Part shown: piece by piece, positions 1 to 64,000 of the stretch
How positions within the stretch are numbered: position 1 is the first letter of the stretch
Layout of the letters: each line of letters opens with the position of its first letter
Source of the DNA: Candidatus Poribacteria bacterium
GTDB taxonomy: Bacteria > Poribacteria > WGA-4E > PCPOR2b
DNA: 64,000 bases
Reading direction: 5' to 3'
NCBI GenBank assembly: GCA_965218095.1
Contig: OZ244587.1
Coordinates: forward strand, 320,001-384,000
Notes under the pieces: generated by a model
The model's input: the letters and a program-made list of their open reading frames with translations, nothing else
What the model was told of the DNA's origin: nothing
The model's database searches: none
Program-made: the position numbers and the translations under genes

Positions 1-143
1 ACGGATGTTCCACCGGTCTCAGGTCCTTCCGTTGGGCTGAGATTTGCGGGCTCGGGCGGCGGATTGCAGCCTCCACAACCAGAAACCCAGGTCAATACAA
101 ATGCGAATACAAAAACTGTTGCGACATTTCTGAGTTTCTTCAT
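1..143 (-). CDS. N-terminus of a secreted lipoprotein, possibly IPT/TIG domain (runs off window)
   Basis: Manual translation MKKLRNVATVFVFAFVLTWVSGCGGCNPPPEPANLSPTEGPETGGT; signal peptide with lipobox VSGC; AGGAGA RBS upstream. Confidence 0.65.
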   Translation of the reverse strand, partial: MKKLRNVATVFVFAFVLTWVSGCGGCNPPPEPANLSPTEGPETGGTS

Positions 144-380
144 TTGTTTTTCTCCTGAACGTTTAGATGAGATTCAAAATCCTTGGTACAAAGGATAAAT
201 TGGGTGATAACCTTTTCTAGTATACAGGTTAATGGGAGGTTTGTCAACACTTTTTATGGGGAAACACACTTCCAGAGAAGTCACCCCGGAAAATTGGGGG
301 CTTCAAGGAAAGAGAATTTCCCCAAGGCCATATCTTTGACGAATCATGCACTGCGCTGTTGGAGTTGATTTTCCTTGCTG

Positions 381-737
381 TCATTCGTTGCGGACTTTGA
401 AGTTCGTCGTGGACCGCTGAAGTGAAGCGTTTGTAGCACAGTCAATCGGCGTGAACGCCTCACCCTTTCGTTTGCTCATCCCGTGAATCGCCCGGGCAAA
501 TAGCTCTTTGCCGATGCCTGTTTCTCCCTGAAGGAGAATGGGGAGATCGGTCGGTTCATACTTTTCAACCAATTGCCAGACCTGCTGAATCTGGGGACTT
601 TCTCCGATAATCGCGCTACGCATGGATAGCTTCTGAAAGCTTTCCCTCTCATTGTCTCTGAGTAACGCGCTCACCGCTTGTTTGAGTTTCTGATTATCAA
701 ACGGCTTTTCAATGAAATCATATTGAGTAAAACACAA
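381..737 (-). pseudogene. Fragment of an NtrC-like sigma-54 response regulator
   Basis: YDFIEKPF receiver end, IIGESP and Walker A GETGIGKE; truncated just after IDC, no GAFTGA and no receiver N-terminus. Confidence 0.8.
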
Positions 738-774
738 AGATGTGGTAAAATAGAGAAAAGAAGGGAGATAATTT

Positions 775-1188
775 ATGTCCCAAAATTTCCGCTTTCGGAA
801 ATTACCATCGAACTTCCAGAGCCGATTATTGTCCGATTACGCGAACAAGCCCACAAGTTAGAAAAGTCGCTTGAAAATCTGGTCGCGCAGCAAATTGTGA
901 ATACGTTCGATTTTGCGATTCCTACCGATTGTCGATGAGATTGGCCACATCACTGCGCTAATTTGGGATGTCTTTGAGTCGTTTAATACGGTTTATTATC
1001 AACTCATCCCGGATTTTGAACTAACGCCATCAACAGATACTGAAAAACTCGGGAATTTATTGATGGACATTAAGCTTGAACTTCAGCGCATTGCCCAACA
1101 TACTTCTGATGCCGATGAATCTTGGTTGCAGCTTGCCAACTTATGCTATGAGGCAAAAGACAAGGAGGAACCAAATGAACGTCCATGA
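775..1188 (+). pseudogene. Hypothetical protein, probably one gene split by frameshifts (ORFs 678-938 and 913-1188)
   Basis: RBS-like GGGAGA before ATG 775; protein-like segments in overlapping frames; 3' end overlaps sucC start. Confidence 0.35.
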
Positions 1189-2350
1189 ATACCAAGCGAA
1201 AGAAATCCTGAAAGCACACGGCGTCAATGTCCCACGCGGGGAAGTGGCGTCAACCCCCGATGAAGCAGAAACGATTGCCCGCAAGCTGAGTTGTCCGATG
1301 TACGTCGTGAAGGCGCAAATCCACGCCGGAGGACGCGGAAAAGGTGGAGGCGTCAAACTCGCGGACAGCCCAGAGGAAGTCAGAGAGCACGCCAAAGCCA
1401 TCCTCGGTATGCAGCTTGTTACCCATCAGACGGGCCCCGAAGGGAAACTCGTTCGCAAAGTGCTGGTTGCTGAAGCGAATGAGATTGAGAAGGAGCTTTA
1501 TCTCAGCGTGGTCGGAGATCGCGCGAGCTCGCGGGTTGTGATGATGGGCAGCGAGGAGGGCGGTGTGGATATTGAAGAGGTTGCTGCGAACCGTCCCGAA
1601 AAGATCCTCAAGGAGACAATCGATCCGGCGATTGGGTTGTCTCCCTTCCAAGCGAGGAAGCTGGCTTACGGTTTGAATATTCCGAAAGACCTCATCGGCA
1701 AAGCAACGACGTTGATGACCGCTTTGTACAACACCTTCATCGACTGTGATTGTTCGCTCGCCGAGATCAACCCGCTCGCTATCACGAGAACCGCTGATGG
1801 GCAGGACATTGTGGCTCTTGATGCCAAGCTCAATTTCGATGACAACGCGCTTTGGCGGCATGAAGATATTGAGGCAATGCGCGATCCGCACGAGGAGGAT
1901 GCCCGTGAGTTAGAAGCCGGAAAATCGGGCTTGAGCTACATCAGCCTAGACGGAAATATCGGGTGCATGGTTAATGGAGCGGGGCTTGCGATGGCAACGA
2001 TGGATCTGATTAAGCTGCACGGCGGCGAACCCGCGAATTTCCTTGATGTTGGTGGCGGTGCGACGGCGGAAGCTGTTACGCACGCTTTCCGACTGATTCT
2101 CGCCGACGAAAAGGTGAAGGCGGTCCTCGTCAATATTTTCGGTGGTATCATGCAGTGCGATGTGATCGCCAACGGGATTATTGAGGCGGTCAAGCAGATT
2201 GATCTGAAAGTCCCGCTTGTTGTGCGGTTGGAAGGCACGAACGTGGAATTTGGGAAGCAGATTCTTGCGGATTCAGACTTGAATTTGATTGCTGCTGATG
2301 GGCTTGCAGAAGCGGCGCAGAAAGCGGTATTCGCAGCGAAAGGAGGGTGA
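1175..2350 (+). CDS. sucC: Succinyl-CoA synthetase beta subunit
   Basis: MNVHEYQAK start, [41 protein letters not shown]. Confidence 0.97.
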
Positions 2351-2351
2351 A

Positions 2352-3587
2352 ATGAGAAGACATTGGAACCGTCTAATTCTTATTGGGTATGGGTGCATGG
2401 TGCTGTTGTGTCTATTCGGATGTTTTGATGCCGATTATCCAACGAATACTATCGGCGATGTATTTGGGGGCATTGATGATCCGGATTTTTCAAGCGTTGC
2501 TTCGGCTAACACAAAATTTGGGTTCACGCTGCTTATGGATCTCCGAGAACGAGAACCCGGAGAGAATATTTTTATCTCTCCATTGAGCATCTCGATTGCG
2601 CTGACCATGACCTATAACGGAGCCGTTGGAGAAACAGAACGCGCCATGGCAGAAGTGTTAGAAATAGAGGGATTAGACCTGGACACAGTCAATTATTCCA
2701 ACGCAGCATTACGAAAAAGCCTCGAAAACCCTGATCCGAAAGTCGAAATCTCGATTGCAAATTCAATCTGGTCGCGCCAGGGGGTCGAATTCAACCCTGA
2801 TTTTTTAGATCGAAATCGCTTATTTTTTGAAGCGGAGATTGCCTCGCTTGATTTTAGCACGCCGCAAGCGACGGAAATCATCAACAGGTGGGTTGATACA
2901 AACACGAATGGCAAGATTCAGAAAATCGTTGAAAAGATTAACCCGCAAACACTGCTTTTCTTGGTTAACGCTATCTATTTCAAGGGTAACTGGCAGGAGG
3001 AGTTCAATAAGTTAAAAACACGGGCGGGCATTTTTCATCTGCCAGATGGGAGTAAGAAGCGGGTAAAGATGATGCGTCGAGAGGGAGCGTACCCATACTT
3101 CCGCGGTAAGAATTTTGAAGCAGCGAGCTTACCGTATGGTGATGGACAAGTGAGCATGTATATCTTCCTCCCCAGCCGCAACTCCAGCCTCAATGAATTT
3201 TTGGAAGATCTGAACGCGGAAAATTGGGCAAGCTGGCTGTCACAGTTTTCCCCAGTACGGGAAGACAGTACGATGATACTTCCCCGTTTCAAACTGGAAT
3301 ATGAAGTAAATCTCAACGACACGCTCAAAGCATTAGGGATGGACATCGCTTTCAATAGCGGTGCCGATTTTACCGGCATGGGACCAAGCCTTTTTATCAG
3401 TGAGGTTCAGCATAAAACCTTCGTGGAAGTAAACGAAAAGGGTACAGAAGCGGCCGCTGTCACTGCTGTCGTGGGAGTTACGTCTGTACCGCCGGTCTTC
3501 CGGGTAGACCGTCCCTTCTTTTTCGCCATTCATGACGCCAAAACGGAGACCATACTGTTCATGGGGATCGTCACGGAACCGATGTAG
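2352..3587 (+). CDS. Serpin family lipoprotein
   Basis: NIFISPLSI, NAIYFKGNW, hinge EKGTEAAAVT, FRVDRPFFF; lipobox LFGC. Confidence 0.95.
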   Translation: MRRHWNRLILIGYGCMVLLCLFGCFDADYPTNTIGDVFGGIDDPDFSSVASANTKFGFTLLMDLREREPGENIFISPLSISIALTMTYNGAVGETERAMAEVLEIEGLDLDTVNYSNAALRKSLENPDPKVEISIANSIWSRQGVEFNPDFLDRNRLFFEAEIASLDFSTPQATEIINRWVDTNTNGKIQKIVEKINPQTLLFLVNAIYFKGNWQEEFNKLKTRAGIFHLPDGSKKRVKMMRREGAYPYFRGKNFEAASLPYGDGQVSMYIFLPSRNSSLNEFLEDLNAENWASWLSQFSPVREDSTMILPRFKLEYEVNLNDTLKALGMDIAFNSGADFTGMGPSLFISEVQHKTFVEVNEKGTEAAAVTAVVGVTSVPPVFRVDRPFFFAIHDAKTETILFMGIVTEPM

Positions 3588-3616
3588 TCAGCGGAAGACT
3601 CAACCGCACAAGGTAA

Positions 3617-5065
<1,449 letters not shown>

Positions 5066-5220
5066 AACCGCGCGCTGTTACCCCGGAGTTAGGATGTTCA
5101 GCCGGTAATGGGTCGCCCGGCTAAAGCCTCGACATCCAGCAACCATCCATCAGTTTGAACTTGACAGATCACTAGGCATACGGGGCTCGATTGCGGTTTT
5201 GATTCACGTTTCACGCCCTA

Positions 5221-5379
5221 GGTTCTGTTGACATTTGACGGATTGAACCAATCTCCGTTCCGAGAGTCTTCGACCTGATGCACCTTGAGGCGATTTAGGA
5301 CAACCGCCTGGGTTTTTGGCGGGTCGCGCGATGATTACAGCGTTTCCCGAATTCGCGATAGCGAAATGTCAACACGCCC
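5221..5379. mobile_element. MITE derived from the IS5-family element present in this window
   Basis: Left end GGTTCTGTTGACATTT identical to IS TIRs at 31054 and 52828; right end AAATGTCAACACGCCC; TA on both sides; no transposase. Confidence 0.75.
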
Positions 5380-5389
5380 TAATGAACAA

Positions 5390-5767
5390 ATGACACAGAT
5401 TGATTTTTCATTGACAGACAAGGTTGTTCTCGTGACGGGTGCGGGGAAAGGCATTGGTAAGGAGATTGCGCTGGCTGGCGCGGATGTCGCCGTAGGGAGC
5501 CGCACCGTGAGCGAGGTCGAACAGGTAGTGGCGGAGATTCGCAAGACGGGGCGACATGCAGAGGCATAGCGGCTGGATGTGACGTGGGTTCCGAGCATTC
5601 ACGAATTTGTGGATAAAACACTTGATGTTTTTGGGTGCATCAATGTGATGGGGCGTCTCGCGAAACCGGAGGAGATGGCGGCGGCGGTTATCTATCTCGC
5701 AAGCGATGCGGCTCGTATGGTTACCGGGCATATCCTCGTCGTCGATGGCGGTTGGACGGCGGTCTAA
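5390..5767 (+). pseudogene. SDR oxidoreductase pseudogene
   Basis: TGAGKGIG and C-terminal [10 protein letters not shown] present; in-frame TAG at 5567; large internal deletion removes YxxxK. Confidence 0.85.
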
Positions 5768-5787
5768 TGAAAGGAAGGATAGGGACA

Positions 5788-6651
5788 ATGACACAATTGA
5801 CTTCAAATGGTGTACCACTGGATATGTCGCCAAAAACATTCGGTGAACTACGTGAATCGAATGACTTGCTTGACAATATGCCCGCCTTGAGGGAACGCAT
5901 GGCGGGGGACGGCTACCTCTTGCTCCGTGATTTCCTGAACTTGCAGTGTGTCATGGAAGCCCGGCGAGCCGTGTTAGAAGTGTTGGCTGAACATGAGATG
6001 CTGGACGAAAACTATCCCTTGATGGACGCACGGACAGCAAAGGGTGACAACAGAGCGTTTCGCTCGGCGATCAGCAGCCAAGCAGCATTGGGGAAGTTAC
6101 CCGCCGTGCGAAAGCTGGTGCACTCCGGTCAGATGATCGAGTTCTACACCGCATTTCTCGGCGGCGACGTTCGGTCGTTTGATTTCGTCTGGATGCGGGT
6201 GATGGGGCCCGGCAGATCCACTTCACCGCATTACGACATCGTGTACATGGGGCGGGGGACAACGAATCTGTACACCTCGTGGACGCCGCTGGGAGACGCC
6301 CCCATAAGCGACGGCTCGCTAATGATCCTTGAAAATTCTCATCGTCTGGAAGAGGTCAAAGCCAGTTATGGACGGATGGATGTGGACAAAAAGGGCAATT
6401 GGAAAAAAACGGGCGGGCACTACGGCAAAGACCCCGCGGTGCTCCAAAAAAGATTCGGGCTCCGCTGGCTGACAACGGACTTCCGCGCCGGGGATCTGTT
6501 AATATTTTCCATGTACACGATGCACTGCTCGCTGGACAATGTTTCGGACCGGATTCGGCTCTCTTCAGACACGCGCTACCAATTGGCGTCAGAGCCGGTG
6601 GATGAACGTTGGATCGGCGAAAATCCAATCGCCCATTCCAAGCGGGAATAA
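5788..6651 (+). CDS. Phytanoyl-CoA dioxygenase (PhyH) family Fe(II)/2OG oxygenase
   Basis: PHYD (HxD), WTPLGD, distal His in MHCS, RLSSDTRY. Confidence 0.88.
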   Translation: MTQLTSNGVPLDMSPKTFGELRESNDLLDNMPALRERMAGDGYLLLRDFLNLQCVMEARRAVLEVLAEHEMLDENYPLMDARTAKGDNRAFRSAISSQAALGKLPAVRKLVHSGQMIEFYTAFLGGDVRSFDFVWMRVMGPGRSTSPHYDIVYMGRGTTNLYTSWTPLGDAPISDGSLMILENSHRLEEVKASYGRMDVDKKGNWKKTGGHYGKDPAVLQKRFGLRWLTTDFRAGDLLIFSMYTMHCSLDNVSDRIRLSSDTRYQLASEPVDERWIGENPIAHSKRE

Positions 6652-6830
6652 AACGAGGATAAAGGCAAAGGCCCCGCGTCAATTCGCAGTCAAATTCGTC
6701 GCCGAACCCCGATCTTCGATCGGGGTTTCTCATGGCGAATTTCTAACTTGGAAGAACACGCTGGAATAAAAACCCAGTAAATGTTATTATATTCCACAGA
6801 GAACAGAACCATAACAAACAGGAGGTCATT

Positions 6831-7199
6831 ATGATTATACGAAACTGGCGTGACTCAATTCCCTATGTTGGTCACGAAAGCAAGATTATCTGGCCCGTAC
6901 TCACCCGTGCAGGGAACGAAAACGCCAATCCGCCGGAGGCTGCGTGCCTGCTGGGACTGAGCAATTTCACGCGACATGTGATTCAAGGGCGCGTCACGTC
7001 TGATTACCACGACCACGCAGACAAGGAGCAGGTTTACTACTTCATCAGAGGTCGTGGCAAGATGTTGATTGACGGTCAGGAGTATCCCGTCACAGCGGGC
7101 GACGCGGTGCATTTGCCGCCCAAGACGAAGCACGGGGTCATCAACGACGGCGAGGATGAAATTGAGTACTTGAACATTAGCGCACCCGTTGGATCCTAA
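6831..7199 (+). CDS. Cupin domain protein
   Basis: HDHADKEQVYY and GDAVHLPPKTKH cupin motifs; GGAGG RBS. Confidence 0.9.
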   Translation: MIIRNWRDSIPYVGHESKIIWPVLTRAGNENANPPEAACLLGLSNFTRHVIQGRVTSDYHDHADKEQVYYFIRGRGKMLIDGQEYPVTAGDAVHLPPKTKHGVINDGEDEIEYLNISAPVGS

Positions 7200-7249
7200 G
7201 TTGCCGGACGTTGGACGAATCATCTTACGCATTACGTTAAGGAGCTATT

Positions 7250-8056
7250 ATGATCAAACTCGGCGTTTACGGTTCATATTTTGGCAAGGACGAGCCCAAG
7301 ACACTACCTTATGTTGAAGACTTCATTGACCTTGCCTACGAATTGAAATTGGACGTAATTGATTTCCGCGCGGATGTTGGGTTTCGCTCGCAAGAGCAAG
7401 ATTACCTGCGCGACATCAAGATTAAGTGTGTGAAAGCTGGGCTGCCGATCGGCTATCTAGCGACCGGCGGCCATTTTGTGGGTACCGACGATGAATTGCG
7501 GGAGAAATTGGAACGGTGCAAAGCGGATTTAGATACGGCGGTTTTTCTCGGTGCCCCAATGGTCCGTTCATTTTGCGGGGTTCCGCCGGAAAGCGCCGAA
7601 GGCAGGGCACGTGAAGTCAACTGTTTCCAAGAACTCTGCGACGCCGCCGCCGAAAAGGGCGTCATCGTCGGTGTGCAGAATCACCCGTGCACGGGCGATG
7701 GCGTCCTGCGCCTCCTGCGCGATACGGACCGCGAGAACTTCACTTTTATTCTGGATACCGGACAGTGGGTGGGGTCGCCTGTGAAGAACCGCGGGGTTCC
7801 CGATCCAAACGTGGATATCTATGAGTATATGGAACAGACCGCTCCCTACGCCTCGTATGTCCGCGCGAAGGTCTACAAGGTCGATACCGGGCGCGAGGAG
7901 TGGCTGGATTATGAGCGGATTGTTGAAATTCTGAAATCGGTGAATTTCAACGGTTGTATGTCCATCACATTTGAAGGCAAGGATGCCAACGAATGCGATG
8001 ACAAAGAAACCTTCAGGCGGGCGGCTAAGTATCTGCGCGAATTGCTTGCCGCCTAG
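7250..8056 (+). CDS. Sugar phosphate isomerase/epimerase (AP endonuclease 2 TIM barrel)
   Basis: VQNH, LDTG, ITFEG motifs; AAGGAG RBS. Confidence 0.85.
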   Translation: MIKLGVYGSYFGKDEPKTLPYVEDFIDLAYELKLDVIDFRADVGFRSQEQDYLRDIKIKCVKAGLPIGYLATGGHFVGTDDELREKLERCKADLDTAVFLGAPMVRSFCGVPPESAEGRAREVNCFQELCDAAAEKGVIVGVQNHPCTGDGVLRLLRDTDRENFTFILDTGQWVGSPVKNRGVPDPNVDIYEYMEQTAPYASYVRAKVYKVDTGREEWLDYERIVEILKSVNFNGCMSITFEGKDANECDDKETFRRAAKYLRELLAA

Positions 8057-8523
8057 CATAAATTATAACTTAATTCACGCTATAGCAAGCGTGCAGACAC
8101 GATAAACAATCAAGGAGGTTGTAAGGTGAGAAGATGGGAGATCAATTAAAGAAGACTTTACGTCTCATCCTTGATAACGAACGTGGCAATTTTTTGGGGA
8201 AGCGTTTTAATGACGAATTCAAAATGGCTTTTTTATCCGCTGCGAAAATGAACGTGGGAAGATTGAAGGATTTAAGGCCCCAGATAAAAACATTATGATT
8301 TCTGACGTGATTAATGCGCTTGAAGGGATTGATCTGTCGAAACAGGTTAAAAGTTTATTCCTGAATTAAACTAGGCAGATTACGGCACTCCGATTGACAA
8401 CAATGATTCTTGTTAGTCTTGAAAATCGAGAAGACGGTGTGGACTTGGAGGATGCCACTTAATTGCCCATTGAAACCCCTACAAACGGAGGCATTGTATC
8501 CTGATAGCACGGAAGGAGTACAC

Positions 8524-9444
8524 ATGGGCAAGCCCATGCACACAATCAGTCGGTTTCCAACAGAAGCAGTGGATCGGATCGCGGCAGATTTTCGCGGGCG
8601 TATCGGCTTCTACATTGAGGACCTAACCACTGGAATCACACACGAGCACAATGCCGATCAACGCTTTCCGACCGCGAGCGTCTGCAAGGTTCCGGTGATG
8701 ATCGAGTTGTTCCGCCAGGTCGAGGAGGGGTGTCTTTCTCTGGATGAACGCCGGCGGCTTCAAGGAGACATTTCTACCCACGGGTCCGGTGTGCTGAAGC
8801 TGATGGAGGATGAACCGGAACTGACCCTCCACGACTATTGTCGGCTGATGATCAGCATCAGCGATAACATGGCAACTGATTTCTTGCTAGGGGTTGTTGG
8901 GCTGGACTCCGTCAACGCCATGTTGGATGCGCTGGGTTTTCCCAACACCCGGACCAGCGTGACTATGGGCCGCTATCATTACCGGATGTTTGGCATGGAT
9001 GATGTACCGTGCAACCGGAAGAACGACGAAGTGCAACACGAGCGGTCACAGACGCACGGAATCGACTTCAACAGCGTGTCGTTCCAGGATTCTCTGGAGA
9101 ATAACGTCGCCACACCGAGGGACATGGGGGCTATCCTGAAGGGACTTTATCACGGTCAAATCGTCAGCCCCTCCGCGTCTGCTGCGATGATCAAGATGCT
9201 CAAATGCTGCAACGACCGCCGTATGATTCCCCGCGACCTGGGCACTGAGATTCCAATCGCGCACAAGATTGGGTCGAGCGGCCGCATCAAGGGGGATGTG
9301 GGAATCGCCTTCCTGCCGACGGGCCCGCTGGTTATCTCTGCGTTTGCACTTGCCAGCGAAGACGGCGTCCGAGGGGATGAAGCCATTGCCCGGATTAGTC
9401 GGTTGGCGGTGGAAACATTCTCACCCGACAGCATTGCCCAATAA
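8524..9444 (+). CDS. Class A beta-lactamase-related serine hydrolase
   Basis: SxxK (ASVCK), SDN, HKIG (KTG variant), TPRDM. Confidence 0.88.
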   Translation: MGKPMHTISRFPTEAVDRIAADFRGRIGFYIEDLTTGITHEHNADQRFPTASVCKVPVMIELFRQVEEGCLSLDERRRLQGDISTHGSGVLKLMEDEPELTLHDYCRLMISISDNMATDFLLGVVGLDSVNAMLDALGFPNTRTSVTMGRYHYRMFGMDDVPCNRKNDEVQHERSQTHGIDFNSVSFQDSLENNVATPRDMGAILKGLYHGQIVSPSASAAMIKMLKCCNDRRMIPRDLGTEIPIAHKIGSSGRIKGDVGIAFLPTGPLVISAFALASEDGVRGDEAIARISRLAVETFSPDSIAQ

Positions 9445-9527
9445 TTCGCTTGGCCCCTTGCGAAGGTTCGGAACCTTTGCAAGGTTAGTATTTTATGAAA
9501 ATCCAACTTTACCATGGAGGAAACAAA

Positions 9528-10121
9528 ATGGCAGAAATACACAGTACTTGGAAACGTGATTTTGATGTGTACGACCGACTCAAAAAACTCGGTATCGATC
9601 TGGGAACGAAAGAAGGTTCGGTTTCCGATCCACGCGGTCGGCGTATCTGTAATCTCACCTTTACGCCATCGGGTCTGGTCTTTGCATCGGGCACAGGTGG
9701 TGGTTCAGGACCGGTGACCAATGATGACCAGGATGTGGAAGCCGGCTACCAAGCAGGTTGTGAAGCTGGGATCAGCCACATCTGCTCTCTGCACTGGGGC
9801 TTAGATCCTTTTGGGACATTGAACGATGTTTGGTATTGTGTCAAATGTATCGGCATGGTCAATTCACATGGCGGCGGCTCTTTCTCGAAATCGCCCATGG
9901 TTGTGGATGGCTATACCAAAGTTTTTCATGACGTGTTTGGTGGTCCGCTATCTGAATGGGCCGAGGATGGCATGGACACGTCATTATCCGGCTGGCATGC
10001 ACGCAGCGCCGTGGCCGGATTTGATCTGCCAGGCCACTGTAAGATCGAGCCCGAGATGATTTTCCAGATTGATCCAGATCTGGCAATCAGAATCATCCGG
10101 GAACGCGGGCCGCATATCTAA
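9528..10121 (+). CDS. RidA/YjgF-like protein
   Basis: GMVNS, VVDGY, HARSAVA and IEPEMIF resemble Rid-family motifs. Confidence 0.65.
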   Translation: MAEIHSTWKRDFDVYDRLKKLGIDLGTKEGSVSDPRGRRICNLTFTPSGLVFASGTGGGSGPVTNDDQDVEAGYQAGCEAGISHICSLHWGLDPFGTLNDVWYCVKCIGMVNSHGGGSFSKSPMVVDGYTKVFHDVFGGPLSEWAEDGMDTSLSGWHARSAVAGFDLPGHCKIEPEMIFQIDPDLAIRIIRERGPHI

Positions 10122-10185
10122 GATAAATACTCTTCGAAAGGCGGGTTGACTCTCTTTTGAAAGGGTGTCTTTAGTTGGAGGCGCT

Positions 10186-11085
10186 ATGTCCGTTCATTTT
10201 GTTTTTTTGACCGACAATCATCACTACCCCGGTGCACCGAAAGACTACGGAGCGCCGAAGATGTTGACGCATAGCCGAACAGTTCTGGATGCAATCGTTC
10301 CAACGGTAAATGCACTTAAACCTGATTTCATCGTCCACGGGGGCGATCTCCTTTGCGGGGGCAACTCGTTTGACTTGCCGTGGACGACCTATTTGCAATC
10401 GATTGACGAGGTCGCAGAGGTGTTTGCTGGCTTCGAGGTGCCGGCGTATTACGTCCCAGGCAACCATGACTCGGATGCAGAACACGGGTCTTTTGAGCCG
10501 CTTGCGAAACGATTTCCCATCCCCGAAACGATCGATGTCGTTGACGCCGGGCCGCGTCTGCGTCTCGCGCTCGCCAACGTCTATCATCAGTGTAACCCGG
10601 TCAAAGAGGGAAACGGTGTCTGGACCGACGCGCTTGATAAGGCGCTCCGTGAAGCGGCAGAAAAAGCATATCACGAGGGATGTGCGATACTGCTAGTGCT
10701 CCACACCTGGGTGCTGCCAAACTATGAGGAGGATATCTCCAAGGGCATCTTGGGTGGGGTGGATCGTTTACTGGAGACCGTGGAGGAAAATCCTGCCATT
10801 GTCGCACTATTCACGGGGCATAGACATATCAACCGTATTCAGATGTGCCGTGATTTTCTGGTCGTTGATACCGCATGCCTGATCGGTTTTCCGATGGGAT
10901 TTCGGGAGATTCAACTCCAGGACGATGGATATTTCGTCACGCACTTTCATCAACTGGATCTGCCCGAGCTCATCCAGGCGTCATATGATTGTTCCAGCGT
11001 TGAAGCGAACAATGCCTGGCAAGGAGAAATTCGCGACCGCGATACGGCGATTCTCTTGCCAAGGCTTAGAGAGATTTGGCGTTAA
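10186..11085 (+). CDS. Metallophosphoesterase
   Basis: TDNH, GGD, PGNHD, GHRH calcineurin-like motifs. Confidence 0.9.
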   Translation: MSVHFVFLTDNHHYPGAPKDYGAPKMLTHSRTVLDAIVPTVNALKPDFIVHGGDLLCGGNSFDLPWTTYLQSIDEVAEVFAGFEVPAYYVPGNHDSDAEHGSFEPLAKRFPIPETIDVVDAGPRLRLALANVYHQCNPVKEGNGVWTDALDKALREAAEKAYHEGCAILLVLHTWVLPNYEEDISKGILGGVDRLLETVEENPAIVALFTGHRHINRIQMCRDFLVVDTACLIGFPMGFREIQLQDDGYFVTHFHQLDLPELIQASYDCSSVEANNAWQGEIRDRDTAILLPRLREIWR

Positions 11086-11107
11086 TCGCATAGAAAAGGA
11101 GAAGCAA

Positions 11108-11800
11108 ATGAGAATTCTTGTCACTGGCGCCGCCGGTGCTATTGGTTCGACCATAGTGAAAGGTATGAAAGACAGGTATTCCCTGCGCGGTCTCGACCGC
11201 GTGCCGATGCCTGACCTCGAAGATGCAATTGTCGGAGATGTCACTGACTTCGACATCGTCCTCAAAGCCACCAGAGACATGGACGCGGTGGTTCATCTAG
11301 CAGGTAACCCATCCGGGGGGGCGCCGTGGGAGGAAATACTCCCGAACAACTTCATCGGTACATACAACGTTTTTGAAGCTGCACGGCAAAACAAGGTGCG
11401 TCGTATCGCTTTTGCCAGCCGCGCTGGGCTGCTCGCACCTTACCCCAAAAACATCATGCGGACAGTTGATATGATGCCCCGACCAGAGAGCTACTATTCG
11501 ATTAGCAAAGTGTTCGGGGAGAGTTTGGGCTATATGTACTCCGCCCGGTTCGACATGGAATTCGTGGGAGTTCGGATTGGCAATTTCAAGCGCGATCGAG
11601 ACCTTCCCGTACATCCGCATCAACTTAGCCACGGCGATGCAGTCCGTGTGTTCGAGCAAGCCGTGACGCAGCCGGACGTAAAGTTCGAGATTGTGTTCGG
11701 CGTCTCTGACAGCACTTGGCAGCTTTACGATTTGGAACATGGGCGGAAGGTTCTCAACTATCATCCACAAGATAAGTCGGAAGTGGATCTCGAAGTCTGA
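11108..11800 (+). CDS. NAD-dependent epimerase/dehydratase (uronate dehydrogenase-like)
   Basis: TGAAGAIG, HLAG, YSISK (YxxxK), RIGN. Confidence 0.88.
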   Translation: MRILVTGAAGAIGSTIVKGMKDRYSLRGLDRVPMPDLEDAIVGDVTDFDIVLKATRDMDAVVHLAGNPSGGAPWEEILPNNFIGTYNVFEAARQNKVRRIAFASRAGLLAPYPKNIMRTVDMMPRPESYYSISKVFGESLGYMYSARFDMEFVGVRIGNFKRDRDLPVHPHQLSHGDAVRVFEQAVTQPDVKFEIVFGVSDSTWQLYDLEHGRKVLNYHPQDKSEVDLEV

Positions 11801-11838
11801 GACGAAACAGAGGAGAGCATCGGCCAAAAGGAGTTGCT

Positions 11839-12864
11839 ATGGATATCCTGATTATCGGCGGCACGCGTTACATGGGTCGGATTGTGGTACAGCGGCTCCT
11901 TGAACGGGGAGACAGGGTCACCGTATTTTCACGGGGAAATACCAGACCAGAATGGTGGAATCAGGTGCCGCATATTCAAGGCAACTGCAATGATCGGTTG
12001 GACTTCACGGAAAAGCTGAAGGGGAAATCATTTGACGTGGTCATGGATACGCAGGCTTTCCAAAAGGAAGATGTCGAATCTGCGGTGAAAACCTTCCACG
12101 GGAATGTCGGTCGCTACCTCATGGTTAGCACCGGGTCGGTCTATTTGGATGGCAAGGTAGACTTTTTCAAGCATGGCGTGTTCAAAGAGTCGATTGTAGA
12201 TTGGTCGTCGCTTGACTACACCTACCCCGAAGGGGAGGACCCGTACGGTGTGGGCAAGCAACACTGCGAAAAATGGCTACAGGAAAACAGCACGGTGCCA
12301 TACACGATAATCCGTATTCCCTCAGTCATGGGGTGGGACGATCCGACCGGACGGATGTGGTGGTGGGTACAGAGGGCGCTGGACGGACGCGGCGTCATGA
12401 TTCCATTAGAGGATCGCGCCCTGGTTCGCACGCTCTATTCTGCTGATGCGGCGGAGGCTTTCATCCGTGTGCTTGATGTGCCGGATACGGCAAACCAAAC
12501 CTATCATATCGCCATGCAGGAAATTATGACCATAGAACGTTGGGCAGATCTCATCTGGCGGGCGGCCGGTCATGCGTGCAAGATTACCTACGTTCCACGG
12601 AAGGTTATCCACAAGCAAGCCAGCTTGGTAGCTTATGCACCCCCTCTGAGCCAGTCTGTTTCGTACATCTACAATTTGGCCAAGGCAGAGCGTGAATTCA
12701 GCTTCAGCACCACGCCTGTGGAGGAATGGATTCAGACCACCGTGGACTGGTATCATCAGCATTACGAAGGCGATAATTCAGAGGGCTATGAATATCGGGA
12801 AGAAGAGTTGGGGTTGGCGGCAAAGTGGGAGGAGAAGTTTGATCAGTTGATTTCAGCATTTTGA
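11839..12864 (+). CDS. NAD-dependent epimerase/dehydratase family protein
   Basis: GGTRYMG, STGSVY, YGVGK. Confidence 0.88.
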   Translation: MDILIIGGTRYMGRIVVQRLLERGDRVTVFSRGNTRPEWWNQVPHIQGNCNDRLDFTEKLKGKSFDVVMDTQAFQKEDVESAVKTFHGNVGRYLMVSTGSVYLDGKVDFFKHGVFKESIVDWSSLDYTYPEGEDPYGVGKQHCEKWLQENSTVPYTIIRIPSVMGWDDPTGRMWWWVQRALDGRGVMIPLEDRALVRTLYSADAAEAFIRVLDVPDTANQTYHIAMQEIMTIERWADLIWRAAGHACKITYVPRKVIHKQASLVAYAPPLSQSVSYIYNLAKAEREFSFSTTPVEEWIQTTVDWYHQHYEGDNSEGYEYREEELGLAAKWEEKFDQLISAF

Positions 12865-12907
12865 GTCCCAACTGAATTTGCGCTAGGTTCTTATCTCGAC
12901 AGTTATT

Positions 12908-12980
12908 ATCCGCAGATTTCGCTGATTCACGCCGATCTTATCAAAGAAATCCGCGAAAATCGGTGTGAATCAGCGGATAA
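12908..12980. repeat. Imperfect palindrome of the CGCAGAT.../...ATCTGCG family (relatives near 14370-14415, 24351-24520, 61926-61988)
   Basis: ATCCGCAGATTTCGCTGATTCACGCCGAT ... ATCGGTGTGAATCAGCGGAT. Confidence 0.6.
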
Positions 12981-13060
12981 AAAAGGGAGCACAACCAATT
13001 ATCACGGATCAGAATCCACCGGCTCTCAGACTCAGCTTGTCAACCAGAGAGGATTCTACC

Positions 13061-13729
13061 ATGAGCGGCTATGCACTACGGTTGCTAGAGGATTACCTAA
13101 CCAAAGGCAGCGAGATTTCGCCCGCGCTGCCACCACGAAATCGAGTAGTGTATGTGGTAGAAGGAGACATGACGATTATCGCCAACGAGCAGCCTCACGA
13201 ATTCGCTCAAAAGAACGCGTGGTTTGGCGCGGGCTCTTGCTCTCTGAAGGCCGGGGCGCAGGGCACCTGGCTCTGGCGGTGGGAACTTGTGAGGGCGCCT
13301 GCGGCTGACGATGGCATCGCCTCAGGCAATGGGGTTATGTCTCAGTTAAAGCAATATCGAGAGCTCGATTTGGAATCTCAGGGCGAATACCTGATGCGCT
13401 GTGATCGGGTCGATTTTCCTTTGGGGGGCATCGCCTACACACACACGCATGCGGGCCCCGGTATCCGCTGCCTTTTACAGGGCGAAATTCGGATCCGAGT
13501 GAACGAGAGAGAATTGCTGATACACCCGGGTGTATCATGGTTTGAAAGCGGCCCCGACCCGGTCCTGGCGACGACTTCAGCCACCCATCTGACCAGCTTT
13601 GTCCGCGCAATGATCCTCCCACGCTCCCTGAAGGGAGAAAGCTCAATACATTACGTAAGACCCGAAGACCAAGACAAACCGAAAACCCAACAGTACACCC
13701 GATTCGTTGACGAATTCATTGAAATTTGA
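13061..13729 (+). CDS. Cupin-fold protein
   Basis: HTHAGPGIRCLLQG, WFESGPDPV. Confidence 0.75.
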   Translation: MSGYALRLLEDYLTKGSEISPALPPRNRVVYVVEGDMTIIANEQPHEFAQKNAWFGAGSCSLKAGAQGTWLWRWELVRAPAADDGIASGNGVMSQLKQYRELDLESQGEYLMRCDRVDFPLGGIAYTHTHAGPGIRCLLQGEIRIRVNERELLIHPGVSWFESGPDPVLATTSATHLTSFVRAMILPRSLKGESSIHYVRPEDQDKPKTQQYTRFVDEFIEI

Positions 13730-13731
13730 TT

Positions 13732-13762
13732 TTGAACCGGTTGAAACTTTTCACGCTAGTAA
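13732..13762 (+). repeat. 31-bp sequence with an exact inverted copy at 38577-38607
   Basis: TTGAACCGGTTGAAACTTTTCACGCTAGTAA. Confidence 0.9.
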
Positions 13763-13938
13763 ATGGCGTAGGTTAGTACTACAACGAGACTTCGTAAAAC
13801 GGGGATTTCGTAGAGCCTGCTGCTAGCTGATTCATATACTTCTGCGGTGGCAGAGCAGATGGGCTGGCAACCCGCTCTACTTCTGAAAATCTCGTTGTAG
13901 GGACCTCTAAGAAAATAATCCTTCCAACCGCTCTCGCC

Positions 13939-13974
13939 GGATTGCCAAATCTGACGATCGGAATTTGGCAATCC
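13939..13974. repeat. GGATTGCCAAATC...ATTTGGCAATCC REP-like palindrome (also about 14297-14337 and 18356-18407)
   Basis: Three intergenic copies of the same inverted-repeat arms. Confidence 0.7.
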
Positions 13975-14427
13975 CGATCAAGCAGGTGGAAAATTTTATT
14001 TTTTGGAAAAGCCTTACGCTTCACTTTTCGATTCTTCTGCCATGATGTTTTTGTATTGGCCCACAACATGTTGAATACGGCGAGATTCACTGGAAATTAT
14101 ACCAATTATGGAGAGCGTGACATTTCCATTATTCCCCTAATCCGCAGCGAATTGAGTTTATCAGCTCATCCTCCTGCAAGATGTATTTGACCATTACAGA
14201 ATATGGATGTTTTCTGCGATTTTGGGAAAATTATGTAGTGGTCAACATGATGATCGTCCCCCCCTCGGTGTGGCCCCGATAGATCGGGATGCGAGCAATT
14301 GACAAATCCACGCCATAGCCGATGGATTTGCCAATCCATCGGGAGCGGTGTCAAGCATCCTCCTGACTATTACAGATTTTGAGAAGATTAACACACAGGA
14401 ATCTGCGAAATCCTGGGGAGAAAGCCA

Positions 14428-15774
14428 ATGTCAGATACAAACAAGAAAAACGCGCTGTTCCACCGCGATCTGCATTACAACTATCCTCTCCTTGTGCGCG
14501 GGGAAGGAATTTACCTTTATGATAATACCGGCAAACGCTACATTGACGGCGTCGCTGGCGCGAGCAATGTCACCCTGGGGCACGGTCGCCGGCGTATCGC
14601 GGATGCGATGGCAGACCAGGGCCGCACGCTCGCCTACTGCTTCTCAACACATTTTACCAACCAACCCGCGCTAGACCTCGCCGAGCGGATTGGAGAGATA
14701 GCGCCTGGCGACCTCAACTACGTCTACTTTGCCTCCGGAGGCTCGGAGGGCATTGAAACCGCGATCAAGATTGCTCGCCAGTATCATGTGCAGCGTGGCA
14801 ATGGGCAGAAATATCAGGTCATCGCTCGCTGGCGTGGCTACCATGGCGCGACGCTCGGCGCCGTGGGAGCTACAGGGATGCCGGGGATGCGAGCGCCTTT
14901 CGCGCCGTTGCTGCCCAATTTCTCGCACATCGCGCCCTGCTATCCCTACCGCTGCCCGTTTGCCGAGTGTGAGGGGAAATGCAATCTGACCTGCGCCCGC
15001 GAACTGGAGCAGGCGATTTTGCAGGCTGGACCGGAGAATGTCGCCGCCTTCGTCGCTGAACCGGTGGTCCTTGGGGGCGTCGCCGGTGGCATACCGCCAT
15101 CGGATTACTATCCGCTCATCCGCGAAATCTGCGACAAGTATGACGTCCTGTTTATCGCCGATGAAATCATCACTGGCTTTGGGCGTAGCGGCAGGTATTT
15201 TGCCATCGAGCATTGGGATGTTACGCCAGATATGATTGTCTTCGGAAAGGCAGCGAGCAGCGGCTATGCCCCTTTGAGTGGCGTGATCATTCGGGATAAG
15301 ATTCGTGATATTTTCGCTGAGGGCGGCAAACCCTTCGCCCACATTTTCACCTACGTCAATAATCCCATTCCGATGCGGGTTGGGCTGGAGGTGCTGGACA
15401 TCATTGAAGATGAGGGTATCCTTGAGCATACCGTGCAGATGGGCGAGTACCTGTTGGGGCGCGCGGCGGCGTTGCACGCGCATCCAAGCGTCGGTGAGAT
15501 TCGCGGGATAGGACTGATTCTCGGTATCGAGTTGGTACGTAACAAAGAGAGCAAAGAACCCTTTCCTGCATCGCTCGGAGTCCACAAGCGCCTCAACAAA
15601 ATTCTGCTGGACAAAGGACTGTCCGTGGGAACCTTCGGCGGTGTGGCTGACTGGGTGAACGGCGACGACCTGCGCTTCTATCCGCCGCTCATTATCACTC
15701 GCGGGCAGATTGACGAAGCGCTTAGTATCCTCGACGAGGGATTGGGGGAGTTGGAGGATGAACTATCGATCTAA
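14428..15774 (+). CDS. Class III PLP-dependent aminotransferase
   Basis: SGGSEG, YHG, FIADEIITGFGRSG, FGKA (PLP lysine). Confidence 0.93.
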   Translation: MSDTNKKNALFHRDLHYNYPLLVRGEGIYLYDNTGKRYIDGVAGASNVTLGHGRRRIADAMADQGRTLAYCFSTHFTNQPALDLAERIGEIAPGDLNYVYFASGGSEGIETAIKIARQYHVQRGNGQKYQVIARWRGYHGATLGAVGATGMPGMRAPFAPLLPNFSHIAPCYPYRCPFAECEGKCNLTCARELEQAILQAGPENVAAFVAEPVVLGGVAGGIPPSDYYPLIREICDKYDVLFIADEIITGFGRSGRYFAIEHWDVTPDMIVFGKAASSGYAPLSGVIIRDKIRDIFAEGGKPFAHIFTYVNNPIPMRVGLEVLDIIEDEGILEHTVQMGEYLLGRAAALHAHPSVGEIRGIGLILGIELVRNKESKEPFPASLGVHKRLNKILLDKGLSVGTFGGVADWVNGDDLRFYPPLIITRGQIDEALSILDEGLGELEDELSI

Positions 15775-15835
15775 CAGCAGACCCCTTGAACTGAAGGCTA
15801 GATTGGGGCTTTTCCAATATCTCGTTCTCCCATTT

Positions 15836-18277
15836 TCACCGACTGTCCTGCTTCCTCATTTCTACCACCAACGCTCCCCGATTCACCGAACCCGCTTCGA
15901 TTTCCTGCTGAACGTACCCCGCTGCCCGAATAACAACGCGATACCGTCTCGCTTCGATTCCACGGAAGACGACTTTTCCAGCCGAATCTGTCACTAACGG
16001 AAAAGTATCGTCTAATGTCACTCTTGCTCCGGCGACGGATTTCCGTGAGGTCTGATCAACAATCTGAATTTCAAGTTGCGTTTGGAGCAACTCAGTGTCC
16101 TTCAGAAATTGCCACGTTCCCAAAAAGATTGCATACGCCTCCTGCGCGATTAGTGCGGGTGAATCAGCGGGCTCATGTAGATGTGGGTGGTTGATGGAAT
16201 GGATTTCGAGTGCGAGCGCAGGTTTGTTCGTCCACCGAATCTCCGGCGATTCCTCATCCCTAACAGTTTCGATCGGTGTCTCGAATAGAACGATGTTAAA
16301 TTGTTCAAGTATCGCCTTGAGGTAATTTTCCGTGACCTGATTCCCCGGATAATTGGCGGCGATTGCCGATGGCGCGCCTTCTACCCACGCACCGTGATCG
16401 ATACGGAGGTAGTACCCCTCCCGTTTGACTGCGTTCACAACCTTGATCCGTTTTGCGACAGAGATTTTTTCATCTTTCTCTCGAACGAGATAAACCCTCG
16501 CTCCGGCAATCTCCAACATCTCCTTCAGGGCTTTGACCACGGTGAGGTTGAGGTCCGCGGCGGCGACGGAATCTGTGATGGGCTTTCCCCGTTCAGAACC
16601 GCCGTAGCGTGCATCAAGGACGAAGACGTGCTCGATGAGCGCCCCCTCGGCAATCGGGTGTAATGCGGGGCGGACGATCTGCGCTTCGTTTGACACCACT
16701 TTGGCCTTCAGTCTGAGGTTGTAGTAGCCCGCCTTTGAAACGTGAAGCGTCGTGCGCCCCGGCGGAACGTTATCGAAAAAGAAACGCCCATCCGGATTGG
16801 TCTGCGTGGTTCTGTTCTTTTTCGTTACCAACTGTGCGATTGCATCTGCAACGGCGTTTCCGTCTACATCACGGACCGTCCCCTGAACAATCCCGCCGCG
16901 AATCTCACCAAATCGGATGGTGATTGCTTCCCGCTTCTCCTTGTAAACCACTTCCACCTGTGCAATGCCCGACTGTGGCTGGGTTGCATCGGTGTGCAGG
17001 TAAAATTGCGCTTCTCCGTTTTTCGACAACTGCATTGTTTTGGCAAGCCTTCCCAGCGATGTCTGGGCGTGAATCGGCTCATCATCGGCGATTGGCAGAC
17101 CGTCTTTGTCGAACGCGGTGACGGTGATGCCGACATAGCTCTTTCCATCGGGTGGGATGACCTCCGTCCACGCGCTAAGTTTCATCGTCGCAGCGGGCGG
17201 GGCAACTTTGAACCACTGATCACCGGGAAGGCTGTGATTGCCGTAGTAGTTGATGAGGACTGTTTCGACGAAATGCACTCCGTTGGAGATCGGCTTCTTC
17301 AGCTTGACCACAATCAGATCTTTGGCGCGGAGATACTGATGGGGCACGACGACGCCATCGAGTTTGACATAGATGGCGTCAGAAAAGACCTGCTGCCGCT
17401 TGAGCATCCACGCACCACGCGCATGCAAGCCATCCATGACGCGAATCTGGATGCGCGGCGTTTTGGTTTCAACCGACGACTCCGCTGGTGGGGTCACCAA
17501 AACGCCCTTGGGAAATCCCGCCGCAGCGTAACGCGCAATCCCGAGAAAATAGCCGTAAGCCTCGCGTTTGTTGTATGACTTCTTTTTCAAACGCTTCTCT
17601 TCTGCGCGGTTGGAATAGAACGACGCTTCGCACAAAACAGCGGTGGGCTCCGCCAGACGCAGCACGCCAAATCCCGAAGGCACAACCAACTGATCCGAAT
17701 AGAGCCCGGTTGGGGGGAATTGCGCCAGGCGGAGGGCTTCAGCGACACCCTGCTGAATGTACCGAGCGAGGTCTAAACTGGCGCGAGCATCATCGGCATC
17801 TTGATGATACCATGTGGAGGTGTAATTCGTTTTGGGGTCTGTGAAAAAATTGTGATGGAGAGAAATAAAAAAATCGACTGCGTTCTGATTGGCAATCTCA
17901 ATGCGGACTGGAATGCTGACGAAGGAATCATCGGTTCGCGTCATGAGGACAATCGCACCTACCTCCGTCAGAAACTCACGCAGATAGAGTGCAACGCGCA
18001 GGTTGACCTCCGCTTCGCGGAGCCCTGTCGGGCCACGCTTATAATTTGACAGGTGGGCACCTCCGCCATGTCCCGGGTCCAGGCAGATTTTGATGCCCTT
18101 AAGATAACGGGCATAGGGTGGTATCGCGAAATTGGCTTTGGGCAGTTTGTGCCACTCGTCATGTTTTTCGCCGCAGCCGGTCAGGGCTATTGATACGATA
18201 AGGGCAACGGAAAGGAAAAGTGTTAAGGAGGACACGCTGAGAACATGAGGTGGAAGTTTCAGATGACCATTTATCAT
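15836..18277 (-). CDS. N-acetylmuramoyl-L-alanine amidase lipoprotein with Ig-like/carboxypeptidase-regulatory domains and a second degenerate amidase domain
   Basis: Lipobox LTGC; LDPGHGG...EAEVNL...SLHHN...CE; second copy LDARYGG lacks the His; start uncertain. Confidence 0.85.
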   Translation of the reverse strand: MINGHLKLPPHVLSVSSLTLFLSVALIVSIALTGCGEKHDEWHKLPKANFAIPPYARYLKGIKICLDPGHGGGAHLSNYKRGPTGLREAEVNLRVALYLREFLTEVGAIVLMTRTDDSFVSIPVRIEIANQNAVDFFISLHHNFFTDPKTNYTSTWYHQDADDARASLDLARYIQQGVAEALRLAQFPPTGLYSDQLVVPSGFGVLRLAEPTAVLCEASFYSNRAEEKRLKKKSYNKREAYGYFLGIARYAAAGFPKGVLVTPPAESSVETKTPRIQIRVMDGLHARGAWMLKRQQVFSDAIYVKLDGVVVPHQYLRAKDLIVVKLKKPISNGVHFVETVLINYYGNHSLPGDQWFKVAPPAATMKLSAWTEVIPPDGKSYVGITVTAFDKDGLPIADDEPIHAQTSLGRLAKTMQLSKNGEAQFYLHTDATQPQSGIAQVEVVYKEKREAITIRFGEIRGGIVQGTVRDVDGNAVADAIAQLVTKKNRTTQTNPDGRFFFDNVPPGRTTLHVSKAGYYNLRLKAKVVSNEAQIVRPALHPIAEGALIEHVFVLDARYGGSERGKPITDSVAAADLNLTVVKALKEMLEIAGARVYLVREKDEKISVAKRIKVVNAVKREGYYLRIDHGAWVEGAPSAIAANYPGNQVTENYLKAILEQFNIVLFETPIETVRDEESPEIRWTNKPALALEIHSINHPHLHEPADSPALIAQEAYAIFLGTWQFLKDTELLQTQLEIQIVDQTSRKSVAGARVTLDDTFPLVTDSAGKVVFRGIEARRYRVVIRAAGYVQQEIEAGSVNRGALVVEMRKQDSR

Positions 18278-18467
18278 TAGAAGCTGACGGTGTACAGTGC
18301 AGTAGTGCTCTGTGAAATAAGTTTTGACGAACCCGCTCACCACTCGACTCGGCTTGGATTGCCAAATCCAAGCCAATTCTGAAGGATTTGCTGTGGATTT
18401 GGCAATCCACACCGAGCGGGGTTATCAGGGGTTACTTTACAGATCACTAAGTTACCAAAGTCAAGGA

Positions 18468-19528
18468 TTACTCCTCCGCATACACCACGCTCTCTATGTC
18501 GCGTGTCTCTGAGTCCTGGTTACCGCCCCAGGACATAAAGTAGAGAATCATGAAGCGGTCACCATTGAGTGGGATGATGCTAGAGTAGCCGCCGATTGTG
18601 CGGCCGAGGGTAACTGACTCATGGACAGAGGAGTTGACCATACCAGCGTTGGTGAGTTGCGCCAGGTACCATTCCAATCGCCTTCGTGGGAGTAATTGCT
18701 GAATCCGACGCCGCACCACCCCTGATCCAAATCGCCAACCCAGCGGTATGAGCACAGTAGTGTCCCTTTTCGGGTGAGAAACAGTGTCGGTGAGTGTCCG
18801 TAGATGGGATACATGGTCAGTTCCAAGTCAGACCATGTGCGTCCTTTGTCTTCTGAGAAGGTCCAGTAAAGGGGCATCATGCCGTGGCCCGCGGGGGAGT
18901 CGTCGCTTGCAACGATTGCCATCAGGCGGCCGTCGGGCAATTCTATCACCTCGTTTTGGGCGATGACGCCGCGACAGAGGAGGACTCCCTCATCCCAGGT
19001 GCGCCCGCCATCAACTGACCGGAGTTGGACGCTAACCGCAACCCGTTCACCTCGGAAGCGTCCCCACACCGGCATGAGCAGTGTGCCGTTGGATAACTCG
19101 CGGATCTTGCCGTAGGTGTGCACCTCGGACCAATCAAAGCCAGCAATCTCTTTGCCGACAGGTTCAGGATCTGACCAGGATTCGCCGTTGTCTGTAGAGC
19201 GGCACAGGTATACACCCTAATGGGGACCTCCCGTGCCAGAAAGGGGTAACAGTATCGTCCCATCGCTGATCTCCGCCATACCATGATAAGCCAAAAATGA
19301 CGTCGGATGGTCAGGGCGTGACGGGATGAACTGATGGATGGGGCCTTCCCAGGTCCGTCCTCTGTCGCGGGAACGTTTTGCTCCTGAGATGGTCCGCGGT
19401 TGTTCTGAAGTGATGTCCGGGTAACGCGCTGTCACCAGAATATCGCCGTTCTGCAAACGCTCCCCGCCCGGCGTGGCGACATTCTCGGCCCAGATGACGA
19501 CGCGACTTTCACGATGAAACTGTGGCAT
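18468..19528 (-). pseudogene. Sialidase/BNR-repeat protein pseudogene
   Basis: Asp-boxes SRDRGRTW, STDNGESW, SVDGGRTW, SEDKGRTW; in-frame TAG 19217; frameshift near 18630. Confidence 0.85.
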
Positions 19529-19915
19529 GTGTGCCTCCTCAAGGAATTATCAGTAATCAAAAACAAGCAAGCTTCGTTAGTTTTCCCCAAACCGCTCGAC
19601 AAACGCTGTATGTTCAGCGGTCTCTAGGTCACTAAGATTTCATATAATTCTGTCCAAACTATAGAACCACAGATAAGGGAAGAATCGCCTGCCTGTGACG
19701 AAGGCAGACAGACCTTTTCCTCCCTCCTTCCTTTTTTCCCTTCCTTCCGTTTCGGCGTCTCAGTCCATCATTTCAAACCCAAACAGGTATATAAATGAAA
19801 AACTCGTATCAATTATCTGAAGAGAAGGATATTCTCTGCACCATCTCGGCTCCAATTGATGCCGCGTAACTTCTGAAAGTTATGTTCGACTGATTGTGCA
19901 GCAAGTTGCATAGTG

Positions 19916-19946
19916 AAAAAGAGCCCCATGCATGATGCACAGGGCT
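19916..19946 (-). terminator. Rho-independent terminator, identical copy at 26758-26788
   Basis: AGCCCTGTGCAT..ATGCATGGGGCT hairpin followed by CTTTTT on minus strand, just after the CTD gene stop. Confidence 0.8.
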
Positions 19947-19968
19947 AAGACGCTGACAGAATAGAACA

Positions 19969-21041
19969 CTACTTCAGAATGATTAGCTTCTTCGTCGCGG
20001 CAAAGTCCCCAGCTTGCAGGTGGTAGAAATAGATTCCGCTGGAAACCGGCTCACCTGTGTCATTGCGACCATCCCAGTAAATCGCCTGCTCCTTGGAATC
20101 ATACACAGTGGCAGGCTGATGTCCGACTTTGAACGTGCGGACAACCTGACCCATCAGGTCAGAGATGGTCAACGTGACTGAAGCATCTTCTGCCAACCGA
20201 TACGGAATCTACGTCTCGGGATTGAAAGGATTGGGGAAGTTTTGAAGCAGCGCCGTCCGTTTGACCTGACCTAACGTGGTTGCCGTCAATGCAGACAACT
20301 CGACAGCAAGGGCAAGATCACCGGTCGCATCATAGACATAGGCTGAGCCGGCAGCATCATCGTCCAAAGTCGTCCCGATGATGGCGGAGTTTCTGCTGAT
20401 AGAGACGGAACCGCCGAACCTGTCCCCTGCCGCCGCGTTGCTGGCAGTTACCTTTGCCCTCTCAATCCAGGATGTGCCGCTGCGTAAAAAGGAATAGGCT
20501 GCGCCGGAATTGCTTCCGTTCTCATCGTGCCGATAGGCTCCGACGAGGGCGGCAATGTTTCCGCTGCTGCCGGTGATGGATACGGAAATTCCGAAGTCGT
20601 CACCTTTGCCGCATCACTGGCAGTGAGCTTTGCCTGCTCTTTCCAACTACTCCCGCTACGCGCGAAGACATACGCCGAGCCGACGTCCGGACGTCCAGCG
20701 TCATCATCATCTTGAGGCATCCCGGCGATGACAGTGTCCCCGCTGATGGCGACGGAACGGCCGTAGAAGTCACCTCCCTCTCCATCCTTGGTAGTGAGCT
20801 TCGCCTGCTCGGTCCAAATCCCCTCACTGCACACAAAGATATAGGCCGAACCGGACCGATCTCCGTCATCATCGTTACCCGGCGCCCCGACGATGGCATA
20901 GTCCCCGCTGATGGAGACCGAAGTGCTGAAGTTGTCATCTGCTGCCTTGTCGCCGGCGGTCAGTTTGACCTCCTCGGCGTGGGTTGTGGTTGCTTGGCAA
21001 ATCAGCAACATAGCAAGAAACAACATCAATAGCTTTTTCAT
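19969..21041 (-). pseudogene. Secreted FG-GAP-repeat protein with FlgD-Ig/T9SS-like CTD, pseudogene
   Basis: Signal peptide, SVSISGDYAIVGA repeats, QNFPNPFNPET*IPY (TAG 20209 at conserved Trp), frameshift near 20600, ends KKLIILK. Confidence 0.85.
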
Positions 21042-21473
21042 CAGTTCGCTCCTTTGAGTTCCTTCCTCGCGTTGGATAGGTTGGAGAATTGCCGTTTGAC
21101 AGAGCCATTATAGCAGAAAATCAAACTGTTGTCACCATCAAAAATGCTGCTTTTCAAACCCGACTGCCCAACCGTGATAGAAATACCTCTAAAACACCCT
21201 TAGAAGCCCTGTGAGAGAATTATCGGTTAGTTCGATATAAGGTAGGAAGCCACATGTGAGCGAGTGTATGAGGAAGTCGGAAAGTAAGAGAGTGGACAGG
21301 TGAGCAGAAGGAGTGTACCACTTGTCCTTACTTCCTCGTCTTCTCGCCATCTCACTTTCTCCCCCGCCTCCTCGTTTCCCCAACATGGGGACAGATCAAA
21401 GCGCGGCTGAAGTGATTGGGTGATGGCATGCTGAGTGCTCAGGCGTCCTCGCTTGAGTTTGCTATACACACGA

Positions 21474-22565
21474 TCAGAAGCGAATGAGTCCGCGTGCAAC
21501 CTCCCCATTGAGCATGTCACTGAACGCATCATTCACTTCTTCTAACTGATAGGTTCGGGTAATCAGTTCATCTAACTTGAGCGTCCCAGCACGGTAGAGT
21601 GCAAGCAGGCGTAGCATATCATAGCGAGGGCGTGCCGAACCGTAGTTGCTGCCCATTATCGTTTTTTCGCCCCAAAAGACAATGCCTGCATCAAGGGACA
21701 GCGGTTCGAGAGGTGGGGCGCCAACCCAGATTGCCTTCCCTCGATTTCGTATCGCACGCACCGTTTGTTCGTAGGTTATGCGTGTACCAATCGCCTCAAA
21801 GGCATAATCCGCGCCCAATCCATCCGTCAAGGATTGGATCTCCGGAATCGGATCCACGTCGCTAGCGTTGATGGTATGTGTGGCGCCAAACTGACGCGCC
21901 ATTTCCAGCTTTGAGTCCATCAGATCGACTGCGATAATTCTCTCTGCTCCAGCGATGACAGCCCCCTGGATCACGTTTAAGCCGATGCCGCCGGCACCGA
22001 AAAGGACGACACTGCTCCCCGGCCGTACTTGAGCGGTATTGGTTGCCGCACAAACCCCCGTTGTGACGCTACAACCAATCAGCGCAGCCTTATCCAGCGG
22101 AATGTCCTTATCGATGGGAATGGCGCATTCTTGGGGAATCACGCTGTACTCGGCGAAGGAAGCCACCATTCCAAAATGGTGGATGGACACCCCATTCTTT
22201 TTGTAACGTGTCGTACCATCAGGAAGGCATCCGGGTCCACCCTGTCTCGACGCCAGGCAGAGGTTGGAATAGCCCTGCGTGCAGTAGATACAGTGGCCGC
22301 ATGACGGGACCCACGAAAGAATCACATGATCGCCTGGTTTCACTAAAGTGACGCCTGCGCCGACTTCCTCAACAACACCCGCGCCTTCATCCCCCAACAC
22401 CACGGGGAACGGGACGCTCAACATGCCGGTGACTGCGTGGTAGCAGCTGTGACAAACGCCGGTCGCCGCAACCTTGACGACGACTTCCCCTACTTTAGGA
22501 GCTTCCATCTCAATATCTTCGACGACAACCGGTTGGTTCAATTCATATAAAACAGCAGCTTTCAC
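21474..22565 (-). CDS. Zn-dependent alcohol dehydrogenase
   Basis: GVCHS, GDEGAG, structural Zn Cys cluster, GAGGIG. Confidence 0.93.
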   Translation of the reverse strand: MKAAVLYELNQPVVVEDIEMEAPKVGEVVVKVAATGVCHSCYHAVTGMLSVPFPVVLGDEGAGVVEEVGAGVTLVKPGDHVILSWVPSCGHCIYCTQGYSNLCLASRQGGPGCLPDGTTRYKKNGVSIHHFGMVASFAEYSVIPQECAIPIDKDIPLDKAALIGCSVTTGVCAATNTAQVRPGSSVVLFGAGGIGLNVIQGAVIAGAERIIAVDLMDSKLEMARQFGATHTINASDVDPIPEIQSLTDGLGADYAFEAIGTRITYEQTVRAIRNRGKAIWVGAPPLEPLSLDAGIVFWGEKTIMGSNYGSARPRYDMLRLLALYRAGTLKLDELITRTYQLEEVNDAFSDMLNGEVARGLIRF

Positions 22566-22620
22566 AACTTTTCCTCCAATAGGTAATCGTTAAAAAATGC
22601 TCTGATTTTCTGGTTTAATT

Positions 22621-22818
22621 TTACTTTGGAACAAGCTTATCGCACAAGATGGCTATGATGACTCCCATTATGCAAGAAAACACAATCACTAGGATGAGCG
22701 CCTTTGGATCCTTTGAGAGCTCCATAATCATAAACGGCGCCGCTAGGAATAAGCCTACAAGCGGTCCTTTCACCCACACGGCAGTTCCCAAGTCAATGTA
22801 TTCACCTGTTTCTCCCAT
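22621..22818 (-). CDS. Small membrane protein, probable gene cassette remnant
   Basis: Two hydrophobic helices; directly follows attC-like site 22831-22966 on minus strand. Confidence 0.45.
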   Translation of the reverse strand: MGETGEYIDLGTAVWVKGPLVGLFLAAPFMIMELSKDPKALILVIVFSCIMGVIIAILCDKLVPK

Positions 22819-22830
22819 GTGCGAAAAGAT

Positions 22831-22966
22831 TGTTTAGTCCCGCCAAAAAAATCAGTTACGGCGGGGATTTTGCCGAAGCACGTCCGCCCCACCAAAACCC
22901 GCCATTTGCCTGTTGATGTTCAAAAAACCGAAGGTCCCTGCCGTCAACTACAACGGTTTGTTAGGA
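22831..22966 (-). other. attC-like recombination site
   Basis: Minus strand TCCTAAC-AAACCGTTGTAGTTGACGGC...GCCGTAACTGA; similar to 51554-51664; right core degenerate. Confidence 0.6.
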
Positions 22967-23006
22967 TCGCAATCCTGTTGAGCTTCGTGCCTCAGTCCAG
23001 CTCATT

Positions 23007-24104
23007 TTATCGTTTGTAGTCATTGACAGCCGCCAATGCTTCAGGTGTACCAATCCTTATCAAGGACTCAAGTACTTGGTTGTAAACCCAGTCGCTCTCA
23101 TCATCAAGTGCTTCTATCAGAGCTGGTACCGCATTATGAGCAGGTTCGCCAATCCGTCCCAACGTGAGAGCGGCTTCATAACGAACAGGCGGATTCTCAT
23201 CGCGTAACGCCTCAATCAACGCTGGCACAACATCATCAATCCATTCGCCTATTTCTCCAAATTCGCTTATTTCTCCAAAGCTCCAAGCGATTGCCACACG
23301 AAATCTCGGACTCTCATCGTTCAATGACTCAATCAATGTGGGAATAATCGTATCGGTTGGTTGACCAATCTCAGCCAGTGCGTAAACAGCCTCCAGACGA
23401 ACGTCCTCATCTTCGTCGTTCAACGCCCCAATCAATGAGGGGACAGCCGCTTGCGCCGATTCGCCAATCCAACGCAAGGCATGCGCGGCTTCACGACGAA
23501 CGACCGGATTCTCATCGTTCAGTGCATCAATCGCGGCTGGAACAGCAGGTTCTCCCACTGTACCAAAGGCAGCAACAGCGTCGTAACGAATCGCCTCATT
23601 CTCATGCCGCAATGCTTCATTTAATACGGTAATCGTCGCAGGCATCGTGGATGGCTGCCCGATGCTTCCTAAAGCGTGAGCAGCACGGAGACGAACTTCG
23701 ATTTGAGCATGGGTCAAAAGTTCGACCAACGGAGGCACGGCAGGTTGACCGATTTGAGCGAGTACGCTTATCGCGGCAGAGGGTATATAATCAACATATA
23801 ACCGAAAAGGCGGATTTGGGCTGACGTGGGGTGGTGGTGTGAATTCACCAGCGAGGGCACCGATCAACGTAGGCACCGCTGGCTCACCAATGTCAATCAA
23901 TCTCTCCGCTGCTTGGGTAGCCGGGTGATTTGTCACTCGCGCGAGTGTATCATATCCAAGCTCCGTAACGAGTCGCTGAATTTCCTCATCTAACGACTCG
24001 CCTTCATCAAACTCACAACCAACCGTCAAAATGACAAGACACAGAACCGCCACGGAGATTTTGCGAATGCTTTTGCCGAAAACGAAACCCATTGACGTTA
24101 TCAT
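23007..24104 (-). CDS. HEAT-repeat (PBS lyase-like) lipoprotein
   Basis: Lipobox TVGC; repeats such as VRxxAAxALGxIG and AVPALIEALxD. Confidence 0.9.
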   Translation of the reverse strand: MITSMGFVFGKSIRKISVAVLCLVILTVGCEFDEGESLDEEIQRLVTELGYDTLARVTNHPATQAAERLIDIGEPAVPTLIGALAGEFTPPPHVSPNPPFRLYVDYIPSAAISVLAQIGQPAVPPLVELLTHAQIEVRLRAAHALGSIGQPSTMPATITVLNEALRHENEAIRYDAVAAFGTVGEPAVPAAIDALNDENPVVRREAAHALRWIGESAQAAVPSLIGALNDEDEDVRLEAVYALAEIGQPTDTIIPTLIESLNDESPRFRVAIAWSFGEISEFGEIGEWIDDVVPALIEALRDENPPVRYEAALTLGRIGEPAHNAVPALIEALDDESDWVYNQVLESLIRIGTPEALAAVNDYKR

Positions 24105-24142
24105 TTATCCAATCTCCACGATCTGCCATTTTCCAGCTATTG

Positions 24143-24280
24143 TCCTAACGACCAAGTTCAGTTGTCCGTTGCACGGACGAGCGTCAGCCGCCGTGCCGAA
24201 GGCAGCCAGTCGTCAACTCCCGCGCCGTTGAGGCGGATCCGAGCGCAGCAAGCAGACGCTGCCTCAACTCTTGATTAGAC
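24143..24280 (-). other. attC-like recombination site
   Basis: Minus strand GTCTAAT...GGACAACTGAACTTGGTCGTTAGGA; right arm nearly identical to 53821-53862. Confidence 0.7.
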
Positions 24281-24809
24281 TGCATTTTTGCAGCCTAATC
24301 CCTGATTTTACGATGAGATCGTTGAAACTTTTCTGGCGAGTTGTCTTTGTGGGACGCAGATTCACGCAGATACCCGCAGATAAAAACGGATGCCTCCATT
24401 TGACTACAATCTCACACGAGCCCTTGAGGGTAGGCAATTGTACTTGTGCTGTTTTGTCTCCGTACGGCGAGGCATATGCCATCGCCCCGATTTTCTGCAA
24501 ATCAGCGTTTATCTGCATCCTGACTCTTTCAAAAAGTTTCAATCAGTTCGATATTATACGGCATTTTTGCCGTATAATGTCAGATAAACATACCTTTAAT
24601 CCCATAAAGCGACGTTCGGTCACACGACCTTACTAACATTTTAACATTTCCAGTCAAGTCAATACCAACAAATCAAACAACGAAAATCTGACTTTCTGTT
24701 CCATTTGTCAGATTTCCAAAGCAAAGCCAGACCATTACTGGATTGTATCAACTTTTGTTATCTCCGCTTGAAACGGAATACTGCATCCTGTGAAGGTATC
24801 CCCCTGCAT

Positions 24810-26747
24810 CTACCTTGAGCTGCCAAAGAAGATACGCATATGGATAATGTCGCCGACAATCGTCCAGAAACCTCCAACCATATACCCTCCCAAAATCAAC
24901 TCAAGAAAGAACGGCCGTGCTTGTCGGTGCAGCTTGAGCCCGCCGTATTTGAGGACAACCCACTTGGCGATAAAGCCGATAAAAACAGAGAACCAGAAGA
25001 TGTTGATGTCGTGACTATTTGAAATGGCATACCCTACCGGGTGAAACGGAAACCATAGAAATAGCCTTCGCATGACAGTGAAGAAGAGGACAACCACAAA
25101 GCCAACACCTACAGCCCCTGCCCCGGTATAGTCAAATTCAGACGGATGAAGCATCCAGTTCTGCAAGCGAATATACCCGGCGCTTGCAAACCGCTCAAGA
25201 GAGCTGCCTCCGGAGTCGAAAGCGATATGCAAATAGACCCAGAAGAAGCTGACCATTCCTATAATCAAAGCGACGGTCATCGCAAAAACTAACCCACCAG
25301 TGCCTTTTCTCATTCGATTGGCCAGGGCGAACCCTTCGATTTGATGGGGCATCGGGTGAGCGCGATAGGTAAAGTTAAAGAAATTGAGCATCGTCAGCAC
25401 TGTCAAGTTCTGGGCGCCGAAACGACGAGAACCCAAAATATCGGGTAGCACCTGGTCGGGGCCGGTAAAAACAAAATCGTGAAACGGGGCACCGAATTCG
25501 GCTCGAATTCGCGTCACGCCAAGCGAGACAAGATAATAGAGCAGAAAAAAGGTGATACTAATCCAAACAGCGAGTCCCGCCTTCTAGAGAAAAAACGTCA
25601 AAAAGCAGATACCTCCAACGGTGCCGATGAACGCGGTTTTATAGCGCATCGGTTCATGAGAATCGTCCAGTATACTGCCGCCTAGCATCCTCTTAAAAAT
25701 CGCGGTGAGATGTCTCCGGTTTGACCAGAGCGCTACCGATACGATGCCCAGCAGCGCACCAAACGATTGCTGAATCTGAACAATGGAATAAGAGCCCGCA
25801 ACGAACTGAAACCCCATTGTCACGACAAGCATTTTCTGAATCTTCCAAAACCAATAGAAAATCCAGCAAGAAAAAGACATCTCTAACGGCATAAAGAACG
25901 ACAGCCCAACCATCGGGAGGATAATCCCAGTCGGTATCCCTCCTATCGCGTTCCATGGACTAGATGTGAAGTAGGCGCCCAGGTTATGATAGTAAGGGAT
26001 CCACTTAATGGATGGGATAGTCGGAAAAATCCAACCCAAACCATTGATCAGCGCAACCCCACCTGAAATGCCAACCCCAATCCACAATCCCCTATTCTTG
26101 AAGATTGCCAGCGTCGAATCTGTCATCTCCAAAGGGAGTTGAATAATCGGATAGGATAGCTTTTCGTTTTCAACCCATGCCCTTCTGACAATCACATTGA
26201 TACAAATCATCACAAAGACGAGTACCACGACGAAAGCAGACCACCACAGACAGGGCGCCAGCCAACTGTTAATATGTTTGTCGATGTAGAGGGTTGACTC
26301 CCCCTTATAATATTCATCCAGTACATGTTTGTCGCTCACCGAAAGCCATGACGGGATATGTCGCCAGAACAACTCTCTCCACTCATTTTCGGGTGTGGCG
26401 TGGCGGAAGGGGACCTCCATGATGGTCGTCAGGGTTTGCATCATCTGGAACGATTGAATCGCAGAGGTTAAGCTTAACATAACATAGACGGTTATCAATT
26501 CTCCCTGAGTCAGGGCAAGCTGGGGCGCGAATTTCCTCAAAGGGATGTTGAGAAGCAGGAGGACACCAATAATGAAGATAACATTAAAGAAAGGGGATAT
26601 AATTGTGGGAACGGATTGATACTGGTAGGGCTGTCGAGAAATGACCAGCCAATGGGCATCGATGGGGATTAAAATCAGCCCCAGCCATACCGCGCGCGCG
26701 GAAACGACTGATGGCAGAGAAACATCCGATGAGCGTTTTGGGTTCAT
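24810..26747 (-). pseudogene. DUF6785/DUF6784-type membrane protein (putative peptide transporter) with in-frame amber stop
   Basis: WVENEKLSYPI, TRIRAEFGAP, WFPFHPVGY; ORFs 25584-26771 and 24810-25517 are in the same frame across TAG 25584. Confidence 0.8.
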
Positions 26748-27637
26748 ATCTTCCGACAAAAAGAGCCCCATGCATGATGCACAGGGCTAAGACGCTGACA
26801 GAATAGAACACTACTTATAGTTTGTATCAAATGACCCCATGAGCTAAACTAAAAGGAGATGGTATTGCCATCAACTACAATCCACTCATGGAGGTCAATA
26901 TGAAACCACAAAGCAATACAGCCTACGGTATCAACCGTCTACAATCAAAGACCGCAAGGGCAGCCATCATTCAGAAGATTTCATCAGACTTTAATCTAAT
27001 GCCACTGATTGCCGAAGCCTACTATAAACAGATTGCTTCCTACTTTGCTCAACATGCCGAAATTGAACTCACGTCAGGCCAAATCTGCTATGAGGCAGTC
27101 GCAGCCGATGAACCGGCAGGCAAACATATCGCGTTAGCGAAAAAAGTCTCATGTCAACTCACTCTCAATGATGTCCAAACTGACCTTGAGATGTTAGCCG
27201 ATTATGGGCTTTCTGGACTCAGACGCCATCGAATTCTCCGATTAACCAAACAAGCCTATGACCAAGATGCCCTGCTCAGCTATGAAGATTTAGCGGTGCT
27301 ATTAACCACCAGTCCAGCGACCGTCAAGCGCGACATTCGACAGTTGAAACAGGACGGTTACTTTGTTATGACTCGCGGTGCCAAACATGACATGGGGCCT
27401 GGCATCTCTCATAAGACTCAGATTCTGGAATTGTACTTCAAAGGGTATCAGTTCACTGAAATTGAGCAAAAGACTAATCATACCCAACGAGCGGTCTGGC
27501 GATACTTGCGCGATTTCACACAGGTAGCAAGCCTCCATCATCAAGGCTTTCCAAAGGGACAGATACGGCTCATTACGCATCTATCGGACCGACTAATTCG
27601 GGAGTATCTCTTGCTATATGATGAGTACCAACTATAT

Positions 27638-28746
27638 GAGGGGTGTGCATAAATATAGTTGACATAATCAAGCCAAAAGGGTTTCCTATTGTTATCATAG
27701 CAAAAGGAGCCCCAATATGGTACAAAGACCAATGTTGGCTGATTATGTCACTCTTATTATGCAACTCTTTGAGCAGTTTATGCAACACCGTATTGACAAA
27801 CCAGGTGTCACACACGCAAAACCATTGACATATTCAACCACCTCGTTTATCATTTTCTTCATGTTGATGCAGTTTCACGGCATCTATGGCTTCAAAACGC
27901 AATGGCGGTGGCTAATCAATCACCCAGAAGTGTTACAAATGCTGGGGTGGCAACAGCCCCCTCATCGAACCACGATTGCACGTCGCTATAAGGCATTATA
28001 TGAAGTGATAGAGGTATTTGTATTGTTTATCGGTCAGTATGCCACTGACTTGTCCCAACAATTCAACTTGGCTCATCTGGTAGCCGACAAAAGTTTATTT
28101 AAGGCACGAGGACCCGTCTGGCATCAAACTGACCGCAAAGCAGGAAAAGCACCTAAACATCTACGCAACCTCGACACCGATGCCACGTGGAGCAAGAGTG
28201 GTTATCATGGCTGGGTCTATGGCTACGGACTTCACATTATCTGCACACAAGGTGCGTTCCCAACACTGATAACTGTGCACCGTGCGTCGGTCTCCGAAAG
28301 TTGGGCGATAGATGCTAAAGCGTCTGAGATTCTGACACAACTTTCACCGCAGACACTCACTGCCGATGATGCCTATACCCAAGCAGACCGTATCCGTCGT
28401 TGGGCGAAGGCACAAGTCGCTTTGATTACCCCGGCACTTAGATGGACAAAGGGACGGTTTGCCAAGGCGTATCATCGATTTATCAACCAACCCAAGCAGC
28501 GTCTCTGTTTAAGCAAACGTCGCAGTTCGGTTGAACCGTTGTTTGACTTGATTGCTAAAGTGATAGGCACCACTCCTCAACAGAAGCAGTTACCGGTCAA
28601 GGGGTTTTTCAATGTACGCTGTTGTTTAGCTATCGGGGTGTTATCAGTGCAAGTGGCTATGATTGCCAATGCCATATGGAAGTTACCTGCTCGCAATATC
28701 TCTCATATGGCGGCTGTTTTCCAATGAACTACTATGCACACCCCTC
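27638..28746 (+). mobile_element. IS element (DDE_Tnp_1-type) nested in DUF1670 gene A
   Basis: 14-bp TIR GAGGGGTGTGCATA/TATGCACACCCCTC; 8-bp target duplication AACTATAT at 27630 and 28747. Confidence 0.92.
27717..28727 (+). CDS. DDE transposase
   Basis: VADKS, DATWSKS..GWVYGYGLH, ADDAY, RSSVEPLF. Confidence 0.9.
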   Translation: MVQRPMLADYVTLIMQLFEQFMQHRIDKPGVTHAKPLTYSTTSFIIFFMLMQFHGIYGFKTQWRWLINHPEVLQMLGWQQPPHRTTIARRYKALYEVIEVFVLFIGQYATDLSQQFNLAHLVADKSLFKARGPVWHQTDRKAGKAPKHLRNLDTDATWSKSGYHGWVYGYGLHIICTQGAFPTLITVHRASVSESWAIDAKASEILTQLSPQTLTADDAYTQADRIRRWAKAQVALITPALRWTKGRFAKAYHRFINQPKQRLCLSKRRSSVEPLFDLIAKVIGTTPQQKQLPVKGFFNVRCCLAIGVLSVQVAMIANAIWKLPARNISHMAAVFQ

Positions 28747-28831
28747 AACTATATGATGAGTACCAACAAACACAACGAATGACTCAACTCCTTCACCCGG
28801 AACCGGTTGATGCGGAAAAGGGGAACCCCTC

Positions 28832-29724
28832 ATGAGTAAACCCTTGACTCGAACCGAAGTCAACGAGAAGAAATTCAGACGCCTCAATGATAAATCCCTG
28901 CAATAGCTACTAATTCATCGCTTTATCAATTCTTACGGTTATGACAAAGGAGAAGTCACGGCGGCTGTCATTGTTGATGACATTGTCAAAACCATTGAAG
29001 GCTATTTCTTGATTGCCCTCCCCCTTGAGAAACTCGCCACAGGAGACCAAATCCCTAATCAGCGAATGCTCAGTTATGGGCAATTGGTCTGGATGGCTGT
29101 GCCGATTGATGAATACCCACAAAAAGGGAAGTCAATCGTCAAAACCGCTATGAAGCTGGTTGTTCTGACCTACCTCGCTTCTGAGGATATTGAATCCTTT
29201 CGCAACGGTTTTACTTCCCGGCAACTCAGAATCAATTGATTAGTCCGATGGTGTTATCAAGCCTATGACCAAGGCGCATTATTGACCCAACTCGACCTAG
29301 CTGTGTTGCTCAATATCTGTGATGCCATCGTCAGCGACTATGTCAATGAGTGGCAAAAAAATAGTGGAAAACTCTTGCCCACCCGGGGCAATATCCATGA
29401 TTTATCGGGAGCGATTACCCACAAGAAAGAGATTGTTACCCTCTATCTCCAAGGGCATCTGCTGCCAAAACCAGCCACTCTAAAGAAGCGGTTGACCGGT
29501 ACATTCGCGATTATGAGTCCGTTAAGACGGTTCGTGCCGCTACGGAGGATATTGACAAAATCTCTCAGATTACCCGGCTCTCCAAACGCGTCATCTCTCA
29601 ATATCTTGACCTGATTCCTCAACATTCGCTTGATGACATGGACGCTAACTTAGCAACCGAATCAGAAAGCTGTAAAGATGCCAACACCCTGTTCCGTTCC
29701 GAACCTACAGGAGACCCCCAATGA
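28832..29724 (+). pseudogene. DUF1670-like protein B, pseudogene
   Basis: QAYDQGALLTQLDLAVLL, LPTRGNIHDLSGAITHK, KTSHSKEAVDRYIRD; stops at 28904 and 29237, frameshift near 29465. Confidence 0.82.
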
Positions 29725-29791
29725 TAAAATCGGACAAACGTTGCTTAGCGTTTTGCCCAACAAAACATCGTAATTTTACTTGAAGATTGGT

Positions 29792-29820
29792 TTGACACCC
29801 GCTATCTTTTTTGCTATACT
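29792..29820 (+). promoter_or_regulatory. Sigma-70 promoter inside the right end of the DUF1670 element
   Basis: TTGACA-17 nt-TATACT with extended -10 TG. Confidence 0.75.
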
Positions 29821-29825
29821 TCGTT

Positions 29826-29954
29826 ACGCTTATATCCAAGCGTATCCATTTCTCGAAGGAGATGCGAGTTCACCCAATCCAACCCGCTCATGGGTGATGG
29901 CTGGAAGGCAATAGACATCAGCATTCCAACCATCATCTGGTCATTTGATACTAT
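29826..29954 (+). ncRNA. Putative structured non-coding RNA of the DUF1670 element
   Basis: Downstream of consensus promoter; hairpins TACGCTT/AAGCGTA, CACCCA/TGGGTG and a 14/17 stem 29893-29937; no substantial ORF. Confidence 0.35.
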
Positions 29955-31053
29955 TTCAAGATGACCATCTTACGGGTTTCCTCGTAGTCGTTGGTCGTCA
30001 GTGTGTAGAAGTACACCCTAGCTGCGACCGGTTCCCTGTGTTCGTTGCGGCCATCCCAATATGCCGCCTTCGTCCGATAGGTGTAGAAGCCCGCCTTCTG
30101 ATGCCCCAGAGCAAATTGACGCACTAACGCGCCGTTGATGTCGTAGATCGAGATCTGCACATCGGTGTCGTTGGCGAGTTGGTAAGGCATCCACGTCTCC
30201 GGGTTGAACGGGTTAGGATAGTTCTGCAACAGCGCGGTTTCTGTCATGGTTGGTCGTTGCAAACGCGGCGTGATAGGCGTGATGTGCGACGACATATCCC
30301 ACAGCAGAATCGTTCCATCATTTGCTCCCGATGCGAGGAGGGTGCCGTCGGGCGAAAACGCCACAAACTTAACCTCATACCTATGCTCTTGTAGTGTGTT
30401 GATGTTTCGGCCGGTCGAAACCTCCCATAATTTGACCGTTCCATCACCATCCCCCGATGCGAGGACGGTGCCGTCGGGCGAAAATGCCACAGAATAGACT
30501 CCATCCGTATGCCTGTGTAGTGTCGCGAGATTTCGTCCCGTTTCTACATCCCACAGTTTGAGTTTCCCCTCTTCGGGGAAGTTACCCCTTGCCCCCGATG
30601 CGATTTTTGTGCCATTGATCGAAAACGCCACAGAGTAGACCGCACCCCTATGCCCTTGTAGTGTGGCGATGTTTTGTCCGGTCGAAACCTTCCACAGTTT
30701 GACCGTTTCATCATAAGACCCTGACGCGAGGACGGTGCCGTCGGGCGAAAACGCTACAGAGTTGCCCCCATCTGTATGCCCTTGGAGTGTAGCGATGTTT
30801 TGTCCGGTCGCAACGTCCCACAGTTTAACCCCTCCTGCTTCGCCGGACTTATCCCATGACGCCGATGCGAGTTTTGTGCCGTCGGGCGAGAACGCCATAG
30901 ACTCGACTATCCGCGCATGCCCTTGGAGTGTAGCGATGTTTCGTCCGGTCGAAACCTCCCACAGGTTGATTATTCCACCCTCTGCCCCCGACGCGAGAAT
31001 GATGCTGTCGGGCGAAAACACTATATCACGGGCCGACCCTTTATGCCCTTTTA

Positions 31054-31901
31054 GGTTCTGTTGACATTTGAGTATAAGGTTGTGGCATAATAGAAGAATG
31101 ACGCCAATAACCTTACCTGATGAACAATGGAATAAGATATACCGGTTTCTTCTTAGCTGTCCCACCATCTATGTTGGCGACGAAGCTGCTACACGCCGCT
31201 TCGTCGAAGCAGTTCTGTGGGTGACTCGTAGTGGCGCTCAATGGAGACTTCTACCAGACACCTATGGCAAATGGAACACCCGCTACAAGCGGTTTGCTCG
31301 ATGGTGCGACAAAGGTATCTTCACACAGATGCACCACCACTTCGCCTCTGACCCCGATATCGAGTCGCTTATTGTGGACAGTACCATCTGCCGCGCTCAC
31401 CCGTCTGCGGCGGGCGCCTTAAAAAGCTGGCGCCTTAAAAAAAAGGGTGGCACTGAAAACCAAGCATTAGGTCGCTCTCGGGGCGGTTTCAGTACAAAAA
31501 ATCACATCACAGTTGACGGACTAGGCAATCCCCTAAGAATTCATCTGACACCCGGTCAGAGACATGACATAACTGAGGCGGAAGGGTTGATAATCGGATA
31601 TAACAGTGAATATGTGATTGGAGACAAGGGGTACGATTCGGACGCTTTTATCGCCGTTATTGAGGCGAATGGAGCAATTGCGGTGATACCGCCAAAAAGT
31701 CATCGTGTTGACCAAAGAACGTATGACAAACACTTATACAAAGAGAGACATCGGGTTGAATGTTTCATCAACAAGATAAAATGGTATCGTCGTATCTTCT
31801 CTCGGTTTGTCTCTCGGTTTGAGAAGCTAGCTGTCCGTTATTTTGGATTTCTCAGCTTTGTCGCCACTCTTATATGGCTCCGTTGAAATGTCAACAGAAC
31901 C
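31054..31901 (+). mobile_element. IS5-family element
   Basis: TIR GGTTCTGTTGACATTT/AAATGTCAACAGAACC, TA duplication; removal restores IATLKGHK of the WD40 gene. Confidence 0.93.
31098..31886 (+). CDS. IS5-family transposase (two ORFs fused in frame)
   Basis: RSGAQWRLLP, VDST, GRSRGGFSTK, GDKGYD, YKERHRVE. Confidence 0.88.
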   Translation: MTPITLPDEQWNKIYRFLLSCPTIYVGDEAATRRFVEAVLWVTRSGAQWRLLPDTYGKWNTRYKRFARWCDKGIFTQMHHHFASDPDIESLIVDSTICRAHPSAAGALKSWRLKKKGGTENQALGRSRGGFSTKNHITVDGLGNPLRIHLTPGQRHDITEAEGLIIGYNSEYVIGDKGYDSDAFIAVIEANGAIAVIPPKSHRVDQRTYDKHLYKERHRVECFINKIKWYRRIFSRFVSRFEKLAVRYFGFLSFVATLIWLR

Positions 31902-32657
31902 TAGTGTGGCGATGTTTTGACCGGTCAAAACATCCCACAGTTTGACTGTCTTATCATCAGACCTCGATACGAGGAAGATACCGTTGGGCGAAAATACCAC
32001 AGCCCTTATATGCCCTTGTAGTGTAGCGATATTGTTGCCCGTCTCTACATCCCATAGTTTGACTGTCTTATCATTAGCCCCCGATGCGAGGACGGTGCCG
32101 TTGGGCGAAAACACTACATCCCGGACCGAATAATCCCCCTGTTCTATGAGTGTGGCGATATGTCGGCCCGTCGAAGCATCCTACAGTATGACATCTTCCC
32201 TTGACCATGACGCGATTTTGTGCCGTCGGGCGAAAACACCACAAACGCAAACACACCCGTATGCCCGGTGAGTAGCGCGAGTTCACGCCCCGTGTCCACA
32301 TCGTAAAGCCAGGCACCAATGAAAGTTACCACAGCGAGGTGTGAGCCATCGGGCGAAAAGGCAGGATACCTAACGCGTCCCTTTCCCAAGCGGGCAATCG
32401 CGCCGTTAGGTAAACTCCACGTCTGATAATCTTGATAATTTTGGACAGCGGCAACCTGTGGGAGAAGCATCCCCGCCGCGAGGGAGATCCATAAGAAAAG
32501 GCGTGCCCTTGTGGAAACGAGGGTGAAGCGAAAAGGTTGTTTTTTCATTCGGTTTGTACTTCTTATTATTTGTGTGTGAAAGGCATCCGTACCTCGATTG
32601 CGTTAACCCGGGGCGATCAAAATATGACAAAGGAGGTTAAAAGTCAAGGCTTTTTTT

Positions 32658-32687
32658 AGTAGGGGCGCGTTATGCCGTGCCCCTACT
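32658..32687. repeat. GTAG-type REP palindrome
   Basis: AGTAGGGGC...GCCCCTACT. Confidence 0.7.
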
Positions 32688-32703
32688 TGGTGGAGAGACA
32701 TCA

Positions 32704-33765
32704 TTACCAATCTTCTTCATAAAACGGCGTGCTTGGATAGCTGTAAACATTCCCCTCGTAATTTCTCAGCGTGATCTCCTCGTCATCAAACGACACAATC
32801 GGATCGGGGATGAGCGCGATTTTGCCGCCACCACCGGGGGCATCAACCACGTAATGCGGGACGCCGAGTCCAGAGATATGCCCACGCAAGGCGGCGACAA
32901 TCTCTAGCCCTTTCTTGATAGATGTGCGGAAGTGATCCGTCCCATAAACAAGGTCGGCCTGGTAGATATAGTACGGCTTTACGCGGATTTTGAGGAGCTT
33001 TTTCATCAGCTCGACCATGACCGCCGGATCGTCATTAACGCCTCTGAGCAGCACACACTGATTACCGAGCGGTATACCGGCATCAGCCAGCATGCTACAC
33101 GCTTTCGTGGTCTCCGGTGTGATTTCGCGTGGGTGGTTGAAGTGTGTGTTAATATAGAAGGGATGATACTTCTTGAGAATGGCGCATAACTCCGGTGTGA
33201 TGCGTTGTGGCAGGGTCACGGGGACTCGCGTGCCGATTCGGATGATCTCCAGATGTTCAATTGCGCGCAGACTGCCCACGATGTAATCGATTTTGCGGTC
33301 CGTCAGCATGAGCGAATCGCCGCCGGAGATAATCACATCGCGGATTTCAGGGTGTTCACGGATATACTGTACGCCCATTTCGATATTGTTGTCTGGAATG
33401 GAGTCCGGATCTCCAACTTTGCGTTTCCGCGTGCAGAATCGGCAGTAGATCGGACACATATAGTTGACATAAAATAGCGCCCGGTCAGGATAACGATGCG
33501 TAACATTGGGGACGTGACTATCGTCCTCCTCAGCGAGTGGATCATCCTCTTCAACTCCGGTTCTGATAAGTTCTTTCGGATCCGGGACAACCTGCTTCCA
33601 GATCGGATCGCCCGGTTCTTCAATCAGGCTTAAATAGTAAGGATTGATACGGATGGGAAATACTTCGTGGATGCGCCGCATCTCTTCGACATCGGCATCG
33701 AAGACTGCAGCAAGTTTTTCGGGGGTATTGACCGTATCCCGAACAAGACGTTTCCATTCTTCCAT
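32704..33765 (-). CDS. KamA family radical SAM protein (lysine 2,3-aminomutase-like)
   Basis: HRYPDR, CPIYCRFCTRKR, HFNHPRE, DAPGGGGK. Confidence 0.93.
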   Translation of the reverse strand: MEEWKRLVRDTVNTPEKLAAVFDADVEEMRRIHEVFPIRINPYYLSLIEEPGDPIWKQVVPDPKELIRTGVEEDDPLAEEDDSHVPNVTHRYPDRALFYVNYMCPIYCRFCTRKRKVGDPDSIPDNNIEMGVQYIREHPEIRDVIISGGDSLMLTDRKIDYIVGSLRAIEHLEIIRIGTRVPVTLPQRITPELCAILKKYHPFYINTHFNHPREITPETTKACSMLADAGIPLGNQCVLLRGVNDDPAVMVELMKKLLKIRVKPYYIYQADLVYGTDHFRTSIKKGLEIVAALRGHISGLGVPHYVVDAPGGGGKIALIPDPIVSFDDEEITLRNYEGNVYSYPSTPFYEEDW

Positions 33766-33795
33766 GAGTTTGTCAAAGCCTTTCTAATAATAAAG

Positions 33796-34374
33796 TCATT
33801 TTTTGTTCTCTTTTATTTTGTCAGGTTGGTAGCCTTTCAGCGTGACCTTTTTTATTTTATCACCCTTGCGGAGCTGATCGACCACATCTAAACCTTCAAT
33901 CACACGTCCAAAGGTTGTGTACTTCCCCTCAAGATGCTTATAGCGTCTGGAGTCTGGATTCAAACAGATGTAAAATTGGCTTCCTGCGGAATTTGGGTGG
34001 GGCTTTCGTGCCATTGCGACAACACCTTTTTCGTGTCTGGGCATTTTAGACCGAAGTTTGCGATCTTGAAATTCACCATAGATTGTCCACCCAGGCCCCC
34101 CGGTCCCATCCCTTTTGGGGTCGCCACCTTGAATCACGAAGTCGGGTACATAGCGATGAAAAGTGACTCCATCGTAAAACCCTTGTTGGATGAGGGTTGC
34201 GAAATTCTCCACCGTTTTCGGAGCAGCATCAGGGTAGAGCTCAATGACAATCCACCCTTGGGTCGTTTCCAAAATTGTATTCGGTTTCGGTTTTTCCTCC
34301 CCTCCTCCGCAAGTGAGAAGAGCAAAAAGAGCAGCCCATAGCCATAGCGGCTTTCGCACAAGCTGGATTTCCAT
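33796..34374 (-). CDS. Cyclophilin-type peptidyl-prolyl cis-trans isomerase
   Basis: APKTVENF, FHRYVPDFVIQGGDP, SAGSQFYI. Confidence 0.93.
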   Translation of the reverse strand: MEIQLVRKPLWLWAALFALLTCGGGEEKPKPNTILETTQGWIVIELYPDAAPKTVENFATLIQQGFYDGVTFHRYVPDFVIQGGDPKRDGTGGPGWTIYGEFQDRKLRSKMPRHEKGVVAMARKPHPNSAGSQFYICLNPDSRRYKHLEGKYTTFGRVIEGLDVVDQLRKGDKIKKVTLKGYQPDKIKENKK

Positions 34375-34458
34375 CAAACCTTCCTCCGAACAACCACAAA
34401 AACGAACAACCACAAAAAATGTCTAAAACTTCTGGACTTTATTCTGTAAAACGCCTTA

Positions 34459-34487
34459 ATTATACCCCTGAAGCGACAGACAGTCAA
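34459..34487 (-). promoter_or_regulatory. Sigma-70 promoter for the PPIase-KamA operon
   Basis: TTGACT-17 nt-TATAAT on minus strand. Confidence 0.7.
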
Positions 34488-34518
34488 ACGAATTTCTGAA
34501 CATACACGGGCAAAGATC

Positions 34519-34548
34519 TTGACATAGTCCCTGAAGCGGAAGTATAAT
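34519..34548 (+). promoter_or_regulatory. Sigma-70 promoter for the TPR gene
   Basis: TTGACA-18 nt-TATAAT. Confidence 0.75.
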
Positions 34549-34583
34549 GAGTGAACGTAAAATCAAATGAAAGAGGGAAAAAC

Positions 34584-34901
34584 ATGCCAACAAAAGAAGA
34601 ATTTTATGATCAAGCTTTAACGTATTTTGGAAACAATGAACTTGGCGATGCGGTTGCCGGATTCAGTGAGCTTATCAAACATCATCCTGACTACGTTGAT
34701 GGGTATATTGGGCTTGGACACACCTATGAACGGATGGGCAAATACGATGAGGCAATTGAAGCCATTAAAAAAGCAATCGAAATTAACCCAAAAGATCCGC
34801 TCAATTACACCAGCTTGTCGGTCTGTTATCAGCGCAAAGGGATGATTCCTGAAGCGGAAGAGGCAATGGCGAAATCACAGCAGTTGCAGAAGGGAACGTA
34901 A
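34584..34901 (+). CDS. Tetratricopeptide repeat protein
   Basis: TPR pattern LGHTYERMGKYDEAIEAIKKAIEINP. Confidence 0.88.
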   Translation: MPTKEEFYDQALTYFGNNELGDAVAGFSELIKHHPDYVDGYIGLGHTYERMGKYDEAIEAIKKAIEINPKDPLNYTSLSVCYQRKGMIPEAEEAMAKSQQLQKGT

Positions 34902-35114
34902 AACGATGGAAATTTGCAAATAAGCAGCCCTGCTACGCGAGGGATCCGATCCATCGGAGTTCTGCAAATGGACTGGGGAGACCTCACAGGGGACTGAGAA
35001 TTGTTGCGAATTTTTCAAACGGATACAAAAGGCATCCATTGAAGTAACATCTACCGATTCTCTACTCTCTTTGGAAATTTTGGTAAACGAAAAACTAAAT
35101 TTTCCTCTTAATTC

Positions 35115-35143
35115 TTGACGGGCAGACTTTTGTTTGTTATAAT
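35115..35143 (+). promoter_or_regulatory. Sigma-70 promoter
   Basis: TTGACG-17 nt-TATAAT with extended -10. Confidence 0.75.
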
Positions 35144-35182
35144 ATATATAACAGTTCGATAATTTTTAACAGGAGGTATCAA

Positions 35183-35764
35183 ATGGGTGCTTTACAGCAA
35201 ATTGAAACGGCAGCTCAAGAGATTATCAAGATCTGCCAAAAAGAACGAACCAATAAGGCAGATAAGGAGAAGCTGCTCAAGCTTCAAGCAGAGGTTTTCA
35301 CCAATATTGAAAATCTCGTTGAATGCGAGATTTGTGGGTCGATCACAGATCTGATTGTGACAATGACGATAGATCCAGTGACAGCAAAATTATGTAAAGA
35401 TTGTGGGGTAGCAGCACTTGAAGCCGGGAAGATTCAGAAACCGACGACGCGGAGGCGATCTGCCCGATTAAGAAAAAAGAAGGAGTCAACGGTGGTGGCG
35501 CCTGAAGCTGGGCCGGGAGCAGAGGAAGGCCCAGCAACTTCCCCGAAACAGACGGACATAACAGATCTGTATGTAGAGGTGGAGAAGCAAACAAAACTCA
35601 AGAGAACGGAGATTAAACGCCTGCATAAAATCATCCAGGAGATTGCGGGCCCCATGAATCTTGAGAACACTATCCTGTATGTCAAGCACGAGGCTGAACT
35701 TGCGAAATTGAAGATTGAACAAAAGACTTTGAGCAAGGCTGTTGAGTTGTTGATGGCAGCGTAA
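35183..35764 (+). CDS. Hypothetical protein with two CxxC motifs and a basic linker
   Basis: AGGAGG RBS; CEIC...CKDC; RRRSARLRKKK. Confidence 0.8.
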   Translation: MGALQQIETAAQEIIKICQKERTNKADKEKLLKLQAEVFTNIENLVECEICGSITDLIVTMTIDPVTAKLCKDCGVAALEAGKIQKPTTRRRSARLRKKKESTVVAPEAGPGAEEGPATSPKQTDITDLYVEVEKQTKLKRTEIKRLHKIIQEIAGPMNLENTILYVKHEAELAKLKIEQKTLSKAVELLMAA

Positions 35765-35786
35765 AGCGGGGGCTGAAGGAAATGAA

Positions 35787-36528
35787 ATGAGCCGCATTGT
35801 CAGAGTAGAAGTCGGTCTGATTACGTCGTTGTCGGCGAGTTCAAGTTTTTCAAGCCCGGCACCGATGGTCGTGTACGCCATCCTTCCGTCCTGATCCGAT
35901 TGACGGACGAGGATGGCGTACAAGGCTAGGAACAGGTTGTCCACACACACATGTGGACTTATGAAACCGTCGAGACCGTAGAGACCACATTAATCGGCTA
36001 CCTCGCTGAAGCAGTACTTGGTGCAGATGTCGCGGATGCTGACAAAATCCATGCCCTAATGAACCAGGCGATTCGCCCCGCCTTCTCCGTTGGGCAGCCT
36101 TTGTGCAAAGCCGCCGTTGATCTTGCCTGCTACGACCTTATCGGCAAACGAACCGATCATGCCGTCTCCAGCATCCTGGGAGGAAGTCACGTGGACGCCT
36201 TGACGCTCAGTTGGACAGTCGCCTCACCTGAAATGGCCGTTGTGGAGGAGCAACTTGAGCAAGGGCAGTACGTGACTACCACAACTTTAACATCAAAGTC
36301 GGTACACCGCAGACACCGGCATATGACCTCGCGCTGGCGCATAAAGTGCGTGGATATGCGCACGACGGTTTTCTCTGGACGGATGCCAATACCGGTTACA
36401 CGACGGAGATAGCCCTTGAGCTCGCGCCGAAGTTGGCTGACGCTGGCGTTGATGTGCTGGAATCGCCGTTACCGCCGACGCACGGGGGTATCAGGCGCTC
36501 AAACGTCTGGGCACGCTGCCCATCTTGA
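35787..36528 (+). pseudogene. Mandelate racemase/muconate lactonizing enzyme family pseudogene
   Basis: TDEDGVQG*(W), KAAVDLACYDL, WTDANTGY, LESP; frameshifts, TAG 35927, truncated. Confidence 0.85.
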
Positions 36529-36611
36529 TGGATGAGATGGATGGGCAACCGCAAATCGGCGGCGAGGACTTCATCGCCGGTTGGGTTGTATGAAAACGGA
36601 AGGAGAAGGTC

Positions 36612-37529
36612 ATGGCAACGGTGCAAAAGGACGGTTCCGTGTTACACATTGAAACCGATTGTTATCATGCCGCCGTGCAGACGGAAGGCTATGTCAGCGG
36701 CGTGATGGCAGAGAGTTTCGTAGATAAGCGCACAGGCGCTCGTGACCTGGGCTTCGGTTCGGCCATCGTGGATTTTTTGCTGGAGCCGGGCGTAGACAAT
36801 GAAACAACACCGCCAGCGTTGCGTTATCATTGGGGCAACGCCGTGCATGGTCATATTCTCAAGCGTTATGTGGCGTTACCGCAGATCTGCACCCGGGCGA
36901 AAAAGTTGCCCTTTGAAATCGTGGAAGGCGAAGACTTCGCCGCCGTGCGGCAATGGTTCACATGGGATATCACTCGTCCGCCCTATAAAACGGGCTCGCG
37001 CTGGGAGCAGTGGCTTGTTTTCCCGGACAGCGTCCGTTGGTTCTTCGCTTACGACAAAGTGACCAGCGTCAACGCGGTGGATTCTCTGTTGCTGCGGATG
37101 GACATGCCGGGGCATCTCAAGCATCAGCACGGTGATACTTTTGAGCAAATTTATCTGAGCTATCACGGCTGCATCCCGTCGGGTGCGTTTGCCGATGACT
37201 TTCCTCCTGATGGACGTTACTTCTATCAGCGAAAGGCGGGCAAAGCGCTGAAACAGTTTATTCGCGCGTATCAGTTGCGCAACGGCGTCTGGTTGGCAGG
37301 GATGGCGTTAGAACCGTCGGTGGTTTACGAAGCGTGGTGCCATCAGCGTGGCTATGTTTGCTTCATTCAGGAAATCGGTGGCTGGCAGGTGCACGCCGGT
37401 GACAGCTTTGGCGCCGTACACTTGGTCGGCTTCTTTGAAGACATCGCCGGGATGGAGCGCACCTTTAACGCTCACAGAGGCGCAACAACGCTACGGGTGG
37501 AAAGAGATCAGTGGCGGTTGGAAAGCTAA
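36612..37529 (+). CDS. Hypothetical protein
   Basis: 305-aa ORF with AGGAG RBS. Confidence 0.8.
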   Translation: MATVQKDGSVLHIETDCYHAAVQTEGYVSGVMAESFVDKRTGARDLGFGSAIVDFLLEPGVDNETTPPALRYHWGNAVHGHILKRYVALPQICTRAKKLPFEIVEGEDFAAVRQWFTWDITRPPYKTGSRWEQWLVFPDSVRWFFAYDKVTSVNAVDSLLLRMDMPGHLKHQHGDTFEQIYLSYHGCIPSGAFADDFPPDGRYFYQRKAGKALKQFIRAYQLRNGVWLAGMALEPSVVYEAWCHQRGYVCFIQEIGGWQVHAGDSFGAVHLVGFFEDIAGMERTFNAHRGATTLRVERDQWRLES

Positions 37530-37584
37530 AAATGATTCAATTAATCTGATTTGTCCTTTGATAAGGGAAGAAAGGTGAGAAAAT

Positions 37585-38520
37585 ATGACACAACAACGCA
37601 AAGTTTACCTCAACGGTGAGTTTGTATCCGAAGCCGATGCGAAGGTCTCCATTTTCGACTCGGCGCTGCTGTTCGGCGACATGGTGTTCGAGATGACGCG
37701 GACTTTCAACGGTAAGCCGCACCGGCTGCGCGATCACCTCGAAAGGCTTTATGTGGGACTCAAGATTCTTGAAATTGACTGCGGGCTGACGATTGACGAG
37801 ATGGAGGATGCTACGCTTCAAACGATAGAGATAAACCGTCCATGTTTCCCCGATGGCGCAGATTTTCAAATTATGCACAACGTTTCGCGCGGCGCGCTCG
37901 GGGTCTACCAGTCGGCTTTTCCTGAAGGCTCGCCCCGAACAATCTCCATCAACTGCTGGCCCCTGACGTGGCATGTTGCCGCTGTTGCCGACGCTTATGA
38001 TACAGGCGTCCACGCCGTCATCCCGCCGCAGTGCTCTGTGCCCGCACGTTTGATTGACCCAAAGATCAAAAACCGCAGTCGTGTCTACTATCAGGTCGCC
38101 AACCTGCAAGCACGTAAGGTAGACCCGAAGGCGATGGCGTTGATGACTGATGAGGATGGATTCATCACCGAGGGAACGGGCGCCAATTTCTTTATCGTTA
38201 AGGACGGTGAACTGTTTACGCCGGAGCCGCGCAATATCCTGCGTGGTGTGACCCGGCAGGCAGTCATGGAGTTAGCCGCAGACATAGGGATAAATTGTTA
38301 TGAACGTAACCTGGAGGCTTACGATGTGGCAACAGCGGATGAAGCCTTCTTCACCACCACGCCGTTTGTAATGCTGCCCGTAACACGGTTCAACGGACTG
38401 AAGGTTGGAACGGGAGCAGTTGGTCCCGTAATGCGACACCTGCTGAACGTCTGGAGTGAGATAGTCGACGTGGACATCGTTGCACAAGCGAAGCGGTATA
38501 CAAAGGATGTAAAAAACTAA
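37585..38520 (+). CDS. Class IV aminotransferase (branched-chain/D-amino acid type)
   Basis: HLERL, PKIKNRSR, EGTGANFF, ILRGVTR, DEAFFT. Confidence 0.92.
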   Translation: MTQQRKVYLNGEFVSEADAKVSIFDSALLFGDMVFEMTRTFNGKPHRLRDHLERLYVGLKILEIDCGLTIDEMEDATLQTIEINRPCFPDGADFQIMHNVSRGALGVYQSAFPEGSPRTISINCWPLTWHVAAVADAYDTGVHAVIPPQCSVPARLIDPKIKNRSRVYYQVANLQARKVDPKAMALMTDEDGFITEGTGANFFIVKDGELFTPEPRNILRGVTRQAVMELAADIGINCYERNLEAYDVATADEAFFTTTPFVMLPVTRFNGLKVGTGAVGPVMRHLLNVWSEIVDVDIVAQAKRYTKDVKN

Positions 38521-38576
38521 TGCTTTTGAGTTGATGAATGCGAAGGGTATGTGATATACCACCATTTCCTCACTTG

Positions 38577-38607
38577 TTACTAGCGTGAAAAGTTTCAACC
38601 GGTTCAA
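38577..38607 (-). repeat. Inverted copy of the 31-bp repeat at 13732
   Basis: TTACTAGCGTGAAAAGTTTCAACCGGTTCAA. Confidence 0.9.
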
Positions 38608-38965
38608 TGAATAAACGGCAAGTCGTCATGCTCGGACTTAGCTTTAAACCCGGCACCGACGACTTGCGTGAAAGTCCCCTGGTGCGTTTGGCTGATACAT
38701 TAATCGCAAGGGCTTCCACCTGCAGATCTATGATGAGGAAGTGTCTCTCTCAAATTTGTATGGGCGGAATCGGGAGTACATTGAAGGGGTTTTGCCGCAT
38801 ATCAATGAACTTTTAAGTACAGAACTCAAGGAGGTATTGCGCGAAGCAGAGGTATTGATTGTTGGTAAACGCCAGACGCAGGTCGAAATCATCCGTTCTC
38901 AGTTACGTCCCGAACAGGTCATCATTGATCTTGTGCCGATGGGGGACTGGCATCCCGCAGGGTAG
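38607..38965 (+). pseudogene. C-terminal fragment of a nucleotide-sugar (GDP-mannose/UDP-glucose) dehydrogenase
   Basis: LGLSFKPGTDDLRESP, GRNREYIE; frameshift near 38710; 5' part missing. Confidence 0.85.
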
Positions 38966-39127
38966 GTATCTGGTATAGACATTCATTCTATGGTCACCGC
39001 ATCGCAGTTGTAGCGGTAAATTGCCGTTAAACTTTCTGGTTGTCAGCGCATCAGTCCGTAAGAGTCAAAACCTTCGGAAGGTTAGGAATCATCTCTTTTG
39101 TTGGGAGCAACCAGCGTGGAGGTAGCA

Positions 39128-40217
39128 TGTGTACCGTCATTATGGCAGGAGGCAAAAGCACTCGCCTTTGGTCTCTGAGTACGAAAGACAATCCCAAACA
39201 ACTATTATCTCTGGTGGGTAATTCCAGCTTAATTCAACAGACGGTGGCTCGCATCGCTCCACTCGTACCGCCACAGGCTGTTTATGTCGTTACTGGAAAA
39301 CCCCTGGAATCAGGAACAAGGCAGCACCTTCCTGGCCTTCCACAGCAGAATATCATCGTGGAACCTGTCAGACGAAACACCCTGCCATGTATTGGTCTAG
39401 CTGCCCTTCATCTGAGCAAACAAAAGGGCGATGATGCAGTGATGGTCGTGCTGCCCGCCGACAGTGTCATCCAGCATCAGGAGTGATTCCATCAGCTTTT
39501 ACAATATGCCGAAAATATTGCGGCAAGCGATAATGTGTTAATCATCTTTGTCCCCCCACGCGAGCTGAAACCGGATATGGTTACATCCATTTCGGTAAAG
39601 TCCTTCATACACAGGATGGTCTCCAGGCCTTCCAGGTGTGTGAGTTCGTGGAAAAACCGGACATGAAGACCGCAGAGCAGTACCTGAAGGACGGAAAATA
39701 CCTCTGGAATAGTGGGATGTTTGTATGGCGGGTTGATGTGATTCTCGATGCTATCAGGACGTATCAGCCTTGCATTTATCAGAAACTAATGGAGGTAGAC
39801 AAGGCTATCGGAACCGAAAGCGAGACTGAGGCGATATATAGCGCCTACTCTCAGATGGAAAGCGTCTCTATCGATTATGGGGTGATGGAAAAGGCGGAGA
39901 ATATGCTTGTGGTTCCTGCAGATATTGGATGGGATGATGTCGGAAGCTGGGCCGCCATGCGCGAGCTATTTGAACGGGATGCCTCTGGAAACGCCGTACA
40001 TGGAAAACACCTGGGAATAGATACACGAAATTGCGTCATTTATAATCGGGCTGCTTTGAGTCCCGATTCCATCGGGGACAAACTGATTGCCACCATTGGG
40101 GTAAGCGACCTCGTCATCGTAGAATCCGAGCATGCGGTATTGGTCTGCTCCATCGAACGCGCACAAGAGGTCAAGGACCTGGTTGATAAGCTCGAAGAAG
40201 GACTGAGCTCAAGTTAG
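39128..40217 (+). pseudogene. manC: Mannose-1-phosphate guanylyltransferase pseudogene
   Basis: IMAGG..TRLW, PKQ, FVEKP, WNSGMF, SIDYGVMEK, GWDDVGSW; TGA 39484 and frameshift near 39550. Confidence 0.88.
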
Positions 40218-40609
40218 GTTGAATGCGGCGTCTTTGTACCAAACCGCCCCCCCTCAATTAATTTGATGGCTTATCGTTATTGTTGGTCGATATTCCAAAA
40301 TCGACATCTTTCCCATCAAGATACCCCTTTATCATATTGTTGAGGTAGTCAGTCAATATGCGGAAATTTGTGTCCAAGTACATAACTTCAAAGGTACAAA
40401 GATTGATGGTAGAATCACCAATCAAGTATTCTCTTTTAGACTCGAAATTCAAAGAAGGCGACACACCCTCTAAGATAAGGCGATAATGTATAAACCTGAA
40501 GGCTTGGCATCGAAAACCATGACTGAGTTACAAAACCAGGAGAATAGGAAGTTAGCCTGAGTTAAGGAAATACTCCACAAATCTCTATACGTTTCACATT
40601 TCACGCACC

Positions 40610-43063
40610 ATGAAAATCCAACGCGATCTCACAACGATTCTCTATATTCTCGCATCAGGAATGTACCTCATCATCGGGGCGCGGAGCTTCGCAAGAGCAC
40701 CGGATACGCCTGAGACCAGCTACTTCTACCTGCTCGGCCTGATCACATGGGTACTTGCGACACTTGTATGGATGCAACAGCCGGAAAACCGTGCGGTGCG
40801 AATCTCCTACCTGATGAGTATCGGATTTCTAAGCATCTGCTCGGTTGACGCAACCTTCTCGATCTATGAGGGGACGTTGAGCAGTCGAATTGTGCCGATT
40901 GCCCAGTTTTTAGCGGCGACGATCTTGCCCTGCCTTTTTCTGCACTGCTTTCTCATCTTTCCCGCAGAGAAAAAAAACGTTCAGCGTCATGCGTGGCTGT
41001 TGAGAGTGGTCTACGTTCCGGGGATTGCTCTGTGCCTCGCAATGTTCTTCTATTATCTGCGTGGAAATGACTACTCACGTGACTTCTTCCTGGTGCAATT
41101 ACCACCGCTGGAAGGTATCACCAGCGGCTTCCTCTTTTCCTATTCGCTGGCGGGTCAATTGCTTCTTTTGCACACCTGCTTTGATGCACCCTCCGCTTCC
41201 CAACGCCGTCAGGCACGATGGATGCTGCTTGGCATTGCTGCGGGGACGCTCCCACAAGCTATCTTCACGACGATTCCGAAGGTTTCGGAAGTTTCTATTC
41301 CCTATTTCCGTGTCTCCGCTTACACACTATGCCTCATCCCGATCTGCTACGTTGTGGCAATCATCCGGCACCGGTTGATGAATATCGAATTGATCATCAA
41401 TCGCAGTGTTGTATATACCCTTGTCAGTGGATTTGCGCTGGTGATGTACCTGTTGAGCATACTGGGACTTACGAGGCTTTTCCACACAGCGCCGCGTTCA
41501 TGGGCAGTGACGGCTGTATCCGTCCTCATTGCCGCGGTCCTCTTTGCGCCTGCCAAGACGCGCATTCAGAATTTGATTAATCGAGCGTTTGATCGTGAAG
41601 CATATAATTATCGCCAAACACTTTTAGCGCTGAGTCAAACGCTCCACTCGATTCTCGACCTAGAAATACTGGTTGACACCTTGCTCCGTCAGGTGACCGG
41701 GTCAATGCACATCAGTCGAGGCGTTGTGATGCAGCGCGTATCAGGCAGTGGGTCAAAGTTTGTTCCAGAGGCAACTGTTGAGATCGATTCCCTACCCGAT
41801 GGGTTGCAGTTGACGCTATCCCCATCGCTGCTAGATCTGTTGAAAAAGACGGAGAAGCCACTCGATTTCTCAGATCAGCCACTTGAAGAGAACAACGTTC
41901 AAGTACTCGAAGGCAGTGGACAACCACATCAGCTTGCCTCCACAGGTTTTGCAGATTCAGAACAGGTTGACGATTTCATCACCTTTCTCCAATCTGCGGT
42001 ATGGATTCCGTTTGTGACGCGAACGAAGGAACAGGAGAATCTGGTAGGGCTACTTGTGCTTGGGCAAAAGCTGTCGGATGAGCCGTACACCCAAACAGAC
42101 CTCGCACTGCTTGGCACGCTTGCGCATCAGGGGGCAACTGCGGTCGAAAATGCGACGCTTTATGCCCAGTTGAGCACACGGACGAAGGTAATGGAGATAG
42201 CACGCAAGCAATTGATGGCGACCTATTTGGACACCTACGGTGGTACAATGCCGAAGACAACAAGTCAAGCGAATCGCCATCCCCAATCGCAGATCGGGGG
42301 TGGCGATTCGGTTTCAGATTTTAACAATATTGCGACTGCCCTCAAGGAGAGCCATGATCGGCTCAGACAGTTGGACACCCTCAAATCTCAGTTTCTGGAT
42401 AACGTATCCCACGAGCTGCGAACGCCATTGACGCATATCAAAGGATTTGTGGATAACCTGATTGACGGTGTTGGTGGGGAGCTTTCAGAAAAACAGGGGA
42501 GATACCTCCTGCGCGTGATGGATAATTGCGATCGGCTCATTCGGTTGATCAATAATCTCTTGGACCTTTCACGGATCGAGTCCGGCAAGATTTCACTGCA
42601 GCTTGAGCCAACACGATTGTACCCGATTCTTGAGGCGGCAATTGTGGGCATTCAGCCGATGGCGGACGGAAAACAGATTCAAGTCAATTTGGATTGTCAT
42701 CCGGACGCAATCGCCCTGATGGATGCTGACAAGATGGGGCAGATTATGACAAATCTGCTCGATAACGCCGTCAAGTATACCGAAAACGGTGGACGTATCA
42801 GCGTCAGTGAAACTACCCTATCGGATTGGGAGCTTCAAATCTGTGTTGAAGACACGGGCATCGGTATTGCCCAGGCGGAACTCGATTTGATTTTTGATCG
42901 CTTTCATCGAGTCACAGACTCCAAAAGCAGCGAAATCGGCGGCATCGGCTTAGGGCTACCGATAGTGAAAAACCTCGTCGAACTCCACGGCGGCAGCGTA
43001 TGGGCAGAGAGCGAACTTGGCAAGGGAAGTCGCTTCTATATTACCTTAAAGCGTGAGAAGTGA
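40610..43063 (+). CDS. Membrane sensor histidine kinase with GAF domain
   Basis: Many TM helices, GAF-like segment, SHELRTPL, NLLDNAVKY, DTGIG, GIGLGL. Confidence 0.93.
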   Translation: MKIQRDLTTILYILASGMYLIIGARSFARAPDTPETSYFYLLGLITWVLATLVWMQQPENRAVRISYLMSIGFLSICSVDATFSIYEGTLSSRIVPIAQFLAATILPCLFLHCFLIFPAEKKNVQRHAWLLRVVYVPGIALCLAMFFYYLRGNDYSRDFFLVQLPPLEGITSGFLFSYSLAGQLLLLHTCFDAPSASQRRQARWMLLGIAAGTLPQAIFTTIPKVSEVSIPYFRVSAYTLCLIPICYVVAIIRHRLMNIELIINRSVVYTLVSGFALVMYLLSILGLTRLFHTAPRSWAVTAVSVLIAAVLFAPAKTRIQNLINRAFDREAYNYRQTLLALSQTLHSILDLEILVDTLLRQVTGSMHISRGVVMQRVSGSGSKFVPEATVEIDSLPDGLQLTLSPSLLDLLKKTEKPLDFSDQPLEENNVQVLEGSGQPHQLASTGFADSEQVDDFITFLQSAVWIPFVTRTKEQENLVGLLVLGQKLSDEPYTQTDLALLGTLAHQGATAVENATLYAQLSTRTKVMEIARKQLMATYLDTYGGTMPKTTSQANRHPQSQIGGGDSVSDFNNIATALKESHDRLRQLDTLKSQFLDNVSHELRTPLTHIKGFVDNLIDGVGGELSEKQGRYLLRVMDNCDRLIRLINNLLDLSRIESGKISLQLEPTRLYPILEAAIVGIQPMADGKQIQVNLDCHPDAIALMDADKMGQIMTNLLDNAVKYTENGGRISVSETTLSDWELQICVEDTGIGIAQAELDLIFDRFHRVTDSKSSEIGGIGLGLPIVKNLVELHGGSVWAESELGKGSRFYITLKREK

Positions 43064-43117
43064 TGGGTGAAGCGTAAAGGGATTGATTCGTTTATTCGCA
43101 GATTGCCAGTGTCAACC

Positions 43118-43216
43118 TAACCTTCGGAAGGTTTGTCGCTCGATTTAACTCATCTGTAGAAGGGCAACCCACACAGCCACTGCAACGAGAATTAGAAATG
43201 GAACCTCACGAAGGTT
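43118..43216. repeat. AACCTT(C/G)GAAGGTT palindromic repeat pair (relatives at about 9456-9488 and 39069-39083)
   Basis: AACCTTCGGAAGGTT and AACCTCACGAAGGTT. Confidence 0.6.
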
Positions 43217-43236
43217 GACCCGGTAAGAAGACAGCT

Positions 43237-43578
43237 ATGAATCTATTCGTTTACGGCACGCTAAAAGATCGGGAATTCATCCAATCGCTGCTGAAGCGCA
43301 CATTCGGCGAGCCGGTGGAGGCGATAATGCCCGGATTCACAACTGTTATCTCTAAATGGGGATACTCTGTGATGGCCCCCGATGAAAATTCGAGCGTCGA
43401 AGGAATCGTTTGGCAGGGACTAACGGCTCAAGATTTTACGGTTTTGGATAGGTACGAAGGCTGTGATGTTGAGACACCTGTATATCAGCGGGAGAAACGG
43501 ACAGTCATTATTGAGGGCAAAGCGGAAGAGGTGTGGGCGTATTTTGGCACCTCGGTGTTTTTAATGCAGATTCGTTAA
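43237..43578 (+). CDS. Gamma-glutamylcyclotransferase family protein
   Basis: LFVYGTL, LDRYEG. Confidence 0.88.
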   Translation: MNLFVYGTLKDREFIQSLLKRTFGEPVEAIMPGFTTVISKWGYSVMAPDENSSVEGIVWQGLTAQDFTVLDRYEGCDVETPVYQREKRTVIIEGKAEEVWAYFGTSVFLMQIR

Positions 43579-43599
43579 GTTCAATTAGAAGGGGAAACG

Positions 43600-44667
43600 A
43601 TGAACCAAACATCCATTGAACTACTTATAGAACTCACCCAAGCCGACGCCGTACCTGGACATGAAGCGGAGGTGAGGCAAATCTTCCAATCACACTTGGA
43701 AGGGATTGGCATAATCCAAAAGGATCGGTTGGGAAGCATCTTTTGCACAAAGCAGGGGCGAACTGACAAACCTCGCATCCTGCTCGATTCACACATTGAT
43801 GAAGTCGGATTTATCGCCCAGAGGGTAACGGGGGCGGGATATGTTAAATTTCTCACGGTCGGGGGATGGTGGGCGCACACACTGCTTGCGCAACGAGTGA
43901 ATATTTTGACGAAACAGGGAAAAGTCCCCGGCGTCATTGGATCTACGCCGCCTCATCTTTTAGACGGTGGTTCTCGTGAGAAGGTGATGGAGATTAAGGA
44001 CCTATACATTGACATCGGGGCGGAAAGTGATGCGCAGGCAGTAGAGGAGTACGGCGTGCAGCCCGGTTGCCCAATCGTTCCTTACGGACCGTTCATGCCG
44101 CTGAAAAACCCCAGGCTGTTTTCTGCGAAAGCATTTGATAACCGCGTTGGCGTGGGGTTAGTTATCGAAATCCTCCAGCAACTCGGCGAGCACCCAAACA
44201 CGGTTATCGGCACCGGAAGTGTGCAGGAAGAGGTCGGGCTACGCGGTGCACGAACAGTTACCGCCGCAGTGGAACCGGATGTGGCAATCGTGCTGGAGGG
44301 ACCGCCCGCAGACGATTTGCCGGGTGCTAGCAGTGATGCCTTGCAGGGAAAGCTGGGCGGCGGTGTGCAGATTCGGTTGTATGACCCCTCAATGATTGCC
44401 AATCCACGTTTGTGCGAGCTTGCGATTGAAACTGCAACCGCGCACCAGATTTCTCATCAGATTGCCGTGCGTACTTCCGGCGGGACGGACGCCGGGGCAA
44501 TCCACCAAGTCGGGCGTGGCGTACCGTCAATTGTGCTAGGAGTGCCAGCCCGTTATGTCCACAGCCATGTGTCCATCATCAATATCGACGATTACCGGGC
44601 GGCACTAGACCTGCTGCTGCATCTCATTCCGCAACTCGATTCATCCACAGTAGATCATCTTGTGTAA
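43600..44667 (+). CDS. M42 family metallopeptidase
   Basis: SHIDEVGF, KAFDNR, QEEVGLRGA, GGTDAG, YVHS. Confidence 0.93.
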   Translation: MNQTSIELLIELTQADAVPGHEAEVRQIFQSHLEGIGIIQKDRLGSIFCTKQGRTDKPRILLDSHIDEVGFIAQRVTGAGYVKFLTVGGWWAHTLLAQRVNILTKQGKVPGVIGSTPPHLLDGGSREKVMEIKDLYIDIGAESDAQAVEEYGVQPGCPIVPYGPFMPLKNPRLFSAKAFDNRVGVGLVIEILQQLGEHPNTVIGTGSVQEEVGLRGARTVTAAVEPDVAIVLEGPPADDLPGASSDALQGKLGGGVQIRLYDPSMIANPRLCELAIETATAHQISHQIAVRTSGGTDAGAIHQVGRGVPSIVLGVPARYVHSHVSIINIDDYRAALDLLLHLIPQLDSSTVDHLV

Positions 44668-44722
44668 CCCTTGGCAATCAGGAACGCTCTGCCTTTCAAC
44701 CCCCTGTTTTATAGATAGATAT

Positions 44723-44869
44723 GGTGAAACCCAACATCTCAATCTACCAACGTGCTGATAATCAAGAGTTGGGTTTCACTCGATTTGTGAAATTTCAAGC
44801 AGAATCGTACCCCCAAATCCCAGTGGAATGCTTGGTATTTTTCATTGGTTCCGTTCAACCCAACCTACG
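44723..44869. repeat. REPIN-like palindromic element (partial), homologous to 47380-47525
   Basis: GTGAAACCCAAC...GATAATCAAGAGTTGGGTTTCAC...CCGTTCAACCCAACCTACG in both. Confidence 0.8.
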
Positions 44870-44884
44870 GGCTATAGATGGGTA

Positions 44885-46912
44885 CTACTTGACAATCAGC
44901 ATCTTCCGCGTGGCAGAAAAATCCCCCGCTGTCAGCGTGTAAAAGTACACACCGCTTGCCACCCGCTCTCCGAACTCGTTACGACCATCCCAATAGACCG
45001 CCTTTGACCGGCTCTCGTAGACTGCTACCATCCGATGCCCTACGTCGAGCGTGCGGACGATCCGACCACTCCCGTCATAGATAGTCAACGCCACGAAAGC
45101 ATCCGCCGCCAACCGATACGGTATCCAAGTCTCTGGATTGAACGGATTCGGATAGTTGGGCAACAGTTGGGCCTCTGCGGGTATCTCGTAGATCACCAGT
45201 GCCGGCGACTGAATCCGGCTTTGCTCCACATCTTCAGCCGTTACAGTATATCGCAGCGGCTGCACACCGATGGACGCATCTAGAGATTGTGCCGAGATTT
45301 CAAGGATATCCCCAATCTGCGCCGCCTGCCCCGTTTCTATGTCAACGATAGTGAGCCGATAACCCGCCTCATCATCTGCTGTAACAACGGCAACTTCTCT
45401 ACCTGTTGAAAGATTCTTGACAATGACACGGACTCCCACTTGGTTGACGCCCGTCCCTTCATCAACAATCGAACCGGTCAACGCCAAAACGGGAGTTGCA
45501 GTCCCGCCTTTGATGCCCGTGATTGCTATCTACGGGGCAGTAGCTGTTTCTGAGACGTTAGTCCACCCATTTCCGGAGATGGGGACCGTTGCCCCCTCCA
45601 CAGCGATTAGGAAGAAGCCTTGCCCACCTGTGACCGGGATATCCCCCTCATCACCTGCCCGTCCGACCGCCTTGAATGTCGCATTATCCGAAACGACAAT
45701 CACGGGGACGTTGTCCGCAATCCCTTCGAGCCCAAACAGGTCGCTCACGCGGGTTATCCTCGAATCCCACAGTGGCAGCCCCACGAGATTCGCGCCTTGA
45801 TGCAAGGTGATGACAGCCATCCCGTCCGCGCCAAGCGCATCACCACCTAGCCGAATGGAGACCGGGGCTTTCATACCAGGGATAATCCCTTTGTCGTCAG
45901 TCAATGCCTTGTCGGCGGACGTGCCTTTGTCCAAGGGTCCGAAATAGCCGAACCACTCTTGAGTTGCGGGGTCATAAGTGATGAGGAAGTTGACGGTGTC
46001 TGCGCCACCGAGTGCGTCGTAGAGGTCGGCAACCGATTCGATTGCCCCCATCATTCCGTCAACGGCTCTCACCTTCAGTGGGATGTGAATCAAGCTGATA
46101 CCTGATGGCAGGGAGAGGTCAAATTCGAGAATTTCGGCGATGGCGTTAAAGGTCACCGTTTCAGTGATTCCTTCGACGCTGACCTCGACAATATTCGTGC
46201 CGGGGTCGCTTCCAAGCGTAAGCCGACTCTCTGCCCTGCCATCGGCATCGGTCGTGGCGATGGCAGGGCTCGACTGTCCCGCCGCCTGCGGTGACGGTAA
46301 ACGTGACTGGCACCCCCTCAAAGGCTGAACCGTCCTCATCCCGCACCTCTACAACAAACAGTTGCGCCAGTGCCACACCGACGGTGCCATTTTGGTTATC
46401 CCCTGAGATTTTCGACGGTGTTGTAGGTGTTCGGTTGTCAAAGGAGACCTCAACTCCTCTGCTCTGTAGAGTCGGGATGTGTGTGTAAATGGATGGATAG
46501 TTCAGTAGGTTGCCCTTCACATTAACCACATTCTTTTCTCCCAATTCCGTATTTGCCACAAGGGGTGAGAGTTCTGATACCGAGTTGCCCTGAAGATCCA
46601 GAAATTGTAGGCTGGTTAAGCCCCCCAGAGGCTAAGATCGGATATCGAGTTATTCCAAAGAAACAGGTACGTCAGGTTGGTTGCATATTCAAGCCCGGTT
46701 AGTACGCTGATGCTAGCGTCTATTGCTCTAAAGAACGTCAACGTCTCCATTTCCACTGCGGTGATTGGAGGCCCTGACGCTTTGCCGAGAGTGGTTTCAA
46801 TCGCAGCGCGAAGGTTGGAGTCGGGGATATCCACCGTTTGCGCGGTTACCATCACCGGAATTGAGAGGCAAACCAATAGAAATAGAGTGAAGCGAAAAGG
46901 TTGTTTTTTCAT
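44885..46912 (-). pseudogene. Secreted leucine-rich-repeat + Big-1 protein with CTD, pseudogene
   Basis: MKKQPFRFTL leader, IPDSNLRAAI and GLEYATNLTYL (internalin-like), KISGDNQ, NYPNPFNPETWIPY, RKMLIVK; frameshifts near 46625 and 46275, TAG 45530. Confidence 0.88.
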
Positions 46913-47073
46913 ATATCTCCTCTGTTGTTAAAAATGTGATTTGAAATATGTTCTGAATCGAGCAGGTTGGGTTGAAATGTCAACAGTTCGTAGGTTGGGC
47001 GTCCTAGCCCAACCGATATGAATTGTCACGAGGTCGGGCGAGGACGCCCGACCTACGGGTATTGGTCTCAGTT

Positions 47074-47525
47074 GTAGGTTGGGTTGAACGGTTAAAGGCG
47101 AATTGCTATCAATGCCAATGGAGGTTGCGTTTTTTAACAACACGGTTTTATAGATATAGGACTTACGCACTTCAGTAGGGAACACCCCGATAAGATCGGG
47201 ACAGGCCGATCGTTGTTCCCTACGAACTCCTTGATGGAGCTCCTGCTGTAGTTGCCCGATTCATCGGGCGTCAGGTTGCTTTGAATCCCGATCTTATCGG
47301 GGAGTTGTGTTCTGCGGCGATGAATCGCCGAACTACGAGGCGTTGAGCGTTCAATTGCGTAAGTCCTAAGATAGCTAGAGTGAAACCCAACGCTCCCTCC
47401 AACAAACGGGTTGATAATCAAGAGTTGGGTTTCACTGTATTTTTGATCTTTGAATCAGAGCCGTTCTTCGCAATCGTAGTGTAATGGTAGTTATTTTTTC
47501 TTGTTTCCGTTCAACCCAACCTACG
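47074..47525. repeat. Complete REPIN-like palindrome containing a nested MITE
   Basis: GTAGGTTGGGTTGAACGG ... CCGTTCAACCCAACCTAC with inner GTGAAACCCAAC/GTTGGGTTTCAC. Confidence 0.75.
47157..47368. mobile_element. MITE with TAGGACTTACGCA terminal inverted repeats
   Basis: TAGGACTTACGCA 47157-69 and TGCGTAAGTCCTA 47356-68; internal GTAG...CTAC hairpins. Confidence 0.7.
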
Positions 47526-47568
47526 TGCTCAGTTCACGTTTCACGTTTCATTTTTATAGTTTGAACAC

Positions 47569-47606
47569 AAAAAAAGCAGGACATCCAATCAATTTGGATG
47601 TCCTGC
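47569..47606 (-). terminator. Rho-independent terminator
   Basis: GCAGGACATCCAA/TTGGATGTCCTGC stem with T-run on minus strand. Confidence 0.85.
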
Positions 47607-47642
47607 CTCAAACCGATTTTCCATCGTTGCCCGCAAGACAGA

Positions 47643-49759
47643 CTACTTGGCAATCAACATTCTGCGTGTGGCGCTGAAGTCGCCAGCGGTGAGTGTGTAG
47701 AAATAGATGCCACTCGCGACCGACTCACCGAACGCATTTTTGCCGTCCCAATAGGCTGCTCGCGCACGGTTCAGATAACTGCCCACAGGTTGATGCCCTT
47801 ACGCCAAGGTCCGAACCGGCTGCCCATTTGTCGCGTAGATGGTCAACGTCACATCGGCAGGTTTAGCGAGCCGATACGGAATCCAAGTTTCTGGGTTAAA
47901 CGGATTTGGGTAATTCGCCAACAGCACTGTCTTTTCCGGCAGCCGTTCCACCAAGCCTTCTTTAATTAACTGCTCTTCAAACAATTGAATGGCACGCTGG
48001 AAGTCCGGATCCGCGATGTTGAGTGCCTTGATGCGCTCAAAGTGAAGTGCGAGCGAGGCGGCAGGTGCACCGGGGGTCCCACTTGATTCTACCTGCGCCT
48101 GAACCAGTTGGAAGTCGTCGGTGTCAATATCACCATCTCCATCGACATCATAACGCTCAAGATCGCCTTCAGGCGTTTCCCCAAAATTCATGGCAACCGC
48201 ACTTAGATCATCGTTATCAACATCGCCATCTTCATCGACATCCTCGGGCAAATATGACGAATCACCACCGTCGTTGTTGTCTCCATCACCTGGTGGGTCC
48301 TCCTGATTAGGCACCACCGTATAACTCGTCAGGTGCGGAATTTCCGTGCTAGAGGACGTGTCTCAATTTGATGTGGAGCTATTAACCAATGGTGCTAGTT
48401 TGGAATTTGGTGGAAGTCAATGGGCATAACAGAACACCCTGGCTTCGCTTTGGTCCTCGCTGGATTGAGGTCATGAGACGATTTCCTCGATTCTACCGTT
48501 AATCTAAGTGTTAGACAATTCTTGATTAACGGGAGGAAATCCAGACTCATGCCCCTTATAGATTTTATCACACAATTGTTCTGTTGTGTAGATGATAAAC
48601 TCACACAACACCAGAAAAACCAAAAGCATACCCAAGCTAATCTCTATCCCTCTGAAGTGGTAACCCTCGCCTTACTTTTTGCACTCAAAGGCGTTGGCAA
48701 CCGAGCCTTCTACCGCTGGATAGAAAACAATTACAAACCCTGGTTCCCCAATTTACCCGAGCGAACCCGCTTGTTTCGCTTGTTCAACAATCATCAACAT
48801 CTGACTGATATTTTCATGGCAAATCCTTCACTCATCGGCGTGATTGACACTTATGGTATCGAACTGATTCACCCCCGCCGAGAATGTCGTTCTGAGCAGC
48901 AAATGGGCCGGAAAGGGATATCCAACCAACGCTGGATTGTGGGGGGGAAGCTTTGTCTGCTGCTCAATCATCTTGGACTAATTGTCGACTGGGATTGTGA
49001 TACTGCCAATGTGCACGACGGTAGTCGCTTCCAACATCTTGTTGATGGGGTCTGTGACCAGATGGTTGTTTTGCCGATGAAGGGTTTGCCAAGGTCGATT
49101 GGTTTCCTTCCAACTTGCGTCTGTGCCGACGAGGGGAATGGAATTGTCGGATGCTGGTAGAAACTGTTTTGTCGATGTTGACGGTGGTGTACCACTTTAA
49201 GAAAGTGATGCATCGTTGTTGGGCCTATTTCAAAACACGCCTCGCTTTCACGATGGCGTTGTTTAATCTCTTGGTGCAGTGGAATGGCTTTGAGGCTGAC
49301 GCAGATGGGTTTATGCCTTTATCGATTGCTCAATTTAGTCTCTAACTAGCACCAAAGGTTATTAACGTTCACGTTAAAGGTTACAGTGGAGTTGCCGTGA
49401 TTGACGACTAGAAACCCCACTTTGATCCCGAACTGCGAGGGATGTGTAATATTACTCGCAACACTCAACGTAAGTGACATCTCTCCGTCTGAATTAAAGT
49501 TCCTTCTGCGGGGAAATGTAACACTATTCGACGGATCCGGCCATTGATGTATTACGTTCTTCGGAGGGACGTAAGAAATACTGGCGGGAATCGAGAAATC
49601 GGGGTTAGGACTAACTCTAACAGTAAGCGTCTCACTACTACCGGGCGCGATGTCTATCGAAGTGGATGTGACTGCCGACAGCGTGTATCATTATGCTGTT
49701 GCCGGCATCAAAGCACAGATAAACAAAAACAGAATGAAACTAACGAGTTGCTTTTTCAT
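47643..49759 (-). pseudogene. Secreted protein with dockerin/EF-hand-like repeats and CTD, interrupted by an IS and nonsense stops
   Basis: MKKQLVSF leader; stops at 49688-93, about 48363 and 47799; DVDEDGDVDNDDL and DVDGDGDIDTDDF; NYPNPFNPETWIPY; RRMLIAK. Confidence 0.82.
48384..49360 (+). mobile_element. IS982-like element with frameshifted transposase (48549-49345)
   Basis: TIR AACCAATGGTGCTAGTT/AACTAGCACCAAAGGTT, ATT duplication; LYPSEVVT, IDTYGIELIHP, RMLVETVLS. Confidence 0.85.
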
Positions 49760-50141
49760 GGCTTTAACTCCTTATCTTTTAAGCTTAAGGGAATGCGTTC
49801 GCATTCTGCCAGGGGATTCGCTTCAGAAACAAATAAATCGTTGCATTTACTATTCTATCGAATTATAATAGTGTATACTAAAAGGAGGTTGGCAACTAAC
49901 GTTACAGCCAGAGGTGACTGGGCGGATACGGTGTTCTCAAACATTGCATTGCAACTACGATAGCATTTTTCTGTTCTGGTCAATAACATGTTGAACCAAC
50001 CCCTACCCATTCAGGGGTGCTCGCATCAGGCCTTATGAGCCACCCTCAGTTATATCAGGATGTGGGACGTTCATTACCTGAGAACACCCAGATTCCTGAT
50101 GCAAATAGTCCCTTGTGGCTAGAAACTGCGGTATCCACCGC

Positions 50142-50353
50142 ATGAAATATCGAGAAGTTGCTCGAAAATTCACAGCCCTTGGTTGCCAAGAACGAAAGCG
50201 GAGAGACGGTGGTCGCGTCGGAAATGGTTTAATCCCAATACCCAACGAGGCACTGTTGTTCCAGATTGGGGTAGACATGACCTGAGATTGGTAACAGTTC
50301 GTGCTGCTGTTCGACAGTTGGGAATCGATTGGCAAAATTCCCAAGACGCTTAG
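50142..50353 (+). pseudogene. hicA: HicA-family toxin pseudogene (cassette remnant)
   Basis: Manual translation MKYREVARK..LGC and, after frameshift, RKWFNP...VPDWGRHDL...VRQLGIDW. Confidence 0.6.
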
Positions 50354-50357
50354 AATC

Positions 50358-50469
50358 ATCAAATCAGCCGTTTCAGTTGATGGCGGCGGATTTGGGTTTG
50401 TCGGACGCTTGTTAGTAAATCCGCGCTGTCCTGGTCTCACGTAGCAGACAACTGAACGTTTTCTTAGAT
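50358..50469 (+). other. attC-like site (degenerate)
   Basis: TTCAGTTG ... CAACTGAA inner boxes, ends ATCAAAT/CTTAGAT. Confidence 0.55.
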
Positions 50470-50480
50470 CGAGGGAAATT

Positions 50481-50840
50481 ATGCACACCCGGAAAATTCT
50501 GTTGGTCTTCGCAATCCTATTGGTTTCAATAGCGGTAGCGATCGACATACTCTCAATTAGCAAAAGAGGTATTCCCCAAGGTGAACCAGATGAGTCTGTG
50601 ATTACCTATAAGATTGCCTATGAAAGGACGAACTTTGGAATCTCTCAGGAGGTTGAAATGGAAATAAATGGAATTAACATCGAAGGTATAACCATCCTTG
50701 CTGTCACCGGAGCACTGGTTGGTATTTTCAGCACACTCTTTTGGATGTTTATCGTTTGGCGTGTACTTGAAAAGCTCTCAACGTCTGTCGACCGCCTGCT
50801 GCAACAGAAACTATCCGACGAGCAAGATCGAGAAACTTAA
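50481..50840 (+). CDS. Hypothetical membrane protein (gene cassette)
   Basis: Hydrophobic segments; stop TAA lies within the ACTTAAC of the next attC. Confidence 0.6.
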   Translation: MHTRKILLVFAILLVSIAVAIDILSISKRGIPQGEPDESVITYKIAYERTNFGISQEVEMEINGINIEGITILAVTGALVGIFSTLFWMFIVWRVLEKLSTSVDRLLQQKLSDEQDRET

Positions 50841-50960
50841 CAGGTCGGTGCGGTTCATGGGCATTGCGCTTTTACCGATGTTTCTAGGGTTGCGGTGGGT
50901 TTTGGTCTGTCCGACGGTCTTCGGCAAGCCTCCGCCTCAACGGAACTTTTTTCGTTAGCA
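50835..50960 (+). other. attC-like site
   Basis: ACTTAAC ... GTTAGCA, 126 bp. Confidence 0.65.
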
Positions 50961-51036
50961 CGGGAAGAAACGAACGGTTAAAGGGAGAAGGACAACGCAG
51001 AAACCGAGGTAGGTGATTCAAGCAACAGAATAGCAG

Positions 51037-51327
51037 ATGAACATTCGATTTTACATTGACCCAGAAACGGGCTTGCCTCATATTTACAACCATGAGGTAG
51101 ATGAGGTTGAGGTCGAAGAAGTCTTACAAAATCCGGGTGAAGATCGAGCAGGTCGTGACGATTCACGGATTGCCATCGGTCAAACACAAACTGGATGCTA
51201 CCTACGGGTCATCTATGTTCCAGATCCGCAACCCGACAGCGTCTTTGTAATTACCGCTTATGAGTTGAAGGGTAAACTCTTAACAGCTTATCGGCGACGC
51301 CAGCGAAGGCGAGGAGGAAGAAAATGA
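51037..51327 (+). CDS. Putative type II toxin (BrnT/DUF4258-like)
   Basis: HIYNHEV..EVEEVL, AIGQT..G.YLRVIY, FVITAY; overlaps downstream gene. Confidence 0.7.
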   Translation: MNIRFYIDPETGLPHIYNHEVDEVEVEEVLQNPGEDRAGRDDSRIAIGQTQTGCYLRVIYVPDPQPDSVFVITAYELKGKLLTAYRRRQRRRGGRK

Positions 51328-51542
51328 AGCACAGTAGATTCCCCCCGAATTGGGATGAAAAACGAGTTCAGAAAGTCATTGCCCACTATGAAGCACAAAC
51401 CGAAGATGAAGCTGTGGCTGAAGATGAAGCCGCATTTGGGGATTCATCGAAAACGGTTATAGAAATCCCGAAAGAGTTGATTCCTGTGGTTCGTGAGCTT
51501 ATTGCCAAGCATTTGGGCAACGAAATTGCCGAACCGAGTTAA
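51324..51542 (+). CDS. Putative antitoxin
   Basis: 72 aa, acidic, ATGA overlap with toxin. Confidence 0.65.
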   Translation: MKHSRFPPNWDEKRVQKVIAHYEAQTEDEAVAEDEAAFGDSSKTVIEIPKELIPVVRELIAKHLGNEIAEPS

Positions 51543-51553
51543 TCGACTTGAGA

Positions 51554-51664
51554 TCCTAACCAGCTCAACCGATGGCGGGATCTGCGGTTTTACGAATGTT
51601 TTGGAGTTGTGGCGGGTTTGGGTTTCGGCAAACTCTGCGGCAACTCATACCAATTTCATTTGAG
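51554..51664 (+). other. attC-like site (degenerate)
   Basis: TCCTAAC start; TGGCGGGTTT and TTCGGCAAA shared with 22831-22966. Confidence 0.55.
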
Positions 51665-51678
51665 GAGGTATTTAACCA

Positions 51679-51880
51679 TGAATCAGAAATTTGAGCAGAG
51701 TCCGAAACTTGAAAAGTGGCTCAGATGGATGGGGATTATTCACAACGAGATTCTGTATCTTCTTCGGGATGCGAACATGTTTTGGGAAGTCCAAGACATC
51801 ATCCGTGAGAATCTACATATTCAAAAGCCCAGTGCTTTCTATCGTTATCTTGCGAAGACTTATTTTTCTCATGCTCAGGA
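51679..51880 (+). pseudogene. Truncated cassette ORF (possibly HEPN/AbiU2-like N-terminus)
   Basis: GGAGG RBS, MNQKFEQ...; fused by apparent deletion to the next cassette. Confidence 0.35.
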
Positions 51881-52041
51881 GGTTTACATTGAAAACCAAA
51901 CAACCTCGATCTGAAGGTGTTAGAAGAATTGTTTTAACCTGTTCAGTTGTGTTATCTGTGTCATGGGTGTTATTGATGATTGTGACAATAGTATTTACGG
52001 GTTACCTTACAGCGTCCTATATTTTTATTACAGTTATTATT

Positions 52042-52825
52042 GGTTCTGTTGACATTTCATCGTAACCAGATAATCGCAGCAACGAAACTCAGAAACCCCA
52101 AATAGCGACCCGCCAACTTATCAAAACGACTGAAGATACGCCTATAGTGCTTGATTTTGTTGATGAAGTATTCCACCCGATGTCTCTCTCGGTACAGATG
52201 CGTATCATAGTCTCGTGACTCACGGTGGTTGATACGGGGACGAATCACTAGCTCTGCACCCATACGGATTATCAACTGCACCAATGAATCCGCGTCATAC
52301 GCTGAGTCGGCTATCACATACTCACTGCTATACCCTTCCGCACAAGTCATGGCGTGGCGTTGTCCAGCCGTCAGCGCAAAACGTAATGGATTGCCTAAGC
52401 CATCAACCGTGATGTGAATTTTGGTTGAAAATCCACCCACACTACGTCCGAGTGCCTGTGAGGCTTGACCACCACTTGTTTTCAAAGCCCCTGCAGCACA
52501 GGGGTGAGCGTGGATGATGGTACTGTCACCATATCTGGGTCGTTGACAAAGTGTTGATGCAACCGTTGGAAGATGCCTTTATCGCACCAGCGAGCGAATC
52601 GTTTATAGACGCTGTTCCAACTGCCGTACTCTTTTGGTAGGAGTCGCCATTGACTACCACTACGAGTTATCCAAAGCACTGCTTGGACAAAACGTTTTAA
52701 GTTCGCTTGCTGTCCGGTGTAGACATCGGAACAGGTTTGCAGGAATGCTGCTATTTTTGACCATTGATTATCGGATAAGGTAAGTGTTGACATATCGTTA
52801 TTATGCCATAAATGTCAATACGGAC
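52042..52825 (-). mobile_element. IS5-family element (diverged; ORFs 52482-52793 and 52057-52485)
   Basis: RSGSQWRLLP, GRSVGGFSTKIH, ADSAYD; TIR-like ends containing TTGACATT. Confidence 0.88.
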
Positions 52826-52827
52826 TA

Positions 52828-53664
52828 GGTTCTGTTGACATTTGAGTATAAGGTTGTGGCATAATAGAAGAATGATGCCAATAACCTTACCCGATGACCA
52901 ATGGAAAAAGATATACTCGTTTCTTCTAACTTGTCCCAACATCTATGTTGGCAACGAAGCGACAACACGCCGCTTTATCGAAACTGTTCTCTGGGCGACC
53001 CGTAGCGGTGCTCAATGGCGGATTCTGCCAGACACCTATAGTAAATGGAACACCCTCTATAAGCGTTTTGCTCGGTGGTGCGACAAAGGGGTCTTCACAC
53101 AGATCCACCACCACTTCGCCGCCGACCCCGATATCGAGTCGCTTATTGTGGACAGTACAATCATTCGAGCGCACCCGTGTGCGGCGGGTGCCTTAAAAAA
53201 AAGGGTGGCACTGAAAACCAAGCGTTAGGCCGCTCTCGCGGGGGATTCAGTACAAAAATTCACATCACCGTTGACGGCCTGGGTAATCCCCTAAGAATAC
53301 ATCTGACGCCCGGTCAAAGAAACGACATAGCGGAAGCAGAAGCGTTGATACTTGGATATAAAAGCGAGTATGTGATTGGAGACAAGGGATATAACTCCGA
53401 CAATTTTATCGCGGTTATTGAGGCGAATGGAGCGATTGCGGTGATACCGCCAAAAAGTCATCGTGTGGATCAAAGAGATTACGACAAACATCTGTACAAA
53501 GAGAGACATCGGGTTGAATGTTTCATTAACAAGATAAAATGGTAAACAAGATAAAATGGTATCGCCGCATCTTCTCTCGGTTCGAGAAGTTAGCTATCCG
53601 TTATTTTGGATTTCTCAGCTTTGTCTCCACTCTTATATGGCTCCCTTGAAATGTCAACAGAACC
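52828..53664 (+). mobile_element. IS5-family element, close relative of 31054-31901, C-terminally frameshifted
   Basis: Same TIRs, TA flanks, A8 slippery site 53195-53202, 17-bp duplication 53528-53561. Confidence 0.92.
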
Positions 53665-53731
53665 TAGTGCTATCTTATCCTTATACCACACGCTATATCC
53701 AAATTTGTATACTGGATAAGAGACGGTTTTA

Positions 53732-53862
53732 GCCAAAACAAAAACAGATAATGCAGCCTTCTTAGTCCCGGTTTATCGGGGTGACAGCGGAGAGCCGCAG
53801 CTTTCGGCAAACCCCGCCGTGCTCGTCCGATTCATCGGACAACTGAACTTGGGTCGTTAGCA
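53732..53862 (+). other. attC-like site
   Basis: Ends GGACAACTGAACTTGGGTCGTTAGCA, matching the minus-strand end of 24143-24280. Confidence 0.65.
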
Positions 53863-53878
53863 TATAAATGGAGGATAT

Positions 53879-54268
53879 ATGTTTTTTACATTACTGTTAG
53901 TCACATTCGTCTTAGCGGCTGTTGTCTCATTTTGGGTTGTGAAGGTCTTTGATAAGCCAATATCCACCATCTTTAGACGCATCATTCAGGACGAGATCAG
54001 CAGTGCGTGGCATAAGTATGTGAAATTTGCTGCTTATGTGGTTGGTATTTCCGGTGGCGTGAGAATACATCAGCTAGAAAGATATATAAGTGCACCCGCC
54101 AAAGATTCTCAGATTTTAGAGTTGAATGATAAGCGATGGACACTAGAGGTATATCGAACCATCATTGAAACCCTTCAAGCGATTGCTTGGCTGTACTTAG
54201 TGGTATTTATATTTGCCTTAATTGCATACGTTATCGTTAGGGCTTTTGAGTTAAGGAGTCCTAAATAG
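53879..54268 (+). CDS. Hypothetical membrane protein (gene cassette)
   Basis: GGAGG RBS right after attC; followed by CTCTAAC (54277), a truncated attC. Confidence 0.8.
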   Translation: MFFTLLLVTFVLAAVVSFWVVKVFDKPISTIFRRIIQDEISSAWHKYVKFAAYVVGISGGVRIHQLERYISAPAKDSQILELNDKRWTLEVYRTIIETLQAIAWLYLVVFIFALIAYVIVRAFELRSPK

Positions 54269-54340
54269 CAAATGCCCTCTAACAAGCGCGGTAAGCGGGG
54301 CTAACCTTCCGTAGAAAGGAATTTACGGTTATAATTACCT

Positions 54341-54922
54341 ATGGACTTACAACAGATTAACATCAAAGTCTTCGTCACAGAGGACAGTCGTATCAATTAC
54401 GAAAATTTTATCAAGGTTTTCAACAGGTGGATGGCAGAAGCAGACCAGGATGACTACCTGAACTACGCCGACTACTCCTTTACACATGCCGGGCCCGGCG
54501 TTTTGTTAATTTCCAAGAGCGTAAATTATAGCATTGATAACGCCCAAAACCGTCACGGTTTTCTCTACAACCGGAAGCACAAAGTGGAGGGGGATAATCG
54601 TGAGAAGATTCATCAGGCATTCATTGAAACGCTCAAAAGATGTTGCCGCTTGGAAGAAGCTGAAGAACTGGAGAACGAGATACATCTAAACGGGGATGAA
54701 ATCCTGTTTATGATTAATAACCGGCATATTGCGCTGAATACCCAAGAGGTGTTTGAGGCGATTCAACCAGACCTAACTCCCGTGCTTGAGCGGCTGTACG
54801 GTGGGGACAATTTCACACTTGAACGTCCATCTGAAGATGTACGAGAACGGTTCGCGGTTCAAATTTCTGCGCGTTCAAACAAAGGAATTTCAGATCTTCT
54901 GGCGAACTTGGAAAATCACTAG
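54341..54922 (+). CDS. Hypothetical protein
   Basis: 193-aa ORF, ADYS..HAGPGVLL; adjacent to moeB. Confidence 0.8.
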   Translation: MDLQQINIKVFVTEDSRINYENFIKVFNRWMAEADQDDYLNYADYSFTHAGPGVLLISKSVNYSIDNAQNRHGFLYNRKHKVEGDNREKIHQAFIETLKRCCRLEEAEELENEIHLNGDEILFMINNRHIALNTQEVFEAIQPDLTPVLERLYGGDNFTLERPSEDVRERFAVQISARSNKGISDLLANLENH

Positions 54923-54959
54923 AATCAATTCTTGCGGTTCACAACGAGGGAATTTTTAG

Positions 54960-55766
54960 ATGTACAATTTCAGTAATGAACAAATTGAGCGATATAGTCG
55001 GCACATCATCCTCAAAGAGGTCGGGGGGATGGGGCAAACCAGGCTGCTTGAGTCGAAGGTTCTTCTCATCGGTGCAGGTGGACTTGGGTCGCCTGCTGGG
55101 CTTTATCTAGCCGCTGCCGGCGTCGGAACACTCGGAATCGTTGACGACGATGTTGTGGATGTGAGCAATCTCCAACGTCAGATTCTGCATGGGACGAGTG
55201 ATGTTGGCCGGCCGAAAACAGAATCGGCGAAGGACACAATTGCCGACATCAACCCCGATGTCAACGTCATCACGCATCCCGAGAAGATTATCTCAGAAAA
55301 TGCCTTTGAAATCCTTGAGGGTTACGACCTAATTGTTGATGGGTGTGATAATTTGCCGACCCGCTATCTGCTCAATGACGCCAGTGTGATGCTTGGCAAA
55401 CCAATTGTGCATGGCAGCATCTTTCAGTTTGAAGGACAGGTGACGGTCTTCTATCCAAGCAAAGGCCCCTGTTATCGCTGCCTTTACCCTGTGCCGCCAC
55501 CGCCCGATATGGTGCCAAGTTGTCAAGAAGCAGGTGTACTCGGTGTGTTACCGGGCATCGTCGGAAATGTGCAAGCCGTTGAAGCAATTAAAGTCTTGCT
55601 CGACATTGGTGATCCGCTTATTGGTGAACTCCTCTTATTTAATGCTTTATCAATGGATTTCAAAAAACTCAAACTTCGCCAAGATTCGGAATGTCCCGTC
55701 TGCGGTGAAAACCCAACCATCCATGAATTGATTGACTATGAGGAGTTTTGTCAGGTGCGTTGGTAA
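54960..55766 (+). CDS. moeB: MoeB/ThiF family adenylyltransferase
   Basis: RYSRH, GAGGLG, SNLQRQ, CYRC, CPVC. Confidence 0.92.
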   Translation: MYNFSNEQIERYSRHIILKEVGGMGQTRLLESKVLLIGAGGLGSPAGLYLAAAGVGTLGIVDDDVVDVSNLQRQILHGTSDVGRPKTESAKDTIADINPDVNVITHPEKIISENAFEILEGYDLIVDGCDNLPTRYLLNDASVMLGKPIVHGSIFQFEGQVTVFYPSKGPCYRCLYPVPPPPDMVPSCQEAGVLGVLPGIVGNVQAVEAIKVLLDIGDPLIGELLLFNALSMDFKKLKLRQDSECPVCGENPTIHELIDYEEFCQVRW

Positions 55767-55788
55767 GCATCGATTATACAAGACACAA

Positions 55789-55833
55789 GAAAAGACCCAG
55801 GACGCTTGAGTGGCGAATCCTGGGTCTTTTTTT
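55789..55833 (+). terminator. Rho-independent terminator (likely bidirectional)
   Basis: AAAAGACCCAGGA...TCCTGGGTCTTTTTTT. Confidence 0.85.
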
Positions 55834-56220
55834 GTCTGAGATAATCATGCAGATGGGTGAAGCGCGCCAACAACAGTCGTTATGTGCTACGCCATACGTT
55901 TTATGGATTATACCTTGCTAAAATAATGTAGCCAACGAAATAACCTTCAACACATGGCCTCCATGAAAGGGCTTGAATATGCCACACATCTATTATCTGC
56001 CTGACGAAAGGAAAGTTGAAACTCAGCCGAACGAAACTATTCTCTATACCTCGTTGTGGACGGACTGATGGCGCTCTTCGGGATCGAGGATTCCACTTAA
56101 ACAGCGTTGAGCGCAGTGATGCACTGGGGATGCCGCAATCGCACTTTTCGGGGTTGACTTCCTCCGGGACGTGTGATAGCATAGACTTCCGATTTCCGTT
56201 TCACGAAAAGGAGGCAACCG

Positions 56221-57384
56221 ATGAGTCAATCATGGACTCGCAGTGATAACGAAGTTCTTGCCACGCTGCAAGATGTTGTGGCGATTGAGAGCGTTAATGT
56301 CGATTTACCCGGCGGGGGACGCGGAGAAGTCGGTATGGTCGAATATCTCGCCAATTTCTTCAGCGCCGCTGGCATCCCTTACCAGACAGACGAAGTTCTG
56401 CCGGGACGAAGCAACATCATTGCCATGCTGGAGGGTCAAAACCCCGACCGGGTGTTACTATTTGAGTGTCACATGGACACCGCTTCCGTCGGCGTCATGA
56501 CGATTCCACCATTTGAACCACACATCCGCGACGGTTTGCTCTACGGGCGCGGGGCGTGCGACACCAAGGCCGGTGGGGTGGCGATGATGCACGCGATGAA
56601 GCGCCTGAAGGAGGCAGGGATCAAGCCACCGTGCACGGTCAAGTATGCAGGCGCCGTGGACGAAGAGTATCTCTTTCGCGGCGCGCGGCGCCTGGCAGCA
56701 ACCATCAAAGCAGACACAGTAGTCGTCTCTGAACCGACCGAACTGGTGGTCATCCGGGCGCACAAAGGGGTGGCGCGCTTTCGTATCGTCGTCAAGGGCG
56801 TTGCCGCACACAGTTCCAAACCATACCTCGGCGTCAACGCCATCTCCAAAATGGTTCGCCTCATTTGCGCGATCGAGGACGAAATCGCACCGACATACGC
56901 CGGCAAAACTCATCCGCTCACCGGGAGCGCAACCCTCAGTATCGGCGTTATTTCTGGCGGCGTACAGGTCAATTTCGTGCCAGACGAATGTGTCATTGAA
57001 GTTGACCGCCGTACTATCCCCGGCGAGACAACAGAGGAAGCCCTGGCACCCTTCCGAGAACGTTTAGCTCGCGCACAGGCAGCGGACCCGGATTTAAACG
57101 TGACGATGGAAGAGCCGTTTCTGGCGGATAACGCGATGGACACACCTGAAGATGCACACATCGTGCAGGTCGCCGTCAATGTCTGTCAATCCGTTTTAGG
57201 CAAGTCGGAGATCACGGGCGTTCCTTATGGCACCGATGCTAGCAAGTTCACCGATGTCAGTATCCCCGCTATCGTCTTCGGCCCCGGCAGCATTGACCAA
57301 GCACACGCCGCGGTCGAGTGGGTTGAGTGTGAGCAGGTCTTGAAGGCAGTCGATATTTATCAGCGGATGATGATGGAATTTTAG
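56221..57384 (+). CDS. M20 family metallopeptidase/deacylase (ArgE/DapE-like)
   Basis: HMDT, GRGACDTK, DEE, SEPT, AHSS, QAH. Confidence 0.92.
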   Translation: MSQSWTRSDNEVLATLQDVVAIESVNVDLPGGGRGEVGMVEYLANFFSAAGIPYQTDEVLPGRSNIIAMLEGQNPDRVLLFECHMDTASVGVMTIPPFEPHIRDGLLYGRGACDTKAGGVAMMHAMKRLKEAGIKPPCTVKYAGAVDEEYLFRGARRLAATIKADTVVVSEPTELVVIRAHKGVARFRIVVKGVAAHSSKPYLGVNAISKMVRLICAIEDEIAPTYAGKTHPLTGSATLSIGVISGGVQVNFVPDECVIEVDRRTIPGETTEEALAPFRERLARAQAADPDLNVTMEEPFLADNAMDTPEDAHIVQVAVNVCQSVLGKSEITGVPYGTDASKFTDVSIPAIVFGPGSIDQAHAAVEWVECEQVLKAVDIYQRMMMEF

Positions 57385-57658
57385 GAATTGGTGGGTAGTA
57401 AGTGGTGAATGTGGTGCAGGAACTGTAACCCAAGGAGCAACGAATGACAGAGCAAGATGTATAACGAGGGAGCGGGTTCTCGAAAGTGTAATTCAAGGAT
57501 CGCTTGAATAGAGAAAAAATTCCGCCTCTGGAAAACAGGAAGGGGTCATACACGCCTTAATCGTCCAAAGCCAAGTATAAACTCAATTAAATTTGTCTTT
57601 CATATTATCAATATGTTAAAATACAATTAACACAAATAAATCCATGCGAGGCGATAAT

Positions 57659-60600
57659 ATGGAACTCCTGCAAGAACTCAACGAGAAACAACAGCAAGCC
57701 GCAGCACACATCAACGGCGCTATCCTTGTTGTGGCGGGGCCCGGCACCGGCAAAACGAAGGTCATCACCCACCGAATCGCACACCTCATCCGCAACCATC
57801 AGGTTGCGCCGCAACAGATCTTCGCCGTCACCTTTACGAACAAAGCCGCACAGGAGATGCTTGAGCGAATTAAAGATTTGCTCGGCACGACACAAGGACT
57901 GGACGTCCGCATCCACACCTTCCACGCCTTCTGTGTGCGCCTGCTCCGTGAACACGCGGAGGAGATCGGCCTGAGCAAAAATTTCGCAATCTTCGATCAG
58001 GAGACGCAGGACGAGGTGCTGATCGAGTGCCTGCGAGGACTCCGGCAGAATCGGCTCGACTATCCCCCGTGGATGCTGCGCGACATCATCAGCGCATACA
58101 AGGTGAAGTTGGAGGATGCAACCGCTGACCGGGACGAGCTCCGCATGGGCGATGGTACGCTTATCAACGATTCAGAACAAATCCGAAACATCGTGGATCT
58201 ACTCAAAGCCTACCGGACAAAACTCGCTGACCATAACGCGCTCGATTTCGATGACCTAATCTCCAGGTCGGTCGAAGTGCTTGAACAGGCGCCCGCGGTC
58301 TGTGCGAAATACCACAACGACATCCGCTTCATTCTCGTCGATGAATACCAGGACATCAACGCCGCACAATATGCTTTGCTAGAACTCCTCTCCCGTTCGC
58401 CGCAACATAATGTGATGGTCGTCGCCGATGAAGATCAATCCATCTATAGCTGGCGTGGTTCTAGCCCAAAATATATCAAGCAATTCAAAGCAGACTTCAA
58501 CCCAACGGTGGTGGAGTTAGAGGAGCATTATCGGTGCAGCGAGAAGATCTTGCGAGCAGCGCAAGCGGTGATCGCCAGAAATACACGCCAGAAAGAAAGC
58601 ATCTTGAAAACGCACAAGGACGCTGGGAACACAATCTACCACTACATGCTAGATACCCCTGATGCAGAAGCTAACCACGTCATTACGCTCATCCGTAAAC
58701 TTGTGGAAGGGCGACACTGCTCCTACGGTCACATTGCAGTCTTCTACCGCACCCACCAATTGGCAGAGGCGTTAGTGGATCGGCTGCACCAGGAGCGCGT
58801 TCAATTTCAGCGCGTCGGGCGAACCAACTCCTTTCAGGAAGAGCACGCACAAGGGATTATCTCCTATCTGAACTTCATCCAGTGGCGTCTCCCCCGCGAT
58901 ATTGAAAAGGCGATCAATTTCCCGCAGCAGTTAATCGACGATCTGACGCTCGTTCGGCTGAAGTGGCTTGCGCAGCGCAACGGCATCACGCTGGTTGAAC
59001 TGCTTAGAAAGATTGATGACTACCCCGAAGATGTAGGCCCCCTCACTCGCTGGAATGTGCGTCAATTCTTCCAGCAGATTGATGAATTTCACGGGCAAAT
59101 TGAGGGCGAGCAGATCCACACAATCGCCGTCAAGCTCTTCAATCTCCTTGGCCATCGACGCAGCTCGTATCAATCGGAAGACATCCATGAAATTGAGAAC
59201 CAACCCGAAATCCCCGGGCTTCGCGCCGCAACGGATGCCATGTATAGTGCGATTGACCGTGGGGAACCGATTCAGCTCGTCGCAAGTTACGGCATTGATT
59301 TCTATTGCGCTGCCCATATCATCCGGGGGACGCTAGAGCGATACCTAGATCTAACGATTTATACCGATCTGCTGCCTCCCGATTCGCTTCTGACGCCGAT
59401 AACCAACGAGAGTCGGATCAATATCCTGATCGGGGACTTCGCGGACATACCTGACCCTGAAGGGACGACAATCCTGCTCGGATCCACGACCGAAGCAAAT
59501 GCAAACGTAATCCAACTCAACGAATCACTACTCACTCAATCCCACAGCGTCACTGCGTTGAAGCTGTGCCAGCGACTGTTAAGTTACTTTGAAACGCCGA
59601 ACCTCGCGGATATGATCGTCTATGACCTCGAAACGATCGGCACTGACCCCAGAAGTGCAGAAATCATTGAAGTTGGTGCAAAGCATTTGAGCGCAATCGG
59701 CAGTGAGCTTGAACGGTACTACCAACTGGTCAAGCCGATGAACAAAATTCCAAAATCGAGCACGCAGGTCCACGGCATTGACAATCAGACCGTTGCGAAT
59801 GAGCCGGACATTGAAACCGTCTTGCCACAGTTCTTGAGTTTCATCCAGGATCGCATCCTCATTGGACACAACATCGCCGAATTTGATAACCTCGTCCTTG
59901 AACGCGACCTCGGACGTTATTTGGGACGTGGACTCGCCAATCCCTATTACGATACCCTTGTCACCGCGCAGCGCCTCTACTCGCGCGAAAGTTGCAACCT
60001 AGGAGCCCTGTCGGGCAAATTCAACATCGAACACGACACCATGCACCGGGCGATTGAGGATGTACGGGTTACCCAGCGTGTGTTTGAAGAATTGATCAAA
60101 GAAGACCTCCGTCGCTGCGAAGTGAGATCACTGACTAAACTTCTGCCGCTTGTAGGGGTTGGAATCCTCGCAACCCAGGTAGGACAGAACCACGGAATGG
60201 AAGAATGGCAAGAAGGAAGAATGGGAGGAGGGTTGCAGACCTTTTACCAGGCGGCTGCACGTTATGTGCAGACGCACCAACCGGATCTGGATTGGCTCTT
60301 GACAGATCTACAACCGACGGAGAGGCAATGGGTGACAGAGTTCATTGATAAACTGGCTCGGACGCAGATTGATGAGTCGCCGGAAGATAGGGATTGGGAA
60401 GCCAGACGCGCACGATTCATGAATGGCGTTCTACATTTCGCGACAAACAGCAATCAAAAGCGCCTTGCCAATTTTCTCGATTATCAGAAGTTGATCAATA
60501 GCGCCGATGAAACACAGATCGAAGCGGATAAGATTACATTGATGACGCTCCATGCCGCAAAGGGAACGGAATTTCCGATCGTGATTATCGTGGGGATGGA

Positions 60601-60823
60601 GGAGGGCACATTCCCGATTCGGCGCAAGGGTCAGCCGTTATCAGAGCTTGAGGAGGAACGGCGGCTGTTCTACGTCGGGATGACCCGCGCCCAAGAACGA
60701 CTTTATCTTACGTCCGTTACGCGCCGCAACAGTAACCGTGAGCGGGCAAGCTCAATGTTTATCCGCGAGATCCCATCGAACCTGATTGAACATTGGTATC
60801 GGGGAATGAGGCGTAAAACGTGA
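57659..60823 (+). CDS. UvrD/PcrA-like helicase with inserted DEDDh 3'-5' exonuclease domain
   Basis: AGPGTGKT, VDEYQD, TLHAAKGTEF, EERRLFYVGMTRA; insert YDLET, GHNIAEFD, HRAIED. Confidence 0.93.
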   Translation: MELLQELNEKQQQAAAHINGAILVVAGPGTGKTKVITHRIAHLIRNHQVAPQQIFAVTFTNKAAQEMLERIKDLLGTTQGLDVRIHTFHAFCVRLLREHAEEIGLSKNFAIFDQETQDEVLIECLRGLRQNRLDYPPWMLRDIISAYKVKLEDATADRDELRMGDGTLINDSEQIRNIVDLLKAYRTKLADHNALDFDDLISRSVEVLEQAPAVCAKYHNDIRFILVDEYQDINAAQYALLELLSRSPQHNVMVVADEDQSIYSWRGSSPKYIKQFKADFNPTVVELEEHYRCSEKILRAAQAVIARNTRQKESILKTHKDAGNTIYHYMLDTPDAEANHVITLIRKLVEGRHCSYGHIAVFYRTHQLAEALVDRLHQERVQFQRVGRTNSFQEEHAQGIISYLNFIQWRLPRDIEKAINFPQQLIDDLTLVRLKWLAQRNGITLVELLRKIDDYPEDVGPLTRWNVRQFFQQIDEFHGQIEGEQIHTIAVKLFNLLGHRRSSYQSEDIHEIENQPEIPGLRAATDAMYSAIDRGEPIQLVASYGIDFYCAAHIIRGTLERYLDLTIYTDLLPPDSLLTPITNESRINILIGDFADIPDPEGTTILLGSTTEANANVIQLNESLLTQSHSVTALKLCQRLLSYFETPNLADMIVYDLETIGTDPRSAEIIEVGAKHLSAIGSELERYYQLVKPMNKIPKSSTQVHGIDNQTVANEPDIETVLPQFLSFIQDRILIGHNIAEFDNLVLERDLGRYLGRGLANPYYDTLVTAQRLYSRESCNLGALSGKFNIEHDTMHRAIEDVRVTQRVFEELIKEDLRRCEVRSLTKLLPLVGVGILATQVGQNHGMEEWQEGRMGGGLQTFYQAAARYVQTHQPDLDWLLTDLQPTERQWVTEFIDKLARTQIDESPEDRDWEARRARFMNGVLHFATNSNQKRLANFLDYQKLINSADETQIEADKITLMTLHAAKGTEFPIVIIVGMEEGTFPIRRKGQPLSELEEERRLFYVGMTRAQERLYLTSVTRRNSNRERASSMFIREIPSNLIEHWYRGMRRKT

Positions 60824-60947
60824 AATGTGAATCGTGGCTGATGAAGCAGAAGCAGCAGCGCAAGCTCAAGCACATCGTATCGCGAAGTTAGAGGCGGAAC
60901 TTGCGCGTCTGCGAGAGGCCTGATTTGTCGCCTCATTCACTCTTCTC

Positions 60948-61880
60948 CTACAGCACAGTTAATAGGTTTTTGACATAGGCGACGGCCTTTGCCTCCAAGT
61001 TCTCACCTAGAAATCTCGGTTTGCCTAAATGCTCTGGATGGAGGATGCCCTGATAACCGGCATCGCGTAATGCGGCGCAGATAGCGGGGAAATCAACTCG
61101 TCCTTCGCCGGGAAGTACCTCCTGCCCGGCGGGCCATCGCTCCGAATGGTCTCGAAGTTGGCAGAAGTGAATCTTGCCTGCAAACTCTTTGACCAGTGCC
61201 GGCACGTCCCCACCGGGGATATCCATGCCGGTGCACAGCGTCACCCCGTTGTATAGGCTGGGGACGGCGCTGACCAATCGACGCAGTTCTTTCCACGTTC
61301 CCACCAAAAAGGGACCGCCCCAGCCATCAGCCATATAACTGCCGTAATCTTCAAGACAAACGCCTTCTGTGACCGCTCGTTTACGAATTCCGTCCGGCAA
61401 GAGGCGGTGGAGACTATGATTCCCAATGCCGACGCCGTTCGCTTCCGCCGCCGGAATCAACTCGCGGTAGATGTCGATGAGACCTTCCCAACACGCTTCT
61501 TCATCTCCAGTATCTATCGGCGCCCCGAGGTCAACGTAGTGCAGCACCGACGTGATGCTGACTTCCCCCAAAATTTCTATCATGCGCAGCATCGCATCGA
61601 TGCTGCGCCGGTCACGGTTCCACAAAATGTCTGGATTCGTTGAACCGCTCCGCCAGGGACGTGAGGGCCACTTGGCAAACCAGTATGTGGCGCTCGGTAC
61701 TTCGACGCCATTTTCTTCTAATCTGCCTTTGAATTCCCGAAGGCTGACTGCATCCGGATACCCATTTTCCTGATATCCGGGGAATGACCCGCAACTGATA
61801 AAGACGCGCTCGACGCCGAATTGTTTGCAGCGGTCAACGGTAGCTTGCACATCCGTCGATGCACCAATCCCAACTTTCAT
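60948..61880 (-). CDS. TIM-barrel sugar isomerase/mannonate dehydratase-like protein
   Basis: NGVTLCTG, KIHFCQLRD, GEGRVDF, HPEH. Confidence 0.75.
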   Translation of the reverse strand: MKVGIGASTDVQATVDRCKQFGVERVFISCGSFPGYQENGYPDAVSLREFKGRLEENGVEVPSATYWFAKWPSRPWRSGSTNPDILWNRDRRSIDAMLRMIEILGEVSITSVLHYVDLGAPIDTGDEEACWEGLIDIYRELIPAAEANGVGIGNHSLHRLLPDGIRKRAVTEGVCLEDYGSYMADGWGGPFLVGTWKELRRLVSAVPSLYNGVTLCTGMDIPGGDVPALVKEFAGKIHFCQLRDHSERWPAGQEVLPGEGRVDFPAICAALRDAGYQGILHPEHLGKPRFLGENLEAKAVAYVKNLLTVL

Positions 61881-62094
61881 GGGTTTCTCCATCTTTCTCA
61901 AGAGCTTTGAGCCAATGTTACTTAGAACTGCGGATCTCATAGGATTGCGCAGATGAATTATCCGTGAAATCCTATAAAATCTGCGGTTCTAAAGGGTCGG
62001 CAAAAGCTAACATATCGTCTATAAGCCAATTCTCAGTAACATTGGGCTTTGAGCCGATTTCAGCTATTCGCCTAGTCGGGACGACAATTTTCAC

Positions 62095-62955
62095 TTACTT
62101 TTGCCGGATAAACTTCTGCAAGCGACCATCCGCCTGCACTTCGCTCACATAGAGATCTCCGTGCGAATCCACCCACATGCCGTGCGGACAGGCGAAAAAC
62201 TCGCCGGGAATTTCGCTTCCTCGATCGCTACCCCACTGTGCGATTATCTCACCATCAAGCGTGAGAATAGTTACACGTTGATCTAGTTCTGCAACGTAAA
62301 CGATGTCATCGCCATCGATAAAGATGGTGTCCGGATGCAGGAATCCGCCCCACTCGTCGATATATTCACCATCAAGAGTGAAAAACTGGATGCGGTTATT
62401 CGACCGATCCGCGACTAGCACGCGGTTGTGCCGGTCCACCCGGACACAGTGCGGTAGATTGAACTCTCCCGGCCCAGTCCCTGGCGTCCCCCAGGACATA
62501 ATCAACTCACCATCTGGGGAGTATTTGTGAACTCGAGCGTTTCCATAGCCGTCGCTGATGAACATCTCACCGTCGGGACCAAGCGCAAGGTCAGTCGGCA
62601 AATTGAATGGCTCACCATCCGCGCCGGCTTGATCGGGAGTACCTAACGTCATCAGCAGTTGCCCATCAGCGGTGAATTTGTGCATGACATGCACCTCTCG
62701 CTCGATACAATAGATGTGATCTTCGGCATCGATAAAGATGCCGTGTGCGTCCTTGAGGATGTCCTCTCCCCACGACGCGAGAAAGGCGCCTTCGCGGTCG
62801 AATACAACCATCGGACGCTCGCTTCGGCTGTAGACGTAAATTCTGTCTTGCGAATCCACGGCGACTGCGGGGATCCAACCGAACTTCCAACCTTCGGGGA
62901 GTTGTCCCCAACCTTCCTGGACTTCATACGTGTAGCTACCTGCGCCAAATGCCAT
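62095..62955 (-). CDS. NHL-repeat peptidyl-alpha-hydroxyglycine alpha-amidating lyase family protein
   Basis: FNLPTD, SDGYGNARVHK, FNLPH, ADRSNNRIQ. Confidence 0.9.
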   Translation of the reverse strand: MAFGAGSYTYEVQEGWGQLPEGWKFGWIPAVAVDSQDRIYVYSRSERPMVVFDREGAFLASWGEDILKDAHGIFIDAEDHIYCIEREVHVMHKFTADGQLLMTLGTPDQAGADGEPFNLPTDLALGPDGEMFISDGYGNARVHKYSPDGELIMSWGTPGTGPGEFNLPHCVRVDRHNRVLVADRSNNRIQFFTLDGEYIDEWGGFLHPDTIFIDGDDIVYVAELDQRVTILTLDGEIIAQWGSDRGSEIPGEFFACPHGMWVDSHGDLYVSEVQADGRLQKFIRQK

Positions 62956-63124
62956 AATACTATACCTCCGGAATCTAAAAATTAGGTAATCCGTGAGTTA
63001 AATTACAAATATATACTGACGTTGTGGTATATTTTTTTAGATGATACCTATCCGAATAGAATCAATCTCAAATCCCCCCTTTCTCTGTTTTGGGGTTAGG
63101 TATAAGGTCTAAAAGGGGAAAAAG

Positions 63125-64000
63125 ATGAACAAAAATTTAATCATGCTGCTGACAACCACCGCTTTCACACTGTTTGGCTGTGTGTCGGATTCGGGCAAGA
63201 TCAGCGCAGTGGCAGCAAAAAGAGATTATTCGGGCGATCGCATCCTGACGGTGCTATCTTACGACGCAATTCCTGCAATCAAAAATCCAGAGTTTGTTTC
63301 TGCCAGCGAAGCGAAACTGAAGGATGACTCGCCGGTGATTGGCGTCAGTTTCAATGGCGAAAGCCACGCCTATTCAATCTATTTGCTTAACGGATACGAG
63401 ATCGTCAACGATGAGGTTGGCGGCGTCAAGATTGCGACGACCTGGTGACCGCTCTGCAAGACGGCTATCGTGTATAGCCGTAAACTTGATGGCAAGACCT
63501 ACACCTTTGGCGTCTCCGGCAAACTATTACATGATGCGTTGCTGATGTATGACCACCAAACGCGTTCCCTCTGGTCACACATCACCGGTGAAGCGGTAAA
63601 AGGTGAACTCAAAGGGAAGCAGTTAAAGATGTTGACTGCCATGCCACGTATCACCTGGAAGGGTTGGAAGCGGAATCATCCAGAAACAAAGGTGCTCTCT
63701 GTGCCTTACGATCGGCGATATCCAGAGAAACGCATCCAGGAGATAAGACGCGATAGTTACGCAATGTACCATGCGAGCCCTGACACAGGCATAAGCGGCA
63801 CACGATACACCGACAACCGCTTGATGAATAAAGAACTGGTTGTCGGCGTTCGCGTCAATGAAGGCTATCGTGCTTATCCTTTTACGGCGTTTGAAAAGAA
63901 ACCAATCATCAATGACGAAGTGGCTGACATGCCAATGCTAGCTTTCCACGACCTCGATTCAAATGCGACCGCGGTTTTTCTCCGCTCTGTGGAAGGACAG
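63125..64000 (+). CDS. DUF3179-family selenoprotein (lipoprotein, UGA at 63446, runs off window)
   Basis: DAIPAI, EIVND, TW(U)PLC, then same frame FGVSGKL, MYDHQTRSLW, WKRNHPET with no further stop. Confidence 0.85.
63461..63481 (+). promoter_or_regulatory. Putative bacterial SECIS hairpin
   Basis: ACGGCTAT-CGTGT-ATAGCCGT perfect 8-bp stem 12 nt after the UGA. Confidence 0.7.

What the first reader, a model, noticed from the sequence alone, without database searches (positions are those of the whole stretch)
26817..29954. Mobile element encoding only two DUF1670-like proteins, with IS1111-like end geometry
Seen: perfect 13-bp inverted repeats (GTATCAAATGACC) begin 7 nt inside the left end (after ATAGTTT) and end 3 nt inside the right end (before TAT). 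TT is present on both flanks. Removing the segment restores a continuous CTD gene end and terminator like the one at 19916-19980. Apart from a later nested IS, the cargo is two paralogous, translationally coupled DUF1670-like ORFs with no recognisable DDE, HUH, Tyr, Ser or DEDD recombinase motif. Established: subterminal IRs set about 7 and 3 nt in, with a short core instead of a true TSD, characterise IS1111-group elements, which recombine through a circular intermediate. Inference: the DUF1670 pair may be an unrecognised two-subunit recombinase/transposase defining a new element class.
Basis: partly seen in the sequence, partly recalled or inferred. Interest (0 to 1): 0.85.

Follow-up and report, generated by a model that had tools for sequence, protein, structure and literature searches.

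The report
Jumping gene with no known transposase
This is a decayed copy of a small, apparently undescribed jumping-gene family of sponge-symbiont bacteria that always lands in the last codon of secreted-protein genes and carries only two DNA-binding proteins, so the enzyme that moves it is unknown and may be of a new kind.

Summary
Window 26817-29954 is bounded by subterminal inverted repeats, 7 nt in on the left and 3 nt in on the right, with TT on both flanks. It sits in the stop codon of a T9SS-tail gene.

It is one of four copies (at least 99.7% identical) in this Candidatus Poribacteria genome. All four lie at the same kind of site.

Relatives carry 1.9-2.03 kb elements with the same ends and only two DUF1670 genes, A and B. 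No third transposase gene is present. TT flanks both sides in 84 of 85 distinct insertions. The same ends and target occur in an Ignavibacteria genome.

New here:
- B is a pseudogene in all four copies of this genome.
- Predicted folds show only DNA-binding modules.
- The 3' non-coding end holds a conserved near-consensus promoter and two covarying hairpins.
- Gene-less and other-cargo derivatives share the ends.
- The genome has no IS110/IS1111 recombinase.

So the mobile family is real and not found in print. Whether DUF1670 does the chemistry is unproven; I put it at about 0.45. The scan noted this family before on other DNA (e1-3003129).

The parts
26815..26816 (.). Left copy of the duplicated TT (target core)
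   Evidence: 84 of 85 distinct insertions have TT on both sides. The empty paralog has one TT.
26817..29954 (+). The element, copy c1 (3138 bp; 2003 bp without the nested IS and its 24-bp flanking duplication)
   Evidence: An uninterrupted sister copy c2 of 2003 bp lies elsewhere in the genome.
26824..26842 (+). Left subterminal inverted repeat (13 nt perfect, 17 of 19), 7 nt inside the end
   Evidence: pair I2. Conserved in all relatives' elements listed.
26888..27636 (+). DUF1670 gene A, first 249 codons. The rest (to 28835) lies beyond the nested IS.
   Evidence: Pfam PF07900 at 6.5e-63. Intact as 270 aa in copies c2 and c3.
27637..28747 (+). Nested 1111-bp DDE insertion sequence (transposase 27717-28727); a later event, not part of the family
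   Evidence: 39 full-length copies in the genome.
28832..29724 (+). DUF1670 gene B, pseudogene: TAG 28904-28906, TGA 29237-29239, frameshift near 29461. Its start overlaps A's stop (ATGA).
   Evidence: The same lesions are in all four copies. B is open (282-301 aa) in 35 of 37 distinct elements compared.
29792..29820 (+). Promoter-like site TTGACA-17-TATACT with TG before the second hexamer, pointing to the right end
   Evidence: 11 of 12 matches in sister copy c2. The hexamers are nearly invariant in 28 aligned elements.
29825..29954 (+). Structured 3' non-coding module: hairpin 1, linker, and hairpin 2 set inside the right repeat region
   Evidence: Model R1 scores 87.1 bits here. No Rfam family matched.
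29933..29951 (+). Right subterminal inverted repeat, 3 nt inside the end
   Evidence: pair I2.
29955..29956 (.). Right copy of the duplicated TT
29951..31168 (-). Target gene: WD40 protein with a T9SS-type C-terminal sorting domain. Its stop codon and one base of its last codon are supplied by the element's right end.
   Evidence: The last 100 residues match Por_Secre_tail (1.3e-6), FlgD_ig and CHU_C.
26757..26814 (-). The target gene's displaced terminator hairpin and 3' tail
   Evidence: Same sequence as 19916-19968 behind an uninterrupted paralog.

Best explanation
**Shown.**
- This is a site- and orientation-specific insertion element of an unnamed family.
- The family consists of a left end, DUF1670 gene A, DUF1670 gene B (start overlapping A's stop), a roughly 140-290 nt non-coding tail with its own promoter and two hairpins, and a right end.
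- It inserts at a TT in the last codon of T9SS-tail genes. Afterwards TT flanks both ends.
- Its right end (CTAT) rebuilds the host gene's Lys-stop, so the host protein is unchanged.

**Inferred.**
- A and B bind the subterminal repeats as a heteromer, bend the ends, and themselves cut and rejoin DNA at the 2-nt core. That would make them a new kind of recombinase.
- Candidate catalytic residues are the polar residues conserved at 90% or more across 83 distant homologs (A numbering): R163, invariant in all 83 and followed by G164; H175; H198; Y206. D168, S174 and R205 are invariant and K176 nearly so only in the closer 12-sequence alignment. All have counterparts in B.
- The movement probably passes through an excised circle, from which the outward promoter would read into A and B.

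**This window's copy.** It is dead or nearly so: A is cut by a nested IS and B is a pseudogene.
For: **Copies and insertion sites.**
- Four copies at least 99.7% identical sit at four T9SS-tail gene ends, plus one solo right end.
- A and B are the only PF07900 genes in the genome.
- PF07900 occurs in 46 of 176 genomes of the phylum, mostly as multi-copy tandem pairs.
- Within-genome copies are 95-100% identical over 1990-2308 bp alignment blocks, which in G161 and G092 run past the element end into similar flanks, in G032, G051, G092 and G161.
- 35 of 37 distinct elements hold open A and B and nothing else.
- 84 of 85 insertions have TT on both sides.
- The same ends and target occur in an Ignavibacteria MAG.

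**Selection and conservation.**
- Median dN/dS is 0.10 for A and 0.09 for B.
- The repeats change together in L045.
- Conserved polar residues are shared by A and B and by 83 diverse homologs.
- Natural fusions of two and of three or more DUF1670 units carry no other domain.

**Derivatives and population evidence.**
- Gene-less derivatives of 206 bp and about 530 bp have the same ends.
- Contigs of two DNA runs join the flanks of copy c2 and skip 2005 nt, which equals the element plus one TT.

**Rival donors absent.**
- The genome has no IS110-type recombinase.
- No other repeat in the genome shares these ends.
Against: - No catalytic fold was recognised. In the A model (pLDDT 89) only residues 101-170 (winged helix; NiaR Z 6.6, BirA Z 5.7) and 173-260 (TrpR, Mu Mor/C type; Z up to 6.7) find matches.
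- The N-terminal 110 residues give only weak HU/IHF rows: Foldseek E 0.08-0.6, VIA Z at most 4.4. An all-DNA-binding build fits an accessory factor as well as an enzyme.
- B carries the same three lesions in all four copies here, so this lineage spread after B broke, was moved in trans, or was homogenised by gene conversion.
- Derivatives with a Transposase_31 gene in place of A and most of B occur in several copies in G050, a genome with no PF07900 match. Those copies are only 79-88% alike, so they may be old.
- The empty-site contigs have only 34 nt on the shorter side and were laid at 90% likeness, in a repeated gene family.
- No excision, circle or activity has been seen.
Confidence: 0.45

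Rival explanations
1. DUF1670 A/B are only the element's site-recognition and DNA-bending proteins, like an IHF/Xis or TnsD-type adaptor. A host enzyme (a Xer-type tyrosine recombinase, a topoisomerase or another nuclease/ligase) does the cutting and joining, as in elements that exploit XerCD.
For: - Every recognisable module of A is a DNA-binding one.
- The N-terminal part weakly resembles HU/IHF, with a conserved Pro-containing loop (EPAGK) between its two strands.
- The A/B paralog pair recalls IHF alpha/beta.
- B is dispensable or lost here.
Against: - The host enzyme would have to be shared by Poribacteria, Ignavibacteria and other phyla.
- From general knowledge, Xer-exploiting elements integrate at dif, once per chromosome. 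This element occupies many gene ends.
- A 2-nt core does not fit the 6-8 nt overlap of tyrosine recombinases (general knowledge).
- No candidate host gene was identified here.
Confidence: 0.25
2. The ends belong to a system moved in trans by some other element-encoded enzyme, and the DUF1670 pair is regulatory cargo.
For: - A 1370-bp element in G155 (L208) and copies of 765-1579 bp in G046, G050 and G054 carry a Transposase_31 gene (2e-29) between the same ends at the same target.
- The 3' module (model R1) is found in 92 of 151 genomes, against PF07900 in 46 of 176.
- 13 of 17 extra R1 sites examined have no left end within about 3.1 kb.
Against: - The window's genome has only three fragmentary Transposase_31 matches (open frames of 79-143 aa) and no IS110 recombinase, yet holds four near-identical copies.
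- The Transposase_31 derivatives keep a piece of gene B, so they derive from A+B elements.
- Copies in the genome without DUF1670 are 79-88% alike, whereas genomes with A+B have copies 95-100% alike.
- No IS3 gene was seen at the 30 extra R1 sites I opened.
- A and B are under strong purifying selection inside the element across phyla.
Confidence: 0.15
3. The conserved 3' RNA is the key player: a seekRNA/bridge-RNA-like guide, or a ribozyme, that pairs with target and ends. DUF1670 A/B would be its protein partner, making this an RNA-guided system analogous to IS1111.
For: - A near-consensus promoter conserved in 28 of 28 aligned elements precedes about 128 nt with two hairpins.
- On 43 sequences, 83.6% of cells pair, against 30-46% with partners slid. 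19 pairs change on both sides against 4-9, and 0 of 500 shuffles reach the observed values.
- The position after the genes, the subterminal repeats and the strict target and orientation match what PMC11187229 reports for IS1111.
Against: - No consistent complementarity of 7 nt or more was found between the RNA and its own target across the insertion point. 36 of 82 elements had any such match, against a mean of 22.7 with random genome windows, and the matches lay at scattered places.
- Elements in a different target (a palindromic repeat in G032 and G023) have nearly the same RNA as relatives in T9SS-tail targets.
- No Rfam family matched.
- The alignment used for the counts was fitted to the model.
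- Hairpins could act as DNA, and transcription is not shown. The RNA-library contigs cannot tell RNA from DNA carry-over.
Confidence: 0.15

Closest known systems
IS1111 group of the IS110 family (seekRNA/bridge-RNA guided DEDD recombinases)
   Same: - Subterminal inverted repeats.
- A long non-coding region after the protein genes, here with a structured, promoter-preceded module.
- Insertion in one orientation at a specific sequence, including palindromic repeats in some relatives.
- A 2-nt core.
- The IS1111 features are taken from passages of PMC11187229.
   Different: - No DEDD/Transposase_20 recombinase in the element or anywhere in this genome.
- The proteins are two DUF1670 helix-turn-helix proteins.
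- No RNA-target complementarity was found.
- The promoter is complete and internal, not formed at a joined end.
Tn7 at attTn7 (TnsD pathway) and other 'safe-site' elements
   Same: It lands at the very end of a conserved gene, in one orientation, without damaging the gene product (general knowledge).
   Different: - A 2 kb element with two small genes, no TnsABC-type machinery and no 5-bp duplication.
- The target is a multi-copy gene family, not a single site.
IS630 / Tc1-mariner
   Same: A 2-bp duplication and a bipartite helix-turn-helix DNA-binding region (general knowledge).
   Different: - The duplicated pair is TT, not TA.
- No DDE domain.
- The repeats are subterminal.
XerCD-exploiting integrative elements (IMEX) and IHF/Xis-type accessory proteins
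   Same: The element-encoded proteins look purely DNA-binding, so a host enzyme might be borrowed. The weak HU/IHF likeness of the N-terminal part fits this.
   Different: - Many insertion sites per genome, at gene ends rather than at dif.
- A 2-nt core.
- Multi-copy, with gene-less derivatives, as for insertion sequences.

Membership tests
IS110/IS1111 family | DEDD (RuvC-like) plus Transposase_20 recombinase gene | tested here: not met
   The element's ORFs match only PF07900 and HTH families. PF01548 and PF02371 give 0 matches in the whole 6.35-Mb single-contig genome, while the controls matched.
IS110/IS1111 family | Subterminal inverted repeats and a long non-coding region downstream of the gene (IS1111 group) | tested here: met
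   The repeats lie 7 and 3 nt inside the ends. The non-coding tail is 230 nt here and 142-293 nt in relatives. The criterion comes from PMC11187229 passages.
IS110/IS1111 family | Non-coding RNA with short stretches complementary to both target strands | tested here: inconclusive
   No consistent match of 7 nt or more at the insertion point. Shorter guides cannot be excluded, and the RNA is not shown to exist.
IS110/IS1111 family | Circular intermediate with abutted ends | not testable with these tools
   Only assembled contigs were available and no back-joining joint was listed. One relative (L061) has a right-end remnant, TT, then a full left end in the chromosome.
Non-autonomous element (MITE-like) moved by another IS | An autonomous partner with the same ends and a known transposase in the same genome | tested here: not met
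   BLAST of the 2003-bp copy against the genome finds only the four copies and one 26-nt solo end. Transposase_31 is present only as three fragments.
DDE transposon (IS630-like) | DDE/RNase H-fold catalytic domain | tested here: inconclusive
   No Pfam DDE match in A or B and no such fold among the listed structural matches. A missing match is not proof of absence.
Serine or tyrosine recombinase | Resolvase or phage-integrase catalytic domain | tested here: inconclusive
   No Pfam, NCBIfam or fold match. A conserved R-Y pair sits in the second helix-turn-helix, but its role is unknown.
DUF1670 (PF07900) | Match to the Pfam model above its cut-off | tested here: met
   A scores 212.5 bits at 6.5e-63. 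The B fragments score 28.4 and 91.4 bits against a cut-off of 25.

The most novel reading that the evidence does not exclude
DUF1670 A/B is a new class of DNA recombinase built from HU/IHF-like and helix-turn-helix modules. Its nucleophile would sit on a DNA-binding helix (the conserved R205-Y206 pair, as in the CAP domains of type II topoisomerases; that comparison is from general knowledge) or in the conserved T-R-G...S/T-H-K linker. It would work as an A2B2 assembly on subterminal repeats and exchange strands at a 2-nt TT core. It may be helped by the element's own structured 3' RNA, a protein-unrelated analogue of the IS1111 seekRNA system.
Probability: 0.3. Interest if true: 0.95.

Novelty: categorically new. 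Interest (0 to 1): 0.82.

Why it matters
All well-studied insertion sequences move by one of a handful of enzyme types: DDE, DEDD, HUH, serine and tyrosine.

This compact element is widespread. There are 817 close DUF1670 proteins in the 90% clusters and 1227 representative clusters at E up to 0.001. It is multi-copy, and its strictly conserved genes match none of those enzyme types.

If the DUF1670 proteins are the enzyme, this is a new recombinase class. It would have a very precise, gene-sparing target rule and a 2-nt core, which makes it of interest for genome engineering.

If they only recruit a host enzyme, it is a new way for an insertion sequence to move.

Either way it gives a function to a long-standing domain of unknown function. 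It also explains part of the repeat load in sponge-symbiont genomes.

Tried and rejected
**Searches that found nothing.**
- Rfam scan of 26700-30100: only one chance row at E 0.52.
- Literature: no paper holds 'DUF1670' or 'PF07900'. 'Poribacteria' + 'insertion sequence' + 'transposase' gave 4 unrelated papers, seen as a listing only.
- NCBIfam gave only sub-threshold HTH rows.
- The protein atlas gave only HTH-type leads at 0.76-0.80, below the level worth trusting.

**Structure and binding.**
- Complex prediction of A with B gave no verdict (score 0.04); the controls were not run.
- Fold searches listed no catalytic fold. The lists are dominated by HTH domains, so other families are not excluded.
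- RNAalifold on plain MAFFT alignments failed to find hairpin 2, because two subtypes are shifted by one column. I therefore built a covariance model.

**RNA and reads.**
- RNA-target complementarity gave no consistent signal.
- RNA-library contigs cover the element at depth 6-9, like the flank. They cannot show transcription or a start site.

**Trans-acting partners.**
- An IS110 recombinase acting in trans is rejected for this genome.
- The IS3 link from note e1-1926432 was not seen at the 30 extra sites I opened. A sequence look-up with the 3' module returned nothing.

**Technical.**
- The search for related loci with the 83-sequence alignment failed for lack of a conserved stretch. It was repeated with a 12-sequence alignment.

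**Not seen.** Supplementary files of PMC11187229 (seekRNA folds and target matches) might sharpen the comparison.
Full report
**1. The observation**

The sequence is as described.
- ATAGTTT is at 26817-26823 and GTATCAAATGACC at 26824-36.
- The perfect complement lies at 29939-51, followed by TAT at 29952-54.
- TT lies at 26815-16 and 29955-56.
- The repeat finder reports the pair as 19 nt, 89% complementary.

On the minus strand a WD40 protein gene (29951-31168) ends ...RKMVILK-stop. Its last 100 residues match the T9SS sorting-domain families Por_Secre_tail, FlgD_ig and CHU_C. Its stop codon (29951-53) and the first base of the final Lys codon (29954) are the element's own last four bases.

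Behind the element's left end lies the terminator hairpin that follows an uninterrupted paralog at 19916-19980. There the junction reads ...CACTACTTCAG... with one TT. Taking out the element and one TT restores AAG-TAG and the terminator.

Two corrections apply.
- Gene A is cut 18 codons before its end by a nested 1111-bp DDE element at 27637-28747.
- Gene B is not open. It has TAG at 28904-06, TGA at 29237-39 and a frameshift near 29461.

**2. Copies in the same genome**

The genome is one contig of 6.35 Mb. Titles of related records name it Candidatus Poribacteria, a sponge symbiont. It holds four copies:
- the window's copy;
- an uninterrupted 2003-bp copy (c2);
- one with a 1995-bp insertion after position 35;
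- one with an internal replacement.

There is also a 26-nt solo right end.

The copies differ from c2 at 2, 2 and 4 positions. All four have ...YTAYTT on the left. On the right they have TT followed by the reverse complement of a ...M(V/L)ILK-stop gene end.

All four share the three lesions of B, so B was already broken in their common ancestor. A is intact in two copies. These are the only PF07900 matches in the genome.

A loose pattern for such gene ends finds 58 sites in the genome. Of these, 46 have an open 20-codon frame, and most of the 40 printed end YFY...K-stop. Targets are therefore plentiful.

**3. Relatives**

PF07900 is found in 46 of 176 genomes of the phylum, usually as several tandem pairs.

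In four genomes sampled in depth (20 copies), the alignment blocks shared between copies of one genome are 1990-2308 bp at 95-100% identity. In G161 and G092 these blocks run past the element end into similar flanks. The elements themselves, measured end to end, are 1952-2013 bp in these four genomes.

Of the 29 first-round loci, 27 have both conserved ends 1895-2028 bp apart. The other two show the left end only; one of them is a short contig.

Of 37 distinct element sequences, 35 contain an open A (269-294 aa) and an open B (282-301 aa) whose ATG overlaps A's stop, and no further gene. The two exceptions are the window genome's copy and L050.

Over 85 distinct insertions, 84 have TT on both sides. 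The exception, L067, lacks it on the left. The left flank reads Y-T-A-Y-T-T. The right flank shows the three-base rhythm of hydrophobic codons of the T9SS tail.

A subgroup (G032, G023, G021) sits in the centre of a palindromic repeat instead, again between T runs.

Other points:
- One relative changed both repeats in step: GTATCATATGCCC and GGGCATATGATAC.
- An Ignavibacteria MAG carries an A+B element with related ends, flanked by ...TTACTT and TT plus a T9SS-tail gene end.
- Another MAG has three contigs of 2.1-2.3 kb, each holding one pair.
- A and B are under strong purifying selection, with median dN/dS of 0.10 and 0.09.

**4. The proteins**

A is a full-length DUF1670 protein (6.5e-63), with weaker HTH_11, HTH_DeoR and sigma-70 region 4 matches.

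The family is large. There are 817 proteins in the 90% clusters, many on contigs of about 2 kb, and 1227 representative clusters. Some proteins are fusions of two (about 500-660 aa) or three or more (930-950 aa) DUF1670 units. All 8 that I scanned have no other kind of domain.

The AlphaFold model of A is confident (pLDDT 89).
- Foldseek finds nothing at E up to 0.001.
- The wide structural search finds only winged-helix matches for residues 101-170 (NiaR Z 6.6, BirA Z 5.7) and TrpR, Mu Mor/C and DeoR-type matches for 173-260 (Z up to 6.7).

Folded alone, the N-terminal 110 residues (pLDDT 83) form three helices and a long two-stranded arm. The best VIA Z is 4.4. Foldseek's weak top rows are almost all HU/IHF (E 0.08-0.6, probability up to 0.91). 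The loop between the two strands carries the conserved EPAGK.

So every recognisable part is a DNA-binding or DNA-bending module.

Against a purely structural role stand the polar residues conserved across 83 homologs of about 30% identity:
- R163 is the only invariant residue.
- G164, G170, H175, H198 and Y206 are at 90% or more.
- D168, S174 and R205 are invariant, and K176 nearly so, in the closer set.

All have counterparts in B: PTRG, HD, THK, KHS, RY. I could not inspect the model's coordinates to see whether they cluster.

**5. The 3' non-coding end**

All 28 aligned elements keep TTGAC/GCA, 17 nt, then TGnTATACT. In the window these are 29792-97 and 29815-20, and the sister copy scores 11 of 12. 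The site points at the right end about 134 nt away.

The stretch behind it folds into two hairpins in nearly every variant. The second hairpin is set between the outer and inner parts of the right repeat.

A covariance model built on 14 sequences found 43 matches in 47 sources. On that alignment:
- 83.6% of cells pair, against 30-46% when partners are slid.
- 19 of 30 pairs change on both sides, against 4-9.
- No shuffle of 500 reaches the observed values.

The alignment is fitted to the model, so this overstates the case somewhat.

There is no Rfam match. I found no consistent complementarity to the target. Elements with a different target have almost the same sequence here.

The module may be an RNA, a single-strand DNA structure, or protein-binding DNA. 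The promoter may serve to read into A and B from an excised circle. This is inference.

**6. Derivatives and population evidence**

The 3' module is found in 92 of 151 genomes, more than have DUF1670.

Of 17 extra sites opened, four have a left end nearby. They give elements of 206, 524 and 537 bp without genes, and one of 1370 bp that carries a YhgA/Rpn-like Transposase_31 gene in reverse (2e-29). The other 13 are right-end pieces of about 90-100 nt next to T9SS-tail gene ends.

In G050, which has no PF07900 match, and in G046 and G054, I opened 8 loci of the type left end, Transposase_31 gene (not kept in all of them), a piece of gene B, right end. Six showed a left end. They are 765-1579 bp long and 79-88% alike. 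They derive from A+B elements and look old.

The window's genome has only three fragments of Transposase_31 and no IS110-type gene.

Contigs of two DNA runs from different studies join the two flanks of copy c2 and skip 2005 nt, which is exactly the element plus one TT. Their depth is 27.8 and 10.3, beside flank depths of 15-52. One run also has a miniature form with 33 other letters between the ends. The shorter side of the empty-site joint is 34 nt and the family is repetitive, so this is moderate evidence of presence/absence polymorphism.

**7. Mechanism**

Shown:
- a mobile, site- and orientation-specific element family;
- a 2-nt TT on both sides;
- a gene-sparing end;
- conserved subterminal repeats;
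- A+B as the only conserved genes;
- non-autonomous derivatives.

Inferred, in order of my odds:
- (a) A/B bind and bend the ends and also do the chemistry: 0.45.
- (b) They only recruit a host enzyme: 0.25.
- (c) Another element's enzyme moves these ends: 0.15.

A role for the 3' RNA (0.15) can combine with (a) or (b).

The broken B in all four copies argues that B is not strictly needed in cis. It does not say whether A suffices.

**8. Comparison with the known, and novelty**

The DNA layout is closest to the IS1111 group. PMC11187229 describes subterminal repeats, a non-coding region after the gene that yields a seekRNA, specific targets and abutted-end circles. I read the abstract and passages only; supplements were not seen. 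The defining DEDD recombinase is absent, so it is not a member.

Neither 'DUF1670' nor 'PF07900' occurs in the 8.4 million papers and preprints searched.

My results agree and extend it. Another note (e1-1926432) reports the 3' RNA on an IS3-type element, which I did not see.

I rate the family as lying outside every described transposase class. This particular copy is a decayed member.

Noticed in passing
window 27637-28747: The nested 1111-bp DDE_Tnp_1 insertion sequence has 39 full-length copies in the genome (99.7-100% identical) and usually makes 6-7 bp duplications. In this copy it is instead flanked by a 19-nt direct repeat (27614-27632 and 28749-28767) that the uninterrupted sister copy has only once.
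   Followed up: partly
window 19969-20271 (minus strand): The uninterrupted paralogous T9SS-tail gene used as the 'empty site' carries an in-frame stop codon (...NPET*IPY...) about 80 codons before its end. It may itself be a pseudogene.
   Followed up: no
L208 (G155) 1754-3124; also L220, L227, L230, L232, L234 (G050), L222 (G054), L224 (G046): Elements with the same ends and the same target carry a YhgA/Rpn-like Transposase_31 gene in reverse orientation instead of DUF1670 A and most of B. In G050, G046 and G054 a piece of gene B remains next to the right end. Copies are 79-88% alike.
   Followed up: partly
L204 (206 bp), L199 and L202 (537 and 524 bp); run X4: Gene-less miniature derivatives keep about 110 nt of the left end and about 95 nt of the right end. 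The longer ones hold an unrelated internal repeat (CGCGAGTGAAACTCGCTCCTACAGGGAT units).
   Followed up: partly
L052-L055 (G032), L024 (G023), L035 (G021): In these genomes the element sits in the centre of a repeated palindrome (GAAACCGAGTTTTTT ... TTCTTCAAAACTCGGTTTC) and not in a T9SS-tail gene end. This is a second target type, with nearly the same 3' module.
   Followed up: partly
L061 (G051), just left of the element: A right-end remnant, TT and then a complete left end lie head to tail in the chromosome. The right end plus TT mimics the preferred CTAYTT target.
   Followed up: no
window 31068-31886: A 272-aa ORF that looks like another transposase lies between WD40-repeat gene pieces just beyond the target gene. 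The WD40/T9SS-tail gene array here seems heavily broken up by insertion sequences. It was not scanned against Pfam.
   Followed up: no
window 25584-26771 (minus strand): The gene next to the displaced terminator encodes a 395-aa membrane protein of family DUF6785 (3e-112).
   Followed up: no

Follow-up and report, generated by a model that had tools for sequence, protein, structure and literature searches.

Circles of IS911/IS3, IS30, and IS256 elements carry a junction promoter composed of a −35 box in one end and a −10 box in the other, and Tn916 makes use of read-through across its joined ends. IS10 has an outward promoter near its end, pOUT, whose RNA-OUT overlaps the 5′ end of the transposase gene at that same end, and its read-through transcripts are subject to fold-back inhibition. 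The outward-facing promoters of ISAba1, IS1, and similar elements activate neighbouring genes, and Tn7 inserts at attTn7 just behind glmS. The circular form of IS110 elements has its expression driven from a promoter at the RE–LE junction (PMC11208160).

Positions 29725–29954 of the window (the whole 64,000-nucleotide stretch of DNA that was analysed) are the non-coding right end of a two-gene DUF1670 element, an undescribed small mobile element. Pairs of PF07900 genes occur, in multiple copies, in 46 of 176 genomes of the phylum, and the DUF1670 family comprises 1237 representative protein clusters. The right-end module belongs to a multi-copy family of mobile elements for which full-text literature searches for DUF1670 and PF07900 returned no paper. 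Unless stated otherwise, features are on the forward strand of the window.

The DUF1670 element and its insertion site

The element spans 26817–29954, is present in four copies in this genome, and consists of two overlapping PF07900 paralogues, genes A and B, between inverted repeats (GTATCAAATGACC at 26824–26836, its complement at 29939–29951). The left end (26817–26843) is made up of an ATAG tip, the inverted repeat, and a CCATGAG box (26837–26843), and overlaps a weak promoter-like site, TTGTAT-17-TAAACT (26822–26850), which was recognized by eye in alignments and has TATACT in place of TAAACT in many relatives. Gene A (26888–27632, resuming at 28768–28835; Pfam DUF1670 match with E 6.5e-63) probably starts at the ATG at 26900, behind a GGAGG at 26890–26894. 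It is cut at 27633, and its 3′ end split off, by a nested IS4/5-type insertion sequence (DDE_Tnp_1, 27637–28747) that is foreign to the DUF1670 element and has 38 further full-length copies in the genome. This nested element is flanked by a 19-nt direct repeat, CTATATGATGAGTACCAAC, and a few extra bases (27614–28767); the repeat is unusually long for a target duplication, and the left tip of the nested element resembles the target.

Gene B (28832–29724) is a DUF1670 paralogue, 34% identical to gene A in an intact relative, and its frame ends with TGA at 29722–29724. It is a pseudogene here, with two in-frame stops (TAG at 28904–28906 and TGA at 29237–29239) and a frameshift near 29460 when set against an intact relative of 297 residues; both genes are open in relatives such as those at L048 and L073. 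All 12 PF07900 matches in the genome lie within the four element copies, with no intact DUF1670 gene elsewhere, and the gene B matches of all four have a TGA and a profile break at positions 168/170 in common. A copy whose gene B was already inactive was probably the ancestor of the local family; either the element multiplied in that state, or a helper was present and later disappeared. Because all four copies carry a broken gene B, the window copy is probably inert. The right ends of the four copies are 100% identical, and right-end DNA is found in this genome only at these copies and in one 28-nt remnant; among 61 relatives, it is present in 38.

Pfam scans of genes A and B, for both the window copy and an intact relative, returned DUF1670 and HTH families only; the IS110 domains PF01548 (RuvC-like DEDD) and PF02371 (Tnp) were absent. 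An AlphaFold model of protein A (pLDDT 90.7) had no Foldseek match at E 0.001 or better, and a wide VIA-align comparison gave a best Z of 7.0, with all matches being HTH or winged-helix over residues 104–251. A sequence search against solved structures returned weak HTH rows only (E 0.065 or worse). As modelled, the DUF1670 proteins are thus built of winged-helix and HTH modules and have no recognizable catalytic fold. In an alignment of 67 DUF1670 proteins (A2), R163 is invariant, D99, R118, D134, H175, H198, Y206, and Y240 are near-invariant, and the motif is TRG..D.G.G.SHK; these are candidates for a catalytic centre. Some members of the family are fused, with approximately 500–545 residues and two matched stretches or approximately 930–950 residues and three (examples are among P0010, P0013, P0017, P0020, and others).

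The element is inserted at the 3′ end of a minus-strand WD40 gene with a C-terminal T9SS type A sorting domain (29951–31168; TIGR04183, 35 bits against a cut-off of 23), and the terminator-like hairpin of this host gene (26764–26788, minus strand) is now parted from it by the element. A TT dinucleotide is found at both junctions (26815–26816 on the left, preceded by host CTAC, the reverse complement of G+TAG; 29955–29956 on the right). It occurs once in an unoccupied paralogous site (19916–19977; TT at 19973–19974), which has 59 bases identical to the left flank and in which the host frame ends CTG AAG TAG. The TT fits a crossover core and a 2-bp duplication equally well. The target that the first-pass annotation had proposed, TCTTGAAGTAG, can be rebuilt from both flanks and is taken as correct because the junctions and the empty paralogous site agree. 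The sorting-domain gene at the empty site is split over two frames (ORFs 19969–20196 and 20209–20367), which suggests a frameshift within 19969–20367 of the window. An IS5-type transposase gene (DUF4096 and DDE_Tnp_1) overlaps the 5′ end of the open frame of the host WD40 gene (31068–31886, 30996–31300); the host gene may have lost sequence at its 5′ end.

All five right ends in the genome adjoin the reverse complement of a gene end encoding ..M(V/L)I L K-stop on the opposite strand; on the left side, the flank starts with CTAC or CTAT and TT comes next. From 176 loci of this and related genomes, we obtained 142 distinct right junctions and 61 canonical left junctions. By a simple rule, 109 of the right junctions were assigned to the gene-end class, in which the right end meets a convergent sorting-domain-type gene at its 3′ end, 16 interrupt the palindrome GAAACCGAGTTTT-TT-CTTC-AAAACTCGGTTTC within its loop, and 17 are at other or decayed sites; on the left, 45 of 61 read R followed by TAA, TAG, or TGA on the host strand. 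Insertion therefore takes place inside the last Lys codon of T9SS sorting-domain genes, between AA and the R that precedes the stop, and in a single orientation. The CTAT tip of the element restores A-TAG, so that the host frame still ends K-stop; in the window, both the last base (A) of the host Lys codon and the stop TAG (29951–29953) come, on the minus strand, from this tip.

The second target, used by a subfamily with loci in G053, G010, G004, and G057 (e.g., L027, L048, L023, and L044), is a REP-like ‘safe’ site in intergenic DNA, where a palindrome of 13 bp (GAAACCGAGTTTT..AAAACTCGGTTTC) is entered at its loop; L024 and L040 are close relatives within this subfamily, yet are located at gene ends. 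At L029, the last 10 bases of the right end are repeated in the right flank (GATACTATTT twice), and at L160 the left side of the element directly adjoins an 18-nt right-end-like remnant; these arrangements may be footprints or insertions beside old ends.

Promoter and transcribed part of the right end

A promoter-like TTGACA-17-TATACT with an extended −10, which had been reported downstream of gene B from the window sequence, was recovered at 29792–29820 and is kept in 43 unique complete relatives. It reads outward and comprises the −35 TTGACA (29792–29797), a 17-nt spacer, and the extended −10 TGcTATACT (TG at 29812–29813, TATACT at 29815–29820), matching the sigma-70 consensus at 11 of 12 positions plus the TG, with a predicted start near 29827. 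In the region 26500–30300, five promoter-like sites were observed against 5.7 expected from shuffles; the count alone is thus not above chance, and the site at 29792–29820 stands out because it is conserved. Among the 43 unique complete elements, the −10 is TATACT in 39 and preceded by TG in 42. The −35 matches TTGACA fully in 26 and deviates from it by a single base in another 14, and the spacer is 17 nt in 33. Both hexamers lie within the right end, and the distance from the −10 to the tip is 136–138 nt in 41 of the 43.

Mean pairwise identity across the same 43 elements is 0.515 in the unconserved spacer between gene B and the −35 (29725–29791), 0.59 at third codon positions of gene B, 0.78 in the promoter, 0.69–0.77 across the transcribed stretch, and 0.995 over repeat and tip. 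Since their identity exceeds that of the drifted upstream spacer, the promoter and the transcribed stretch are regarded as being under selection. On this comparative evidence, the right end carries what we consider a complete, outward-facing sigma-70-type promoter with an extended −10, under selection and placed 136–138 nt from the element tip. A terminator-like site was looked for on the forward strand up to 30300, and none was found. Assembled contigs of four sponge metatranscriptome runs contain pieces covering 29573–29958, although such contigs show neither start nor strand; the pieces stop where the element does (29956 or 29958), which is typical of repeats.

The predicted transcript (29822–29956, 135 bases) folds with a minimum free energy of −36.1 kcal/mol (z −1.86; 6 of 200 shuffles were as stable). 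A 5′ hairpin at the predicted transcript start (29825–29844) shows compensatory changes at all five tested pairs, including UA to GC in 10–11 sequences and CG to UA in nine. An alternative hairpin, CGTATC/GATGCG (29841–29866), holds TCTCGAAGGAG (29851–29861) in its loop and is missing from a subfamily with 100-nt right ends. A CTCATGG box (29887–29893), the inverted partner of the left-end CCATGAG, is followed by a large imperfect hairpin (29892–29938) just inside the right repeat, for which 88% of cells are paired in relatives and double changes were found at none of 11 pairs. The named helices overall are paired in 83% of cells, compared to 27–44% with partners slid. RNAalifold gave no consensus fold for 49 right ends (−0.43 kcal/mol, six pairs, no compensatory change), and Rfam covariance models had no match in 29725–29956; the only Rfam row in 26500–30300 was at chance level (29323–29345, E 0.58, 18.8 bits against a gathering score of 70). 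The earlier description of this stretch as about 130 nt with several hairpins is confirmed; the 5′ hairpin covaries, the large one is uncompensated, and a consensus fold is absent. A structured right-end RNA is only partly supported by these alignments.

The right end terminates in the inverted repeat GGTCATTTGATAC and the tip CTAT (29939–29954). Its repeat region equals that of the left end (repeat plus CCATGAG box), interrupted by the approximately 45-nt hairpin; the similarity of the two ends in inverted orientation reaches z 2.4–10.1 in 10 elements, and the repeat, the CCATGAG/CTCATGG boxes, and GATG..CATC palindromes are common to both. A direct-sense likeness between left leader and right end in this genome, AAGGAGATG..CAATCCA..CTCATGG (z 3.4), was dropped as genome-specific, as z was at most 1.3 in eight of nine other elements and 2.9, on a different stretch, in L060. 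A coding reading of the right end was ruled out by an unconserved ATG in CTCATGG and by single-base gaps between subfamilies, which fall inside the right end so that no reading frame is common to them.

Distant relatives were selected from 80 metagenome loci: flanked A-B pairs were present in 41, and 18 of the 41 also had a repeat of at least 11 nt. Gene B ends just 20–126 nt from the repeat in these 18 elements (20 nt in five of them), and a promoter-like site is found in the last 260 nt of only six. For four of the five 20-nt right ends, the right flank, decoded by eye, is a Lys codon followed by a stop. Some right ends of the distant clade have an approximately 20-bp near-perfect hairpin between gene B and the repeat (metagenome loci L196, L210, L215, L221, and L252), and their sister elements have no such hairpin; a right-end hairpin seems to be a recurrent but optional trait of the DUF1670 family.

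Candidate functions of the right-end module

We tentatively favour the interpretation that the right-end module could be a junction-dependent expression switch for the element's own proteins, because pairing of the repeats is predicted to free the gene A start site. In the integrated state, the promoter would fire into the 3′ end of the convergent host gene. Where the right end is joined to a left end, in an excised circle or a tandem copy, it would read across the junction, expected to be ..GATACTAT-TT-ATAGTTTG.., into genes A and B. In transcripts entering the left end from outside, the left repeat would fold onto the ribosome-binding site and start codon of gene A, so that translation would be blocked. 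The right repeat of a junction transcript is synthesized ahead of the left repeat and would pair with it, leaving the start site free.

The left repeat and box are complementary to the stretch with the GGAGG and ATG of gene A. Three transcripts were compared in silico for the mean unpaired probability of the SD–AUG window of gene A: the one predicted for the element itself (0.49), read-through entering from the real flank (0.25), and the one running from the outward promoter across the junction (0.44). Accessibility is higher in the junction than in the read-through transcript in 41 of 43 elements, a count that overstates independence because the 43 are relatives. Shuffling the 20 nt of the right repeat lowers the value to 0.24, with the native sequence higher in 42 of 43, and in the window copy the unpaired probability of the AUG changes from 0.01 to 0.61. 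In the distant clade, the arms are still complementary by eye although their sequence differs (CCGTGGT/ACCACGG instead of CCATGAG/CTCATGG), with a weaker difference in accessibility at 11 loci (0.56, 0.38, and 0.49 for own, read-through, and junction transcripts).

Several observations count against this switch or leave part of the module aside. That complementary repeats pair is physically trivial. The distant elements have no comparable promoter, and the conservation of approximately 90 nt between the 5′ hairpin and the repeat is left unexplained. The outward promoter is not needed for basal expression, because the left end has its own promoter-like site. The exact 26-nt junction pattern was not found in metagenome contigs and matched once in genomes, at a left end adjoining an 18-nt remnant that resembles a right end, and a right-left joint was not seen in the assembled RNA contigs of the four metatranscriptome runs. 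If true, the switch would represent a novel means of limiting expression of insertion sequence genes to the state in which the ends are joined, combining a whole promoter in one end with RNA anti-fold-back from the terminal repeats.

Rather unlikely is that the promoter serves as an outward antisense or shielding promoter, which blocks or processes convergent host read-through or whose RNA pairs with the 3′ end of the host mRNA; a transcript antisense to the host gene was the alternative offered in the first-pass annotation. The insertion parts the host gene from its terminator, so that transcripts of the host gene would continue into genes B and A in antisense; the stranding of the host hairpin on the far side of the element, the prevalence of convergent sorting-domain-type genes at right junctions (109 of 142), and the failure to find a terminator-like site on the forward strand up to 30300 all agree with such a role. 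It does not explain, however, why the transcribed 130 nt are conserved, elements in the intergenic palindrome loop carry the same module, and an element that restores the host Lys-stop would seem ill served by silencing the host gene. The conserved blocks might instead be DNA sites for the DUF1670 proteins in a transposition-end architecture, with an RNA that has no role and a promoter that is a passenger or merely helpful, which we judge to have a similarly small chance. The motif types common to both ends and their inverted similarity (z 2.4–10.1 in 10 elements), the large hairpin devoid of compensatory change, the absent RNAalifold consensus (−0.43 kcal/mol), and the multi-HTH proteins are in line with this. 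Binding sites alone fit poorly with a −35, −10, TG, and spacing that are kept promoter-like while spacer letters vary, and covariation at five of five pairs in the 5′ hairpin is a sign of a single-stranded form. Less probable still is a regulatory RNA acting in trans, which would pair with transcripts entering the left end and affect translation or stability of the gene A mRNA in a copy-number-dependent manner. Its complementarity to the left end (13 nt plus 7 nt, CTCATGG/CCATGAG) is given, and competition with the fold-back helix, as predicted, would operate equally well in trans; on the other hand, the left repeat lies upstream of the start of the left-end transcript predicted for the element itself, which hence would offer no target, and neither a defined 3′ end nor a terminator for a small RNA was found on the forward strand up to 30300.

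The main idea of the first-pass annotation, a guide or bridge-like RNA from the right end that picks the insertion site by base pairing, is the explanation to which we give the least credence. In its favour are the long non-coding end that has its own promoter, a strict choice of site with the same dinucleotide found at either junction, proteins lacking a recognizable catalytic fold, a hairpin loop matching the target at 9 of 11 positions, and a large-hairpin loop, AAUAAACAUCAG, that resembles the consensus flank AATCAACATCTT. Yet 13 groups of three to eight copies have identical 170-nt right ends next to flanks that differ at a mean of 1.9–7.3 of the first 12 bases, and the target letters in common, ..AT.A.CAT.., are those fixed by the host protein motif. 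Covariation of loop segments with the insertion site, which the annotation had named as the way to check its idea, comes down to a single clade split: RNA–target mutual information (107 junctions, 56 unique RNAs) beats permutation only via one clade split between target classes, in scattered columns, and for class 1 only (76 junctions) the maximum is borderline (0.279 against a permutation 95th percentile of 0.261), at wobble positions that are scattered and not diagonal. The 9-of-11 match involves TCTCGAAGGAG, which sits in the hairpin that is missing from seven unique right ends of the 100-nt subfamily, copies of which are still at the same kind of gene-end target. The likeness of the large-hairpin loop to the target was also rejected: the target weight matrix, run against whole elements, scores it at 5.9 bits, which is not exceptional, and it never ranks first in the element concerned, reaching the top three in 10 of 43. 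The short right ends of the 18 distant elements and the absence of an Rfam match and of IS110 domains in the proteins also stand against an RNA guide. The element ends, on the donor side, are invariant among relatives, and the covariation analysis covers the target side. Of the signs whose absence the annotation had named as refuting its idea, target covariation was not found by mutual information and a consensus structure was not found by RNAalifold, although one hairpin covaries; the idea is regarded as largely refuted. Most likely, the target is chosen by the multi-HTH DUF1670 proteins and not by the right-end RNA, and a long promoter-bearing non-coding end combined with strict site specificity is not enough to call an element RNA-guided. 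A very improbable variant is that the right-end transcript is a fixed, non-programmable scaffold or recognition RNA, a cofactor helping the two multi-HTH proteins bring the ends to the gene-end target; this would explain why approximately 130 transcribed bases are constrained like coding sequence in this clade.

Comparison with described mobile elements

IS110/IS1111 bridge RNA/seekRNA elements and the DUF1670 element agree in several points: a sigma-70 promoter lies in a long non-coding end, insertion is strictly site-specific, the targets are repeated ‘safe’ sequences, the same dinucleotide is found at each junction, and expression is tied to a right-left junction (PMC11208160 for IS110; proposed here for the DUF1670 element). 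The DUF1670 element differs in that its promoter is complete within the right end and not rebuilt across the junction. Furthermore, DUF1670 proteins lack a DEDD/RuvC-like or Tnp domain, neither a two-loop RNA nor covariation with the target was found in DUF1670 right ends, and relatives manage with right ends down to 20 nt. Overall, the element resembles IS110 in outline (PMC11208160) and lacks those defining IS110 features that could be tested.

Like Tn7, the DUF1670 element uses a conserved gene end, most likely read by protein, as a harmless landing site, but its machinery is entirely different, and its insertion point is within the last codon, which it restores together with the stop by means of its tip. 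It is also like ISAba1 and IS1 in having a complete promoter close to its end that reads outward; activation of adjacent genes cannot be the selected role here because what adjoins the element is nearly always a convergent gene, facing it with its 3′ end.

The junction-dependent switch that we propose for the DUF1670 element would be comparable to insertion sequence circles and Tn916, in which joined ends switch on or boost the element's own genes. Unlike in those circles, the whole promoter lies approximately 137 nt inside one end, and the proposed switch would be an RNA pairing of right with left repeat that frees the ribosome site. As in IS10, an outward promoter is located near an end and a terminal repeat is predicted to sequester the start site in transcripts from outside; unlike in IS10, the promoter is at the opposite end and has only the repeat (13 + 7 nt) in common with the left end. 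By analogy, the module would thus work most like junction-activated expression of insertion sequences and the fold-back protection of IS10.
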